Under the pieces are notes generated by a model. It searched no databases. It worked only from the letters and a program-made list of their open reading frames with translations, and was not told the origin of the DNA. This document shows, one piece after another, positions 1 through 30,664 of a stretch of DNA of 30,664 nucleotides (within the stretch, counting starts at the first letter, position 1; each line of letters starts with the position of its first letter). The translations under genes and the position numbers were made by a program. This stretch comes from an uncultured Dehalococcoidales bacterium (GTDB lineage Bacteria; Chloroflexota; Dehalococcoidia; GIF9; AB-539-J10). The DNA lies in contig CAYHBC010000004.1 in NCBI GenBank assembly GCA_964354775.1, positions 1-30,664 of the forward strand. Reading direction: 5' to 3'.

Positions 1-1
1 A

Positions 2-172
2 GCAAACCGCCTTCGTATCAGCGGCGTCAATAAAGAAATTGTCGGGGAGGTAGCGGCTCAAATTCGAGCCATACACCCTCCCGATTCTTATAAGGGAAAG
101 GGGATTAAGTATGCCGGGGAGCAAATCCGCCTTAAGCCCGGCAAGGCTGGTAAGGCAACAACCGGAGAGTAG
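2..172 (+). CDS. rplF: 50S ribosomal protein L6, C-terminal fragment (5' end outside window)
   Basis: Hand translation of frame 2 gives ...[45 protein letters not shown], the typical L6 C-terminus (P-x-x-YKGKGI-x-Y), directly upstream of rplR. Not in the ORF track. Confidence 0.95.
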
Positions 173-180
173 CAGAGACA

Positions 181-546
181 ATGGCAGGCAAAGTTTCCAA
201 GGTAGTTCGCCGAGAGCGACATAAGCGGGTAAGGAAGAAGGTAGTGGGCATGGCTTCCCGCCCGAGGTTATGCGTTTTCCGGAGCTTAAATCATATATAT
301 GCCCAGCTCATTGATGATTCAGAGGGGAGAACGCTGGTCTCCGTGAGCACCCTTGAGGCTGCCCTGAAGAGCGAGTCCAACCGGACATCAAAGACAAAGA
401 AGGCTGAGCTTGCCGGCTCGTTGATTGCCCGGCGGGCGGTGGAAAAAGGCATTAAGCGGGTGGTTTTTGACCGGGGCGGCTACCGGTATCATGGTCGGGT
501 TAAAGCTCTAGCCGAGACTGCCAGGAAAGGCGGGCTGGAGTTTTGA
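181..546 (+). CDS. rplR: 50S ribosomal protein L18
   Basis: [20 protein letters not shown] and [28 protein letters not shown] motifs; spc operon position. Confidence 0.98.
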
Positions 547-555
547 GGTGTCGGC

Positions 556-1179
556 ATGAAAGCAGTTACCAAAATAAGGGGCAAAAAGCAAAAAATTGAC
601 CCTTCAGGGCTGGAATTTAAGGAAAAGTTGCTCTCTATCGACCGCGTGACCAAGGTGGTTAAAGGTGGGCGGCGTCTTCATTTCCGGGCTTTGATGGTGG
701 TCGGCGATGGCGCGGGACATGTCGGAATCGGTCTGAACAAAGCGACTGGCGTCCCCGAGGCAATTCGAAAAGCCAGCGCTGCAGCGCAAAAAGAATTAAT
801 TGAAGTCCCTATTGTGAAAGGCACCATTCCCCACGAAGTTTTAGCCAAGTTTGAAGCCTCACTGATTCTGCTCAAGCCGGCATTACCCGGGACTGGCTTG
901 ATTGCCAACAACACCTCCCGGGCGGTGCTGGAACTGGCCGGAATAACAGATATTCTCAGCAAGTCCCTGGGGAGTTCTAACCAGGTCAATGTTGCCAAGG
1001 CGACAATGCTTGCCCTGGTAAACTTGAGGAAGCCCGGCGAACCGGTAAAAGTGGAGAAGCCCCCGGAGGCCGAAGCGCCCGCAGAGACTGAAAAACCCGC
1101 AGAGGTGGAAGAGCCCGCAAAGGCGGAGAAGCCCGCCAAGGGCAAGGAAACCGGCAAAGAGCAAAGAAAAGAAAAATGA
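556..1179 (+). CDS. rpsE: 30S ribosomal protein S5 with a ~45-aa Pro/Glu/Lys/Ala-rich C-terminal extension
   Basis: RVTKVVKGGRR, VVGDG, RAVLELAGITDILSKSLGSSN motifs; low-complexity tail after ..ALVNLR. Confidence 0.97.
   Translation: MKAVTKIRGKKQKIDPSGLEFKEKLLSIDRVTKVVKGGRRLHFRALMVVGDGAGHVGIGLNKATGVPEAIRKASAAAQKELIEVPIVKGTIPHEVLAKFEASLILLKPALPGTGLIANNTSRAVLELAGITDILSKSLGSSNQVNVAKATMLALVNLRKPGEPVKVEKPPEAEAPAETEKPAEVEEPAKAEKPAKGKETGKEQRKEK
1051..1140 (+). repeat. Five imperfect 18-bp tandem repeats in the rpsE tail (xE-K/A/E-P-A/P-E/K hexapeptides)
   Basis: gtggagaagcccccggag / gccgaagcgcccgcagag / actgaaaaacccgcagag / gtggaagagcccgcaaag / gcggagaagcccgccaag. Confidence 0.85.
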
Positions 1180-1619
1180 AGCAGAGTGAAATAAGACCAC
1201 CCCGGGGCGCCCGGCACAGGAGGAAGCGTGTTGGTCGGGGGACCAGCAGTGGGCATGGCGCTTATTCCGGGCGGGGCATCAAGGGGCAAAAGGCGCGCTC
1301 TGGCGGCAAGACGCATGCCGGCTTTGAAGGTGGTCAGCTACCTCTCGTAAAACGATTACCCCGCAAAAGGGGCTTCACCAACATCCTCAAGAAGGAATAC
1401 AGCATTGTAAACGTAGCCAGGCTCAATATATTTCCTCCTGGCGCTGAGCTGACTCCGCAGGAACTATTCCAGGCGGGGTTAATTAAGTCGCTGAAGCGTC
1501 CGGTTAAGATTCTGGGCGGTGGCGCTCTTCAGCACCCGCTATCTATCCGGGCTGAGGAGTTTTCCGCCGCAGCACAAAAGAAGATAACGGCTGCCGGCGG
1601 AGAGATAAAAAGGATTTAA
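1176..1619 (+). CDS. rplO: 50S ribosomal protein L15
   Basis: RVGRGTSSGHGAYSGRGIKGQKARSG, GFEGGQLPLVKRLPRKRGF, VKILG motifs; ATGA overlap with the rpsE stop. Confidence 0.98.
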   Translation: MKQSEIRPPRGARHRRKRVGRGTSSGHGAYSGRGIKGQKARSGGKTHAGFEGGQLPLVKRLPRKRGFTNILKKEYSIVNVARLNIFPPGAELTPQELFQAGLIKSLKRPVKILGGGALQHPLSIRAEEFSAAAQKKITAAGGEIKRI

Positions 1620-2936
1620 ATGCAGCGCAAGGAAAGTCAACCCCGCCTCATCCAGGCGATGAGGGACATATTTATGCTGCCTGACCTGAGGCGAAAGATT
1701 CTTTTTACCTTCGGCATTCTGGTGGTCTTCCGGTTTATAGCTCATATTCCCCTGCCCGGCGTAGACCTTGCTGCGCTGGGTGAACTTTTCGCGCAAAACC
1801 AGCTCTTTGGCATGCTCGACCTCTTCAGCGGCGGTGCGATGAGGAATTTCAGCGTTGCTACCATGGGGGTCTACCCCTACATCACCTCCTCGATAATCAT
1901 GCAGCTACTGGTCCCGGTCATTCCCAACCTCCAGGCTCTATCCCGGGAGGGAGAAGCCGGGCGGCGGAAAATCAACCAGATTACCCACCTGCTGACCATA
2001 CCCCTGGCAGCTCTGCAGGGCTACGGCATGCTGGTCATACTGCAGAGCCAGCGAATTGCGATTGTAGGACTCCTTGAGCCGATGACCGTCGTGACCGTGG
2101 TAATCTCCATGACTGCGGGCACAATGTTCCTCATCTGGCTGGGCGAATTAATCACCGAGAGGGGCATTGGAAACGGTATATCAATAATAATCTTTGCCGG
2201 TATAATTGCCGGGCTGCCCACGATGCTCGGGGAGGGGATTGTAGCGGCGGAAAACCGGATAGGGCTGGTCGGTTTTATCCTAATCTGGTTAATTACCCTG
2301 GGATTTATCGTGGCGTTCATCGAGGCACACCGCCGTATCCCGGTGCAATATGCCCGCACCTCTTTCCGCAGCGGACGCATGTATCGGCAGTCGGGCTCAA
2401 CCTACATTCCCCTCAGGGTAAACACTGCGGGAATGATTCCCCTTATCTTCGCCCTTGCCATAGTGACGCTCCCGGCGACGATTGCCAGCTACTTCGCCAA
2501 CCCGACAAACCCCAACTTCGCCAACACGCTGATGAATGTTTTCAGCCCCGATGCCGCTCCCCCCACGGGACTGGTCTACTGGGGACTATTCTTTTTGTTT
2601 ACCATGGGCTTTACTTTCTTCTATACCATAGTAATATTTGAACAGATGGGTCTGGCTAAGAGGTTGCAGGAGCAGGGCGGCTTTGTCCCCGGCATTCGCC
2701 CCGGGAAGGCGACGGGCGATTATCTGGACCATGTTATCCGTCATATCACCTTTGGCGGTGCCCTCTCCCTGGGACTGGTGGCAATCATGCCTTTCATCGC
2801 CAAGGAGCTCACCGGTATCGCGGTATTAACCGTTTCTAGCATGGCTATGCTCATAGTTGTCGGGGTGTGCCTGGATACTATGAAGCAGATGGAAGCCCAG
2901 TTGACGATGCGCCGCTACGAGGGCTTTTTGAGGTAA
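1620..2936 (+). CDS. secY: Preprotein translocase subunit SecY
   Basis: Multiple TM segments; MGVYPYITSSIIMQLL, WLGELITERGIGNGISIIIFAGI, IPLRVNTAGMIPLIFA, FVPGIRPG motifs. Confidence 0.98.
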   Translation: MQRKESQPRLIQAMRDIFMLPDLRRKILFTFGILVVFRFIAHIPLPGVDLAALGELFAQNQLFGMLDLFSGGAMRNFSVATMGVYPYITSSIIMQLLVPVIPNLQALSREGEAGRRKINQITHLLTIPLAALQGYGMLVILQSQRIAIVGLLEPMTVVTVVISMTAGTMFLIWLGELITERGIGNGISIIIFAGIIAGLPTMLGEGIVAAENRIGLVGFILIWLITLGFIVAFIEAHRRIPVQYARTSFRSGRMYRQSGSTYIPLRVNTAGMIPLIFALAIVTLPATIASYFANPTNPNFANTLMNVFSPDAAPPTGLVYWGLFFLFTMGFTFFYTIVIFEQMGLAKRLQEQGGFVPGIRPGKATGDYLDHVIRHITFGGALSLGLVAIMPFIAKELTGIAVLTVSSMAMLIVVGVCLDTMKQMEAQLTMRRYEGFLR

Positions 2937-2939
2937 GAG

Positions 2940-3593
2940 ATGTATATCATTATGCTGGGTGCTCCGGGAGCCGGCAAAGGGACGCAGGCGGATATTATCG
3001 CCGACGAGATGAGTCTGCCCCATATCGCTTCAGGCAACCTGCTCCGGGAGGCAGTGGAAAAAAAAACCGCGCTGGGCTTGTCAGCCCAGTCCTATATGGA
3101 CCGGGGGAAGTTGGTTCCCGATGAGATAATCATCAAGATGATTTTGCAAAGGATTGAGCTGCCCAACCGTGCCTCCGGCGGTGTTTTCGACGGCTTTCCC
3201 CGGACGCTGTCGCAGGCTGAAGCGCTGGACAAAGGGCTTGGCAATAAAGGCAAGCATATTGACAAGGCGGTATATATCAATGTCTCCCAGAAAGAGCTTT
3301 TGAAGCGACTTACCGGACGCTGGCTCTGCCGCAACTGCCAGACCCCCTACCATCAGGTAACTGCCCCGCCCCGGGTAGCCGGGAAATGCGATAAATGCGG
3401 TGGCGAATTATACCAGCGAGAGGATGATAAGGAAGAGACCATCAAAGAGCGGTTGAAGGTTTTCTTTGCCCAGACCGTTCCCATAATAGACTATTACCGC
3501 AAGCAGAATAAGCTTATTGAGGTTAATGGCAACCAGGGAATAACGGAGGTGGCGGGAGAACTGAAGAAGGCGATGCGGGGGAAGGCAAAGTAA
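2940..3593 (+). CDS. adk: Adenylate kinase (long, Zn-binding LID)
   Basis: P-loop GAPGAGKGTQA, DGFPRT, LID CRNC...CDKC, QREDD. Confidence 0.97.
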   Translation: MYIIMLGAPGAGKGTQADIIADEMSLPHIASGNLLREAVEKKTALGLSAQSYMDRGKLVPDEIIIKMILQRIELPNRASGGVFDGFPRTLSQAEALDKGLGNKGKHIDKAVYINVSQKELLKRLTGRWLCRNCQTPYHQVTAPPRVAGKCDKCGGELYQREDDKEETIKERLKVFFAQTVPIIDYYRKQNKLIEVNGNQGITEVAGELKKAMRGKAK

Positions 3594-3599
3594 TTCTGA

Positions 3600-4340
3600 A
3601 TGATAATCGTGAAGTCTTCCCAGGAGATAGCCATTATGCGTCAAAGTGGTAAAATCTTAGCGGCGATACTGGAAAGGTTGAGAAAAGAGATACGAGCGGG
3701 AATTAACACCGGCTATCTGGATAAAATTATGGCTGATGAGGCAAAAAGGCGGAAAGTCAAGCCCTCTTTCAAAGGCTACCAGGGCTTTCCCGCTAACCTG
3801 TGTGTTTCGGTGAACGATGAGATAGTCCATGGCATCCCCGGGGAGCGAGTGCTGCGGGAGGGGGACATTGTTTCCCTGGACGTCGGAGTTATTTTTAACG
3901 GCTTCCACTCCGATGCCGCCATCACCGTTGGCGTGGGGAAGATAAGTCGCCAGGCGGGGAAACTCCTGGCGGCTACTGAAAAGAGCTTACAACTCGGCAT
4001 TGCCAGGGCTAAGCCCCGGGCTCACCTTGGCGATATATCCGTGGCAATACAGGACTATGTTGAATCGCAGGGATTTTCCGTGGTCCGGGAATATTCAGGA
4101 CACGGGATAGGTCGAGACCTGCATGAAGAGCCCCAGGTCCCTAATTTTGCTTTCGGGAAAGGTCCCTTGCTGCGCCGGGGTATGACCCTGGCTATTGAGC
4201 CTATGGTCAATACCGGCGACTGGCGCACCAGGCTGGCGCCTAACCAGTGGACGGTGCTGACCGCTGACGGGAGCCTTTCAGCCCATTTCGAGCACACCAT
4301 CGCCATTACCGACGGTGAGGCTGAAATACTCACTGAGTAA
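3600..4340 (+). CDS. map: Methionine aminopeptidase type I
   Basis: [39 protein letters not shown] metal-ligand motifs. Confidence 0.97.
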
Positions 4341-4342
4341 AT

Positions 4343-4561
4343 ATGGCTAAGAAGGAAAGAATAGAGGTTGAAGGCAAGGTAATTGCGTGTCTACCCAATA
4401 CCATGTTTCGCGTTGAATTGACTAAGGGGCACATAGTGCTGGCGCACATCTCCGGCAGAATGAGGAAGCATTACATCAAGATATTACCGGGAGACAGGGT
4501 GCTGGTGGAGCTTTCCCCTTACGATTTGAGCCGGGGGAGGGTTACCTACCGGCTGGAGTAG
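4343..4561 (+). CDS. infA: Translation initiation factor IF-1
   Basis: [46 protein letters not shown]. Confidence 0.98.
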
Positions 4562-4578
4562 GACTTTTGGGGACTTTT

Positions 4579-4607
4579 TTGACAAGCCCAGGATGCTTGC
4601 TTATAAT
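4579..4607 (+). promoter_or_regulatory. Perfect-consensus sigma70-type promoter upstream of rpmJ (alpha-operon promoter)
   Basis: TTGACA (4579-4584), 17 bp, TATAAT (4602-4607) in the 72-bp infA-rpmJ gap. Confidence 0.85.
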
Positions 4608-4633
4608 GTAATTTTGTTTTAATATCAATCTAT

Positions 4634-4747
4634 ATGAAAGTAAGTGCTTCAGTTAAGCCGCGCTGCAGTAGGTGCAAAGTTGTTCGCCGGAAAGGCGTCA
4701 TCAGGGTCATTTGCCCTAATCCGCGGCACAAGCAAAGGCAGGGTTAG
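4634..4747 (+). CDS. rpmJ: 50S ribosomal protein L36 (Zn-ribbon, C+ form)
   Basis: Hand translation [37 protein letters not shown] (37 aa; below the ORF-track cutoff). Confidence 0.97.
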
Positions 4748-4758
4748 CAAGTCAGGCA

Positions 4759-5148
4759 ATGGCACGCATCGCTGGAGTGGACCTTCCCAAGGGAAAACCG
4801 ATTAAAGTAGGGCTGCAATATATTTATGGTATCGGCCCTACATCAAGTCAGCGGATTTTGACTGTTGCCGGGGTTGAGCCGAATATTAGAGTTAAAGACC
4901 TTACCGAGGAGCAGGTCGCTCAGCTTCGTGATGTCATCGGCAAGCAATATAAAGTGGAGGGTGAGCTTAGACGAGAAATCCAGTCCAACATAAGGCAGCT
5001 AATTGAAATCGGTAGCTGGCGCGGCACCCGGCATCGTATGAACCTGCCCGCTCATGGACAAAGAACACGCACCAATGCCCGCACCAAGAAGGGTCCCCGA
5101 AAAACAGTGGCGGGCAGAGGACAAAAACGGGGCTTGAGTAAGAAGTAA
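4759..5148 (+). CDS. rpsM: 30S ribosomal protein S13
   Basis: [46 protein letters not shown]. Confidence 0.98.
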
Positions 5149-5150
5149 AA

Positions 5151-5543
5151 ATGCCCAAGAAGAAAAAAGGCAGAGCAAGGAAAAGGACACATCGCGGAGT
5201 TAGCGAAGGAAGGGTCTATATTCAGTCCACCTTCAATAACACCGTGGTCACCATCACCGATTTGAAAGGCGATGTTATTTCCTGGGGGAGCTCAGGGAGC
5301 ACTGGCTTTAAGGGCTCCCGGAAGGGCACCCCTTACGCCGCTCAGCTAGCGGCTCGGGAGGCGGCACGGCAGGCAATAAGCGATGGTCTGCGGCAAGTCG
5401 AAGTCTACATCAAAGGACCCGGCAGTGGACGGGAGGCGGCTATTCGCACATTGCAGGCTTCAGGGCTCATCGTTACCAGCATTAGGGATGTAACCCCCAT
5501 TCCTCACAACGGGTGTCGTCCGCCTAAGAAGAGAAGGGTATAA
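5151..5543 (+). CDS. rpsK: 30S ribosomal protein S11
   Basis: [50 protein letters not shown]. Confidence 0.98.
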
Positions 5544-5544
5544 T

Positions 5545-6177
5545 ATGGCGCGCTATACCGGACCTTCCTGTCGTATGTGCCGCTATCTCGGTGAGAAGCT
5601 GATGCTTAAGGGGGAGAAATGCGCCACCCCCAAGTGTCCTCTGGAACGGAAAAACAAGCCTCCGGGGGAACACGCTGTTGGGGGACGCCCCCGGAGAGTC
5701 TCAGAACGAGGGCTTCAGTTGCGTGAAAAGCAGAAAATTCGCTTCAGCTACGGGATGCTGGAGCGGCAGTTTCGCCGCTTCTTTGCCCGAGCACAGAAGA
5801 CGAAGGGCGCTACCGGTGAGACCATGCTGGTATTGCTGGAGAGACGGCTGGACAATGTGGTCTATCGCCTGGGATTTGGCAGCTCCCGCAGCCAGGCAAG
5901 GCAGGTGGTCCGACATGGTCACATACTCGTTAACGACCATAAAGTAAATATACCTTCCTACCTGGTTCGCCAGGGAGATAGCCTTAAATGGCGCAAAGGC
6001 AGCACCAAAACCGAGTACTATAAGAGGATAGCAGGGGAAATTGAGACCAGGATTATCCCCCCCTGGCTGAGCCTGGATAAAGAAAAGATGATAGGCGAGG
6101 TCTTAGCCCTGCCCGATAAGGAGACCCTTGATGCTAAATTCGATGGAAAAGTTGTCGTTGAATACTACTCCAGATGA
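5545..6177 (+). CDS. rpsD: 30S ribosomal protein S4 (Zn-binding form)
   Basis: MARYTGPSCRMCR, QLREKQK, LERRLDNVVYRLGF, ARQVVRHGH, VVEYYSR. Confidence 0.98.
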   Translation: MARYTGPSCRMCRYLGEKLMLKGEKCATPKCPLERKNKPPGEHAVGGRPRRVSERGLQLREKQKIRFSYGMLERQFRRFFARAQKTKGATGETMLVLLERRLDNVVYRLGFGSSRSQARQVVRHGHILVNDHKVNIPSYLVRQGDSLKWRKGSTKTEYYKRIAGEIETRIIPPWLSLDKEKMIGEVLALPDKETLDAKFDGKVVVEYYSR

Positions 6178-7147
6178 CTCGGTTAAATTACCCGTTCCCA
6201 GCGTCAAGTGCATTGAGACCGTAGGCAATTACGGGAGGTTTCTGGCTGAGCCGCTGGAGCCAGGGTTCGGCATCACCCTGGGCAATGCTCTTCGCCGTGT
6301 GCTGCTCAGCTCCCTGCCTGGCGCTGCGGTGACCTGGGTTAGAATTGATGGTATTCAACATGAATTCTCCCCTCTTCCTCATGTTAAAGAGGATGTCATT
6401 GACTTTTTGTTGAATGTTAAACAGATAAGGTTCCGCCCCCTTACCCAGCAGCCAGGCAGGCTGACTCTCGACGCCGCCGGGGAGGGCGAAGTTCGTGCCG
6501 CCGACATTGCGCCGTCGGCAGATTTTGAGATTGCCAATCCTGAACTCCACCTGGCTACCCTGGACTCCTCTGAAGCTAAGCTCCACGTCGAGCTTAATGT
6601 GGATTTAGGCCGGGGATACTTACCGGCAAGACCCGCCAACGACCTCCCCCTGGGAGCAATATCAATAGATTCTATATTCACGCCGGTGCACAAGGTCAAC
6701 TTTTCCGACGAGCCCGTCTACCCGGGAAGGGAGAGGAGCCCGGAGAGGCTCACCCTGGAGGTCTGGACCGATAACACCATTTCTCCCAGCAAGGCTGTTA
6801 GCCTGGCTACCGCCATCCTGGTCAAGCAGTTTTCTCCCTTCCATGAGCTTATTCCACTGGAGGCGGAAAAGGAAGCTGAGGAGGTCAAAAGCGTGCTCCC
6901 CGAGGGTATTCAATTTGATACTCCTATTGAGAAATTAGGGCTGTCCGCCCGTAGCTGCAACAGCCTGGCTAAAGGGGGAATCTTTGTCTTATCGCAGCTT
7001 ATCGAGAAGACCAAGGAAGGGCTGCCATCGCTGCCGGGACTGGGAGCGAAATCTCAAAGAGAGGTAGCTGAACTGTTGGAAAACCTCGGCTTCCCGGCAG
7101 TCGAGAAGTCCCGAAAGCGAAAAAGGGGAAAAGAGGATGAGGCATAA
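6158..7147 (+). CDS. rpoA: RNA polymerase subunit alpha (start codon uncertain)
   Basis: [43 protein letters not shown], alpha-CTD LSARSCN..L / LGAKS. In-frame starts exist only inside rpsD (TTG 6128, ATG 6131, ATG 6143, TTG 6152, TTG 6158); the nearest one is given. Confidence 0.95.
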
Positions 7148-7490
7148 AGTAGCCGGGCGGGGGTTAAGCCGACCGACAGGTCACCGCTGGGCGTTATACC
7201 GGAACCAGGTATCAGACCTCTTAGCTTACGGGAAAATTACCACTACCGAGGCTAAAGCCAGAGAGGTTCGCAGTCTCGCTGAGAAAATGATTACCCTGGG
7301 GAAAGAGGGTAGCCTTGCTTCAAGACGCCGTGCCCTGGCTTTTGCCACCGACAAAAAGGTGGTGGAAAAGCTCTTTGCCGAGATTGCCCCGATGTATGCC
7401 GAGCGCTCTGGGGGCTACATCCGGATAATCAAGCTGGGACCGCGCCCTGGCGATAATGCCCCTTTAGTGCAGCTCCAACTGATTAAGTAG
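7137..7490 (+). CDS. rplQ: 50S ribosomal protein L17
   Basis: [34 protein letters not shown]. Confidence 0.98.
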
Positions 7491-8254
7491 TGACTCCAGT
7501 CAAGTATGTTTTAGTTATAGAATATGAAGGAACGAAGTATCACGGTTTTCAATGGCAGCTCGGACTGCCTACCATTCAAGATGAGCTGGAAAAAGCCATC
7601 AGGAAGTTTTGCCCCAAGAGCAGTCGGGTTATGGCAGCAAGCAGGACCGATAGCGGCGTGCACGCCAGAGGGCAGGTGGTGAGCTTCTTTGCCGAGTGCG
7701 ACTTATCTCCGATGACGACGATGAAGGCACTAAATTATCATCTCCCCGGGGATATCGCTGTGAAGGCAGCTTACCGGGCTGACGCTGATTTTAATGTCCG
7801 GAGAGACGCTTTGAGCCGGGAATACTGCTACTACATCTTGAATAGCATTCCTCGCTCTCCACTCAGGGAAGGATTTGCGTTACATATCCCTCAAGCGCTG
7901 GAGGTAAAGCTGATGAACGATGCCTGCCAGCTTATTCTTGGCCAGCATGATTTCACCTCCTTTGCCGCCTTCCTGGGGAATTCCAGGAGTGCCCTGCGCA
8001 CTGTTTATGAAGCTGAGGTTATCCGAAAAGAGGCTGTGGTTACCTTCCGGATGACTGCCGATTCCTTCCTGCCGCACCAGGTGCGTAATACCGTGGGACT
8101 ATTAATCCGGCTGGGACTAAAAAAAGTGGGGCTGGAGTATTTTCAGGAGGTTATGGAGGCGAAAATTCCCGGACTGGCTGGGCCGAGGGCTCCCGCCTGG
8201 GGACTGTGCCTGAACAGGGTCAATTATGCTAAGCCTTTAGGAGTTCAGCAATGA
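7490..8254 (+). CDS. truA: tRNA pseudouridine(38-40) synthase TruA
   Basis: IEYEGTKYHGFQ, catalytic SRTDSGVHA, FLPHQVR, APAWGLCL; GTG start. Confidence 0.96.
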   Translation: MTPVKYVLVIEYEGTKYHGFQWQLGLPTIQDELEKAIRKFCPKSSRVMAASRTDSGVHARGQVVSFFAECDLSPMTTMKALNYHLPGDIAVKAAYRADADFNVRRDALSREYCYYILNSIPRSPLREGFALHIPQALEVKLMNDACQLILGQHDFTSFAAFLGNSRSALRTVYEAEVIRKEAVVTFRMTADSFLPHQVRNTVGLLIRLGLKKVGLEYFQEVMEAKIPGLAGPRAPAWGLCLNRVNYAKPLGVQQ

Positions 8255-8688
8255 GGACTTACAGCCCCAGCGCCAGGGATATTACCCGGGAGTGGCATGT
8301 AGTCGATGCCAACGGGCAGGTTCTGGGCCGGCTGGCATCCCGGGTAGCCCGGCTGCTGATGGGCAAGCATAAACCAGGTTATACCCCCCATCTTGACACC
8401 GGCGACTATGTTATAGTAATTAACGCTGCTAAGGTGAGAATTTCCGGTAAAAAAGCTAAACAGAAGATTTACTATCGTCATTCGGGGTACCCCGGGGGTC
8501 TGCGCAGCCAGACCTTTGAGAAGCTGTTCGCCGCCAGTCCCACCCGCGTGGTTGAGATAGCCGTCAGGGGAATGCTGCCCAAGAACCGCCTGGGCAGAGC
8601 AATGTTTAAGAAGCTCAGGGTCTATCCCGAGAGCGACCATCCTCACCATATCCAGACTGAGGCAAAGGAGAAGCAAGCTAATGACTAA
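8251..8688 (+). CDS. rplM: 50S ribosomal protein L13
   Basis: [44 protein letters not shown]. Confidence 0.98.
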
Positions 8689-9076
8689 GCAAACTTATGT
8701 CTGGGGCACGGGAAAGCGCAAGTGTGCCATAGCGCAGGTCAGACTTTTTCCCGGTGAGGGAAAAGTGCTCGTCAACGGTAAGCCTTACCAGGAGTTTTTC
8801 CCCCGCCTGCTCCACCGTCGTTACATCGAGAGCCCTTACCAGGTTACCGGGACCAGCGGTAAGTATGACGCCACGGTGAAGGTGACCGGCGGTGGACTGA
8901 GCGGTCAGGCTGAAGCTATTCGTCATGGCATTGCCCGGGCTTTAGTTAAGGAGAATGAGTCGTTCAAGCCTCTGCTGCGGCAGGGATGCCTGCTTACCCG
9001 CGATGCCAGGATTAAAGAGCGCAAGAAGTATGGTCTTAAACGAGCCCGTAAGGCGCCGCAATACACCAAGCGTTAA
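8681..9076 (+). CDS. rpsI: 30S ribosomal protein S9
   Basis: [55 protein letters not shown]. Confidence 0.98.
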
Positions 9077-9094
9077 CCCCTGACAGGGTAAATA

Positions 9095-9124
9095 TTGACA
9101 GCGGTCTACGAGATTAGCTACAAT
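9095..9124 (+). promoter_or_regulatory. sigma70-type promoter of the CetZ-like gene
   Basis: TTGACA (9095-9100), 18 bp, TACAAT (9119-9124); ATG follows 8 nt later and there is no Shine-Dalgarno sequence. Confidence 0.7.
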
Positions 9125-9132
9125 AATAATAA

Positions 9133-10305
9133 ATGAAACTGCTAGTTCTAGGTCTGGGGCAGTGTGGCGGTAGGATTGCGGATAAGTTTGCGCGGCTGAA
9201 CAAGAGGGCGCAGGCGCTACGGGGAATTGACATAATCGTCGATGCCTTTGCCATTAACACCGATGTTGCCGATTTAAGCGGACTAATCCATGTCCCGGCG
9301 GATTATAAGCATAGAATTATCGTTGGGGGACGAAAGGCAAGTGGACACGGAGTAGGCAAGATAAGCGAGCTTGGCGCTGAGATAGCGCACGAAGATAGCG
9401 ATAAGATTGTAGACGCGATAAGAACGGCGCAACGGTTCCCCGAGACCGACGCCTTTTTGCTGATTGCCGGCGCTTCCGGGGGCACAGGCTCCGGAGCAAT
9501 AGGGGTATTAACCCAACACTTGAGAGAGCGATATGCTGGTAAACCGCTTTACAATCTCCTCGTTCTACCTTTTCAGCAGGAGGAAACGACGGAAACAAGA
9601 ACCATATATAACACCGCCGTATGCCTTAAATCAGCTTATCTGGTGGCTGATGCCATATTCCTCGTCGATAACCAGAGGTATATTGAGAAAAGCGCCTCCA
9701 TCTCGGAGAACCTCGCCCGGATTAATGCCCGGATAGTTGAGCCATTTTACAATTTACTCTGCGCTGGTGAAGAGATAAGACCGAAATATGTCGGGGCAAA
9801 GGTGCTCGACGCCGGAGATATAATACAGACTGCGGTAGGCTGGACAGTAATCGGCGAGGGTAAATCGTTGCTCTCCAGAAAGAAGTTCCCCTTTGAAAAG
9901 ACACGCCATTTCCGGAATAAGGAGGCGGAGACCAATAAAGGGGCTCACGCTATGGACAAAGCCCTGAGCGAGCTGTCATTGGCCTGTAATACTAAAGAGG
10001 CAAGGAGGGCTCTCTATCTCCTCTCGGCACCACCCCAGGAAATGAATATGGAGATAATCAAGGAGCTTGGAGAGAACCTGAGAGCAGTAGCCCCGGATGC
10101 CTTGATACGGAGTGGTGACTACCCCAGACCAAAAGGTTCGCTGGAGGTTACCGTAATTCTCTCTGAAATTCTGGCTCTGCGCAAAGTTACCGCCTACTTC
10201 AGCAAGGCGCTGGAGCTGATTTCTACTATGAAAGCGCGACGGGGAGTCCAATACGCCGGTAGAGAACTTGAGGAAATGTTCGGCGATATTCCGGTGTTAC
10301 TGTAA
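9133..10305 (+). CDS. Tubulin/FtsZ-superfamily GTPase, CetZ (archaeal FtsZ3)-like rather than canonical FtsZ
   Basis: GLGQCGGRIA (T1), AINT..ADL, GHGVG...ELGAEIAHED (T3), AGASGGTGSG (signature loop), LVLP..E, LVDN, INARIV..F..L.CAGE, VLDAGDIIQT (T7). These match the CetZ pattern (GQAGG, GHGVG..NELGAEIAEED, L.GAGE, VVDSSEIINT), not the FtsZ pattern (GGGGGN, GLGAG, INLDFADV). Confidence 0.85.
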   Translation: MKLLVLGLGQCGGRIADKFARLNKRAQALRGIDIIVDAFAINTDVADLSGLIHVPADYKHRIIVGGRKASGHGVGKISELGAEIAHEDSDKIVDAIRTAQRFPETDAFLLIAGASGGTGSGAIGVLTQHLRERYAGKPLYNLLVLPFQQEETTETRTIYNTAVCLKSAYLVADAIFLVDNQRYIEKSASISENLARINARIVEPFYNLLCAGEEIRPKYVGAKVLDAGDIIQTAVGWTVIGEGKSLLSRKKFPFEKTRHFRNKEAETNKGAHAMDKALSELSLACNTKEARRALYLLSAPPQEMNMEIIKELGENLRAVAPDALIRSGDYPRPKGSLEVTVILSEILALRKVTAYFSKALELISTMKARRGVQYAGRELEEMFGDIPVLL

Positions 10306-10327
10306 TCAGCCCCGCTTAATTCCTTCT

Positions 10328-10834
10328 TTATCGTCGGCTCTTGGTAAATATCAGCCAGGTCTGTCCCATAGCCTCATTGTGGGCTTCCCAGGCTTTCTGT
10401 TCCGCTTCCTCAAGGTTTCTTAGCGCCTGCATGGCGCTTTCCTCATGGACCTTCCTCGCTCGCTCCTCAGCTTCTTCCCTGATTCTCAATGCCTGGGCGA
10501 TGCTCTCCCCATAGGCCTTCCTCGCTCGCTCCTCAGCTTCCTCCCTGATTCTCAATGCCTGGGCGATGCTCTCCCCATAGGCCTTCCTCACCTGCTCCTT
10601 GACCTGCTGGTAGGCTTTTCCCGTTTGCTGTTCCTGGTCTTTATAAGCGTCATCTACCTGGCGTTGAGCCTCCAGGTAGGCGGTGTAAGCCATCGTGGCG
10701 CGCTGTTGAATTTCATCAAGGGGAAGGACTACTGGGGGAGGGGCACTCTGCCTGGCTTTCCTGGCGCCCTTCTGGGGTGGCTGTCCCGCCTCTTCTTCAT
10801 TTGCCGCAAAATCTTGCTCTTTTGGGTCAGACAT
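10328..10834 (-). CDS. Hypothetical 168-aa helical protein with 11/22-residue repeats
   Basis: Strong SD (AAGGAGG) upstream of ATG; disordered Pro-rich N-terminus, then a helical region with AY recurring at 11/22-residue spacing; no TM segment. Confidence 0.8.
   Translation of the reverse strand: MSDPKEQDFAANEEEAGQPPQKGARKARQSAPPPVVLPLDEIQQRATMAYTAYLEAQRQVDDAYKDQEQQTGKAYQQVKEQVRKAYGESIAQALRIREEAEERARKAYGESIAQALRIREEAEERARKVHEESAMQALRNLEEAEQKAWEAHNEAMGQTWLIFTKSRR
10450..10589. repeat. Near-perfect 66-bp in-frame tandem duplication (about 2.1 copies, one mismatch)
   Basis: 10450-10515 is repeated at 10516-10581 (plus 8 bp). It encodes RKAYGESIAQALRIREEAEERA twice; a degenerate third copy follows in the protein. 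Confidence 0.95.
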
Positions 10835-10856
10835 AATATACCTCCTTCGCTCTTAC

Positions 10857-13133
10857 CTACTTTTGACCTGTTTCATCACCCTCTTCTTCTTCCTCTTCCC
10901 CTTCCTCTTCCCCTTCCCCCTCCTCTTCTTCTTCTACTTCCTCAGCATGTTTATCCTTGTTAGCCGCATACATTTTAGCTAAGAAATCCAGACGCGCCTC
11001 AATTCCTCCGGGGGACTTCTTGGGCACCGCTCGCTCTTCCCCGCCACTACTTTCAGCCCCGGTCAGCATCTCCTCCAACGCCTCCGGCGAAATTTCACCA
11101 GCTTCCAGGGCTGGTTTTCTTATCTTAGCCGCCTCGCTTACCGATTTCTCAAATAGTTGCATCGCTGCTCTTACTGCGCTCCGGGCTGATTTGCTTATTC
11201 CCTCAGCCTTACTAAGCGCTTCCTCAAATGTCCTTACTGATGATATCACCGCCTCCCTGGCTACCCTTATTGATGCATCAGTAGCCTCCTTTGCCATTTG
11301 AGCTGATTCCTCGGCGCTTTGCCGGGCAGCCTGACTTATTTGCTCCGCCTTGCTTATTGCTTCCTGAGACGCCTTCTTCGTCTCCTCAGCAATCTTTTTG
11401 GTAGCCCGGCTTATTTCCTCCGCGCGGCTCACTACTTCCCGGGATGCTGCCTTCGCTTCTTCAGCAGTTCTGGCGTTAACCTTGCTTATTTCCTCCGCCC
11501 TGCTTATTGCTTCCCGGGAGGCTATCTTCGCTTCCTCAGCAACCTCTTTTGCCTCTCGCCCCACTCCCTCAGCTTTGCTTATTGCCTCCCGAGACGCCTT
11601 ATCCGCTCCTTCAGCGGTCCCTATCGCCATTTTACTCATTTCCTCCGCCCTGCTTATCGCTTTTTCAAACGAGCTTACCGACGCTTTAACGGTGGCTATC
11701 GCCCTTTGGCTTATTTCCTCGGCTCGGCTGACCCCTTCCTCAGTGGCTTTAGTTGATTTCTCCATCGCCACCATGGCTAATCTAATTGATTCTTCAGCCC
11801 GGCTTAGCGCTTCCTGAAATGTTTTTTGAGCTTCTTCGGTAGTTTCCAGGGCAGCCTGGCTTATCTCCTCCGTTCTGGCGACAGCCTCCTTGCTGGCCTG
11901 GCTGATTTCCTCAGCCCGGACGCTTGCCTCCTGTGAAATTCGCTTGGCTTCCTCCGCCCTATCCATAGCCCCTTGAGACACCCTCTTCGCTTCTTCGGCA
12001 GCCTCCACGCCTGCCTGGACTGCTGCCTCTGCTTTGCTCATAGCCTTTTGTGATGACTTTCGTGCTTCTTCAGCTTTGCTTATAGCCTCCTGGGATGCCT
12101 GCTTCGCTTCCGCAGCAACTTCCAGGCTCGCCTGGTTGATTTCTTCCGCTTTAGTGGTAGCCTCTTGAGCGGCAAGCATCGCTTCCGAAGCAGCCTCCAC
12201 AGCCGTCCGGCTCAATTCCTCGGCTCGAGCTATTGCCTCTTGAGATGCCTTCTTCGTTCTCCTAGCAGTTTCCAGGGCTGCCTGACTTACCTCTTCAGCC
12301 CTGGCTATTACCTCCTGGGATGTCTTTGCCGATGTCTCAGTAGTCTCTACCGCCCTTCGGCTTAGCACATCAGCTTGGCTTATCATCTCCCCTAATGTCT
12401 TTGTCGCTGCCTCAGACGCCTCCATAGCCGTTCGGCTGACTTTTCCAGCATTGCTTATTCCTTCCTTAGATGCCCTTGCCGCAGCATCAATTGCCTCCAT
12501 GGCTAAGGCGATTGATGCCTCAGCCCGGCTCATTGCTTCCTGGGATGTTCTTATCGCGGTATCGGCTGCCTCTCGGGACTCCTGGCTTATCCTTTCAGCC
12601 TCGCTTACCACTTGTTGTGATGCTGCTCGCGCTTCCTCAGCAGCTTCCCGGGCTATTTGACTTACTCGCTCAGCCTCCTCCAGCGCCTTCAATGAAGTCT
12701 CTTTCGCCTCTTCAGCAGTTCCCCGGGCAGACTGACTCACCTCATCGGCTTTGCTCACCCTCTCCAGGGATGCCTTTACCGCCGCCTCCAGTTTGCTTAC
12801 CGTTTCTTCAAAGGCCTTTGCCGAGGCTTCCGAAGCCTCGGTGGCGAGCTTGATTGACGCTTCAGCCCGGTCTACTGCTTCCCGGGATGCTTTTGTTGCT
12901 CCTTCAGCAATCTCCCTGGCTTCCTGGCTTACCCTCTCCGCCTCCCTTATCGCTTCCTCTAAGGTTCTCTTCGCTTCCTCGGCAATCTTTGTAGCTGCCT
13001 CTCCTGACTCCAAAGCTCTGATTAGCGCCTGCTGCGATATGCCGGTCGCTTCCTCAGCAACCTTCTCCGCCGCCCGCCTCATCGCCTCGGCTCTAGCTAC
13101 TGCCTCTTCAAATGTGCTGGTTTTGTTTCGCAT
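10857..13133 (-). CDS. Hypothetical 758-aa Ala/Glu/Ser-rich repetitive coiled-coil protein with an acidic C-terminal tail
   Basis: 2.3-kb uninterrupted ORF; ATG 13133 is preferred over GTG 13142; 25-residue periodicity; no Pro/Cys/Trp in the repeat region; no signal peptide or TM segment; poly-Glu tail. Confidence 0.85.
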   Translation of the reverse strand: MRNKTSTFEEAVARAEAMRRAAEKVAEEATGISQQALIRALESGEAATKIAEEAKRTLEEAIREAERVSQEAREIAEGATKASREAVDRAEASIKLATEASEASAKAFEETVSKLEAAVKASLERVSKADEVSQSARGTAEEAKETSLKALEEAERVSQIAREAAEEARAASQQVVSEAERISQESREAADTAIRTSQEAMSRAEASIALAMEAIDAAARASKEGISNAGKVSRTAMEASEAATKTLGEMISQADVLSRRAVETTETSAKTSQEVIARAEEVSQAALETARRTKKASQEAIARAEELSRTAVEAASEAMLAAQEATTKAEEINQASLEVAAEAKQASQEAISKAEEARKSSQKAMSKAEAAVQAGVEAAEEAKRVSQGAMDRAEEAKRISQEASVRAEEISQASKEAVARTEEISQAALETTEEAQKTFQEALSRAEESIRLAMVAMEKSTKATEEGVSRAEEISQRAIATVKASVSSFEKAISRAEEMSKMAIGTAEGADKASREAISKAEGVGREAKEVAEEAKIASREAISRAEEISKVNARTAEEAKAASREVVSRAEEISRATKKIAEETKKASQEAISKAEQISQAARQSAEESAQMAKEATDASIRVAREAVISSVRTFEEALSKAEGISKSARSAVRAAMQLFEKSVSEAAKIRKPALEAGEISPEALEEMLTGAESSGGEERAVPKKSPGGIEARLDFLAKMYAANKDKHAEEVEEEEEGEGEEEGEEEEEEGDETGQK
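11116..13112 (-). repeat. Degenerate coding repeat array: about 23 x 25 aa (75 bp) with four 14-aa units and one 22-aa unit
   Basis: Hand parsing, e.g. SREAISRAEEISKVNARTAEEAKAA / SREVVSRAEEISRATKKIAEETKKA / SQEAISKAEQISQAARQSAEESAQM. Confidence 0.85.
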
Positions 13134-13208
13134 ACCCTTCACCCTCGTGAGCCACTTAGTATTCTACTCCTTCTCCCCCTTATTTTACCAAAAACTCAAG
13201 CTCAATAG

Positions 13209-13282
13209 TGGGCCATTGTGGACTCGAACCACAGACCCCGGCCTTATCAGGACCGTGCTCTAACCAGCTGAGCTAATGGCCC
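13209..13282 (-). tRNA. tRNA-Ile (GAT), 3' CCA not encoded
   Basis: GGGCCAT acceptor stem, GCTC/GAGC D-stem, CGGTC-CTGATAA-GGCCG anticodon arm, TGTGG-TTCGAGT-CCACA T arm, ATGGCCC-A followed by CTA. Confidence 0.97.
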
Positions 13283-13293
13283 TTATCAACATA

Positions 13294-13323
13294 AATATAT
13301 CTTTCATTGCTAGGTAGTGTCAA
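13294..13323 (-). promoter_or_regulatory. sigma70-type promoter of tRNA-Ile
   Basis: Minus strand TTGACA (13323-13318), 18 bp, TATATT (13299-13294), 11 nt upstream of the tRNA. Confidence 0.65.
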
Positions 13324-13397
13324 TTGCTTGTATTCCTGGGTGGTTGTGGTATATTATACAACCAATTTTTTCATTATTTGAGGAGGCGGCAGCTATA

Positions 13398-13568
13398 ATG
13401 AGCGCAGATTGGGCTGAGGCAGCCAGGATAGCCGGAGTGGGCTTCGGCATTGTTTTTATCGTCTTGATTCTCCTCTGGCTGGTGAGTTTTGGTCTGGGAA
13501 AAATATTCCAGAGGTGGGAGAAGGAAGAAGAGCCCGAGCCGGAGAAGCCGGACAATAAGCAGGCTTAA
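13398..13568 (+). CDS. oadG: OadG-family gamma/delta subunit of a Na+-translocating decarboxylase (56 aa)
   Basis: SD GAGGAGG upstream of ATG 13398; single TM (GVGFGIVFIVLILLWLV) followed by a Pro/Glu linker; directly upstream of the beta subunit. The ORF-track start at 13317 is too long. Confidence 0.75.
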   Translation: MSADWAEAARIAGVGFGIVFIVLILLWLVSFGLGKIFQRWEKEEEPEPEKPDNKQA

Positions 13569-13583
13569 ACCAGAGAATATGCT

Positions 13584-14765
13584 ATGTTTGGTATCGGAAC
13601 CGCCTTAGCCTCCTTCACCTGGCAGCAACTGGTAATGCTCCTTATCGGTGGCTTGCTCATCTATCTCGGTATAGCCCGGAAGTGGGAGCCGTTTCTTTTA
13701 GTGCCCATTGGCTTCGGGATTATCGTGGGCAACCTCCCCCTGGGCTACGGGGTAATGGGGTTCCAGATGCCCGATGGCACTCTCCTGAGCTATTTACCCC
13801 CGCAGTGGACCGAACTTATCCAGCAGGGGGGAAAACCAGTCGGTTTCCTGTCCCGCATCTTTCAGTATGGTTTTGGCTGGGAGATTATTCCCATCCTGAT
13901 GTTTCTCGGGCTGGGGGCGATGACCGACTTCGGTCCTCTCATTGCCCGCCCGGTTTATTTCCTCCTGGGCGCCGCAGCCCAATTCGGGGTCTATGCCGCC
14001 TTCTTCCTGGCAATCGCTGTGGGATTCAAAATTCCTGAAGCGTGCAGCATCGGAATTATCGGGGGTGCTGATGGTCCCACCACGGTCTACCTCACCCAGA
14101 TACTGTCTCCTCACCTCATGGGATTTACCGCCGTAGCGGCTTACACCTATATGGCTATGGTGCCGCTAATCCAGCCCCCGGTTATCAGGCTGATTACCAC
14201 CAAGAAGGAGCGGGCAATATATATGGCGCCGCAACTAAGAGCGGTCTCTAACCGGGAAAAGATAGCCTTCCCCATCTATGTCACCATCATCACCGGTCTT
14301 CTGGTGCCGGCGGCACTGCCGCTTATCGCCACGTTCATGTTCGGCAACCTGCTTTCAGTTACCGGCGTTACCACCAGGCTGTCCAACACCTTAGCCACCG
14401 CCTTCACGGATGTGATAACTGTTTTCCTCGGTTTTTGCGTTGGCGCCTATGTATCCGCCGAGTCCTCCCTGCATCATGGACCGCTGCTGGTATTCGTCCT
14501 CGGTGTAGCCGCCTTTGCTTTCGCCACCGCCGGCGGCGTAATTTTTGCCAAGCTGCTGAACCTGGTGCTCCGACCCCAAATTAATCCCCTCATCGGAGCT
14601 GCCGGCGTCTCGGCAGTGCCGATGTCCGCCAGGGTAGTGCAGAGGATGGGACAGCAGGCTAATCCCAGGAATTTCCTGCTGATGCACGCTATGGGACCCA
14701 ATGTGGCTGGCGTTATTGGCACCGCCGCTGCCGCCGGGGCGTTCTTAGCCCTGCTGGGTTACTAG
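13584..14765 (+). CDS. oadB: Na+-translocating decarboxylase beta subunit (OadB/MmdB/GcdB family)
   Basis: EPFLLVPIGFG, GLGAMTDFGPLIA, GAAAQFG, IGIIGGADGPT (conserved Asp), NPLIGAAGVSAVPMSARV, LLMHAMGPNVAGVIG. Confidence 0.95.
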   Translation: MFGIGTALASFTWQQLVMLLIGGLLIYLGIARKWEPFLLVPIGFGIIVGNLPLGYGVMGFQMPDGTLLSYLPPQWTELIQQGGKPVGFLSRIFQYGFGWEIIPILMFLGLGAMTDFGPLIARPVYFLLGAAAQFGVYAAFFLAIAVGFKIPEACSIGIIGGADGPTTVYLTQILSPHLMGFTAVAAYTYMAMVPLIQPPVIRLITTKKERAIYMAPQLRAVSNREKIAFPIYVTIITGLLVPAALPLIATFMFGNLLSVTGVTTRLSNTLATAFTDVITVFLGFCVGAYVSAESSLHHGPLLVFVLGVAAFAFATAGGVIFAKLLNLVLRPQINPLIGAAGVSAVPMSARVVQRMGQQANPRNFLLMHAMGPNVAGVIGTAAAAGAFLALLGY

Positions 14766-14767
14766 CC

Positions 14768-15238
14768 TCACCCCTTTTCTTCCCATAAACGCGCCACTGT
14801 CTTCCTGATAACTTCGTAGCTGAAGCCGCGATAGCCAAGGTAATTGGACAAGCGCCGCTGGAAATCGGGGTAGTCCCGGTGGGCAAGGGAAGACATCCGT
14901 CGGCGCCCCAGCTTATAGGCGTTTTCTTCATCGTCTATCCCCAGGGTCACCGCACCGATGATTTCCCCCGCCACCCCTTTATCCCTTAGCTCCTTACGGA
15001 TTAAGCGGCTGCTCCGGGGCTTAAAGGACAGGCGATTATTCTTCCAGAACTCGGCGAAGGCGAGGTCGTCAATTAGATTTTGCCCTTTAAGCTCCGCTAT
15101 TGCCCTTTCGAGCATTTCCCCGCTGAAGCTGCGCCGCCGCAGATAGTGCCTTACCTCGGCTTCGCTCCGGGGACGGTAGCCCAGATAGCGATAGGCTAGG
15201 TCAAGACAGCGCTGAAGGGGACTATCATTAGCGGTCAC
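14768..15238 (-). CDS. recX: Regulatory protein RecX
   Basis: YRYLGYRPRSEAEVR, LIDDLAFA, IRKELRDKGV, YLGYRGFSYEVI; immediately downstream of recA. Confidence 0.92.
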   Translation of the reverse strand: MTANDSPLQRCLDLAYRYLGYRPRSEAEVRHYLRRRSFSGEMLERAIAELKGQNLIDDLAFAEFWKNNRLSFKPRSSRLIRKELRDKGVAGEIIGAVTLGIDDEENAYKLGRRRMSSLAHRDYPDFQRRLSNYLGYRGFSYEVIRKTVARLWEEKG

Positions 15239-15252
15239 TTAAGCTTTCCCGA

Positions 15253-16293
15253 CTAGGCAGGCTCTTGCTCAGGAAGGTCTGAGCTTTGTCGGGCAGCAGT
15301 GCGTAAGGGGACATTTGCCGCTCTGATTTCGCGTTCCAGTTGCGCTGCAGTCTCAGGATGCTGCTTTAAGTAGTCCCGGGCATTCTCCCTTCCCTGCCCC
15401 AGTTTTATCTCCTTGTAAGTGAAGAACGCTCCCGATTTCTTCACTATCCCTGCAGCGACACCGAGGTCGAGCAAATCCCCCTCCCGGCTTATCCCCTGTT
15501 TGAACATTATATCGAATTCAGTGCTGCGAAATGGAGGAGATACTTTATTCTTGACCACCCTGGCTCTAACTCTTGTCCCCACTATCTCCGAGCCCTGCTT
15601 GATGGGCTCGCCCCTTCTTAAGTCTATCCTGATGGAGCTATAGAACTTAAGCGCTCTCCCTCCGGGAGTTACCTCAGGATTGCCGAAAAAAACGCCGACC
15701 TTCTCCCGGAGCTGATTGATGAAGACCACCGCGGTCCGAGACTTGCCAATGGCAGCTACCAGCTTCCTTAATGCCTGGGACATCAACCGCGCTTGCAGCC
15801 CGACATGGGCGTCTCCCATCTCGCCTTCTATCTCCGCCCGGGGCACCAATGCCGCTACGCTATCAATGACAATTACATCCAGGGCGCCGCTCCTCACCAG
15901 CGTCTCGGTGATTTCCAGAGCTTCCTCGCCAGTATCCGGCTGGGAAATAAGCAGGTCATTGAGCTGGATGCCGCAGCTGGCGCCGTATGCCGGGTCAAAG
16001 GCATGCTCGGCATCTATATAGGCAACGATGCCGCCGTTCTTCTGGGCTTCAGCTATTATATGCTGGGCAAGCGTGGTCTTGCCTGAGCCTTCAGAGCCGA
16101 AAATTTCAATAACGCGCCCTCTGGGGATACCGCCTACGCCCAGAGCCAAATCAAGAGATATTGAGCCCGTGGGGATAACCTCTATCGGCACTTTGGCTAC
16201 GGCTTCCCCCAGCTTCATAATTGCGCCCTTGCCAAATTCTTTCTCAATTTGCTCAATAGCCAGCTTGGCGCTCTGCTCTTTTTCTGTCGCCAT
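15253..16293 (-). CDS. recA: Recombinase RecA (346 aa)
   Basis: [96 protein letters not shown]. True start is ATG 16293, not 16911. Confidence 0.99.
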
Positions 16294-16302
16294 TTCGCCG
16301 CT

Positions 16303-16331
16303 ATTATGGCACAGGGCATAGCGCAATGCAA
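16303..16331 (-). promoter_or_regulatory. sigma70-type (extended -10) promoter of recA
   Basis: Minus strand TTGCAT, 17 bp, TGc-CATAAT; ATG 9 nt downstream, no SD. Confidence 0.6.
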
Positions 16332-16363
16332 TTAGAGTAGAGAATAAGATAATATTAAGAAAT

Positions 16364-17146
16364 ATGGAGCCGAAGCTGGACTTGAGATGGAATGACGACG
16401 CGGTAGTGCCGGCAAAGGTAAGCCCCGACCTTGAATTCCTCTTCCAACAGGGCGAGCGCCTCATCCTGGAAGCGGTGGCTGCCCGGGAAGGGGAATACAT
16501 ACTGGATGTGGGCTGCGGGCGGGCTGTTGATGCCGCCCTGCTGTCAGAAAGCGGCGCGGTGGTTATCGGACTTGAGCCTTCAGAGGTGATGTTGTCCCGG
16601 GCTAAGGAGCATCTCGGCACGGTTAGCGCTCCCGTAGCTTTATCCCGGGGGGTAGGGGAGAGCCTGCCCTTCAGGTCAAACTCCTTTGATAAAGTTATAT
16701 GCAAGGGGGCGCTGGACCATTTCCTCTCGCCGGATAAAACGATGGCGGAGATTTCCCGGGTGCTCAAGCCTGGCGGCGAAGCAATAATTGCCGTAGCCAA
16801 CATGGAAAGTTTCGCCTTCCATATCGGTAGGGGAATGTTCAAGCTAAGAGCTATTTTCTTTCCGGGAGCTGACCGCAAGGCAAAGCCCTGGGAGATGCCC
16901 CCCGACCACACCTGTAAATTTGACTACCAATCAATCAGCGGTCTGGTGAGGAGCTATTTCCAGGTGAAGAAAGCGGAGGGAATATCTTTACTCTATGGAA
17001 TGCCCGGTTGGGGCAATATTCTTTCCCTGCTTCCCCGACCCGTCCGCCGCGGTATTCTCGCCCTTCTGGATAAGGTAGCGCGTCCCCTTCCTTTGCTGGC
17101 GGATGTTATCGTGGTGAAGTGCGCTCTTTTTTCCCGGCGTAAATGA
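16364..17146 (+). CDS. Class I SAM-dependent methyltransferase (UbiE/Methyltransf_11-like), substrate unknown
   Basis: [34 protein letters not shown]. Confidence 0.88.
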
Positions 17147-17831
17147 CCACGCTCTTGGGAATAATCAGGTTGAGCAAGCTCTCAAGCCAGCGGTGGATGT
17201 GCCGCTCGTTATTTATATCCAGCACCAGGAGCTTATAGTACAGGGAAGGGATGAGGGCTTTTTCCTTTTTGAGCCCGAAAAGACAGCGGAGTATCCAGTA
17301 AAAAGAGTGCAGGGCGTGATTGCGACAAACAGCGTAAACGCTGAGTCCCTGAGAACGCAGAAGGTCGATAACCTGCTCTGTTTTGTATATCCTTATGTGT
17401 CCCCCGGGAAAGCCATAATAGTCCCGGGAAAGCCTCCAGCAGACGGACTCAGCAAGATGATGAGGCACGCTGACTCCAATGGCACCGTCACCCCGGAGCA
17501 CCCTGACCAGCTCCCTGACCACCTCCCCGTCCCGGGGCATATGCTCCAGGACTTCAGAACAGATGATTTTGTTAAAAGCGCCGTCCTTGAAGGGAAGGCG
17601 GTTTATATCCGCCTGAAGCAAATGGCAATTACCGTTGACCTCGCCTTTCTGGCTTAACGAGCTCAGCATATATTTAGCCTTCTTGAGGCTCTCCATATCA
17701 ATATCAAAGGCGATAACGTTGGAATGGTTTTGCTTACATGCCTCCCAGATGTGTCTTCCCTCGCCACAGCCAGCATCCAGCAGCCAGTCGCCATCGTTCA
17801 AACCCAGCAGGTCAAGCTCCACCGTGACCAT
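17106..17831 (-). CDS. Class I SAM-dependent methyltransferase (241 aa)
   Basis: Start ATG 17831 (MVTVELDLLGL..); LLDAGCGEGRH, ADINRLPF, SEVLEHM, GGHIRIY; overlaps the 3' end of the glycosyltransferase gene. Confidence 0.88.
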   Translation of the reverse strand: MVTVELDLLGLNDGDWLLDAGCGEGRHIWEACKQNHSNVIAFDIDMESLKKAKYMLSSLSQKGEVNGNCHLLQADINRLPFKDGAFNKIICSEVLEHMPRDGEVVRELVRVLRGDGAIGVSVPHHLAESVCWRLSRDYYGFPGGHIRIYKTEQVIDLLRSQGLSVYAVCRNHALHSFYWILRCLFGLKKEKALIPSLYYKLLVLDINNERHIHRWLESLLNLIIPKSVVIYAGKKERTSPR

Positions 17832-19086
17832 CGTGATACACCAGCTCCCGGTATACCGCCACAATCTTGCGAGCCGCCTGCTCCCAGCTAAACTCCTGCT
17901 GCACCCGCCTTCTCCCCGCTTCCCCCAGCTCCTTCTGCCGCTCTTTATTATGGAGCAAATTTCTAATCGCCTCCGCCAGCGGCTCAGGCTCTCCCGGCGG
18001 GACGAGCACCCCGGCATCTCCGACCACTTCAGGGAGCGCTCCCGCGGAGCTGGCTATTACCGGGACACCGCAAGCCATTGCCTCGGAGGCGGGAAAACCA
18101 AACCCCTCATAAAGAGAGGGCACCACCGCCACTTCCGCCCTGGAGTACTGCCGGGCTAGTTCCTCCCTGGTTAATCTCCCGGTGAAACTTACCAGCCCGT
18201 TCACACCAAGCCTCTCCAGCAAGCTCAGGGCATATGAAGGAGGCGGGGGCTCCACCTGGTCGCCCCGGGGTAAACGCCGCCAGGGGTCATCCACGATAGT
18301 CAGCTTTATCCCCTCACTCTTCAACAGCTCCAGCGCTTTTAAGAGGTAGATAACTCCCTTCTTTCTATCATCGGTATTGCCGACCATAATCAAGCCGTTT
18401 CTGGTGCTGCTTTCCTCCTCATAGGGTTTAAAGACCTCGGTATCCGTCCCGTTATACACCACTCTTATTTTGTCCCCGGCTACCTTGAAGGCGCGCCGGG
18501 TTTCCTCCGCGGAGCTCCGGGAAACGGTGATAATCCCGTCAAGGCGGCGGGCGACGAAGCCCTGCATATGGAGAAGGCGATAAAACCTCCTCACTCCCCA
18601 CCTTGCCAGCCAGCCACCAGCCTGCTCCAAATCAGCCTGTTTATCTATGGAGAGCGGATGGTGGATGGTAGCGATAACCGGTATTCCCAGCCGTTTCATC
18701 AGCAGCAGTCCGTAGCCCAGACCCTGATTATCGTGGACGATGTCAAATTTGCGCCGTTTATGGAGCTGCTTGACCTTATCATAGGCTCTCAGGCTGAATG
18801 CCAGCGGGTCGGTGAATACTCCACATTTGGTGGTGAGCAATTCAGCAAGGTCAAGGGGAGTCCGAGCTTCACCAAGGTTCGCCCAGAATGACGCCTCCTT
18901 GTAATACAGGCTCGAGCTTTTGAGGCGGTGCAGCGCCACTGATTCGCCCAACTCCGGAAAAGGCTTGGCGCTGATTACATCTACCTCGTGCCCCATGCGG
19001 CAGAACTCGTGAGACAGATGGCTGACATAGATGCCCTGCCCACCACTATAAGGGTTTCCCCTGTAGGTGAGCAGGCAAATTCTCAT
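17812..19086 (-). CDS. GT-B glycosyltransferase family 4 (424 aa)
   Basis: MRICLLTYRGNPYSGGQGIYV, HDNQ, RKKGV, PSLYEGFGFPASEAMACGVPVI (EX7E), GALPEVVGD. Confidence 0.92.
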   Translation of the reverse strand: MRICLLTYRGNPYSGGQGIYVSHLSHEFCRMGHEVDVISAKPFPELGESVALHRLKSSSLYYKEASFWANLGEARTPLDLAELLTTKCGVFTDPLAFSLRAYDKVKQLHKRRKFDIVHDNQGLGYGLLLMKRLGIPVIATIHHPLSIDKQADLEQAGGWLARWGVRRFYRLLHMQGFVARRLDGIITVSRSSAEETRRAFKVAGDKIRVVYNGTDTEVFKPYEEESSTRNGLIMVGNTDDRKKGVIYLLKALELLKSEGIKLTIVDDPWRRLPRGDQVEPPPPSYALSLLERLGVNGLVSFTGRLTREELARQYSRAEVAVVPSLYEGFGFPASEAMACGVPVIASSAGALPEVVGDAGVLVPPGEPEPLAEAIRNLLHNKERQKELGEAGRRRVQQEFSWEQAARKIVAVYRELVYHDGHGGA

Positions 19087-19171
19087 CTTTTCACTCGCCA
19101 AAAAACAACGGAGCAATTTTAACACAGCTTCATCTTAAAGGGAATACAATACTTCCGGGCTTTAGCCCTCC

Positions 19172-19200
19172 TTTACAGCATTGCTCTGCCACACTATAAT
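19172..19200 (+). promoter_or_regulatory. sigma70-type promoter of the nucleotidyltransferase-secD-secF-hemW operon
   Basis: TTTACA (19172-19177), 17 bp, TATAAT (19195-19200); ATG at 19211, 10 nt later, no SD. Confidence 0.7.
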
Positions 19201-19210
19201 TGCCCTCATT

Positions 19211-20737
19211 ATGCCTCCTGATTTGGCTATTATTCTGGAAAGAGTATCCCGGCTGCTGAGTCAACAGGGATACCAGGGCTACGGCGTTGGAGGTCTTGTC
19301 CGCGACTGGCTCCTGGGAAGGGGAATTAACGATATTGATATTGCCGTAAATGGCGATGCGACCAGCATCGCCCGTAAAGTCGCCAGTGCAATTGGAGGCA
19401 AATTTGTGCTCCTGGACGAGGTCAACAAGGTAGCCAGGGTGGTGATGGGTGAAGGTGAACAGCAGTGGGAGCTTGATTTTTCCTCCTTTGCCGATGATGT
19501 TGAGTCCGACCTTGCCCGTCGAGACTTCACCGTAAATGCCCTGGCGGCTGAACTCAGCCAGCTTGCCGGGGCACTGGGACGGCATCCTGAGCCGCCCACC
19601 GCAGTAAAGCTCGTTGACCCCTTTTCCGGGGAAACCGATTTGAAAAAGAGGACTATCCGTGCGGTCAGCCCCGAAATCTTTGAGCGTGATGCCGCCCGGC
19701 TGCTCCGGGCAGTGCGTCTTGCCGCCGAGCTCAACTTCGTTATTGAACCCCAGACCGAGGCTTTGATTCGCCGCCATGCTAGCTTAATCGCCGGCGTCCC
19801 CGGGGAAAAGACCCGGGAAGAGCTGCTCAAGGTGGTCAGCTTGCCTGGCGCTGCCCACCGCCTGCGTTATCTAAATGAGCTCGGCTTGCTTTTAGTCCTC
19901 TTCCCCGAGCTAGCCGAAAGCAAAGGCGTGGAACAGCCCAAGCTGCATTTCTGGGATGTATTTGACCACTCCCTGGAGACTGTGGCAGCGATAGAATTCC
20001 TAACCCGGGAGCATGATTGGGAATACGGTAACGAAGGGATATTAGCCTGCGCCCCCTGGTCAGAGGCAATGGAAAAGCATTTATCCCGGGAAATATCCAC
20101 TGGAAGTAATGGTAAAATTATGCTTAAATTAGGGGGTTTGTTCCACGATATAGCTAAACCGAGGAAAAAAACTGTTGACGAAACTGGCAGAGCACGCTTT
20201 TATGGTCACGCCAGAGAGGGAGCGGATATGACCGTGGCTCTGCTGAAAAGGCTGCGGTTCAGCAACCGGGAAATAGACCTGATGGAAAGCCTTGTTTATC
20301 ACCACCTGCGCCCGATGCAGATGGCAAAGGAGGGGATGCCCACACCGAGAGCAATTTATCGCTACTTCAGGGATACCGCCGATGACGGAAGCGATATATT
20401 GATTTTAGCCCTGGCGGATTATCTTGCCAGCCGTGGTCCCCTGCTGGATAGGGAGGACTGGGAGGAGCATTGCCGGCTGATAAACTATATACTTGCCGAG
20501 CACAATGCGCAGCAGGCTAAAGTCCATCTCGAAAAGCTGATTGACGGGCACGACCTGATTAACATCTTCGGACTAGCCCCGGGACCCTTAATTGGCGAGC
20601 TTCTGGAGCTGGTGCGGGAGGCTCAAGCCAGCGGCGAGGTAGGGGATAGAGAGAGCGCCCTTGCCCTGGTGCGAAAGGAGCTGGTCATTACGGGGAGGCA
20701 GCAGGCTCATCTCCCCAAACAGAGGTTGAATAGTTGA
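19211..20737 (+). CDS. Class II tRNA nucleotidyltransferase with HD domain (CCA family; probable CC-adding type)
   Basis: VGGLVRDWLLG..NDIDIA (motif A), DLARRDFTVNA (motif B), DPFSG..DL (motif C), RDAARLLRAVR (motif D variant), FDHS...FHDIAKP HD domain, FYGHA..GA. Confidence 0.9.
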   Translation: MPPDLAIILERVSRLLSQQGYQGYGVGGLVRDWLLGRGINDIDIAVNGDATSIARKVASAIGGKFVLLDEVNKVARVVMGEGEQQWELDFSSFADDVESDLARRDFTVNALAAELSQLAGALGRHPEPPTAVKLVDPFSGETDLKKRTIRAVSPEIFERDAARLLRAVRLAAELNFVIEPQTEALIRRHASLIAGVPGEKTREELLKVVSLPGAAHRLRYLNELGLLLVLFPELAESKGVEQPKLHFWDVFDHSLETVAAIEFLTREHDWEYGNEGILACAPWSEAMEKHLSREISTGSNGKIMLKLGGLFHDIAKPRKKTVDETGRARFYGHAREGADMTVALLKRLRFSNREIDLMESLVYHHLRPMQMAKEGMPTPRAIYRYFRDTADDGSDILILALADYLASRGPLLDREDWEEHCRLINYILAEHNAQQAKVHLEKLIDGHDLINIFGLAPGPLIGELLELVREAQASGEVGDRESALALVRKELVITGRQQAHLPKQRLNS

Positions 20738-22071
20738 GCAAAACAATAAATAAATATCTGCCCGCCGCCATCATAATACTGCTTCTTATTTCGCTGTGGG
20801 CAATACTACCGGTGAGTACCAGGCTGCTTGGTCCCAACGGGCTGACGCTGGGACTGGACCTCAAGGGCGGCAGCCAGCTCCTTTACCAGGCGAATTTATC
20901 CCAGAAAGACCCTTCGGTAAGTGATGCCGAAGCTATGAATGCTGTGACTGCGAAAATTCAGCGGAGAGTTAATGAATTCGGCGTTACCGAACCCACAATT
21001 CAGATGCTGGGAACCGACAAAATAGTAGTCCAGCTTCCCGGAGTGGAAAATATCACCCGGGCGATTAGCCTCATCGGGGAGACAGGTCTGCTTGAATTCA
21101 GGGAGCAAGAGCTCTATGCAAACGGCACGGCGGTAATTAACGAGACCACCGGCGGCATAATGTTTAAAAACGAGTCCGCCACCGCTACCGGCACCGATGG
21201 TCAGGAGAAGACGCTCACCGGCAAGTACCTGAAGCATGCCTACCGGGCGGTGGACCCCTATGGAGGTCCCGTAGTTGCTTTCGAATGGGACAGTGAAGGT
21301 GCCCATCTGTTCCAGCAGATAACCCAGCGTAACCTGGACAAGCAGCTGGCTATTTATGTGGATAACAAGCCCATATCCGCCCCGGTGGTTAAATCGGTAA
21401 TCAGCGGCCAGGGGCAAATTGAAGGCAATTTTACCCTGGAATATGCCGGCGACCTGGCAAATATGCTCAACTCCGGTGCTCTGGATTTGCCCTTGACCTT
21501 GATTAACCAGCAGGATATAGACGCCTCACTGGGAAGCGATTCCATCCATAAGAGCCTGATTGCCGCCCAAATCGGGATAATCTTGCTGGTGCTGTTTATG
21601 ATTGCTTACTATCGCTTCCTCGGAGTGATGGCTTGCATAAGCCTGGGCATTTATGCCCTTTTCTTTCTCTCCATACTGACCCTTTTCCCCATCACCCTGA
21701 CCCTCCCCGGCATAGCCGCCCTTATCTTATCTCTGGGAATGGCAGTGGATGCCAATGTCCTTATTTTTGAGCGAACGAAGGAGGAGCTGCGGGATAAACG
21801 CCCCCTGAGCGCCGCGGTAGAGGCAGGATTTACCCGTGCCTGGCCGGCTATTCGCGACAGCAACGTCACCACCTTTATTGCCTGCATAATCCTCTTCTGG
21901 CTCGGGGGCACCTTCGGCGCCTTTATGGTTAGAGGCTTCGCCCTGACCTTGTTCATCGGTGTGGCTCTAAGTATGTTTACCGCCATCATCGTTACCCGGA
22001 CTTTCCTTCGCCTTGTCGTCAAAAATCGCCTGGTCACCAACCTGGCAGCTTATGGAGTTAAAGAACAATGA
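20734..22071 (+). CDS. secD: Protein translocase subunit SecD
   Basis: LGLDLKGG, RRVNEFGVTEP, SGALDLPL, ASLG, TLTLPGIAALILSLGMAVDANVLIFER, AIRDSNVTT; TTG start. Confidence 0.96.
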   Translation: MSKTINKYLPAAIIILLLISLWAILPVSTRLLGPNGLTLGLDLKGGSQLLYQANLSQKDPSVSDAEAMNAVTAKIQRRVNEFGVTEPTIQMLGTDKIVVQLPGVENITRAISLIGETGLLEFREQELYANGTAVINETTGGIMFKNESATATGTDGQEKTLTGKYLKHAYRAVDPYGGPVVAFEWDSEGAHLFQQITQRNLDKQLAIYVDNKPISAPVVKSVISGQGQIEGNFTLEYAGDLANMLNSGALDLPLTLINQQDIDASLGSDSIHKSLIAAQIGIILLVLFMIAYYRFLGVMACISLGIYALFFLSILTLFPITLTLPGIAALILSLGMAVDANVLIFERTKEELRDKRPLSAAVEAGFTRAWPAIRDSNVTTFIACIILFWLGGTFGAFMVRGFALTLFIGVALSMFTAIIVTRTFLRLVVKNRLVTNLAAYGVKEQ

Positions 22072-22985
22072 TTGACTTTGTGGGCCAAAAACGGTGGTTT
22101 ATCCTTGGCTCAGCCATAGCGCTCCTGATAATGATAATCTCGCTGGCAGCCTTTAAGCTGACGCCGGGGGTTGACTTCACCGGCGGCACCTCTATGACCC
22201 TCAATTTCACTCCCCAGGTAGAGCCGGGGCAATTACGCCAGGAGTTGATTGGACTGGGATATCCTGAAGCGGTTATTCAAAAGGCAGGGGACAATTTCTT
22301 CATCCGCATCAAGGCGATAAACACCACGGAAAGAGAAACTCTGCTCGGTGGACTAAACACCAGCTTGAATACCGAGATTTCAGTCCTTGACTATAACACC
22401 ATTTCCCCCTCTGTAGCCAGTAACACGGCGCGCAATGCCGGCATCGCCGTGCTCATATCCATCGTGGCTATGCTATTCTATATCGCCTGGGCGTTTCGTC
22501 GTATGCCCAATCCCCTCCGCTGGGGCACCTGCGCCATCGTTGCTCTGGGGCACGATGTGCTCATCGTCCTGGGCGTCTTCGCCATCATCGGTCAGGCAGC
22601 CCATGTGGAAGTTGACGCGTTATTTATCAGCGCAGTGCTTACCATCGTGGGCTACAGCATCAATAACGTCGTGATTGTATTTGACCGCATCCGGGAAAAT
22701 AAGACCCGGGGCATCAGCCCTGACTTCAGCGTGGTGGTAAATTCCAGCCTCACGGAGACATTAATGCGCAACCTGAATACCACCCTGACCGTCATTTGTG
22801 TTCTCCTCGCCCTGTTCCTCTTTGGCGGGTCAACGATTCATTACTTTATATTGGCGCTGCTAATCGGAGTGATTGTCGGCATCTATACCTCGCTGTTCAT
22901 CGCCGGTCCGCTCCTGGTCGTCTGGGAAAAAGGCGAGTGGAGAGAGGTTTTTCCCTGGTTTTTCCCCGCTAAGAAAGCTGCCTGA
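22068..22985 (+). CDS. secF: Protein translocase subunit SecF
   Basis: GVDFTGGT, ALGHDV, LTIVGYSINNVVIVFDRIREN, ETLMRNLNT, GIYTSLFIA. Confidence 0.96.
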   Translation: MIDFVGQKRWFILGSAIALLIMIISLAAFKLTPGVDFTGGTSMTLNFTPQVEPGQLRQELIGLGYPEAVIQKAGDNFFIRIKAINTTERETLLGGLNTSLNTEISVLDYNTISPSVASNTARNAGIAVLISIVAMLFYIAWAFRRMPNPLRWGTCAIVALGHDVLIVLGVFAIIGQAAHVEVDALFISAVLTIVGYSINNVVIVFDRIRENKTRGISPDFSVVVNSSLTETLMRNLNTTLTVICVLLALFLFGGSTIHYFILALLIGVIVGIYTSLFIAGPLLVVWEKGEWREVFPWFFPAKKAA

Positions 22986-24205
22986 TGGCTGAACCGGAAC
23001 TGAGCCTCTATTTTCATATTCCCTTTTGTTTATCCAGGTGCCATTACTGCGATTTTAATTCCTATGCCGGGCTGGGCTGGCTTATCCCTCAATATGTGGA
23101 CGCCCTCCAGAAGGAAATGCAGCTTTATGCCAAAGCAGCCTGGCAGTTTGAAGTAAAAACAGCTTACTTCGGTGGAGGCACGCCCAGCCTCCTTCCCCAG
23201 GAAGCCGTAGCCCGGCTCCTGGAAACCGGCACCAGGCTTTTCCACACCTCGCCCGAGATGGAGGTTACCCTGGAGGCAAACCCCGGGACGGTTAAGCCGT
23301 CCTTCCTGGCTCAACTGAGGCGGAGCGGGGTCAACCGGCTGAGCCTGGGCGTGCAGAGCTTCAGCGACACGGAGCTCCGGCTGCTGGGGAGAATTCACTC
23401 CGCCGCCGAAGCCCGGGAGGCTTACCGGGCAGCGAGGCAGGCTGGCTTTCAAAACATCAACATTGATTTGCTTTATGCCCTGCCCCGGCAGACAATCAAG
23501 GAATGGCAAAGCAGCTTTGCCGCGGTGCTGAGGCTTGCCCCCGACCATCTCTCGCTTTATCCCCTCACCCTGGAGCCCGGCACGCCTCTTTCCGACGCCG
23601 TAGCGGCGGGCTCGTTACCGCCGCCCGACGCTGACCTTGCCGCCGAGATGTACCTCCTCGCTTCAGACCGGCTCGCCGGGGAAGGCTACATCCACTACGA
23701 GATATCCAACTGGGCTCTGCCCGAAAGGGAATGCCGGCACAATTTGACCTACTGGAAAAACGGACCTTACCTCGGTTTTGGCGCCGGCGCCCACTCCCAT
23801 CTGGGCGGCTACCGCTGGGCTAATATTCTCTCGCCCACGGAATATGTAGCCAACCTCGATAGAGCGAAAACAAGCCCGGCAGAGCAGCCGGGTCTCCCCA
23901 CCCCGGTAACCGCCAGCATTGAGCCTGTTGACCGCGACCTGGAGATTGCCGATTCGGTTATTCTCGGTCTGAGGCTGGAGGAGGGAGTAGACTTCGCTCA
24001 TTTTGCTCGCCGCTTTGGAATAGAGCTTCCCGCCCTCTACCGGCAGCAGATTGAGGAGCTGACCGGGGTGGGACTCATCGCTGCCGACAGGAGGGGAATC
24101 AGGCTGACCGCTAGAGGCAGACTCCTGGGAAACGAGGTCTTCCTGCGCTTCCTGCCCAGGTACTCAGCTCGGGGTGAGAGCAGTCCTGCTAACCTTCTAT
24201 GTTGA
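22985..24205 (+). CDS. hemW: Radical SAM heme chaperone HemW (HemN-like)
   Basis: LYFHIPFCLSRCHYCDF (CX3CX2C), YFGGGTPS, EANP, RLSLGVQSF, HYEISNWA..ECRHNLTYW (the HNxxYW motif typical of HemW). Confidence 0.88.
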   Translation: MAEPELSLYFHIPFCLSRCHYCDFNSYAGLGWLIPQYVDALQKEMQLYAKAAWQFEVKTAYFGGGTPSLLPQEAVARLLETGTRLFHTSPEMEVTLEANPGTVKPSFLAQLRRSGVNRLSLGVQSFSDTELRLLGRIHSAAEAREAYRAARQAGFQNINIDLLYALPRQTIKEWQSSFAAVLRLAPDHLSLYPLTLEPGTPLSDAVAAGSLPPPDADLAAEMYLLASDRLAGEGYIHYEISNWALPERECRHNLTYWKNGPYLGFGAGAHSHLGGYRWANILSPTEYVANLDRAKTSPAEQPGLPTPVTASIEPVDRDLEIADSVILGLRLEEGVDFAHFARRFGIELPALYRQQIEELTGVGLIAADRRGIRLTARGRLLGNEVFLRFLPRYSARGESSPANLLC

Positions 24206-24221
24206 CATTGTCACATTTCAA

Positions 24222-24298
24222 TGTCATTGCGAGGAGCCAAAGGCGACGAAGCAATCTCCACTCCCCACCGAGATTGCCACGCTTCGCTCGCAATGACA
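24222..24298. mobile_element. Short palindromic REP/RPE-like (MITE-like) element between convergent genes
   Basis: 12-bp terminal inverted repeats TGTCATTGCGAG / CTCGCAATGACA and an internal IR GCAATCTC (24251-24258) / GAGATTGC (24270-24277); no coding capacity. Confidence 0.75.
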
Positions 24299-24307
24299 GA
24301 AAGAAGG

Positions 24308-25345
24308 TCAGCCCTCCAGGTGGTGAGTTTGCTTTATTCTCCTCAGGTGTTCCTCAAAGCCAACGATTTTCCTCATTACCGGTGCTTTGCCCAGCGGGTC
24401 AGCTACCCCGGGACTGCCCAGAAGGACATCAAAAACAGCCCTGGTGCTGAAGGCATCCACCTGAAGGTTGTAGCCGCCCTCCAGGGTGAAGACAAGGCGA
24501 CCTTGACATAACTCAAGAGCCAGCTCCTTCAATATCCGGGTCATTCCGGCAAAGCCGGTAATGCTCACCTGCATCATGGCTATGTCGTCAGCCCAGTGAG
24601 CGTCGAAGCCCGCCGAGACAAGTATGAGCTGCGGCTGGAACCTCCGGGCTAGCGGAACCAGGACCTCGTTAAACGCCCTCAGGTATTCCTCGTCACCCCA
24701 GCCGGCGGACATAGGAAAGTTAACGGTGTATCCCTTTCCCTTCCCCTCTCCAGTCTCGTCTATCCAGCCGCTGCCGGGATAAAAGGGATACTGGTGGGTG
24801 GAGAAGTAGAGCACCCCGGGGTCAGCATAAAAAGCCTCCTGCGTGGCATTGCCGTGGTGGACATCAAAATCAGCGATAAGGGCACGCTCAACATTAAAAT
24901 TAGCCCGGGCGAACTGGGCGGCGATAGCTACATTATTGAACAGGCAGAACCCCATTGCCCGGCTACGGGTGGCGTGGTGTCCCGGTGGTCGGACCAGAGC
25001 GAAGACGGACTCCGCCTCCCCCTTCATCACCTTTTCCACCGCGGTCAGCACTCCGCCGGCAGCGTATAACGCCACCTCGTAGGAGCGGGGACACATCACC
25101 GTATCAAGGTCAAGCCAGCCGCCTCCTCCCTCGGCTTCGCTCTTTATGCGAGAAACATATTCCGGGGAATGAACCGTCTCTATTTCCGCCACCGTGGCAG
25201 GACGCGGGGAGAACAGAACGAGCTTTTCCTTCATCCCTGTCTGCTCCAGGTGCTCCATTATGGCTACCAGCCTCCGGGAATTCTCCACATGGGCGCCGGT
25301 ATCGTGCTCCAGGTAGATGGGGTCATAAACCAGACCAACTTTCAA
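24308..25345 (-). CDS. Zn-dependent histone deacetylase-family protein (class II / AcuC-like)
   Basis: RPPGHHA, GFCLFNNVA, DFDVHHGN, STHQYPFYPGSG, SAGFDAH..D, LEGGY; probable TTG start at 25345 (MKVGLVYDP). Confidence 0.93.
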   Translation of the reverse strand: MKVGLVYDPIYLEHDTGAHVENSRRLVAIMEHLEQTGMKEKLVLFSPRPATVAEIETVHSPEYVSRIKSEAEGGGGWLDLDTVMCPRSYEVALYAAGGVLTAVEKVMKGEAESVFALVRPPGHHATRSRAMGFCLFNNVAIAAQFARANFNVERALIADFDVHHGNATQEAFYADPGVLYFSTHQYPFYPGSGWIDETGEGKGKGYTVNFPMSAGWGDEEYLRAFNEVLVPLARRFQPQLILVSAGFDAHWADDIAMMQVSITGFAGMTRILKELALELCQGRLVFTLEGGYNLQVDAFSTRAVFDVLLGSPGVADPLGKAPVMRKIVGFEEHLRRIKQTHHLEG

Positions 25346-25354
25346 CAGTTCCAC

Positions 25355-25383
25355 ATCATAACAAAGCCTCAAGGGCAACACAA
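25355..25383 (-). promoter_or_regulatory. Extended -10 promoter candidate of the deacetylase gene
   Basis: Minus strand TTGTGT, 17 bp, TGt-TATGAT, 9 nt before the TTG start. Confidence 0.45.
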
Positions 25384-25422
25384 ACGCAGGACCGGTTGAC
25401 CACGCCACCTGGAGGGAGTAAT

Positions 25423-26937
25423 ATGAGCGGTTATCTTATAGCTGGTGGTAGTAGAAAGAGCATGCCAGAGACAGCCCGGAAGTTTGAGCTTCTTTTCAAT
25501 CCCCGCTCGCTTACCTTAATTGGAGCCTCGGCGAACCTCTACAAGTGGGGGTCGGTTATTCTGTCCCATATCATCAGCGGGGGCTTTGGGGGCAAAATTT
25601 ATCCCGTAAACCCCCGGGAGAAGGAAATCCAGGGACTAACGGCATATCCCGGCGTTGAGGCACTGCCGGAGGTCCCCGACCTTGCGGTGGTGGTGACTCC
25701 TCCCTCCAGCGTTCCCGCGGTGCTGGAGGACTGCGGCAAGAAGGGAATCAAGGCTGGAGTCATCGTTACCGCCGGCTTTGCTGAAGCGGGAGTTGACGGG
25801 GAGAAGCTGGAGCAGGAGATGGTCCGCATCGCCCGCAGGGAGGGCATGGTCCTGGTGGGACCCAACTGCTTCGGCATCATCAGCACCGGCTGCAAGCTGT
25901 TCAGCATTATGCCGCCGCTATTCCCCCTGCCCGGTCCCTTCGCCATAGTCTCCCAGAGCGGCAATGTTGCCAGCTCCATCGCCAGCAAGCTCATCTCTAA
26001 AGACCTCGGCATCAGCAAGCTTATCAGCAGCGGCAATGAAGCCGACCTGCACTGCGAAGACTACCTGGAGTATTTAGCCGGGGACAAGGACACCAAAATT
26101 ATATTGAGCTATATTGAAGGATTCAGGGACGGGAGGAGATTTCTCGAGGTGGCTAAAAGGATTACCCCGATAAAGCCCATCGTCATGCTCAAAGCGGGAT
26201 ATACCGCTGCTGGGGCTAGAGCGGCTAAATCGCACACCGCTTCCTTAGCCGGCTCCGATGCCGTCTTCGCCTCCGCCTGCAAGCAGGCGGGAATTATCCG
26301 GGTTCGGGACATGGACGAGCTGTTCAATGTCGGCACTGCCCTTCTCTGCCTGCCTTTGCCCCGGGGAAAGAGAGTGGCAATACTGACTGCCGGCGGGGGG
26401 TGGGGAGTTCTCGGCGCCGATGCCTGCGCCGCCGCCGGGCTCAATGTAGTCCCGCTCCCCCAGGAGACTATGACCGAACTGAATGCCCTCCTGCCCCACT
26501 GGTGGAGCCACGGCAATCCCGTAGACCTGGTAGCCGGCGTCTTCCAGGAGAATGTGATGAAAACCGTCGAGGTCCTCCTCCGCTGCACCGCCATTGACAG
26601 CCTGATGCTGCTGAACCTGGTCCCGGCGCTCCCCCAGAGTATCGTGCTCGTATCCGACAAAAGCTCTCTCTCCGGGGAAGAGGTCAGGACATTTGACGAC
26701 GCCCTGAGCGAGGTCCTTGCCCGCCTGGCAGCTATGGTTAAGGAGCACCATAAGCCAATTATACTTGCCTGGGAGTTCGGCTTCGAGCTTATCGATGCCC
26801 GGCTGAGGGAGGTAGCCTATCAAAAGGGGATTCCCTGCTATCCCCTGCCCGACCATGCCACGGCGGTCCTTTCCAGCTTAGCCCGGTACGCCGAATACCG
26901 GGCTAATTTAAACTCCGCCTCTTCGCCTCAGGCGTAG
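25423..26937 (+). CDS. Acetate/acyl-CoA ligase (ADP-forming) alpha-subunit-like protein (CoA-binding + ligase domains, no ATP-grasp)
   Basis: LFNPRS..IGAS, YPVNP, VPDLAVV, GFAEAG, VGPNCFG, SQSG, GNEADL, YIEG, phospho-His KSHTASLAG, NPVDL. Start is either ATG 25423 (GGAGG SD) or ATG 25462. Confidence 0.88.
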   Translation: MSGYLIAGGSRKSMPETARKFELLFNPRSLTLIGASANLYKWGSVILSHIISGGFGGKIYPVNPREKEIQGLTAYPGVEALPEVPDLAVVVTPPSSVPAVLEDCGKKGIKAGVIVTAGFAEAGVDGEKLEQEMVRIARREGMVLVGPNCFGIISTGCKLFSIMPPLFPLPGPFAIVSQSGNVASSIASKLISKDLGISKLISSGNEADLHCEDYLEYLAGDKDTKIILSYIEGFRDGRRFLEVAKRITPIKPIVMLKAGYTAAGARAAKSHTASLAGSDAVFASACKQAGIIRVRDMDELFNVGTALLCLPLPRGKRVAILTAGGGWGVLGADACAAAGLNVVPLPQETMTELNALLPHWWSHGNPVDLVAGVFQENVMKTVEVLLRCTAIDSLMLLNLVPALPQSIVLVSDKSSLSGEEVRTFDDALSEVLARLAAMVKEHHKPIILAWEFGFELIDARLREVAYQKGIPCYPLPDHATAVLSSLARYAEYRANLNSASSPQA

Positions 26938-29264
26938 AGGTCAACGGGCTTGATGAGCTTTTTCTTGCCGTCATACTCCACCCGGTATACCTGGAGGTCG
27001 TCGGCAAATCCCTGGACCCAGCCGTGGAGGGGAAAGTCATCGGTCTCTTTTATTGAGAGGATATACTGGACATCGTAGTCAGCGGCAAGCTCCTTGACAA
27101 GGGAAATAAAACACCGCAGGTGTTTCTTATCCAGGTTATTCGCCGTCTCGTCGATAATAACCGGCAAGCCGAAATATCTTGCCAGGGCAGTCAGCGCCGC
27201 AAGACTGAAAAATGACCTCTCCGCCCCCGAGGGATGGGTTATCTCCCTGTCTTTATAGGCAATCCTCGCAAGCTGCAGGCTGTCTTCACCCATCTCAATG
27301 CCGGAGCCGACCAGGTCTTCCTCCCCGAGCCTGTTATTTATCTCCACGAAGATTTCCTTTATCTCCTGGATTACCTCGTGCTCATCAAAGGCGTTGTCCA
27401 GTATGGCATCAAGGGTCTTCTCAATCCCGCCGGCTATCGCCGGGACATACTTTAAATCGGTGTATTCAGCGTCGTTGTTCTGCCACACAACCCTTTTCTC
27501 CTCGGTCAGCTCCGTCCAGACGCTTCTATAGCGGGGTAAGCCTTTCTCCATCTCGGCAAGCCTCTTGAGGAGAAGGTCTATCTCGGCGGTATTAAACTCC
27601 CCTGCCGGCAGACCCACCGAGCTTACTTTCCGGCTAAGCTCCTCCCGGTAATCCTGCTTCTTGCTCTCCAGGACCTCTTTTACCGCTTCAAGGAAGGGCG
27701 GTATATCGCCTTCGTTTTCCAGCAGGGGCATCTCTACATCCTCACCGGCAAATAAACGGAGCTGTTTGCCGATTTCGCTCACCAGGTCGGAGATTTTCTC
27801 TTTCTCCCGCTGTCCATTCCTGGTCAGCGTGTCGCTATATCCGCTGAGGTCGCTCAAGAGGGGGGTAAACTCGTTCTTGAAGAAGCTTTCCGCCCGGTCC
27901 CGGTCCTCGCAGATAAGCTTCAGGTTGGCTATTTTCTTACCCAGAGAGCGGGCATATTTCTTTTTCTGCTCCTCTGAGGCATCGGGGATAGGCTCGGGGC
28001 TCAGCCGGGTAAACGCCGGGTCGTCGTCCATCAGCTTCAGGGGAACAAGGGCGTGCACCGATTCCTCGCTGTTTGCTTGCGGCTCCGCCCCGGAAATCTT
28101 GACCAGAAAGGCTTTGACCCTGAGGGCATCAGGGGTAACAACCTCCCGGGTCAACAGCCTCAGCACCTTCTCCCTGTCGGCTTTAATTTTCGCCGGGTTA
28201 TCCACCTTGAGGTCAATGTTCTCCTCCGAAGCCAGGGAGAGAGCCTGGGAATAGCGCCTCTGGGCGTCTTTAAGCCTGAGGTAGATTTCCTCCGCCGCTT
28301 TAGCCAGCCCGGCATCGTAAAACCCGCCCGGCTCCGGCGGCAGGGGACTGCCCAGCCGGGCTTCCTTCAACCCGCCCACAAGCTGCCCCAACCGCTCCCG
28401 GTCCTCTGAGCTCTCCGCCATCCTCCGGAAGCTCCCGGCAATCAGTTGATGGCTGCCCTCAAGCAGCTTCTGGACGGCATCGGCATCCCTGGCCCGTTTT
28501 CCCATTTCCCCCAGCCATTCCTTCAACTCGCCTTTACCGATGCTGTCAATATACCTCTTCAGCTCCTCGGCGGCGCAACTTATCTTGCCTGACGTCCTGC
28601 CCGGCTCATAGGTCTCAAAGTCGCCCAGGCTAACTGCCACACCCTTCAGCTCGCTCTTCAGGTGAGCCACCAGGGAGCGATAGTCCCTCTCTATGGCGGT
28701 AAGCCGGGCTGAAGCCTCCTCGCTCAGCTTCTTGAGCCGCCCCTGGAAGTCCCGGGTCAGCACCTTGGCGTTGCCGATTTCCTTGAACAGCTCCCGGATG
28801 ACGGCATCAATGTTTTTCTCGGTGAGATGGTTAAAGCCCATGGCGCTGTCGGGGGCGAAAAGGGCATCGAGCAGCCCCGCCCTCAGTTCCTTATTCAGAG
28901 TCTTGACGAAATCAAGCTCCCGGAGCCCCCCCGCCTCCCGGCTCAGAATCCTGTTGTTATCCCGGTAGCGGTCGATTTCCCTCCGGATTTCAAACTGCCT
29001 CCCATTATGCTCAAACTCCACCGTTATTTTCCCCACGCCCTCCGGAGGAGCTATCTCTTTCCCCGTTACCAGCTTTAATTCATCGTATCCCGACCTCGCC
29101 CCTCCCCGGAATACCTTGCTCAGAAAGGCATACCGCAGGGCATGGATGATGTTGGACTTGCCTGACTTGTTCTCGCCGTAAATAACCACCGTCTTCCCCG
29201 GCGGGAAGTCAATGGAGCCCTCCAGCTCCATCACCTTTTCAAAAGCGACCCTGCCTAGCTTCAC
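26928..29264 (-). CDS. Rad50/SbcC-like SMC-family ATPase (778 aa), atypical, no CxxC zinc hook
   Basis: Walker A GENKSGKS, long helical middle, signature variant PSGAE, Walker B/D-loop IIDETANNLD; GTG start abuts the nuclease stop codon. Confidence 0.85.
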   Translation of the reverse strand: MKLGRVAFEKVMELEGSIDFPPGKTVVIYGENKSGKSNIIHALRYAFLSKVFRGGARSGYDELKLVTGKEIAPPEGVGKITVEFEHNGRQFEIRREIDRYRDNNRILSREAGGLRELDFVKTLNKELRAGLLDALFAPDSAMGFNHLTEKNIDAVIRELFKEIGNAKVLTRDFQGRLKKLSEEASARLTAIERDYRSLVAHLKSELKGVAVSLGDFETYEPGRTSGKISCAAEELKRYIDSIGKGELKEWLGEMGKRARDADAVQKLLEGSHQLIAGSFRRMAESSEDRERLGQLVGGLKEARLGSPLPPEPGGFYDAGLAKAAEEIYLRLKDAQRRYSQALSLASEENIDLKVDNPAKIKADREKVLRLLTREVVTPDALRVKAFLVKISGAEPQANSEESVHALVPLKLMDDDPAFTRLSPEPIPDASEEQKKKYARSLGKKIANLKLICEDRDRAESFFKNEFTPLLSDLSGYSDTLTRNGQREKEKISDLVSEIGKQLRLFAGEDVEMPLLENEGDIPPFLEAVKEVLESKKQDYREELSRKVSSVGLPAGEFNTAEIDLLLKRLAEMEKGLPRYRSVWTELTEEKRVVWQNNDAEYTDLKYVPAIAGGIEKTLDAILDNAFDEHEVIQEIKEIFVEINNRLGEEDLVGSGIEMGEDSLQLARIAYKDREITHPSGAERSFFSLAALTALARYFGLPVIIDETANNLDKKHLRCFISLVKELAADYDVQYILSIKETDDFPLHGWVQGFADDLQVYRVEYDGKKKLIKPVDLYA

Positions 29265-30545
29265 CTATCTCCTTTTCCACAGGGGGTCGATTGTGCCCAG
29301 AAATTTGCCCAGGCGCTCCTTGGGCACGCCGTAGTGCGGAGAGGCGAGCTCAAGAAGCCGCTGAAACAGGAGCCTCCCCAGGCTACCGTCCGCCCTGCGG
29401 GACAGATTATCGCCGGTAAAGAGCTCCCCGAAAAGCTTTTGCGCCAGCTCCTTTTCCCTCTCGGGCAGGGAGGTCAGCACCCGTGCCTCCAGCTCGGAGA
29501 GAGTTATCATCTTGTCCAGCCCCTTCAGCTCCACGGGTTTCTTCCCCCCTTTCTTCGCCTTGATGTCTATCTCCATGGTGTTTATCTCGGAATACTTGTT
29601 GATTTCCTTTTTCAGCGTGTCCTCAAAGCTAACCCCCCGGGCGGAAATCCACACCCAGAGGTTGTCCCGGTCCTCCCGCTCCATCAGCCGGGAATAGACC
29701 TCGTTAATCCCGGTAACCACCTCGCTCGGCGTGCTGCCCTCAACCTGGATGTTGACTATGCTCTGGAGGGGACTATACCTCTTAAACGAAATCTCGTCGC
29801 CCTCCAGGAGGAGGTATCCGAAGGGGGAGTCCTTCACCCGGGGCTTCTCCAGGTCGCCGGGCCAGCGATATTCCACGGTGAAGTTACCCTTCAGCTCCCG
29901 TGACGGAATCAGCGCCGGCAGGGAATAAAGGTTGGGGATATCCAGTGGAGCGCGGGCATAATGGTGCATGTGCCCGTTAAACACCAGGGAGAACCGCCGT
30001 CCCAGCTCCCGGAACGCCTCCTCCTCCAGCCCCGGCATCCCCCAGGGCAGCGTCTCGTGCATGATGAGTATTTCCCCGCCCCGGGGAAGCTCGTCCTGGG
30101 GGATTTTATAGCTGCCCTGGCGGTAGCGGGTCTCCATAAAATATACCCGCCGCTCGCCAATTCCCTCTTCTTTATCCCTGACGAAGTGAAATCCCTTCCC
30201 CAGGGAGTCCTGGAGCTCCTTCAGCACCGGGGCGGAGTCGTGGTTTCCCCTCAAGGCATAAACTCCATACCCGGCGCACTCTTTAAGCCGCCCCAGCTCG
30301 CAGCGAATATCGGGCCAGTATTTGGCAGCCTCGGAGTCGGCTATCCACTCTCCACCTTTTTCCCGCTCGTCAAACATATCCCCGGCGAGGATGACCGCCT
30401 CAGGCTCCTCGGCGATGACCTGGCTGACGACGCTGGTAAAATTCTGGAGCGCAGTCTCGCCCCGGGGAGAGCGGTGGTCTTCTTCCCTGAACCGCTCCGC
30501 CTGGATTAGAAGGTGGGCATCGCTGAGTATGGCTATTCGGGACAT
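29265..30545 (-). CDS. Mre11/SbcD-like metallophosphoesterase nuclease
   Basis: SDAHL, AGDMFD, GNHD, MHE, GHMH motifs; coupled to the SMC-type ATPase. Confidence 0.85.
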   Translation of the reverse strand: MSRIAILSDAHLLIQAERFREEDHRSPRGETALQNFTSVVSQVIAEEPEAVILAGDMFDEREKGGEWIADSEAAKYWPDIRCELGRLKECAGYGVYALRGNHDSAPVLKELQDSLGKGFHFVRDKEEGIGERRVYFMETRYRQGSYKIPQDELPRGGEILIMHETLPWGMPGLEEEAFRELGRRFSLVFNGHMHHYARAPLDIPNLYSLPALIPSRELKGNFTVEYRWPGDLEKPRVKDSPFGYLLLEGDEISFKRYSPLQSIVNIQVEGSTPSEVVTGINEVYSRLMEREDRDNLWVWISARGVSFEDTLKKEINKYSEINTMEIDIKAKKGGKKPVELKGLDKMITLSELEARVLTSLPEREKELAQKLFGELFTGDNLSRRADGSLGRLLFQRLLELASPHYGVPKERLGKFLGTIDPLWKRR

Positions 30546-30570
30546 CGGCTATTTCACCTTAATATACCAC

Positions 30571-30592
30571 AAAAAGGGCAATTTTTTTGCCC
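30571..30592 (-). terminator. Putative intrinsic terminator for an upstream minus-strand transcript
   Basis: Minus strand GGGCAA-AAAAA-TTGCCC hairpin followed by TTTTT; short stem. Confidence 0.4.
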
Positions 30593-30664
30593 CGGTCCCG
30601 GTAGCGCGGCAGCCCCTTTGCGTAACGGGGGGAGTTGGGCTAAAATATACGGGATAGTGCGGGA

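Follow-up and report, generated by a model that had tools for sequence, protein, structure and literature searches.

To our knowledge, the way in which wall-less, MreB-less Dehalococcoidia keep their shape has so far gone without explanation, and a locus in which a tubulin homologue adjoins two repetitive helical proteins raises the question of whether its products together form a cytoskeleton. The locus lies in a window of 30,664 nucleotides, the whole stretch of DNA analysed here, from the MAG of an uncultured Dehalococcoidia bacterium from freshwater sediment that the genome collection's taxonomy places in a different order from Dehalococcoides. According to the ORF listing, rpsI (8681-9076, plus strand) is followed on the same strand by a gene for a CetZ-type tubulin-superfamily GTPase of 390 aa (9133-10305). 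Facing it on the minus strand are a gene for a 168-aa protein (10328-10834) and, beyond that, a gene for a long all-alpha protein of 758 aa (10857-13133), directly upstream of which lies tRNA-Ile(GAT) (13208-13282, minus strand). The same listing bears out the 22 bp separating the convergent stops of the CetZ-like gene and the minus-strand pair, an arrangement that precludes co-transcription of the CetZ-like and long genes. A promoter-like site in the gap between rpsI and the CetZ-like gene (9095-9124, plus strand; TTGACA-18-TACAAT, 11/12 matches) suggests that the latter has a promoter of its own, while the tRNA is possibly co-transcribed with the long gene from a second such site ahead of it (13294-13323, minus strand); the first site is a consensus match only. 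All three proteins lack transmembrane segments, as was initially noted: the highest Kyte-Doolittle value over a 19-residue window is 1.48 in the CetZ-like protein, 0.19 in the small one and 0.76 in the long one.

The family assignment of the GTPase is straightforward. The 390-aa protein scores 105 bits for the Pfam Tubulin domain (PF00091; cut-off 33) and 58.1 bits for CetZ_C (PF21011; cut-off 21.6), the latter over model positions 3-179 of 180, whereas the FtsZ equivalog model TIGR00065 scores 45 bits, below its cut-off of 295. Its best solved relatives are Haloferax volcanii CetZ structures (4B46, 1.4e-42; 4B45, 1.5e-25), followed by 3ZID (1.3e-15), the best FtsZ structure (7e-10) and gamma-tubulin (about 2e-7), which upholds the description of the protein as a CetZ-like tubulin homologue. 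The T1 loop reads GQCGG, and the GGTGSG G-box at residues 116-121 is invariant from G116 to G121 among 23 orthologues, as are the acidic T7 residues D226 and D229. In the T7 region VLDAGDIIQT aligns with VVDSSEIINT of CetZ, D229 standing opposite the Glu. Since all nucleotide-binding loops and the T7 acidic residues are kept, polymerisation is to be expected, and GTPase activity is likewise presumed from what is known of the family. A true FtsZ is encoded on another contig beside FtsA, and the CetZ-like gene lies outside the context of a division cluster. The gene itself is not new: an earlier study (Santana-Molina et al. 2023; PMC9871819) lists CetZ-like proteins of Chloroflexota-Dehalococcoidia, its tree setting them apart from canonical CetZ in groups termed CetZ-like, and the Dehalococcoides mccartyi copies are named 'Tubulin-like protein CetZ' in UniProt. 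What can still be called undescribed, the term applied to the locus as a whole by the initial annotation, is the long partner and the module.

The long open reading frame can also be read from a GTG at 13142 (10857-13142, 761 aa), a numbering that we retain for residues of its C-terminus. Homologues align from residue 2-4 of that reading and a GAGG stands 9 nt upstream of the ATG at 13133, so the protein probably starts at this ATG. Its 25-residue periodicity is genuine, with a lag-25 identity of 0.349 against 0.122 in shuffled sequence and harmonics at 50, 75 and 100. The rod region (11103-13112, minus strand) consists of a 25-residue unit (11+14) repeated about 27 times, hydrophobic residues (Ala included) recur with a period of 3.56 = 25/7, and Pro accounts for 0.5% of the whole protein. 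In an AlphaFold monomer model (pLDDT 62) the fold is all-alpha; the helices run to 84-132 residues, and an isolated one at 714-738 follows a disordered linker. The modelled chain folds back on itself with low confidence, hence the geometry of the rod is only loosely fixed and the fold-back points were not accepted as domain boundaries. Matching of the repeat to a filament lattice is not claimed either: 25 residues span about 37 Å as a helix, whereas subunits of FtsZ/CetZ-type filaments are spaced at about 43 Å.

Both the long and the small protein are rich in Ala, Glu, Ser and Lys and contain 11-residue sub-repeats, as would befit LEA-, phasin- or apolipoprotein-like helical proteins of a general hydrophilic kind, retained beside cetZ by mere descent, in which case the adjacency would carry no functional meaning. 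The convergent orientation, which is not that of one operon, fits such a view, and in one cluster of the protein Atlas 12% of members do carry Phasin_2. This is the sole trace of such families; the Atlas was otherwise uninformative, no LEA, phasin or apolipoprotein profile in Pfam or NCBIfam scored above cut-off for either coil protein, and neither protein has any other family match above cut-off in these two collections. Furthermore, the part of the long protein that is conserved is not the repeats. It is a terminal helix (I714-K738; 10929-11003, minus strand), followed by an acidic Glu-rich tail (10860-10928, minus strand) and retained in proteins that range in length from 441 to 900 aa. The helix has the motif R-[LM]-x-x-L-x-x-M-[YF], with the core IEARLDFLAKMYAANK in the source protein; R717 and L721 never vary in the homologue alignment, and M724 hardly does.

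The tie between the CetZ-like gene and the long one goes well beyond shared gene order. A survey for conserved linkage and co-occurrence of the CetZ-like and long genes was positive: the convergent pair is present in 29 genomes from seven Dehalococcoidia families, with 16 genomes of family f1 and further cases in f4, f18, f50, f65, f71 and f73, of which f50 holds Dehalococcoides mccartyi and Dehalogenimonas. The pair persists although its flanks are unrelated in every lineage, being rpsI and tRNA-Ile here and RlmN, RNase H/DinB, Usp, ECF sigma or L-PSP elsewhere. In a tree of 64 non-archaeal CetZ-like proteins, all 25 coil-adjacent ones fall into one clade (support 100/99), and every member of that clade has the long-protein neighbour. 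Conversely, among the genomes searched the long protein was found only beside a CetZ-like gene of this clade. A profile of its C-terminus yielded strong matches (E < 1e-10) in 13 of 201 genomes of the class, each adjoining a CetZ-like gene, and none in about 260 genomes of other Chloroflexota classes; against 1.84 billion representatives it gave 124 matches, mostly short C-terminal fragments without context. A search for related loci with the CetZ-like protein alone had returned four. Absence is coupled as strictly as presence: neither the coil-linked clade nor the partner was found in families f2, f3 and f5, and within the genus Dehalogenimonas two genomes (G151 and G483) carry neither. Together with the predicted binding and the clade-specific interface residues described below, these patterns make a meaningless adjacency highly improbable.

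A complex model supports binding between the CetZ-like protein and the C-terminal 100 residues of the long one; it scores 0.83 against 0.01 for the best of three controls, a gap that may be widened by the controls having been run without family alignments. Of 80 solved complexes, 58 attain the mark used, as do 2 of 110 mismatched pairs; since we supplied our own alignments, these counts are only approximate for the present case. The partner's own pLDDT in the complex is about 50, and only 31-58% of contacts are common to three runs. The contacts fall on the conserved helix motif. On the GTPase the predicted groove is lined by K166, Y169, L170 and V171, by residues 347-357 (the final helix of the globular part) and by the tail F-x-D-I-P-[VS]-L-L at the protein's C-terminus. 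The 17 predicted interface residues include three of the seven residues specific to the coil-linked clade, namely L170, F356 and F383 (hypergeometric p=0.002), and position 353 is T or M in this clade where all other paralogs have R or K. The tail helix of the long protein is predicted to dock onto the CetZ-like protein, at an interface that this enrichment supports independently.

That the interface takes in the extreme end of the GTPase (residues 379-390) allows a different reading of the same contact. The terminal peptide F-G-D-I-P-V-L-L (residues 383-390; 10279-10302, plus strand) resembles an FtsZ C-terminal peptide, that of the genome's own FtsZ being LLDAPSFL, and with FtsA present in the genome the long protein could be a regulator that clamps the D-I-P-x-L-L peptide and blocks, or competes with, FtsA or a membrane anchor, and in this way sets where or when CetZ filaments attach. 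Coiled-coil regulators of FtsZ are well established, EzrA and MinC partners among them, which lends the proposal a precedent. Still, a rod within a protein of 441-900 residues exceeds the needs of a simple inhibitor, and the same peptide is kept in other CetZ paralogs that have no such coil partner. We regard a purely regulatory role as unlikely, albeit the least unlikely of the alternatives weighed here.

The 168-aa protein occupies a different position. Its 22-residue repeats are as real as those of its larger neighbour (lag-22 identity 0.349 against 0.083; hydrophobic period 3.67) and are encoded by a 66-bp tandem duplication (10436-10589, minus strand; TRF, 2.3 copies, 94% match). A disordered stretch (residues 1-38) precedes a single unbroken helix, modelled for residues 39-167 with pLDDT > 90 and showing an 11/22-residue periodicity. 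Conserved features are a ladder of tyrosines (Y50, Y53, Y64 and Y75) and a C-terminal W-x-I-F-T-K-S-R-K; one may speculate that this aromatic, basic end binds membrane or protein. A homologue search returned only three relatives, by a word-based method that is weak on repeat proteins. The gene is confirmed in f1 and f71, out of the two or three families in which it was found, and there stands between the long gene and cetZ; this limited distribution is the reason for considering the product an accessory. Of the three-gene module proposed at the outset, the CetZ-like/long pair is conserved, and the small protein is confirmed beside it only in these two families.

The small protein's terminus is also reminiscent of TubY, a coiled-coil protein with a basic, amphipathic, membrane-binding C-terminal tail (PMC7762940), and TubZ stands near CetZ in phylogeny (PMC9871819). 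The locus might accordingly be read as a tubulin-based system for segregating DNA or cargo, with no part in shape. We consider this most improbable: in no lineage is the pair accompanied by a TubR-like or HTH gene or by centromere-like repeats, no DNA-binding domain was detected in either coiled-coil protein with Pfam and NCBIfam, and the genes are chromosomal and vertically conserved over seven families.

We therefore favour, with reasonable though far from complete confidence, a cytoskeletal unit of two components, joined in some lineages by a third; the CetZ-like and long proteins probably belong to one such unit because they are always paired and the tail helix is predicted to dock. In this scheme the CetZ-like protein would be the GTP-binding, polymerising tubulin-superfamily component. 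The long protein would provide a rod of about 670 helical residues leading through a flexible linker to the conserved amphipathic helix, which would sit in the hydrophobic groove of the GTPase, and ending in the acidic tail. Rods of this kind normally oligomerise; assuming that this one does, each would present at least two CetZ-binding heads, and such multi-headed rods could serve as cross-linkers or scaffolds of CetZ filaments, or as tethers between the filaments and some other structure. The single-helix protein, encoded in the same operon as the long gene, would be an accessory.

The cellular role would most likely be the organisation of envelope or shape, or a division-related one, in cells without detectable genes for peptidoglycan synthesis or MreB. 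The premise of a wall-less host agrees with the genome, in which, at a completeness of 95.7%, no transpeptidase (PF00905), FtsW/RodA (PF01098) or true MreB was found. A more specific proposal, that coil-linked CetZ and rod make up a submembrane tubulin-based skeleton responsible for the disc or irregular coccoid form of Dehalococcoidia that have neither wall nor MreB, is possible but distinctly tentative. In D. mccartyi the abundance of a tubulin-like protein (tubulin/GTPase btf_0551) has been linked to disc versus barrel morphology (PMC8163811). The locus number suggests the other paralog, found in a GAPDH-cetZ context, so the change probably does not concern the coil clade and is not counted as support.

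Our literature searches turned up no report of a binding partner for any CetZ-type tubulin, archaeal CetZ included. The present analysis names a partner family, a docking motif and interface residues. The submembrane skeleton, if real, would be the first instance of a filament-binding protein dedicated to a CetZ-type tubulin, and a bacterial equivalent of microtubule-associated proteins. The module occurs in cultured Dehalococcoides mccartyi and Dehalogenimonas, important organisms in bioremediation, and with the motif and residues named, cultured carriers at hand and Dehalogenimonas genomes that lack both genes, the hypothesis is directly testable.

Several known systems share part of this design. 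One is archaeal CetZ (Haloferax volcanii CetZ1/CetZ2; 4B46, 4B45), with which the GTPase shares the Tubulin and CetZ_C domains in a full-length alignment (E 1.4e-42), the conserved G-box and T7 acidic residue, and hosts that lack a murein wall and are disc-like in shape. It differs in being bacterial and a member of the CetZ-like groups outside canonical CetZ (PMC9871819), in its FtsZ-like terminal D-I-P-x-L-L peptide and in its dedicated coiled-coil neighbour. TubZ-TubR-TubY also combines a CetZ-related tubulin with a coiled-coil accessory whose basic, amphipathic tail is C-terminal (PMC7762940), but here there is no TubR, HTH domain or centromere, the genes sit on the chromosome and pass down vertically, and the rod is far longer than TubY. 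As in the case of FtsZ with ZapA/ZapB, EzrA and SepF, a tubulin-superfamily filament would be modulated by helical or coiled-coil proteins through short terminal peptides; unlike in those systems, a conserved docking peptide is carried at this locus by the accessory as well as by the tubulin homologue, the long protein has no sequence similarity to the Zap and EzrA families, and the genome encodes a separate, true FtsZ-FtsA pair. Finally, the long protein resembles crescentin, FilP and Scy in its predicted form, a repetitive all-alpha rod without enzymatic domains. These proteins act as shape scaffolds, and Scy and FilP have non-heptad periodicities; the long protein is set apart from them by its 25-residue (25/7) period and the lack of sequence homology, and crescentin, FilP and Scy are not known to be paired with a tubulin homologue. 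The locus would add a further case to the theme of a tubulin homologue with a coiled-coil accessory, alongside FtsZ with Zap and EzrA, TubZ with TubY, and tubulin with its MAPs.

The three genes lie between rpsI (8681-9076, plus strand) and a minus-strand tRNA-Ile(GAT) gene (13208-13282). The CetZ-like gene (9133-10305, plus strand, 390 aa) converges on two minus-strand genes, which encode a small protein of 168 aa (10328-10834) and a long protein that spans 10857-13142 and 761 aa when read from a GTG codon. For the long gene the ATG at 13133 is the most likely start, because homologue alignments begin at residue 2-4 of the GTG reading and a GAGG sits 9 nt upstream of that ATG; this bears out the 758 aa of the initial annotation. 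No TM-like segments were found in any of the three proteins. Promoter-like sites, recognised by consensus match only (11 of 12 positions each), occur just before the CetZ-like gene (9095-9124, plus strand) and just before the tRNA gene (13323-13294, minus strand). The tRNA gene itself precedes the long gene, also on the minus strand, by 65-74 bp; given the promoter-like site in front of it, all three minus-strand genes, from the tRNA to the small protein, may be transcribed as one unit, which would yield a tRNA-mRNA co-transcript.

The plus-strand product is a CetZ-type tubulin homologue. At 105 bits for Tubulin and 58 bits for CetZ_C it exceeds both Pfam cut-offs, and it stays below that of the FtsZ equivalog model (45 bits against 295). 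Among solved structures it is closest to those of Haloferax CetZ, matched over the full length (4B46, 1.4e-42), compared with ~1e-10 at best for FtsZ structures, and its G-box and T7 acidic residues are invariant across orthologues. CetZ-like proteins of Chloroflexota-Dehalococcoidia have already been noted (Santana-Molina et al. 2023, PMC9871819), and the CetZ neighbourhood survey by Brown and Duggin covered archaea only (PMC9856176). Literature searches turned up neither a coiled-coil partner nor any other binding partner of CetZ.

Both minus-strand products are repetitive. The 25-mer repeats initially ascribed to the long protein are evident as an identity of 0.349 at lag 25, where the background is 0.122; there are sub-lags of 11 and 14, and the hydrophobic period is 3.56 (25/7). 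The 25-residue period is retained in the homologues of other families, more weakly in Dehalogenimonas, and lags 11 and 14 rather than 25 lead in Dehalococcoides. A single-sequence AlphaFold model (pLDDT 62) predicts helix throughout, with an isolated helix at 714-738 (761-aa numbering) after a disordered linker, followed by an acidic tail. Across lineages the rod varies from 441 to 900 residues, and the C-terminal helix is kept in all of them as [I/M]-x-x-R-[L/M]-x-x-L-x-x-M-[Y/F], with R717 and L721 unchanged throughout and M724 almost so; a variable rod with a conserved terminal helix is what a docking peptide on a tether would be expected to show. As for the 11/22-mer repeats suggested for the small protein, a 22-residue period was confirmed, encoded by a 66-bp tandem repeat that is 94% identical. 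Its model, from a 19-sequence alignment, predicts a disordered N-terminus and a single unbroken helix at 39-167 (pLDDT >90), and a Tyr ladder and a W-x-I-F-T-K-S-R-K end are conserved.

Across 40 relatives, a close orthologue of the CetZ-like gene occurs together with the small and long genes. In the window's family, f1, 15 genomes have the three side by side in an identical convergent order, one of them (G003) on a contig that stops short of the long gene. The CetZ-like and long genes are also paired in families f4, f18, f50 (Dehalococcoides mccartyi and Dehalogenimonas, as identical proteins are named), f65 and f71, always convergent and 9-91 bp apart, and in f73 across a wider gap of 456 bp, which is similar in size to the small gene. 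All samples taken together, 29 genomes from seven families have the pair side by side, amid housekeeping genes that are unrelated from lineage to lineage, and it is highly improbable that such synteny is without meaning. Of the three-gene module proposed at the outset, the CetZ-like/long pair stands, with the small protein as an accessory whose presence is confirmed in f1 and f71 alone. At one f71 locus (L064 in G229, 3452-9208) all three genes lie within 6 kb of one contig together with another CetZ-like gene; this additional copy is followed by an AAA+ protein with only a weak MgsA-like match, and the corresponding protein at the D. mccartyi locus L067 is DnaX by Pfam.

The phyletic pattern couples the two genes further. 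In a maximum-likelihood tree of 64 CetZ-likes and FtsZ, all 25 coil-adjacent CetZ-likes fall in one clade (support 100/99), no member of which is without a long-gene neighbour. Of 201 genomes sampled from the class, 13 gave strong matches (E <1e-10) to a profile built from the last ~90 residues of the long protein, each match directly adjoining a CetZ-like gene; when 301 genomes from across the phylum were sampled, matches were confined to Dehalococcoidia. Neither the coil-linked clade nor the long partner was found in families f2, f3 and f5, and within Dehalogenimonas two genomes (G151, G483) lack both genes and four others have both.

Structure prediction points to direct binding, as the initial annotation had envisaged. 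Modelled from genome-matched alignments with the C-terminal 100 residues of the long protein, the CetZ-like protein scored 0.83, against 0.01 for the best of three controls; 58 of 80 solved complexes and two of 110 mismatched pairs attained the mark, counts that are only rough because our own alignments were used. In this model the fold of the partner is uncertain, and 31-58% of contacts are common to three runs. The confident contacts of the long protein (I714, R717-L718, L721-H732) are exactly the conserved motif; those of the CetZ-like protein are K166, Y169-V171, 347-357 and the C-terminal 379-390. The predicted docking site finds independent support in clade-specific residues: seven positions hold a residue that is shared by 85% or more of the coil-linked clade and by <15% of the other paralogs, and three of these (L170, F356 and F383, where the paralogs have Ser, Tyr and Ala) belong to the 17 interface residues (p=0.002). 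Position 353 is Thr or Met in place of the Arg or Lys of all other paralogs. It is Thr in f1 and Met in f18, f50 and f65, and the partner motif shifts from R-L-D-F-L to R-[LM]-[ED]-[IMAY]-L between the same groups, which may reflect co-variation at a predicted contact, confounded by phylogeny as a single split. Contacts at the C-terminus would also suit a long protein that regulates CetZ by masking its FtsZ-like terminal peptide; we regard this as unlikely, and favour docking of a scaffold.

Across the CetZ-likes of Dehalococcoidia, that peptide (10279-10302 in the window) takes the form D-I-P-[VS]-L-L or [DG]-L-P-[ST]-L-I, compared with LLDAPSFL in the FtsZ of the window's own genome, and it could be a contact for FtsA or some other shared anchor. 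It also ends the other CetZ-like clades, except for a few divergent copies (two of three in tandem at locus L075 and the one at L083) and a third clade (100/99) arranged as AMMECR1, CetZ-like and MgsA (AAA+) at L044-L050 in f2, f3 and f5, which has no D-I-P-x-L-L. The L075 genes (G049, f14; 2702-9003) lie directly downstream of an 864-aa TIG-domain protein, and two of the three have diverged strongly and sit on long branches. A second paralog occupies another context, conserved in families f2-f5 (L044-L059) and in the window's own genome (L002, contig C3, 266-3464): a TIG/Ig-like gene and the CetZ-like gene face a Terminase_6C gene and one for a ~115-aa helix-rich protein. In the own genome, short runs of N at 150-260 and 2290-2390 of L002 break the translation of this second CetZ-like gene. 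The TIG/Ig-like protein of the own genome has a hydrophobic C-terminal stretch, and the 455-aa terminase-large-subunit-like protein places a putative nuclease/ATPase beside a tubulin homologue.

The own genome is a 1.14-Mb freshwater-sediment MAG, 95.7% complete, in which a true FtsZ adjoining FtsA accompanies the second CetZ-like paralog. A PBP transpeptidase, FtsW/RodA and a true MreB were looked for in it and not detected, which fits the wall-less biology of cultured relatives; one putative Mur_ligase_M match is present. In such a cell the CetZ-like protein would polymerise, the long rod would oligomerise and cross-link or scaffold CetZ filaments, and the module may be linked to cell shape. 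A tubulin-like protein of D. mccartyi is abundant in disc-shaped and not in barrel-shaped cells (Kruse et al. 2021, PMC8163811), and is probably the other CetZ-like paralog. A coiled-coil accessory with a membrane-binding tail has its precedent in the tubulin-like system of TubY (PMC7762940); that the pair is itself a segregation device of the TubZ/TubY kind seems very unlikely.

Follow-up and report, generated by a model that had tools for sequence, protein, structure and literature searches.

The open reading frame at positions 9133-10305 of the window, by which we mean the whole stretch of 30,664 nt that was analysed, almost certainly codes for a CetZ-like GTPase of the tubulin superfamily that is distinct from FtsZ, as judged by sequence comparison and a structural model. 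Taken as a whole, the data are explained best, and with reasonable probability, by a cytoskeletal GTPase of the CetZ branch that would operate beside a normal FtsZ–FtsA pair and be coupled to the adjacent coiled-coil protein cc761. The features are collected in Table 1.

Table 1. Positions of the CetZ-like gene, its functional elements and the neighbouring features in the window
Feature	Position	Strand	Basis
Sigma-70-type promoter-like site TTGACA-18 nt-TACAAT (11/12 consensus)	9095..9124	+	consensus match only
CetZ-like tubulin-superfamily GTPase gene (P0001, 390 aa)	9133..10305	+	Pfam, PDB phmmer, AlphaFold2, Foldseek
T4 signature loop SGGTGSGA, aa 114-121 (tubulin/CetZ-type GGTGSG)	9472..9495	+	alignment A3
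T7 loop VLDAGDII, aa 224-231	9802..9825	+	residue-by-residue HMMER alignment to 4b46
M-loop, aa 244-262 (GKSLLSRKKFPFEKTRHFR)	9862..9918	+	pLDDT, alignment to CetZ1
C-terminal tail FGDIPVLL, aa 383-390	10279..10302	+	comparison of C-termini, alignment
cc168, 168-aa helical repeat protein	10328..10834	-	translation; convergent with the CetZ-like gene, 22-bp gap
cc761, 761-aa fibrous alpha-helical protein	10857..13142	-	autocorrelation, FFT, synteny
Predicted docking helix of cc761, aa 714-732 (IEARLDFLAKMYAANKDKH)	10947..11003	-	conservation and complex model
tRNA-Ile (GAT)	13208..13282	-	ARAGORN; 66 bp upstream of cc761, same strand
Consensus promoter-like site TTGACA-18-TATATT	13323-13294	-	promoter scan

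The reading frame is a genuine gene with an ATG start codon and a product of 390 aa, and its GC content is unremarkable. With the Pfam gathering scores as cut-offs, the tubulin domain PF00091 was found at aa 3-184 (105 bits, cut-off 33) and the domain CetZ_C, PF21011, at aa 189-360 (58.1 bits, cut-off 21.6); both CetZ-type domains, N- and C-terminal, are complete. Among 14 control genomes CetZ_C matched solely in Haloferax volcanii. The FtsZ equivalog model TIGR00065 scored 45.2 bits, far below its cut-off of 295.2. In a phmmer search of the PDB the closest entries were CetZ1 (E 1.4e-42), CetZ2 (1.5e-25) and the Methanosaeta CetZ 3zid (1.3e-15), and the best FtsZ followed at 7.3e-10. Since the Pfam scores reach 105 and 58 bits and the E value to CetZ1 is 1.4e-42, chance can be excluded for this assignment; the identity to CetZ1 is about 29-33%. 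The fold gives the same order. The AlphaFold2 model (pLDDT 91.3) retrieved CetZ1 (TM 0.93, rmsd 1.9 A), CetZ2 and 3zid at ranks 1-3 in Foldseek, and TubZ appeared at rank 47 with an rmsd of 5.2 A.

The criterion of Brown & Duggin (2023) for CetZ proteins is the presence of residues that are specific to CetZ, deviate from the consensus of FtsZ and lie mostly around the nucleotide pocket. At 18 discriminating positions, which were derived in this analysis with a small FtsZ reference set of seven sequences, the protein shows the CetZ state 14 times, the FtsZ state once and another residue three times. The initial annotation had proposed a CetZ-type protein on the basis of short motifs, all of which were recovered: GLGQCGGR at aa 7-14, SGHGVGKISELGAEIAHED at aa 70-88, LLCAGEE at aa 208-214 and VLDAGDIIQT at aa 224-233. 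The FtsZ motifs that it described as missing are indeed absent, and the true FtsZ of the same genome carries GGGGCN, GLGAGG and NLDFAD. The profile comparison that it proposed came out on the CetZ side, with CetZ_C above and the FtsZ equivalog far below the cut-off. Its caution about novelty was justified as well, as homologs are present in the databases as 'FtsZ', 'tubulin/FtsZ family protein' or 'tubulin-like protein CetZ', the close ones being labelled Dehalococcoidia or Chloroflexota.

The nucleotide-binding loops T1 (GQCGG) and T4 (GGTGSG) are intact. In an alignment of 40 sequences (A3) the residues G7, G9, G12, G116 and G119 are invariant and G117, T118, S120, G121 and D226 nearly so; S120 is the CetZ state, FtsZ having a threonine in this position. 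In the T7 loop D226 and D229 align with D215 and E218 of CetZ1 (4b46), the latter being the catalytic T7 residue, and E218A is a published GTPase-site mutant of CetZ1 (bioRxiv 10.1101/2024.04.08.588506). The M-loop has a hydrophobic and aromatic tip with basic residues on either side. It is the sole low-confidence part of the core fold (pLDDT <50 at aa 255-258), and its sequence 'SLLSR' aligns with the M-loop tip 'GLLSRL' of CetZ1. Among the relatives of the protein in Dehalococcoidia clade A (see below) a tip of the form [RK]-[FL]-P-[FW] is recurrent, and their extreme C-termini conform to (K/G)-D-[ILV]-P-x-L-L. For Haloferax CetZ1 it has been reported that the tip of the M-loop is essential and that the function in rod and disc shape depends on the T7 loop, the M-loop and the tail LESLF (bioRxiv 10.1101/2024.04.08.588506). 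Many archaeal CetZ proteins end in related tails, ...PLF or ...PLL, and the tail described here is analogous to the essential LESLF. It also resembles the C-terminal peptide of FtsZ, which reads LDAPSFLRR in the FtsZ of the same genome.

The host genome comprises 1.14 Mb in 107 contigs and is 95.7% complete. A canonical ftsZ (397 bits) adjoins ftsA (375 bits) on contig 58, both at equivalog level. As these two genes sit together there, the CetZ-like protein is not the division FtsZ, and the question raised at the outset, whether it is the sole FtsZ of the genome, is answered in the negative. SepF was not found in the host genome, nor were FtsW/RodA (SEDS), a PBP transpeptidase or a true MreB; the MreB model matched only FtsA and, weakly (54.6 bits), a 637-aa Hsp70-type frame. 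Judged by its gene content, the host is a wall-less, that is peptidoglycan-less, bacterium of the Dehalococcoidia, a class in which peptidoglycan is reported to have been lost once (Palmer et al. 2023).

CetZ is regarded as archaea-specific in the current literature, reviews as well as primary papers, but the contig studied here is bacterial. The CetZ-like gene starts 56 bp after a bacterial rpsI within a 30-kb contig of housekeeping genes, among them the bacterial spc/alpha ribosomal cluster and the genes for RecA, RecX and SecDF. On the same strand it is preceded, in this order, by L18-S5-L15-SecY-Adk-Map-S13-S11-S4-RpoA-L17-TruA-L13-S9. This ribosomal neighbourhood, together with the location of ftsA-ftsZ on contig 58, bears out the earlier remark that a dcw context is absent. 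The gap between rpsI and the CetZ-like gene contains a promoter-like site with 8 nt between its -10 box and the ATG. A Shine-Dalgarno sequence is not visible before this start codon, and because of these two features a leaderless or almost leaderless mRNA is probable. The arrangement TTGACA-17/18 nt-TA(N)AAT-~8 nt-ATG is kept in all five genomes of the family, two of which lack the ribosomal operon upstream.

In the phylogenetic tree the protein falls into Dehalococcoidia clade A (support 86/86), which is sister to all sampled archaeal CetZ (92/87) within a CetZ ingroup of 100/100 support; this position has moderate support, and a long branch leads to the FtsZ outgroup. The initial annotation had considered two origins, a gene gained horizontally from archaea and a separate CetZ-like clade of bacteria. 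The second is found here, as a large clade, and neither the trees nor the profile, phmmer, fold, phage and plasmid searches place the protein in FtsZ or TubZ. The published boundary of the CetZ family is set by the CetZ of Thermococcales. Since clade A lies just outside the archaeal clade that includes the Thermococci representative, again with the moderate support and the long outgroup branch mentioned, the protein should by the strict boundary be called CetZ-like.

A second Dehalococcoidia group, B, is nested inside the CetZ of TACK archaea, and its members are 41-51% identical to proteins of Bathyarchaeia, Thaumarchaeota and Hadarchaeota. When only named rows were constrained, a single origin was rejected in the AU test (p 0.0017), with a grouping that was partly chosen after the tree had been seen and a named archaeal sampling biased to relatives of group B, as the loci were found with a group-B alignment. 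An earlier AU test (p 6e-06) was discarded, because it forced unnamed metagenomic representatives that are interleaved with clade A to the other side. On these trees the Dehalococcoidia CetZ-like proteins resolve into at least two origins. Most likely an ancient horizontal transfer brought the lineage from archaea into wall-less Dehalococcoidia, the direction being deduced from the distribution, and duplications would then have given several paralogs with different neighbours. The most basal lineage sampled in clade A, the P0149 cluster (418 aa), occurs on several contigs as an identical gene with a conserved 327-aa neighbour, flanked by resolvases, IS605/TnpB, a DDE transposase and a group II intron reverse transcriptase.

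CetZ_C was present in 60 of the 301 sampled Dehalococcoidia genomes. In a sample of the whole phylum all matches (28/401) fell within this class, and every sampled genome of the family and order of the host contained CetZ-like proteins, as did closed genomes of Dehalococcoides size. All 60 positive genomes belong to the 174 without SEDS (FtsW/RodA), as compared with 0/127 of the SEDS-positive genomes; within the sampled Dehalococcoidia the CetZ-like branch is therefore found only in the clade that lost the murein wall, many wall-less families of which (f8, f22 and others) have no CetZ_C. We rejected these counts as a statistical association: as wall loss is reported as one event (Palmer et al. 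2023) the genomes are not independent, and neither is the restriction to wall-less lineages.

Two reading frames that converge on the CetZ-like gene encode helical proteins. The nearer one, cc168, contains an exact tandem duplication of 22 aa (66 bp) and has conserved ends, EIQQRA..AY.AY near the N-terminus and W-x-[IV]-F-T-K-S-[KR] at the C-terminus. It matches no Pfam family. In each of the four further genomes of this family that were inspected, a homolog comes after the CetZ-like gene, and BLAST gave no match outside the family. The farther one, cc761, consists of about 27 copies of a 25-residue repeat with a hydrophobic period of 3.56 (25/7), seen as autocorrelation peaks at lags of 25, 50, 75 and 100 and by FFT. 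It is rich in Ala (22%) and Glu (19%), and an acidic tail comes after its conserved C-terminal helix. Neither Pfam nor NCBIfam has a family that matches it, and an atlas search retrieved unnamed Chloroflexota clusters only. With the SEG filter on, a cc761 homolog was found convergently adjoining the A1 CetZ-like gene, the type studied here, at eight of eight loci from three families, where the other flanking genes differ. A consensus promoter-like site precedes the tRNA-Ile gene, and this tRNA and cc761-cc168 may share a transcript.

The predicted complex of the CetZ-like protein and cc761 scored 0.84, the best of three controls reaching 0.00. The score is the model's own confidence, and its calibration, in which the mark was reached for 58 of the 80 solved complexes and for 2 of the 110 mismatched pairs, applies only roughly to alignments as shallow as these (8 partner rows). 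In the model the C-terminal helix of cc761 is placed on the C-terminal helix and the tail of the CetZ-like protein. On the partner side the confident interface is made up wholly of R717, L721, M724 and K729, which are invariant among the eight cc761 homologs; on the other side it includes residues 383, 384 and 390 and uses the A1-specific residues L170, F356 and F383. A profile HMM of the docking helix, run against 5680 frames, matched only cc761-family genes adjoining A1 CetZ-like genes and nothing adjoining the archaeal CetZ examined or the paralogs A2, A4 and A5. From synteny and model together we consider it probable that the two proteins form a functional pair, and somewhat less so that they bind directly through the modelled interface.

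A mechanism can be proposed from these observations. The CetZ-like protein would bind GTP and polymerise with itself into GTP-dependent protofilaments under the membrane, which would be tied to the neighbouring coiled coil of about 100 nm, the final helix and the tail of the CetZ-like protein holding on to the C-terminal helix of cc761. Within the family of the host cc168 would also take part, its aromatic and basic C-terminus being a possible membrane or docking element. The three proteins could then determine the form of the envelope, or make it stiffer, in a cell that lacks murein and MreB, and would not serve division; we put the chances that the protein acts on cell shape or the envelope and not in division at about even. 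A wider proposal is more tentative: the ancestor of Dehalococcoidales and marine Dehalococcoidia would have lost peptidoglycan (and MreB, at least in the present genome) and afterwards gained an archaeal-type CetZ, and a new bacteria-specific cytoskeleton made with cc761 and with cc168 as small helical adaptors on the filaments, not FtsZ, would set the disc shape known from Dehalococcoides. Additional paralogs would be connected to partners of their own, such as a surface protein anchored by a C-terminal transmembrane segment or the AmmeMemoRadiSam trio. We found no experiments on bacterial CetZ-like proteins in the literature searched. Indirect evidence comes from D. mccartyi BTF08, where the 'FtsZ/Tubulin GTPase' btf_0551 and a nearby hypothetical protein showed high abundance in pure cultures, whose cells are disc-shaped, and were diminished or missing in the barrel-shaped cells of a co-culture (PMC8163811); the abundance of btf_0551, a homolog that may be any of the paralogs, thus tracks disc versus barrel morphology.

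We considered whether the protein could instead be an accessory or second division protein that binds FtsA through its FtsZ-like tail (DIPVLL) and joins or regulates the Z-ring. FtsA is present and SepF was not found in the host genome, wall-less cells do without septal murein synthesis, and archaea lacking a murein wall offer a parallel in using two FtsZ paralogs. Moreover, FtsZ of D. mccartyi changed in the same direction as btf_0551, both falling in co-culture (PMC8163811). However, no linkage to dcw genes or ftsA was seen at any locus examined, and the resemblance of the tail to the peptide LDAPSFLRR has to be set against a related tail being ancestral in archaeal CetZ, which are shape and not division proteins, and against the contact of the tail with cc761 in the complex model. 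A division function therefore seems unlikely to us. Far less probable is a degenerate tubulin fold that no longer polymerises and acts as a scaffold or regulator only, as T1, T4, T7 and the residues of the nucleotide pocket are conserved across clade A and the confident model is close to CetZ1.

The mobile-element genes around the basal P0149 cluster could point to a TubZ-type motor for DNA segregation that comes from or resides in a mobile element. Yet the gene studied here is chromosomal, lies at the end of the spc/alpha cluster, is syntenic in related genomes including closed ones and is kept in lineages without a mobile element; no adaptor-like DNA-binding gene lies beside it, and TubZ ranks low by fold, as given above. 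A search of 50,697 phage records gave no match, and the plasmid matches were only CetZ paralogs of haloarchaeal megaplasmids with less than 30% identity, so that this reading was rejected for the present gene as highly improbable. The 107 contigs of the assembly, and the similarity of the group B genes of other Dehalococcoidia to archaeal proteins, could also raise the suspicion of an archaeal gene misbinned or misassembled into a bacterial genome, or of a very recent transfer without function. This is refuted for our gene, leaving a negligible probability, by its place behind rpsI on one contig with bacterial housekeeping genes, its unremarkable GC content, its intact functional motifs and its orthologs (55-74% identity) in syntenic position in related genomes, among them single-contig closed ones.

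The preferred reading, a CetZ-branch GTPase coupled to cc761, can be compared with known systems. Archaeal CetZ (CetZ1 4b46, CetZ2 4b45 and 3zid of Methanosaeta thermophila) have the same two-domain fold with PF00091 and PF21011, the acidic T7 residue, the long M-loop and a hydrophobic C-terminal tail, and their hosts likewise combine the lack of a murein wall with a separate FtsZ. They differ in that the present host is bacterial and the protein belongs to a separate clade, in the tail (L-E-S-L-F in CetZ1, D-I-P-x-L-L here), and in having no cc761 or cc168 neighbours in the cases examined. Bacterial FtsZ (TIGR00065) shares the superfamily and the GTPase fold, and the tail is reminiscent of its docking peptide, but FtsZ has GGGTGTG in place of GGTGSG, and neither NxDFAD nor a dcw context is found for the present protein. 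TubZ occurs on plasmids and phages with a TubR-type adaptor and has a long C-terminal helix, whereas our gene is chromosomal. Crescentin, FilP/Scy and Ccrp are, like cc761 beside its cytoskeletal gene, long uninterrupted alpha-helical rods without an enzymatic domain; no sequence relationship to them was detected, and cc761 has a period of 25 residues (25/7) and not a heptad. A tubulin-family protein paired via a short C-terminal helix of a coiled coil is not described in the literature searched.

The occurrence of the CetZ family in bacteria is not new, as Santana-Molina et al. 2023 (PMC9871819) mention CetZ-like proteins of Chloroflexota-Dehalococcoidia in one sentence, almost certainly the same proteins as those studied here. 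Compared with that account they are not sparse (60/301), have at least two origins and are accompanied by conserved partners. That a bacterial branch is large, conserved and equipped with a predicted binding partner suggests that a third lineage of the tubulin superfamily works in Bacteria too, and this branch adds to the archaeal cell-envelope and motility machinery, for instance the archaellum, reported in Chloroflexota. If the predicted interface between the CetZ-like protein and the coiled coil is true, a CetZ partner would have been defined for the first time in any organism, going by the literature searched; the interface is specific enough to be addressed with peptides and point mutants. 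The CetZ-like protein is a candidate for the control of cell shape in bacteria that have neither a wall nor MreB, among them Dehalococcoides mccartyi, an organism of bioremediation.

The CetZ-like gene begins with an ATG and codes for a protein of 390 amino acids. The motifs quoted in the initial annotation (GQCGG, GHGVG...ELGAEIAHED, LLCAGE, and VLDAGDIIQT) were all found in the translation, and the FtsZ motifs said to be missing are indeed absent. Residues 3–184 match the Tubulin/FtsZ GTPase domain (105 bits, cut-off 33) and residues 189–360 the CetZ C-terminal domain, CetZ_C (58 bits, cut-off 21.6), of Pfam, whereas the FtsZ equivalog of NCBIfam stayed at 45 bits, far below its cut-off of 295, confirming the assignment to the CetZ type. 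The closest solved structure by sequence is H. volcanii CetZ1 (E = 1.4e-42, alignment spanning residues 1–355), followed by CetZ2 (1.5e-25) and Methanosaeta CetZ (1.3e-15); the best FtsZ (7e-10) and tubulins (about 1e-7) are weaker relatives. The AlphaFold2 model, computed from a 40-sequence alignment, had a mean pLDDT of 91.3. Foldseek placed it closest in the PDB to CetZ1 (TM 0.93, rmsd 1.9 Å), then CetZ2 and 3zid; FtsZ structures came next, and TubZ appeared only at rank 47. Archaeal CetZ and FtsZ are each strongly conserved, with differing residues, at 18 positions of the alignment; there the protein has the CetZ state 14 times, the FtsZ state once, and another residue three times.

In CetZ1 three elements are each required for rod formation: the T7 residue, the tip of the M-loop, and LESLF, its C-terminal tail (bioRxiv 10.1101/2024.04.08.588506). 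In our protein D226 and D229 align with D215 and the catalytic T7 residue E218 of CetZ1, SLLSR is aligned to its M-loop tip LLSRL, and the C-terminus reads FGDIPVLL. The alignment shows little or no variation at G7, G9, and G12 of the T1 loop and in the T4 signature GGTGSG. The T1, T4, T7 acidic, M-loop tip, and tail elements are thus intact.

Locations of the features discussed (window positions unless a locus is named)
Feature	Position	Strand	Remarks
Promoter-like site	9095–9124	+	TTGACA-18-TACAAT (11/12)
CetZ-like gene	9133–10305	+	subclade A1
cc168	10328–10834	-	168-aa helical protein
cc761	10857–13142	-	761 aa; no Pfam/NCBIfam family
tRNA-Ile(GAT)	13208–13282	-	66 bp upstream of cc761, same strand
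Promoter-like site, consensus	13294–13323	-	TTGACA-18-TATATT, at tRNA-Ile
RecA frame	15253–16911	-	552 aa as listed
Second CetZ-like paralog	L002 1345–2523	+	subclade A4; 3' part reads as N
Tail-less CetZ-like gene	L046		369–372 aa
Tail-less CetZ-like gene	L047 11121–12230	-	369–372 aa
Tail-less CetZ-like gene	L048 4437–5555	+	369–372 aa
Tail-less CetZ-like gene	L049 4440–5549	+	369–372 aa
Group B genes	L006–L019, L040, L056–L083; e.g. L040 4464–5522	+	L040 genome in the host's own family
Basal CetZ-like gene	L151, L152, L153 (6001–7257)	+	418 aa

As the initial annotation stated, the surroundings are not those of a dcw cluster. Upstream on the same strand lie L18, S5, L15, SecY, Adk, Map, S13, S11, S4, RpoA, L17, TruA, L13, and S9, a standard bacterial spc/alpha ribosomal cluster which the CetZ-like gene follows. 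Downstream are two convergent genes for helical-repeat proteins (cc168 and cc761, named by length), tRNA-Ile, oxaloacetate decarboxylase beta, RecX, RecA, a methyltransferase, a GT4 glycosyltransferase, a CCA-type nucleotidyltransferase, SecD, SecF, a HemN-like radical SAM enzyme, and a deacetylase. The frame listed for RecA reaches the RecA domain only at residue 215; it would have either an internal true start or a long N-terminal extension.

The host genome (1.14 Mb, 107 contigs, 95.7% complete) contains three tubulin-superfamily genes: ftsZ, the gene studied here, and a second CetZ-like paralog. The true ftsZ (397 bits) adjoins ftsA (375 bits) on contig 58; both exceed their equivalog cut-offs, so that our protein is not the sole FtsZ. 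The close homologs of our protein carry Dehalococcoidia or Chloroflexota labels. Neither FtsW/RodA (SEDS) nor a PBP transpeptidase nor SepF was found in this genome. The MreB model matched only FtsA and a 637-aa Hsp70-type frame (weakly, 54.6 bits), and the single Mur-ligase-domain protein is probably FolC. Having no FtsW/RodA, PBP transpeptidase, or true MreB, the host is therefore a wall-less bacterium; cultured Dehalococcoides and Dehalogenimonas are reported to be wall-less (PMC10284905).

A word-indexed search with the protein gave more than 5,400 matches, the best 120 of which are all about 390 aa long and 65–95% identical; among 50%-identity representatives, searched exhaustively, 696 clusters matched at E ≤ 1e-3, 65 of them at E ≤ 1e-30. 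In an even sample of 301 Dehalococcoidia genomes, 60 had CetZ_C, among them all seven other genomes of the host's family, 10/10 from other families of its order, and single-contig genomes of 1.4–1.9 Mb with two or three copies. All 28 positives in a phylum sample of 401 genomes belong to the class Dehalococcoidia. FtsW/RodA was found in 127 of the 301 genomes (including the unpublished genome G244, used in this tally only), and comparing the genome lists by hand placed CetZ_C in 60 of 174 SEDS-negative versus 0 of 127 SEDS-positive genomes. Because peptidoglycan synthesis is inferred to have been lost once, at the ancestor of 'orders 10-25' (Palmer et al. 2023, PMC10284905), this split counts as one event and not as a statistical association. 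All sampled CetZ-like lineages fall inside the wall-less clade.

Trees were calculated from the Dehalococcoidia genes of the compared loci, named archaeal CetZ (from an alignment search led by group B, a separate Dehalococcoidia set), full-length 50%-identity representatives, and FtsZ1, FtsZ2, and CetZ of five archaeal genomes, with redundancy cut at 80% identity. A quick tree of 124 rows and a more careful one of 86 rows (IQ-TREE, LG+C20+F+G4 by PMSF) were concordant. A long branch (100/100) separates the CetZ ingroup from the FtsZ outgroup. The ingroup consists of an archaeal clade (92/87) with Halogeometricum CetZ, a Thermococci sequence, Methanocellales, ANME-1, and TACK sequences, and of clade A (86/86; core 100/97), which holds Dehalococcoidia and metagenomic representatives and no named archaeon. 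Our protein falls into subclade A1 (100/99), outside the FtsZ outgroup, in line with the distinct bacterial CetZ-like clade that the initial annotation had offered as one option.

Group B proteins (350–375 aa, no tail, CetZ_C 100–134 bits) are merely 30–34% identical to our protein and 41–51% identical to CetZ of Bathyarchaeia, Hecatellales, Nitrososphaeria, and Hadarchaeota. They are nested among Bathyarchaeia, Hadarchaeota, and Nitrososphaeria sequences (99/100) and point to a separate, seemingly more recent inter-domain transfer. L022 forms a third small lineage apart from these. A single origin is rejected by the AU test: constraining the named Dehalococcoidia CetZ-like rows to one clade versus the named archaeal and FtsZ rows gave p-AU 0.0017, and therefore at least two acquisitions took place. 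It is the distribution, broad among archaea and narrow among bacteria, and not the tree that leads us to infer archaeal donors. An identical basal gene, followed by a conserved gene for 327 aa, recurs on several metagenomic contigs. Its flanks hold resolvases, IS605/TnpB, a DDE transposase, and a group II intron reverse transcriptase; a mobile carrier of the family is therefore possible.

Clustering of the neighbours of 25 CetZ-like genes (SEG filter on) revealed conserved neighbourhoods that differ between subclades. A cc761-family gene (441–900 aa) is convergent and adjacent in 8/8 A1 loci, which come from the families f1, f48, and f16, everything else around the pair being variable; two genomes of the host's family keep the CetZ-like gene, cc168, and cc761 without the upstream ribosomal operon. 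cc761 (22% Ala, 19% Glu) contains a repeat of 25 residues in about 27 copies (autocorrelation at 25, 50, 75, and 100; hydrophobic period 3.56 = 25/7) and would be about 100 nm long as a single continuous helix. It ends with a conserved helix R-L-D/E-x-L-x-K-M-Y/F, in which R717, L721, M724, and K729 are invariant among 8 homologs, and an acidic E-rich tail. cc168, with homologs in the host's family only, contains an exact tandem duplication of 22 aa or 66 bp (RKAYGESIAQALRIREEAEERA twice) and a conserved C-terminal motif W-x-[IV]-F-T-K-S-[KR].

The second paralog of the host is situated on contig 3. At eight loci (L002, L037, L042, L043, L045, L047, L048, and L049) the A4 paralog lies directly 3' of a gene for a 405–633-aa protein, predicted to lie at the surface, with an N-terminus resembling a signal sequence and a transmembrane anchor at its C-terminus, and is convergent with genes of about 460 and 113 aa, the former terminase-like at a guess. 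In the divergent tail-less subclade three genes always precede the CetZ-like gene; from their N-terminal sequences only, they look like the AmmeMemoRadiSam trio (radical SAM, Memo-like, AMMECR1-like).

The full-length CetZ-like protein modelled with cc761 residues 645–745 reached a complex score of 0.84, the best of three controls 0.00. The score mark was reached by 58/80 solved complexes and 2/110 mismatched pairs, counts that are only approximate here because our own alignments were used. The predicted confident interface comprises cc761 residues 714–732, exactly the invariant helix, and residues 166, 169–171, 347–357, 383–384, and 390 of the CetZ-like protein (last helix and tail). L170, F356, and F383 in this interface are conserved to 78–89% in A1 and to 0–4% in other subclades, and an HMM of the docking helix run against 5,680 frames matched only cc761-family genes adjoining A1 genes. 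The model thus gives good computational support, short of proof, for a direct contact.

Between the promoter-like site and the ATG lie 8 nt, with no visible Shine–Dalgarno sequence. This layout is kept in five family genomes (the host and L036, L044, L038, and L041, upstream of orthologs); in two other families, the more distant orthologs carry GGAGG instead. A near-consensus site at this distance, conserved in the family and without Shine–Dalgarno sequence, makes an own promoter and a leaderless mRNA probable, although the gene stands at the end of a ribosomal cluster. tRNA-Ile and the coiled-coil genes may be on a shared transcript. In D. mccartyi BTF08, proteomics detected the 'FtsZ/Tubulin GTPase' btf_0551 and the nearby hypothetical protein btf_0548, both of which were plentiful in pure cultures of disc-shaped cells and decreased or not detected in the barrel-shaped cells of co-cultures (PMC8163811).

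Several other roles were considered. The tail resembles an FtsZ docking peptide, as would suit an accessory role in division via FtsA, which we nevertheless hold to be unlikely. A TubZ-like role in segregation could appeal to the basal P0149 lineage located among resolvases, TnpB, and transposases, but our gene is chromosomal, with no match in 50,697 phage records and only haloarchaeal CetZ paralogs below 30% identity on plasmids, making this role very improbable; a non-polymerising scaffold is equally hard to credit. An archaeal gene mis-binned into a bacterial genome, refuted by the contig itself, is next to inconceivable.

The CetZ family is well known in archaea, and its presence in Dehalococcoidia is recognised by Pfam and already published, in one sentence (Santana-Molina et al. 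2023, PMC9871819). Undescribed in the literature searched are the breadth, the restriction to the wall-less clade, and the multiple origins of bacterial CetZ-like proteins, as well as the coiled-coil partner predicted here and the neighbourhoods particular to each paralog. The best explanation, and in our view a fairly probable one, is a GTP-dependent CetZ-type filament working together with the coiled-coil rod cc761 as a shape or envelope cytoskeleton. In the host's family the small helical adaptor cc168 would work alongside filament and rod, and the three together would form the cytoskeleton of a wall-less bacterium.

Follow-up and report, generated by a model that had tools for sequence, protein, structure and literature searches.

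A 25-residue repeat rod protein encoded beside a CetZ-like tubulin gene in Dehalococcoidia

Background

What is a protein of some 650 almost purely helical residues, built on a repeat of 25, likely to do in a bacterium, and with which other proteins does it belong? Cytoskeletal rods are already known from bacteria (crescentin, FilP and Scy, for example), and CetZ tubulins from archaea. CetZ-like genes in the Dehalococcoidia (phylum Chloroflexota) have been mentioned in a survey, which names no coiled-coil partner for them and describes the genomic contexts of CetZ-like genes as mutually unrelated (PMC9871819). The Dehalococcoidia, to which the organohalide respirers belong, occur widely in sediments and aquifers. 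In the literature that we searched there is no description of a long bacterial rod that has a strict 25/7 period and is inherited together with a CetZ-like tubulin.

The window analysed here is a stretch of 30,664 nucleotides from an uncultured Dehalococcoidales bacterium (GenBank assembly GCA_964354775.1, contig CAYHBC010000004.1), and it encodes such a rod, P0001. A first-pass annotation had suggested a filament, a molecular ruler or tether, or an amphipathic surface-binding protein. Is the rod a coiled coil or a lone helix? Does it build a structure of its own, or does it serve another polymer? Here we investigate the rod, its relatives and its neighbouring genes.

Results and Discussion

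Organisation of the locus

The rod gene lies on the minus strand at 10857..13133 and, according to the open reading frame list and its translation, encodes 758 residues from an ATG at 13133 to a stop codon at 10857-10859. An in-frame GTG on the same strand at 13142 would give 761 residues, and the residue numbers of P0001 count from there. The ATG is the likely start, judging by the sequence: aligned orthologues open with M-x6-F-E-x-A-V, which matches a start at 13133, and a GAGGG is located 9-13 nt upstream of it. Immediately downstream of the rod gene is the gene for a 168-aa protein, P0003 (10328..10834, minus strand), composed of 11/22-residue (hendecad) repeats; the two genes are probably co-transcribed. 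Convergent with both is P0002 (9133..10305, plus strand), a CetZ-like GTPase of the tubulin/FtsZ family, assigned by Pfam, synteny and clade analysis, with Pfam matches to Tubulin (PF00091, E 8e-30) and CetZ_C (PF21011, E 1e-15).

Upstream of the rod gene by 75 nt, on the same minus strand, is a tRNA-Ile (GAT) at 13208..13282, identified with Rfam and ARAGORN. Farther upstream, at 13294..13323 on the minus strand, a consensus scan finds a promoter-like TTGACA-18-TATATT with 11/12 matches, this being one site where shuffled sequences give 1.0. It may also drive the rod gene.

The 25-residue repeat

Residues 4-675 (window 11116..13133) are free of Pro, Cys and Trp and contain 24% Ala, 18% Glu and 12% Ser. 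The repeat array occupies residues 13-665 (11148..13106, minus strand), as defined by a self-HMM parse, autocorrelation, Fourier analysis, the family logo and the phase of the apolar stripe, and its unit has the consensus S/F-Q-E-A-I-S-R-A-E-E-I-S-K-x-A-K-E-A-A-E-a-S-x-R-A. In BLOSUM62 autocorrelation the highest lag is 25 (z 22.2, 38% identity), followed by 50 (z 17.8), 75 (12.3), 14 (11.0) and 11 (9.2); none of 300 shuffles exceeded a z of 4.0. The hydrophobicity spectrum peaks at 3.56 residues with a power of 694, against a shuffled maximum of 104; 25/7 is 3.571. Both the 25-residue (25/7) period and the absence of Pro, Cys and Trp that the first-pass annotation had reported are thereby confirmed. 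Its parse, about 23 units of 25 residues, four of 14 and one of 22, was close without being exact: over residues 13-665 the self-HMM places unit starts 25 residues apart 20 times and 14 apart three times, and it finds a single 17+22 pair and, towards the C-terminus, a stretch of 11+7+29.

One unbroken stripe of Ala, Ser and Thr, with two Ile/Val positions per unit, runs along about 650 residues. The amplitude of this apolar stripe is 0.34-0.57 in each 50-residue window of residues 1-690, compared with a shuffled 95th percentile of 0.24. Over the same residues its phase changes smoothly, and the jump between adjacent windows is never above about 20 degrees.

A conserved family

Is this repeat peculiar to one genome? 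It is not; the rod protein is a real, conserved family. Genome contigs were searched for related loci with the kink pattern E[EG][TIM][STG]KSA[RK][RK]A and, as a second pattern, the C-terminal helix RLDFLAKMY, which yielded 53 species-level loci, solely in metagenome-assembled genomes of Dehalococcoidia. The cultured Dehalococcoides and Dehalogenimonas do not occur among these loci. All of the relatives retain a period of 25 residues; lag 25 ranks first in 49 of the 53, the rod proteins have periods of 3.56-3.60 (drifting to 3.59-3.60 in one subclade), and the 25-residue period and the stripe features are also present in all ten orthologues examined from relatives. The window protein has every family element seen in the alignments (A1 and A2) and the loci: within the protein the N-terminal F-E-x-A-V-A-R-A-E unit, the 25-residue array, the E-E-T-G-K-S-A-R-R-A kink, the R-L-D-F-L-A-x-M-Y helix and the acidic tail, and within the locus the adjoining small repeat gene and the convergent CetZ-like gene.

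In the family logo (897 units), 11 of the 25 positions make up a face at 0-144 degrees on the 25/7 wheel that is at most 8% polar or charged. Large residues are found almost solely at unit positions 5 and 11 (Ile/Val), and positions 4, 8, 15, 18, 19, 22 and 25 hold 75-90% small residues, in keeping with the small-residue core first proposed for this one protein. The most frequent unit spacing in the family is 25 (658 cases), followed by spacings of 47, 36, 58, 39 and 50. Gaps in pairwise alignments cluster at 11, 22, 7, 25, 14 and 18 residues, all lengths compatible with a helix, and the window protein itself carries one-sided insertions of 25, 67 and about 113 residues relative to its orthologues. 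With the stripe phase continuous throughout, the expectation that insertions and deletions would preserve the register holds. The open frames of the rod proteins vary from 468 to 754 aa among relatives, so the rod is no fixed universal ruler.

A search of representative sequences, covering 1.84 billion proteins, returned only 207 matches, mostly short fragments of this same family. The top long matches, P0005, P0015 and P0055, were rejected as relatives; they contain unrelated 25-residue repeats, either Pro-rich or of the DUF4116 type. The first-pass annotation had left room for a characterised family covering the full length; none was found in Pfam, NCBIfam or the PDB, and Pfam was empty even at E = 1.

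Packing of the rod

We consider it somewhat more probable than not that P0001 is an extended low-twist rod, probably a homomeric coiled coil, which has a docking end at its C-terminus and is an accessory of a CetZ-like cytoskeleton. The period is not that of canonical heptads (3.5, or 7/2), being 3.56 here and 3.56-3.60 in relatives with a repeat of 25 = 7+7+11. The features present are instead those of 25/7 stutter-containing coiled coils, namely a continuous apolar seam, a period between 3.5 and about 3.63 and helix-compatible insertions and deletions. A 25/7 period is equivalent to a stutter spread across three heptads and falls inside the accessible range (PMC4786415), and in dimeric coiled coils with hendecads Ala-rich cores are expected (PMC9858780).

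Such a molecule would be cytoplasmic and nearly all alpha-helical; at 0.15 nm per residue its rod of about 650 residues, when fully stretched out, would reach 95-100 nm, as against about 100 nm in the first estimate. One face would be the stripe of small uncharged Ala, Ser and Thr, interspersed with Ile/Val at positions 5 and 11 of the unit and returning every 25 residues or seven turns; Glu-Lys/Arg pairs at i to i+4 would form a ladder on the other faces and are expected to make the helix stiffer. Most likely the stripe marks where the helices of a homomeric coiled coil meet in register and with low twist, probably as a parallel pair, and the Ala-rich core so formed would be like the cores of FilP, Scy and other dimers that contain hendecads. 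Counting against this, a core nearly all Ala and Ser with only two beta-branched residues per 25 would be a weak seam if the coiled coil has two strands.

The salt-bridge ladder also counts against it, as it would let the rod helix stand as a monomer. The rod might then be a stiff spacer made of one salt-bridge-stabilised alpha-helix, with the stripe lying along a partner, either the 168-aa protein or the surface of a CetZ-like filament. Opposite charges at i to i+4 are indeed strongly enriched, with 91 pairs in the rod (z = 10; family median z = 9.6), and this dense Glu-Lys/Arg network is typical of ER/K single helices. The high Ala content, the poorly hydrophobic stripe, the subclade whose period is near that of an undistorted helix and the co-encoded 168-aa protein all fit as well. 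However, Glu, Asp, Lys and Arg make up only about 34% of the rod, well under classical ER/K single helices, and the composition is not dominated by Glu, Lys and Arg, nor does it lack an apolar seam. The 144-degree uncharged face is strictly conserved and selected for small residues, as is typical of tight helix-helix packing, and a 168-aa partner could cover just a small fraction of a 650-residue stripe. We therefore regard a monomeric helix as unlikely, though worth keeping in mind.

The structure predictions bear on whether the rod is folded back on itself as a compact antiparallel helical bundle, as in the cytoplasmic domain of methyl-accepting chemotaxis proteins or in spectrin-like repeats. 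Full-length AF2 with 11 sequences is helical throughout at low confidence (pLDDT 47.8, pTM 0.23) and gives no confident tertiary packing; it breaks the helix at about 116-128, 228-282, 387-392 and 517-531, where a bundle could turn. A profile search against the PDB likewise gave weak matches to designed bundles and chemoreceptors (E 3e-6 to 3e-3). Yet the stripe phase is continuous across every one of these breaks, no Gly or Pro that could mark a turn is conserved inside the rod in the orthologue alignment, and the insertions are one-sided and of helical lengths, which an in-register homomer or a single helix would tolerate and a folded-back antiparallel bundle would not. With the low pTM in addition, a bundle is the least probable of the arrangements weighed here. 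The chemotaxis signalling domain in particular was rejected as an identity: profile matches are weak (E 1.6e-3), a conserved turn is lacking, insertions are one-sided and there is no Pfam MCPsignal match. A two-copy complex prediction for residues 516-669 of alignment A1 scored 0.01 against a mark of 0.42; it was run without controls and is counted neither way.

Could the stripe instead lie down on a membrane or another surface, as in LEA group 3 proteins, alpha-synuclein, apolipoproteins and phasins? Basic residues flank the apolar face at positions 7 and 16, in the manner of class A amphipathic helices, the stripe runs almost straight (period 3.57-3.60), and one neighbour cluster in the ESM Atlas has 12% Phasin_2 members. 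The surface-binding role in the first-pass annotation is nevertheless weakened, because the stripe is Ala, Ser and Thr almost without Leu, Phe or Trp and the net charge of the rod is about -23. Together with the acidic tail this makes the protein unsuited to anionic bacterial membranes, and we think a surface binder very improbable. Membership of the known families was rejected, as LEA group 3 (LEA_4, PF02987), apolipoprotein (PF01442) and phasin (PF09361) give no Pfam match even at E = 1 and the unit is 25 residues, not 11 or 22.

The C-terminal end

The rod proper (11181..13106, minus strand) ends at the kink motif AE-G-ISKSARSA, residues 644-654 (11181-11213, minus strand), which is the most conserved stretch of the family; E644, S649, A650 and A653 are invariant (alignment A1 numbering). 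AF2 on the 48-sequence alignment A2 interrupts the helix within this motif at residues 646-650 and continues with a terminal 30-residue helix at residues 651-680 (11103..11192, minus strand; helix 60-89 of the C-terminal segment, pLDDT 83-86). For the last 170 residues the AF2 pLDDT is 72, with the rod end above 90, and a Foldseek search of the C-terminal model against the PDB found no match.

Beyond the terminal helix, residues 681-713 (11004..11102, minus strand) are a putative flexible linker with Pro and Gly (AF2 pLDDT <50), poorly conserved among orthologues except for one Pro; all four prolines of the protein fall past residue 675. An amphipathic helix follows, I-E-A-R-L-D-F-L-A-K-M-Y, residues 714-733 (10944..11003, minus strand). 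It is conserved, its R, L, L and Y never vary across 48 sequences, and AF2 predicts it at a pLDDT of about 80 with disorder on both sides, which makes it a candidate docking peptide. The remaining residues, 734-761 (10860..10943, minus strand), form an acidic tail, mostly Glu in the translation; orthologue tails are acidic too, and shorter. Kink, flexible linker, RLDFLAKMY helix and acidic tail may together dock the rod onto a partner.

Linkage to a CetZ-like tubulin gene

The most informative fact on the rod is its gene linkage with a CetZ-like tubulin and the small hendecad gene. A CetZ-like gene is present in 53 of 53 loci and also in the relatives, and a homologue of the 168-aa protein was detected in 52, the exception being L042. 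All 70 linked CetZ-like copies belong to one clade (support 0.92). The 14 unlinked copies fall outside that clade and have no periodic helical open reading frame within 3.5 kb. In family f1, the rod gene is found in 14 of the 15 genomes that have the orthologous tubulin, the contig of the fifteenth ending at that point, and none of nine genomes without this tubulin gives a strong match to the rod gene. Sister families f2 and f3 have CetZ-like genes without a rod partner, so the tubulin is not strictly dependent on the rod.

Every locus that extends far enough has the convergent downstream tubulin. An extra CetZ-like copy occurs at 17 loci, in 16 of them as an upstream, divergently oriented paralogue. 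Rearrangement of the locus between convergent and divergent forms was considered and rejected on the basis of all HSPs and the tree, the divergent copy being an additional paralogue. The convergent orientation of rod and tubulin genes means that they are not co-transcribed, which counts against a joint role.

Given the constant CetZ-like neighbour, the rod probably belongs to an undescribed bacterial cytoskeleton. From the co-inheritance of the rod, the hendecad gene and one CetZ-like clade we infer an accessory function for the rod in a CetZ-like filament system, where it could act as a tether, spacer or cross-linker. Of the ruler or tether proposed at first, this same co-inheritance favours a tubulin-associated rod or tether over a free-standing ruler. 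The rod might alternatively be an intermediate-filament-like protein that, like crescentin, FilP and Scy, assembles into a filament or lattice of its own, with the tubulin linkage reflecting a shared process. The long non-heptad rod with an Ala-rich core is as in FilP and Scy (PMC9858780), the apolar face is broad enough for more than one helix-helix interface, and the conserved N-terminal first unit and the C-terminal end could make head-tail contacts. On the other hand, the protein has no DivIVA-like head motif and no sign of lateral or head-tail assembly, and the tightness with which it is inherited alongside one tubulin clade points beyond a loose functional link. Self-assembly of this kind seems improbable to us, and a tubulin-associated coiled coil remains the preferred reading.

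The genome from which the window comes is 95.7% complete. In it FtsZ adjoins an FtsA-like gene, and neither the peptidoglycan-synthesis genes SEDS and MraY nor a convincing MreB was found. The CetZ-like system would work apart from division by FtsZ/FtsA and may give these bacteria their shape; the rod module may bear on how cells without detected SEDS, MraY or convincing MreB keep theirs. It is conceivable, though we rate it as quite unlikely, that the rod, the 168-aa protein and one or two CetZ-like tubulins are a shape-determining skeleton of wall-less bacteria, the role that CetZ has in archaea. The rod would then be a strut or tether of defined length whose C-terminal helix links filaments to each other or to the envelope, and the rod lengths of different lineages (about 70-110 nm) would set a cell dimension. 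In any case the module is a concrete set of three or four genes for testing.

Relation to known systems

With FilP and Scy of Streptomyces and with crescentin the rod shares great length, an almost purely helical make-up, restriction to a lineage and variable rod length among relatives. The cytoskeletal role of those proteins is known; that of the rod is proposed. FilP and Scy also resemble it in their non-heptad periodicity of heptads and hendecads and their Ala-rich cores (PMC9858780). Unlike them, the rod has a unit of strictly 25 residues (7+7+11; 3.57) where they have hendecad or 51-residue repeats, shows no sequence similarity, has a linked tubulin-family gene and ends in a tethered conserved helix with an acidic tail. 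The DivIVA-like superfamily (DivIVA, GpsB, FilP, Scy), whose hallmark is an N-terminal GYDxxEVD followed by a dimeric heptad coiled coil (PMC9858780), was rejected as a home for it: the N-terminus reads M-R-N-K-T-S-T-F-E-E-A-V, there is no GYD, the sole Tyr is Y725, and neither Pfam nor NCBIfam gives a DivIVA match.

The neighbour P0002 has the Tubulin and CetZ_C domains in common with archaeal CetZ (Haloferax volcanii CetZ1 and CetZ2). In contrast to the archaeal system, the rod protein was found in the genome-contig search only among Dehalococcoidia. Tropomyosin, ZapB and EzrA are periodic or long helical companions of a cytoskeletal polymer as well, with no sequence or Pfam relation to the rod. 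Subunits of tubulin/FtsZ-family protofilaments are spaced at about 4.0-4.4 nm. A 25-residue unit measures about 3.7 nm, so a tropomyosin-like match of one repeat per tubulin subunit, as on actin, was rejected on arithmetic.

A different likeness is found in three metagenomic histidine kinases, P0018, P0004 and P0131, whose linker between PAS and HisKA contains a similar Ala/Glu-rich unit, S-Q-E-A-I-x-K-A-E-E, with the 25-residue period, 14-residue variants and hydrophobic period (3.56-3.58) of the rod. BLASTP aligns rod and linkers at 34-37% identity over 240-290 residues (E = 1e-12). In the kinases, however, the repeat forms a linker some 300 residues long with larger Leu/Val in the stripe, and in the rod it is the whole protein; the likeness may be convergence of repeat composition and not common descent. 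The PAS-to-HisKA linker position is a parallel dimeric helix, and the similar 25/14-residue unit that fills it in P0018 and P0004 counts for a coiled coil.

The rod is a natural and very regular case of a rare coiled-coil periodicity with an almost all-Ala/Ser core, and a possible model for low-twist helical assemblies. The database samples listed as matches include no RNA dataset; the DNA samples are metagenomes of freshwater sediment, sharing at most 0.47 of the sampled words.

Periodicity of the rod protein

The rod protein (P0001) is encoded on the minus strand by a single open reading frame at 10857..13142 of the window, 761 aa when counted from a GTG. The N-termini of its orthologues (M-x6-F-E-x-A-V) and a GAGGG 9–13 nt 5' of the ATG at 13133, the end coordinate given in the first-pass annotation, indicate that the actual product is probably 758 aa long and starts at this ATG. 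A tRNA-Ile (GAT), also on the minus strand, lies 75 nt upstream of the rod gene. It is preceded by a promoter-like site, TTGACA-18-TATATT, a near-consensus match recognized from the consensus alone; both are within 13208–13323. The rod gene may be transcribed together with the tRNA.

The first-pass annotation described a helical array with a regular 25-residue (25/7) period and without Pro, Cys or Trp. This array is real. None of these three amino acids occurs in residues 4–675, where Ala accounts for 24%, Glu for 18% and Ser for 12%. Lag 25 is the top BLOSUM62 autocorrelation (z = 22.2; the largest z from 300 shuffles was 4.0). Its harmonics lie at 50 and 75, and there are lesser peaks at 14 and 11. 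A single peak, at 3.56 residues, dominates the hydrophobicity spectrum (power 694; no shuffled sequence exceeded 104); the ratio 25/7 is 3.571. Such a period is a stutter over three heptads, inside the accessible coiled-coil range (PMC4786415). Parsing with a self-HMM places unit starts exactly 25 residues apart 20 times, the other spacings being 14 (three times), 17+22 (once) and, in a stretch towards the end, 11+7+29, close to the units previously counted by hand. An apolar stripe is found in all sliding 50-residue windows of residues 1–690 (amplitude 0.34–0.57; shuffled 95th percentile 0.24). The phase of the stripe changes gradually and without an abrupt jump, the main shift being at the three 14-residue units.

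Anatomy of the unit

The logo of 897 units from 52 family members has the consensus S/F-Q-E-A-I-S-R-A-E-E-I-S-K-x-A-K-E-A-A-E-a-S-x-R-A. Eleven of the 25 positions fall on a single face of the 25/7 helical wheel, from 0 to 144 degrees, where polar or charged residues are at 8% or less. Large residues are nearly confined to positions 5 and 11 (Ile/Val), at the two edges of this apolar face, and a quarter of the units have Phe at position 1. As proposed from the window alone, small residues fill most core positions, making up 75–90% at positions 4, 8, 15, 18, 19, 22 and 25. Judged from the logo, selection on this face is for smallness, beyond mere apolarity, a sign of close packing between helices. 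The other faces are charged, with opposite charges four residues apart (91 pairs in the window's rod, z = 10; family median z 9.6). With this ladder of charges, the helix should be intrinsically stable and stiff.

Variation among relatives

Fifty-three rod loci were found in species-representative genomes, all of them metagenome-assembled. The labels are mostly Dehalococcoidia, Dehalococcoidales, Dehalococcoidaceae or Chloroflexota; three genomes are given only as 'bacterium' or as a MAG with the name Dehalococcoides sp., and a single one as Gemmatimonadales. Autocorrelation is strongest at lag 25 in each of the 10 orthologues from relatives and at 49 of the 53 loci, the remaining four having 50, 47 or 22 (the last on a cut contig). 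The hydrophobic period across the rod proteins is 3.56–3.60. Length is not fixed, the shortest open frame having 468 aa and the longest 754 aa. Unit starts are 25 residues apart in 658 cases across the family, and otherwise 47, 36, 58, 39 or 50. The length distribution of gaps in pairwise alignments has peaks at 11, 22, 7, 25, 14 and 18, although the pairs are non-independent and the repeat biases alignments towards such lengths.

Is the chain folded back on itself as an antiparallel bundle? Such a bundle needs loops and paired insertions. However, the orthologue alignment contains no conserved Gly or Pro in the rod interior, and the insertions of 25, 67 and ~113 residues in the window's rod relative to most orthologues are one-sided. 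An in-register homomer or a single continuous helix needs neither loops nor paired insertions, and the sequences argue mainly on these grounds for an extended rod of one or the other kind.

Database searches and known systems

Might the rod belong, over its full length, to a characterized family? No such family was found: Pfam and NCBIfam gave no matches even at E = 1, and a profile search of PDB sequences gave weak matches alone, to designed helical bundles and chemoreceptors. When 1.84 billion representatives were searched with a full HMMER profile, only 207 matches came back, mostly short fragments of the rod family. The long top matches P0005, P0015 and P0055 were rejected as relatives because their 25-residue repeats are unrelated. 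Neighbours in the ESM Atlas are Chloroflexota hypothetical proteins, and in our literature searches no description of the rod was found. P0137, a metagenomic protein of 1195 aa, also autocorrelates at lag 25 and has a strong hydrophobic period of 3.57 residues (power 638), no Pfam match and a different unit sequence. It may represent a second, unrelated 25/7 family.

Among 5.8 billion proteins, a word-based search matched the rod to one, a histidine kinase. The histidine kinases P0018 and P0004 have, between PAS and HisKA, ~300 residues of a 25/14-residue Ala/Glu unit very similar to that of the rod. In the metagenomic kinases P0018, P0004 and P0131 (L074:1975-4605) the order is receiver, PAS, the ~300-residue repeat as a linker, HisKA and HATPase. 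The position between PAS and HisKA in such kinases is a parallel dimeric helix. A unit of this kind can thus act as a two-stranded parallel coiled coil, which does not establish the same role in the rod. The closest functional analogues are FilP and Scy, hendecad-containing dimers with cores that are Ala-rich for steric reasons (PMC9858780). Unlike the rod, they have a DivIVA-like head motif.

Conserved ends

The best-conserved parts of the rod protein are the first unit (F-E-x-A-V-A-R-A-E-x-L-S) and the last 120 residues. The last 170 residues were modelled with AF2 from a 48-sequence alignment (pLDDT 72). In the model (P0001 numbering), the rod ends in a helix of residues 593–645 (pLDDT > 90), which breaks at 646–650, inside the most conserved family motif, A-E-E-T-G-K-S-A-R-R-A. 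A 30-residue helix (651–680), a disordered linker with Pro, a C-terminal helix (713–741) and a disordered acidic tail follow. The C-terminal helix carries the invariant R, L, L and Y of R-L-D-F-L-A-K-M-Y. Docking peptides usually take the form of a tethered, conserved amphipathic helix, and this helix is a candidate for one.

Cellular setting

The window comes from a genome of 1.14 Mb that is 95.7% complete and carries three genes of the tubulin family: FtsZ, which adjoins an FtsA-like gene on contig C58, a second CetZ-like gene (C3:2694-3233) and the CetZ-like gene of the window. Contigs C58, C3 and C20 are the ones concerned here. The MreB model has two matches in this genome, both partial, to a 637-aa open reading frame (likely Hsp70) and to the FtsA-like gene, and neither is convincing. 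SEDS (FtsW/RodA) and MraY gave no match in the genome, in keeping with the absence of peptidoglycan known for the Dehalococcoidia. If the cell has neither a wall nor MreB, its shape would have some other basis.

Linkage to a CetZ-like tubulin

One survey records CetZ-like sequences in Chloroflexota-Dehalococcoidia; it names no partner and presents the CetZ-like genomic contexts as mutually unrelated (PMC9871819). In the window, a gene of 168 aa with 11/22-residue repeats (P0003; 10328..10834, minus strand) is immediately downstream of the rod gene, and the gene of P0002 (390 aa, Tubulin and CetZ_C domains; 9133..10305, plus strand) is convergent with both. The CetZ-like gene is present in the locus of every relative and at 53 of 53 genome loci; the 168-aa gene accompanies it everywhere but at L042. 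P0003 contains an exact 22-residue tandem duplication (K-A-Y-G-E-S-I-A-Q-A-L-R-I-R-E-E-A-E-E-R-A-R twice). Across the family the C-terminal W-x-I-F/Y-x-K is conserved, and the count of 11/22-residue units differs between orthologues.

A second CetZ-like copy is present at 17 of the 53 loci (L039, L045-L047, L051-L053, L055-L059, L061, L067-L069 and L071). In 16 of these the extra copy lies upstream in divergent orientation and is a paralogue with its own clade. The rods of the subclade with this upstream paralogue are longer (~700–750 aa) and richer in hendecads (lags 36 and 47), with a period near 3.59. In a midpoint-rooted FastTree phylogeny, all 70 rod-adjacent CetZ-like copies form one clade (support 0.92). 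Fourteen CetZ-like genes, from sister families f2 and f3 and the second paralogue of family f1, are outside it, and no periodic helical open reading frame was found within 3.5 kb of any of them. In f1, the rod is matched in 14 of 15 genomes with the orthologous tubulin, the contig of the 15th ending at that spot, and strongly matched in none of nine genomes without it, a pattern rather than a statistic since the genomes are related.

The conserved C-terminal peptide of FtsZ is D-I-P-x-F-L. P0002 ends similarly in F-G-D-I-P-V-L-L (10267–10305). All 70 rod-linked copies end in D/G-I-P-x-L-L/I, which may be a partner-binding peptide, and most unlinked sister-family copies end in L-P-S/T-L-I.
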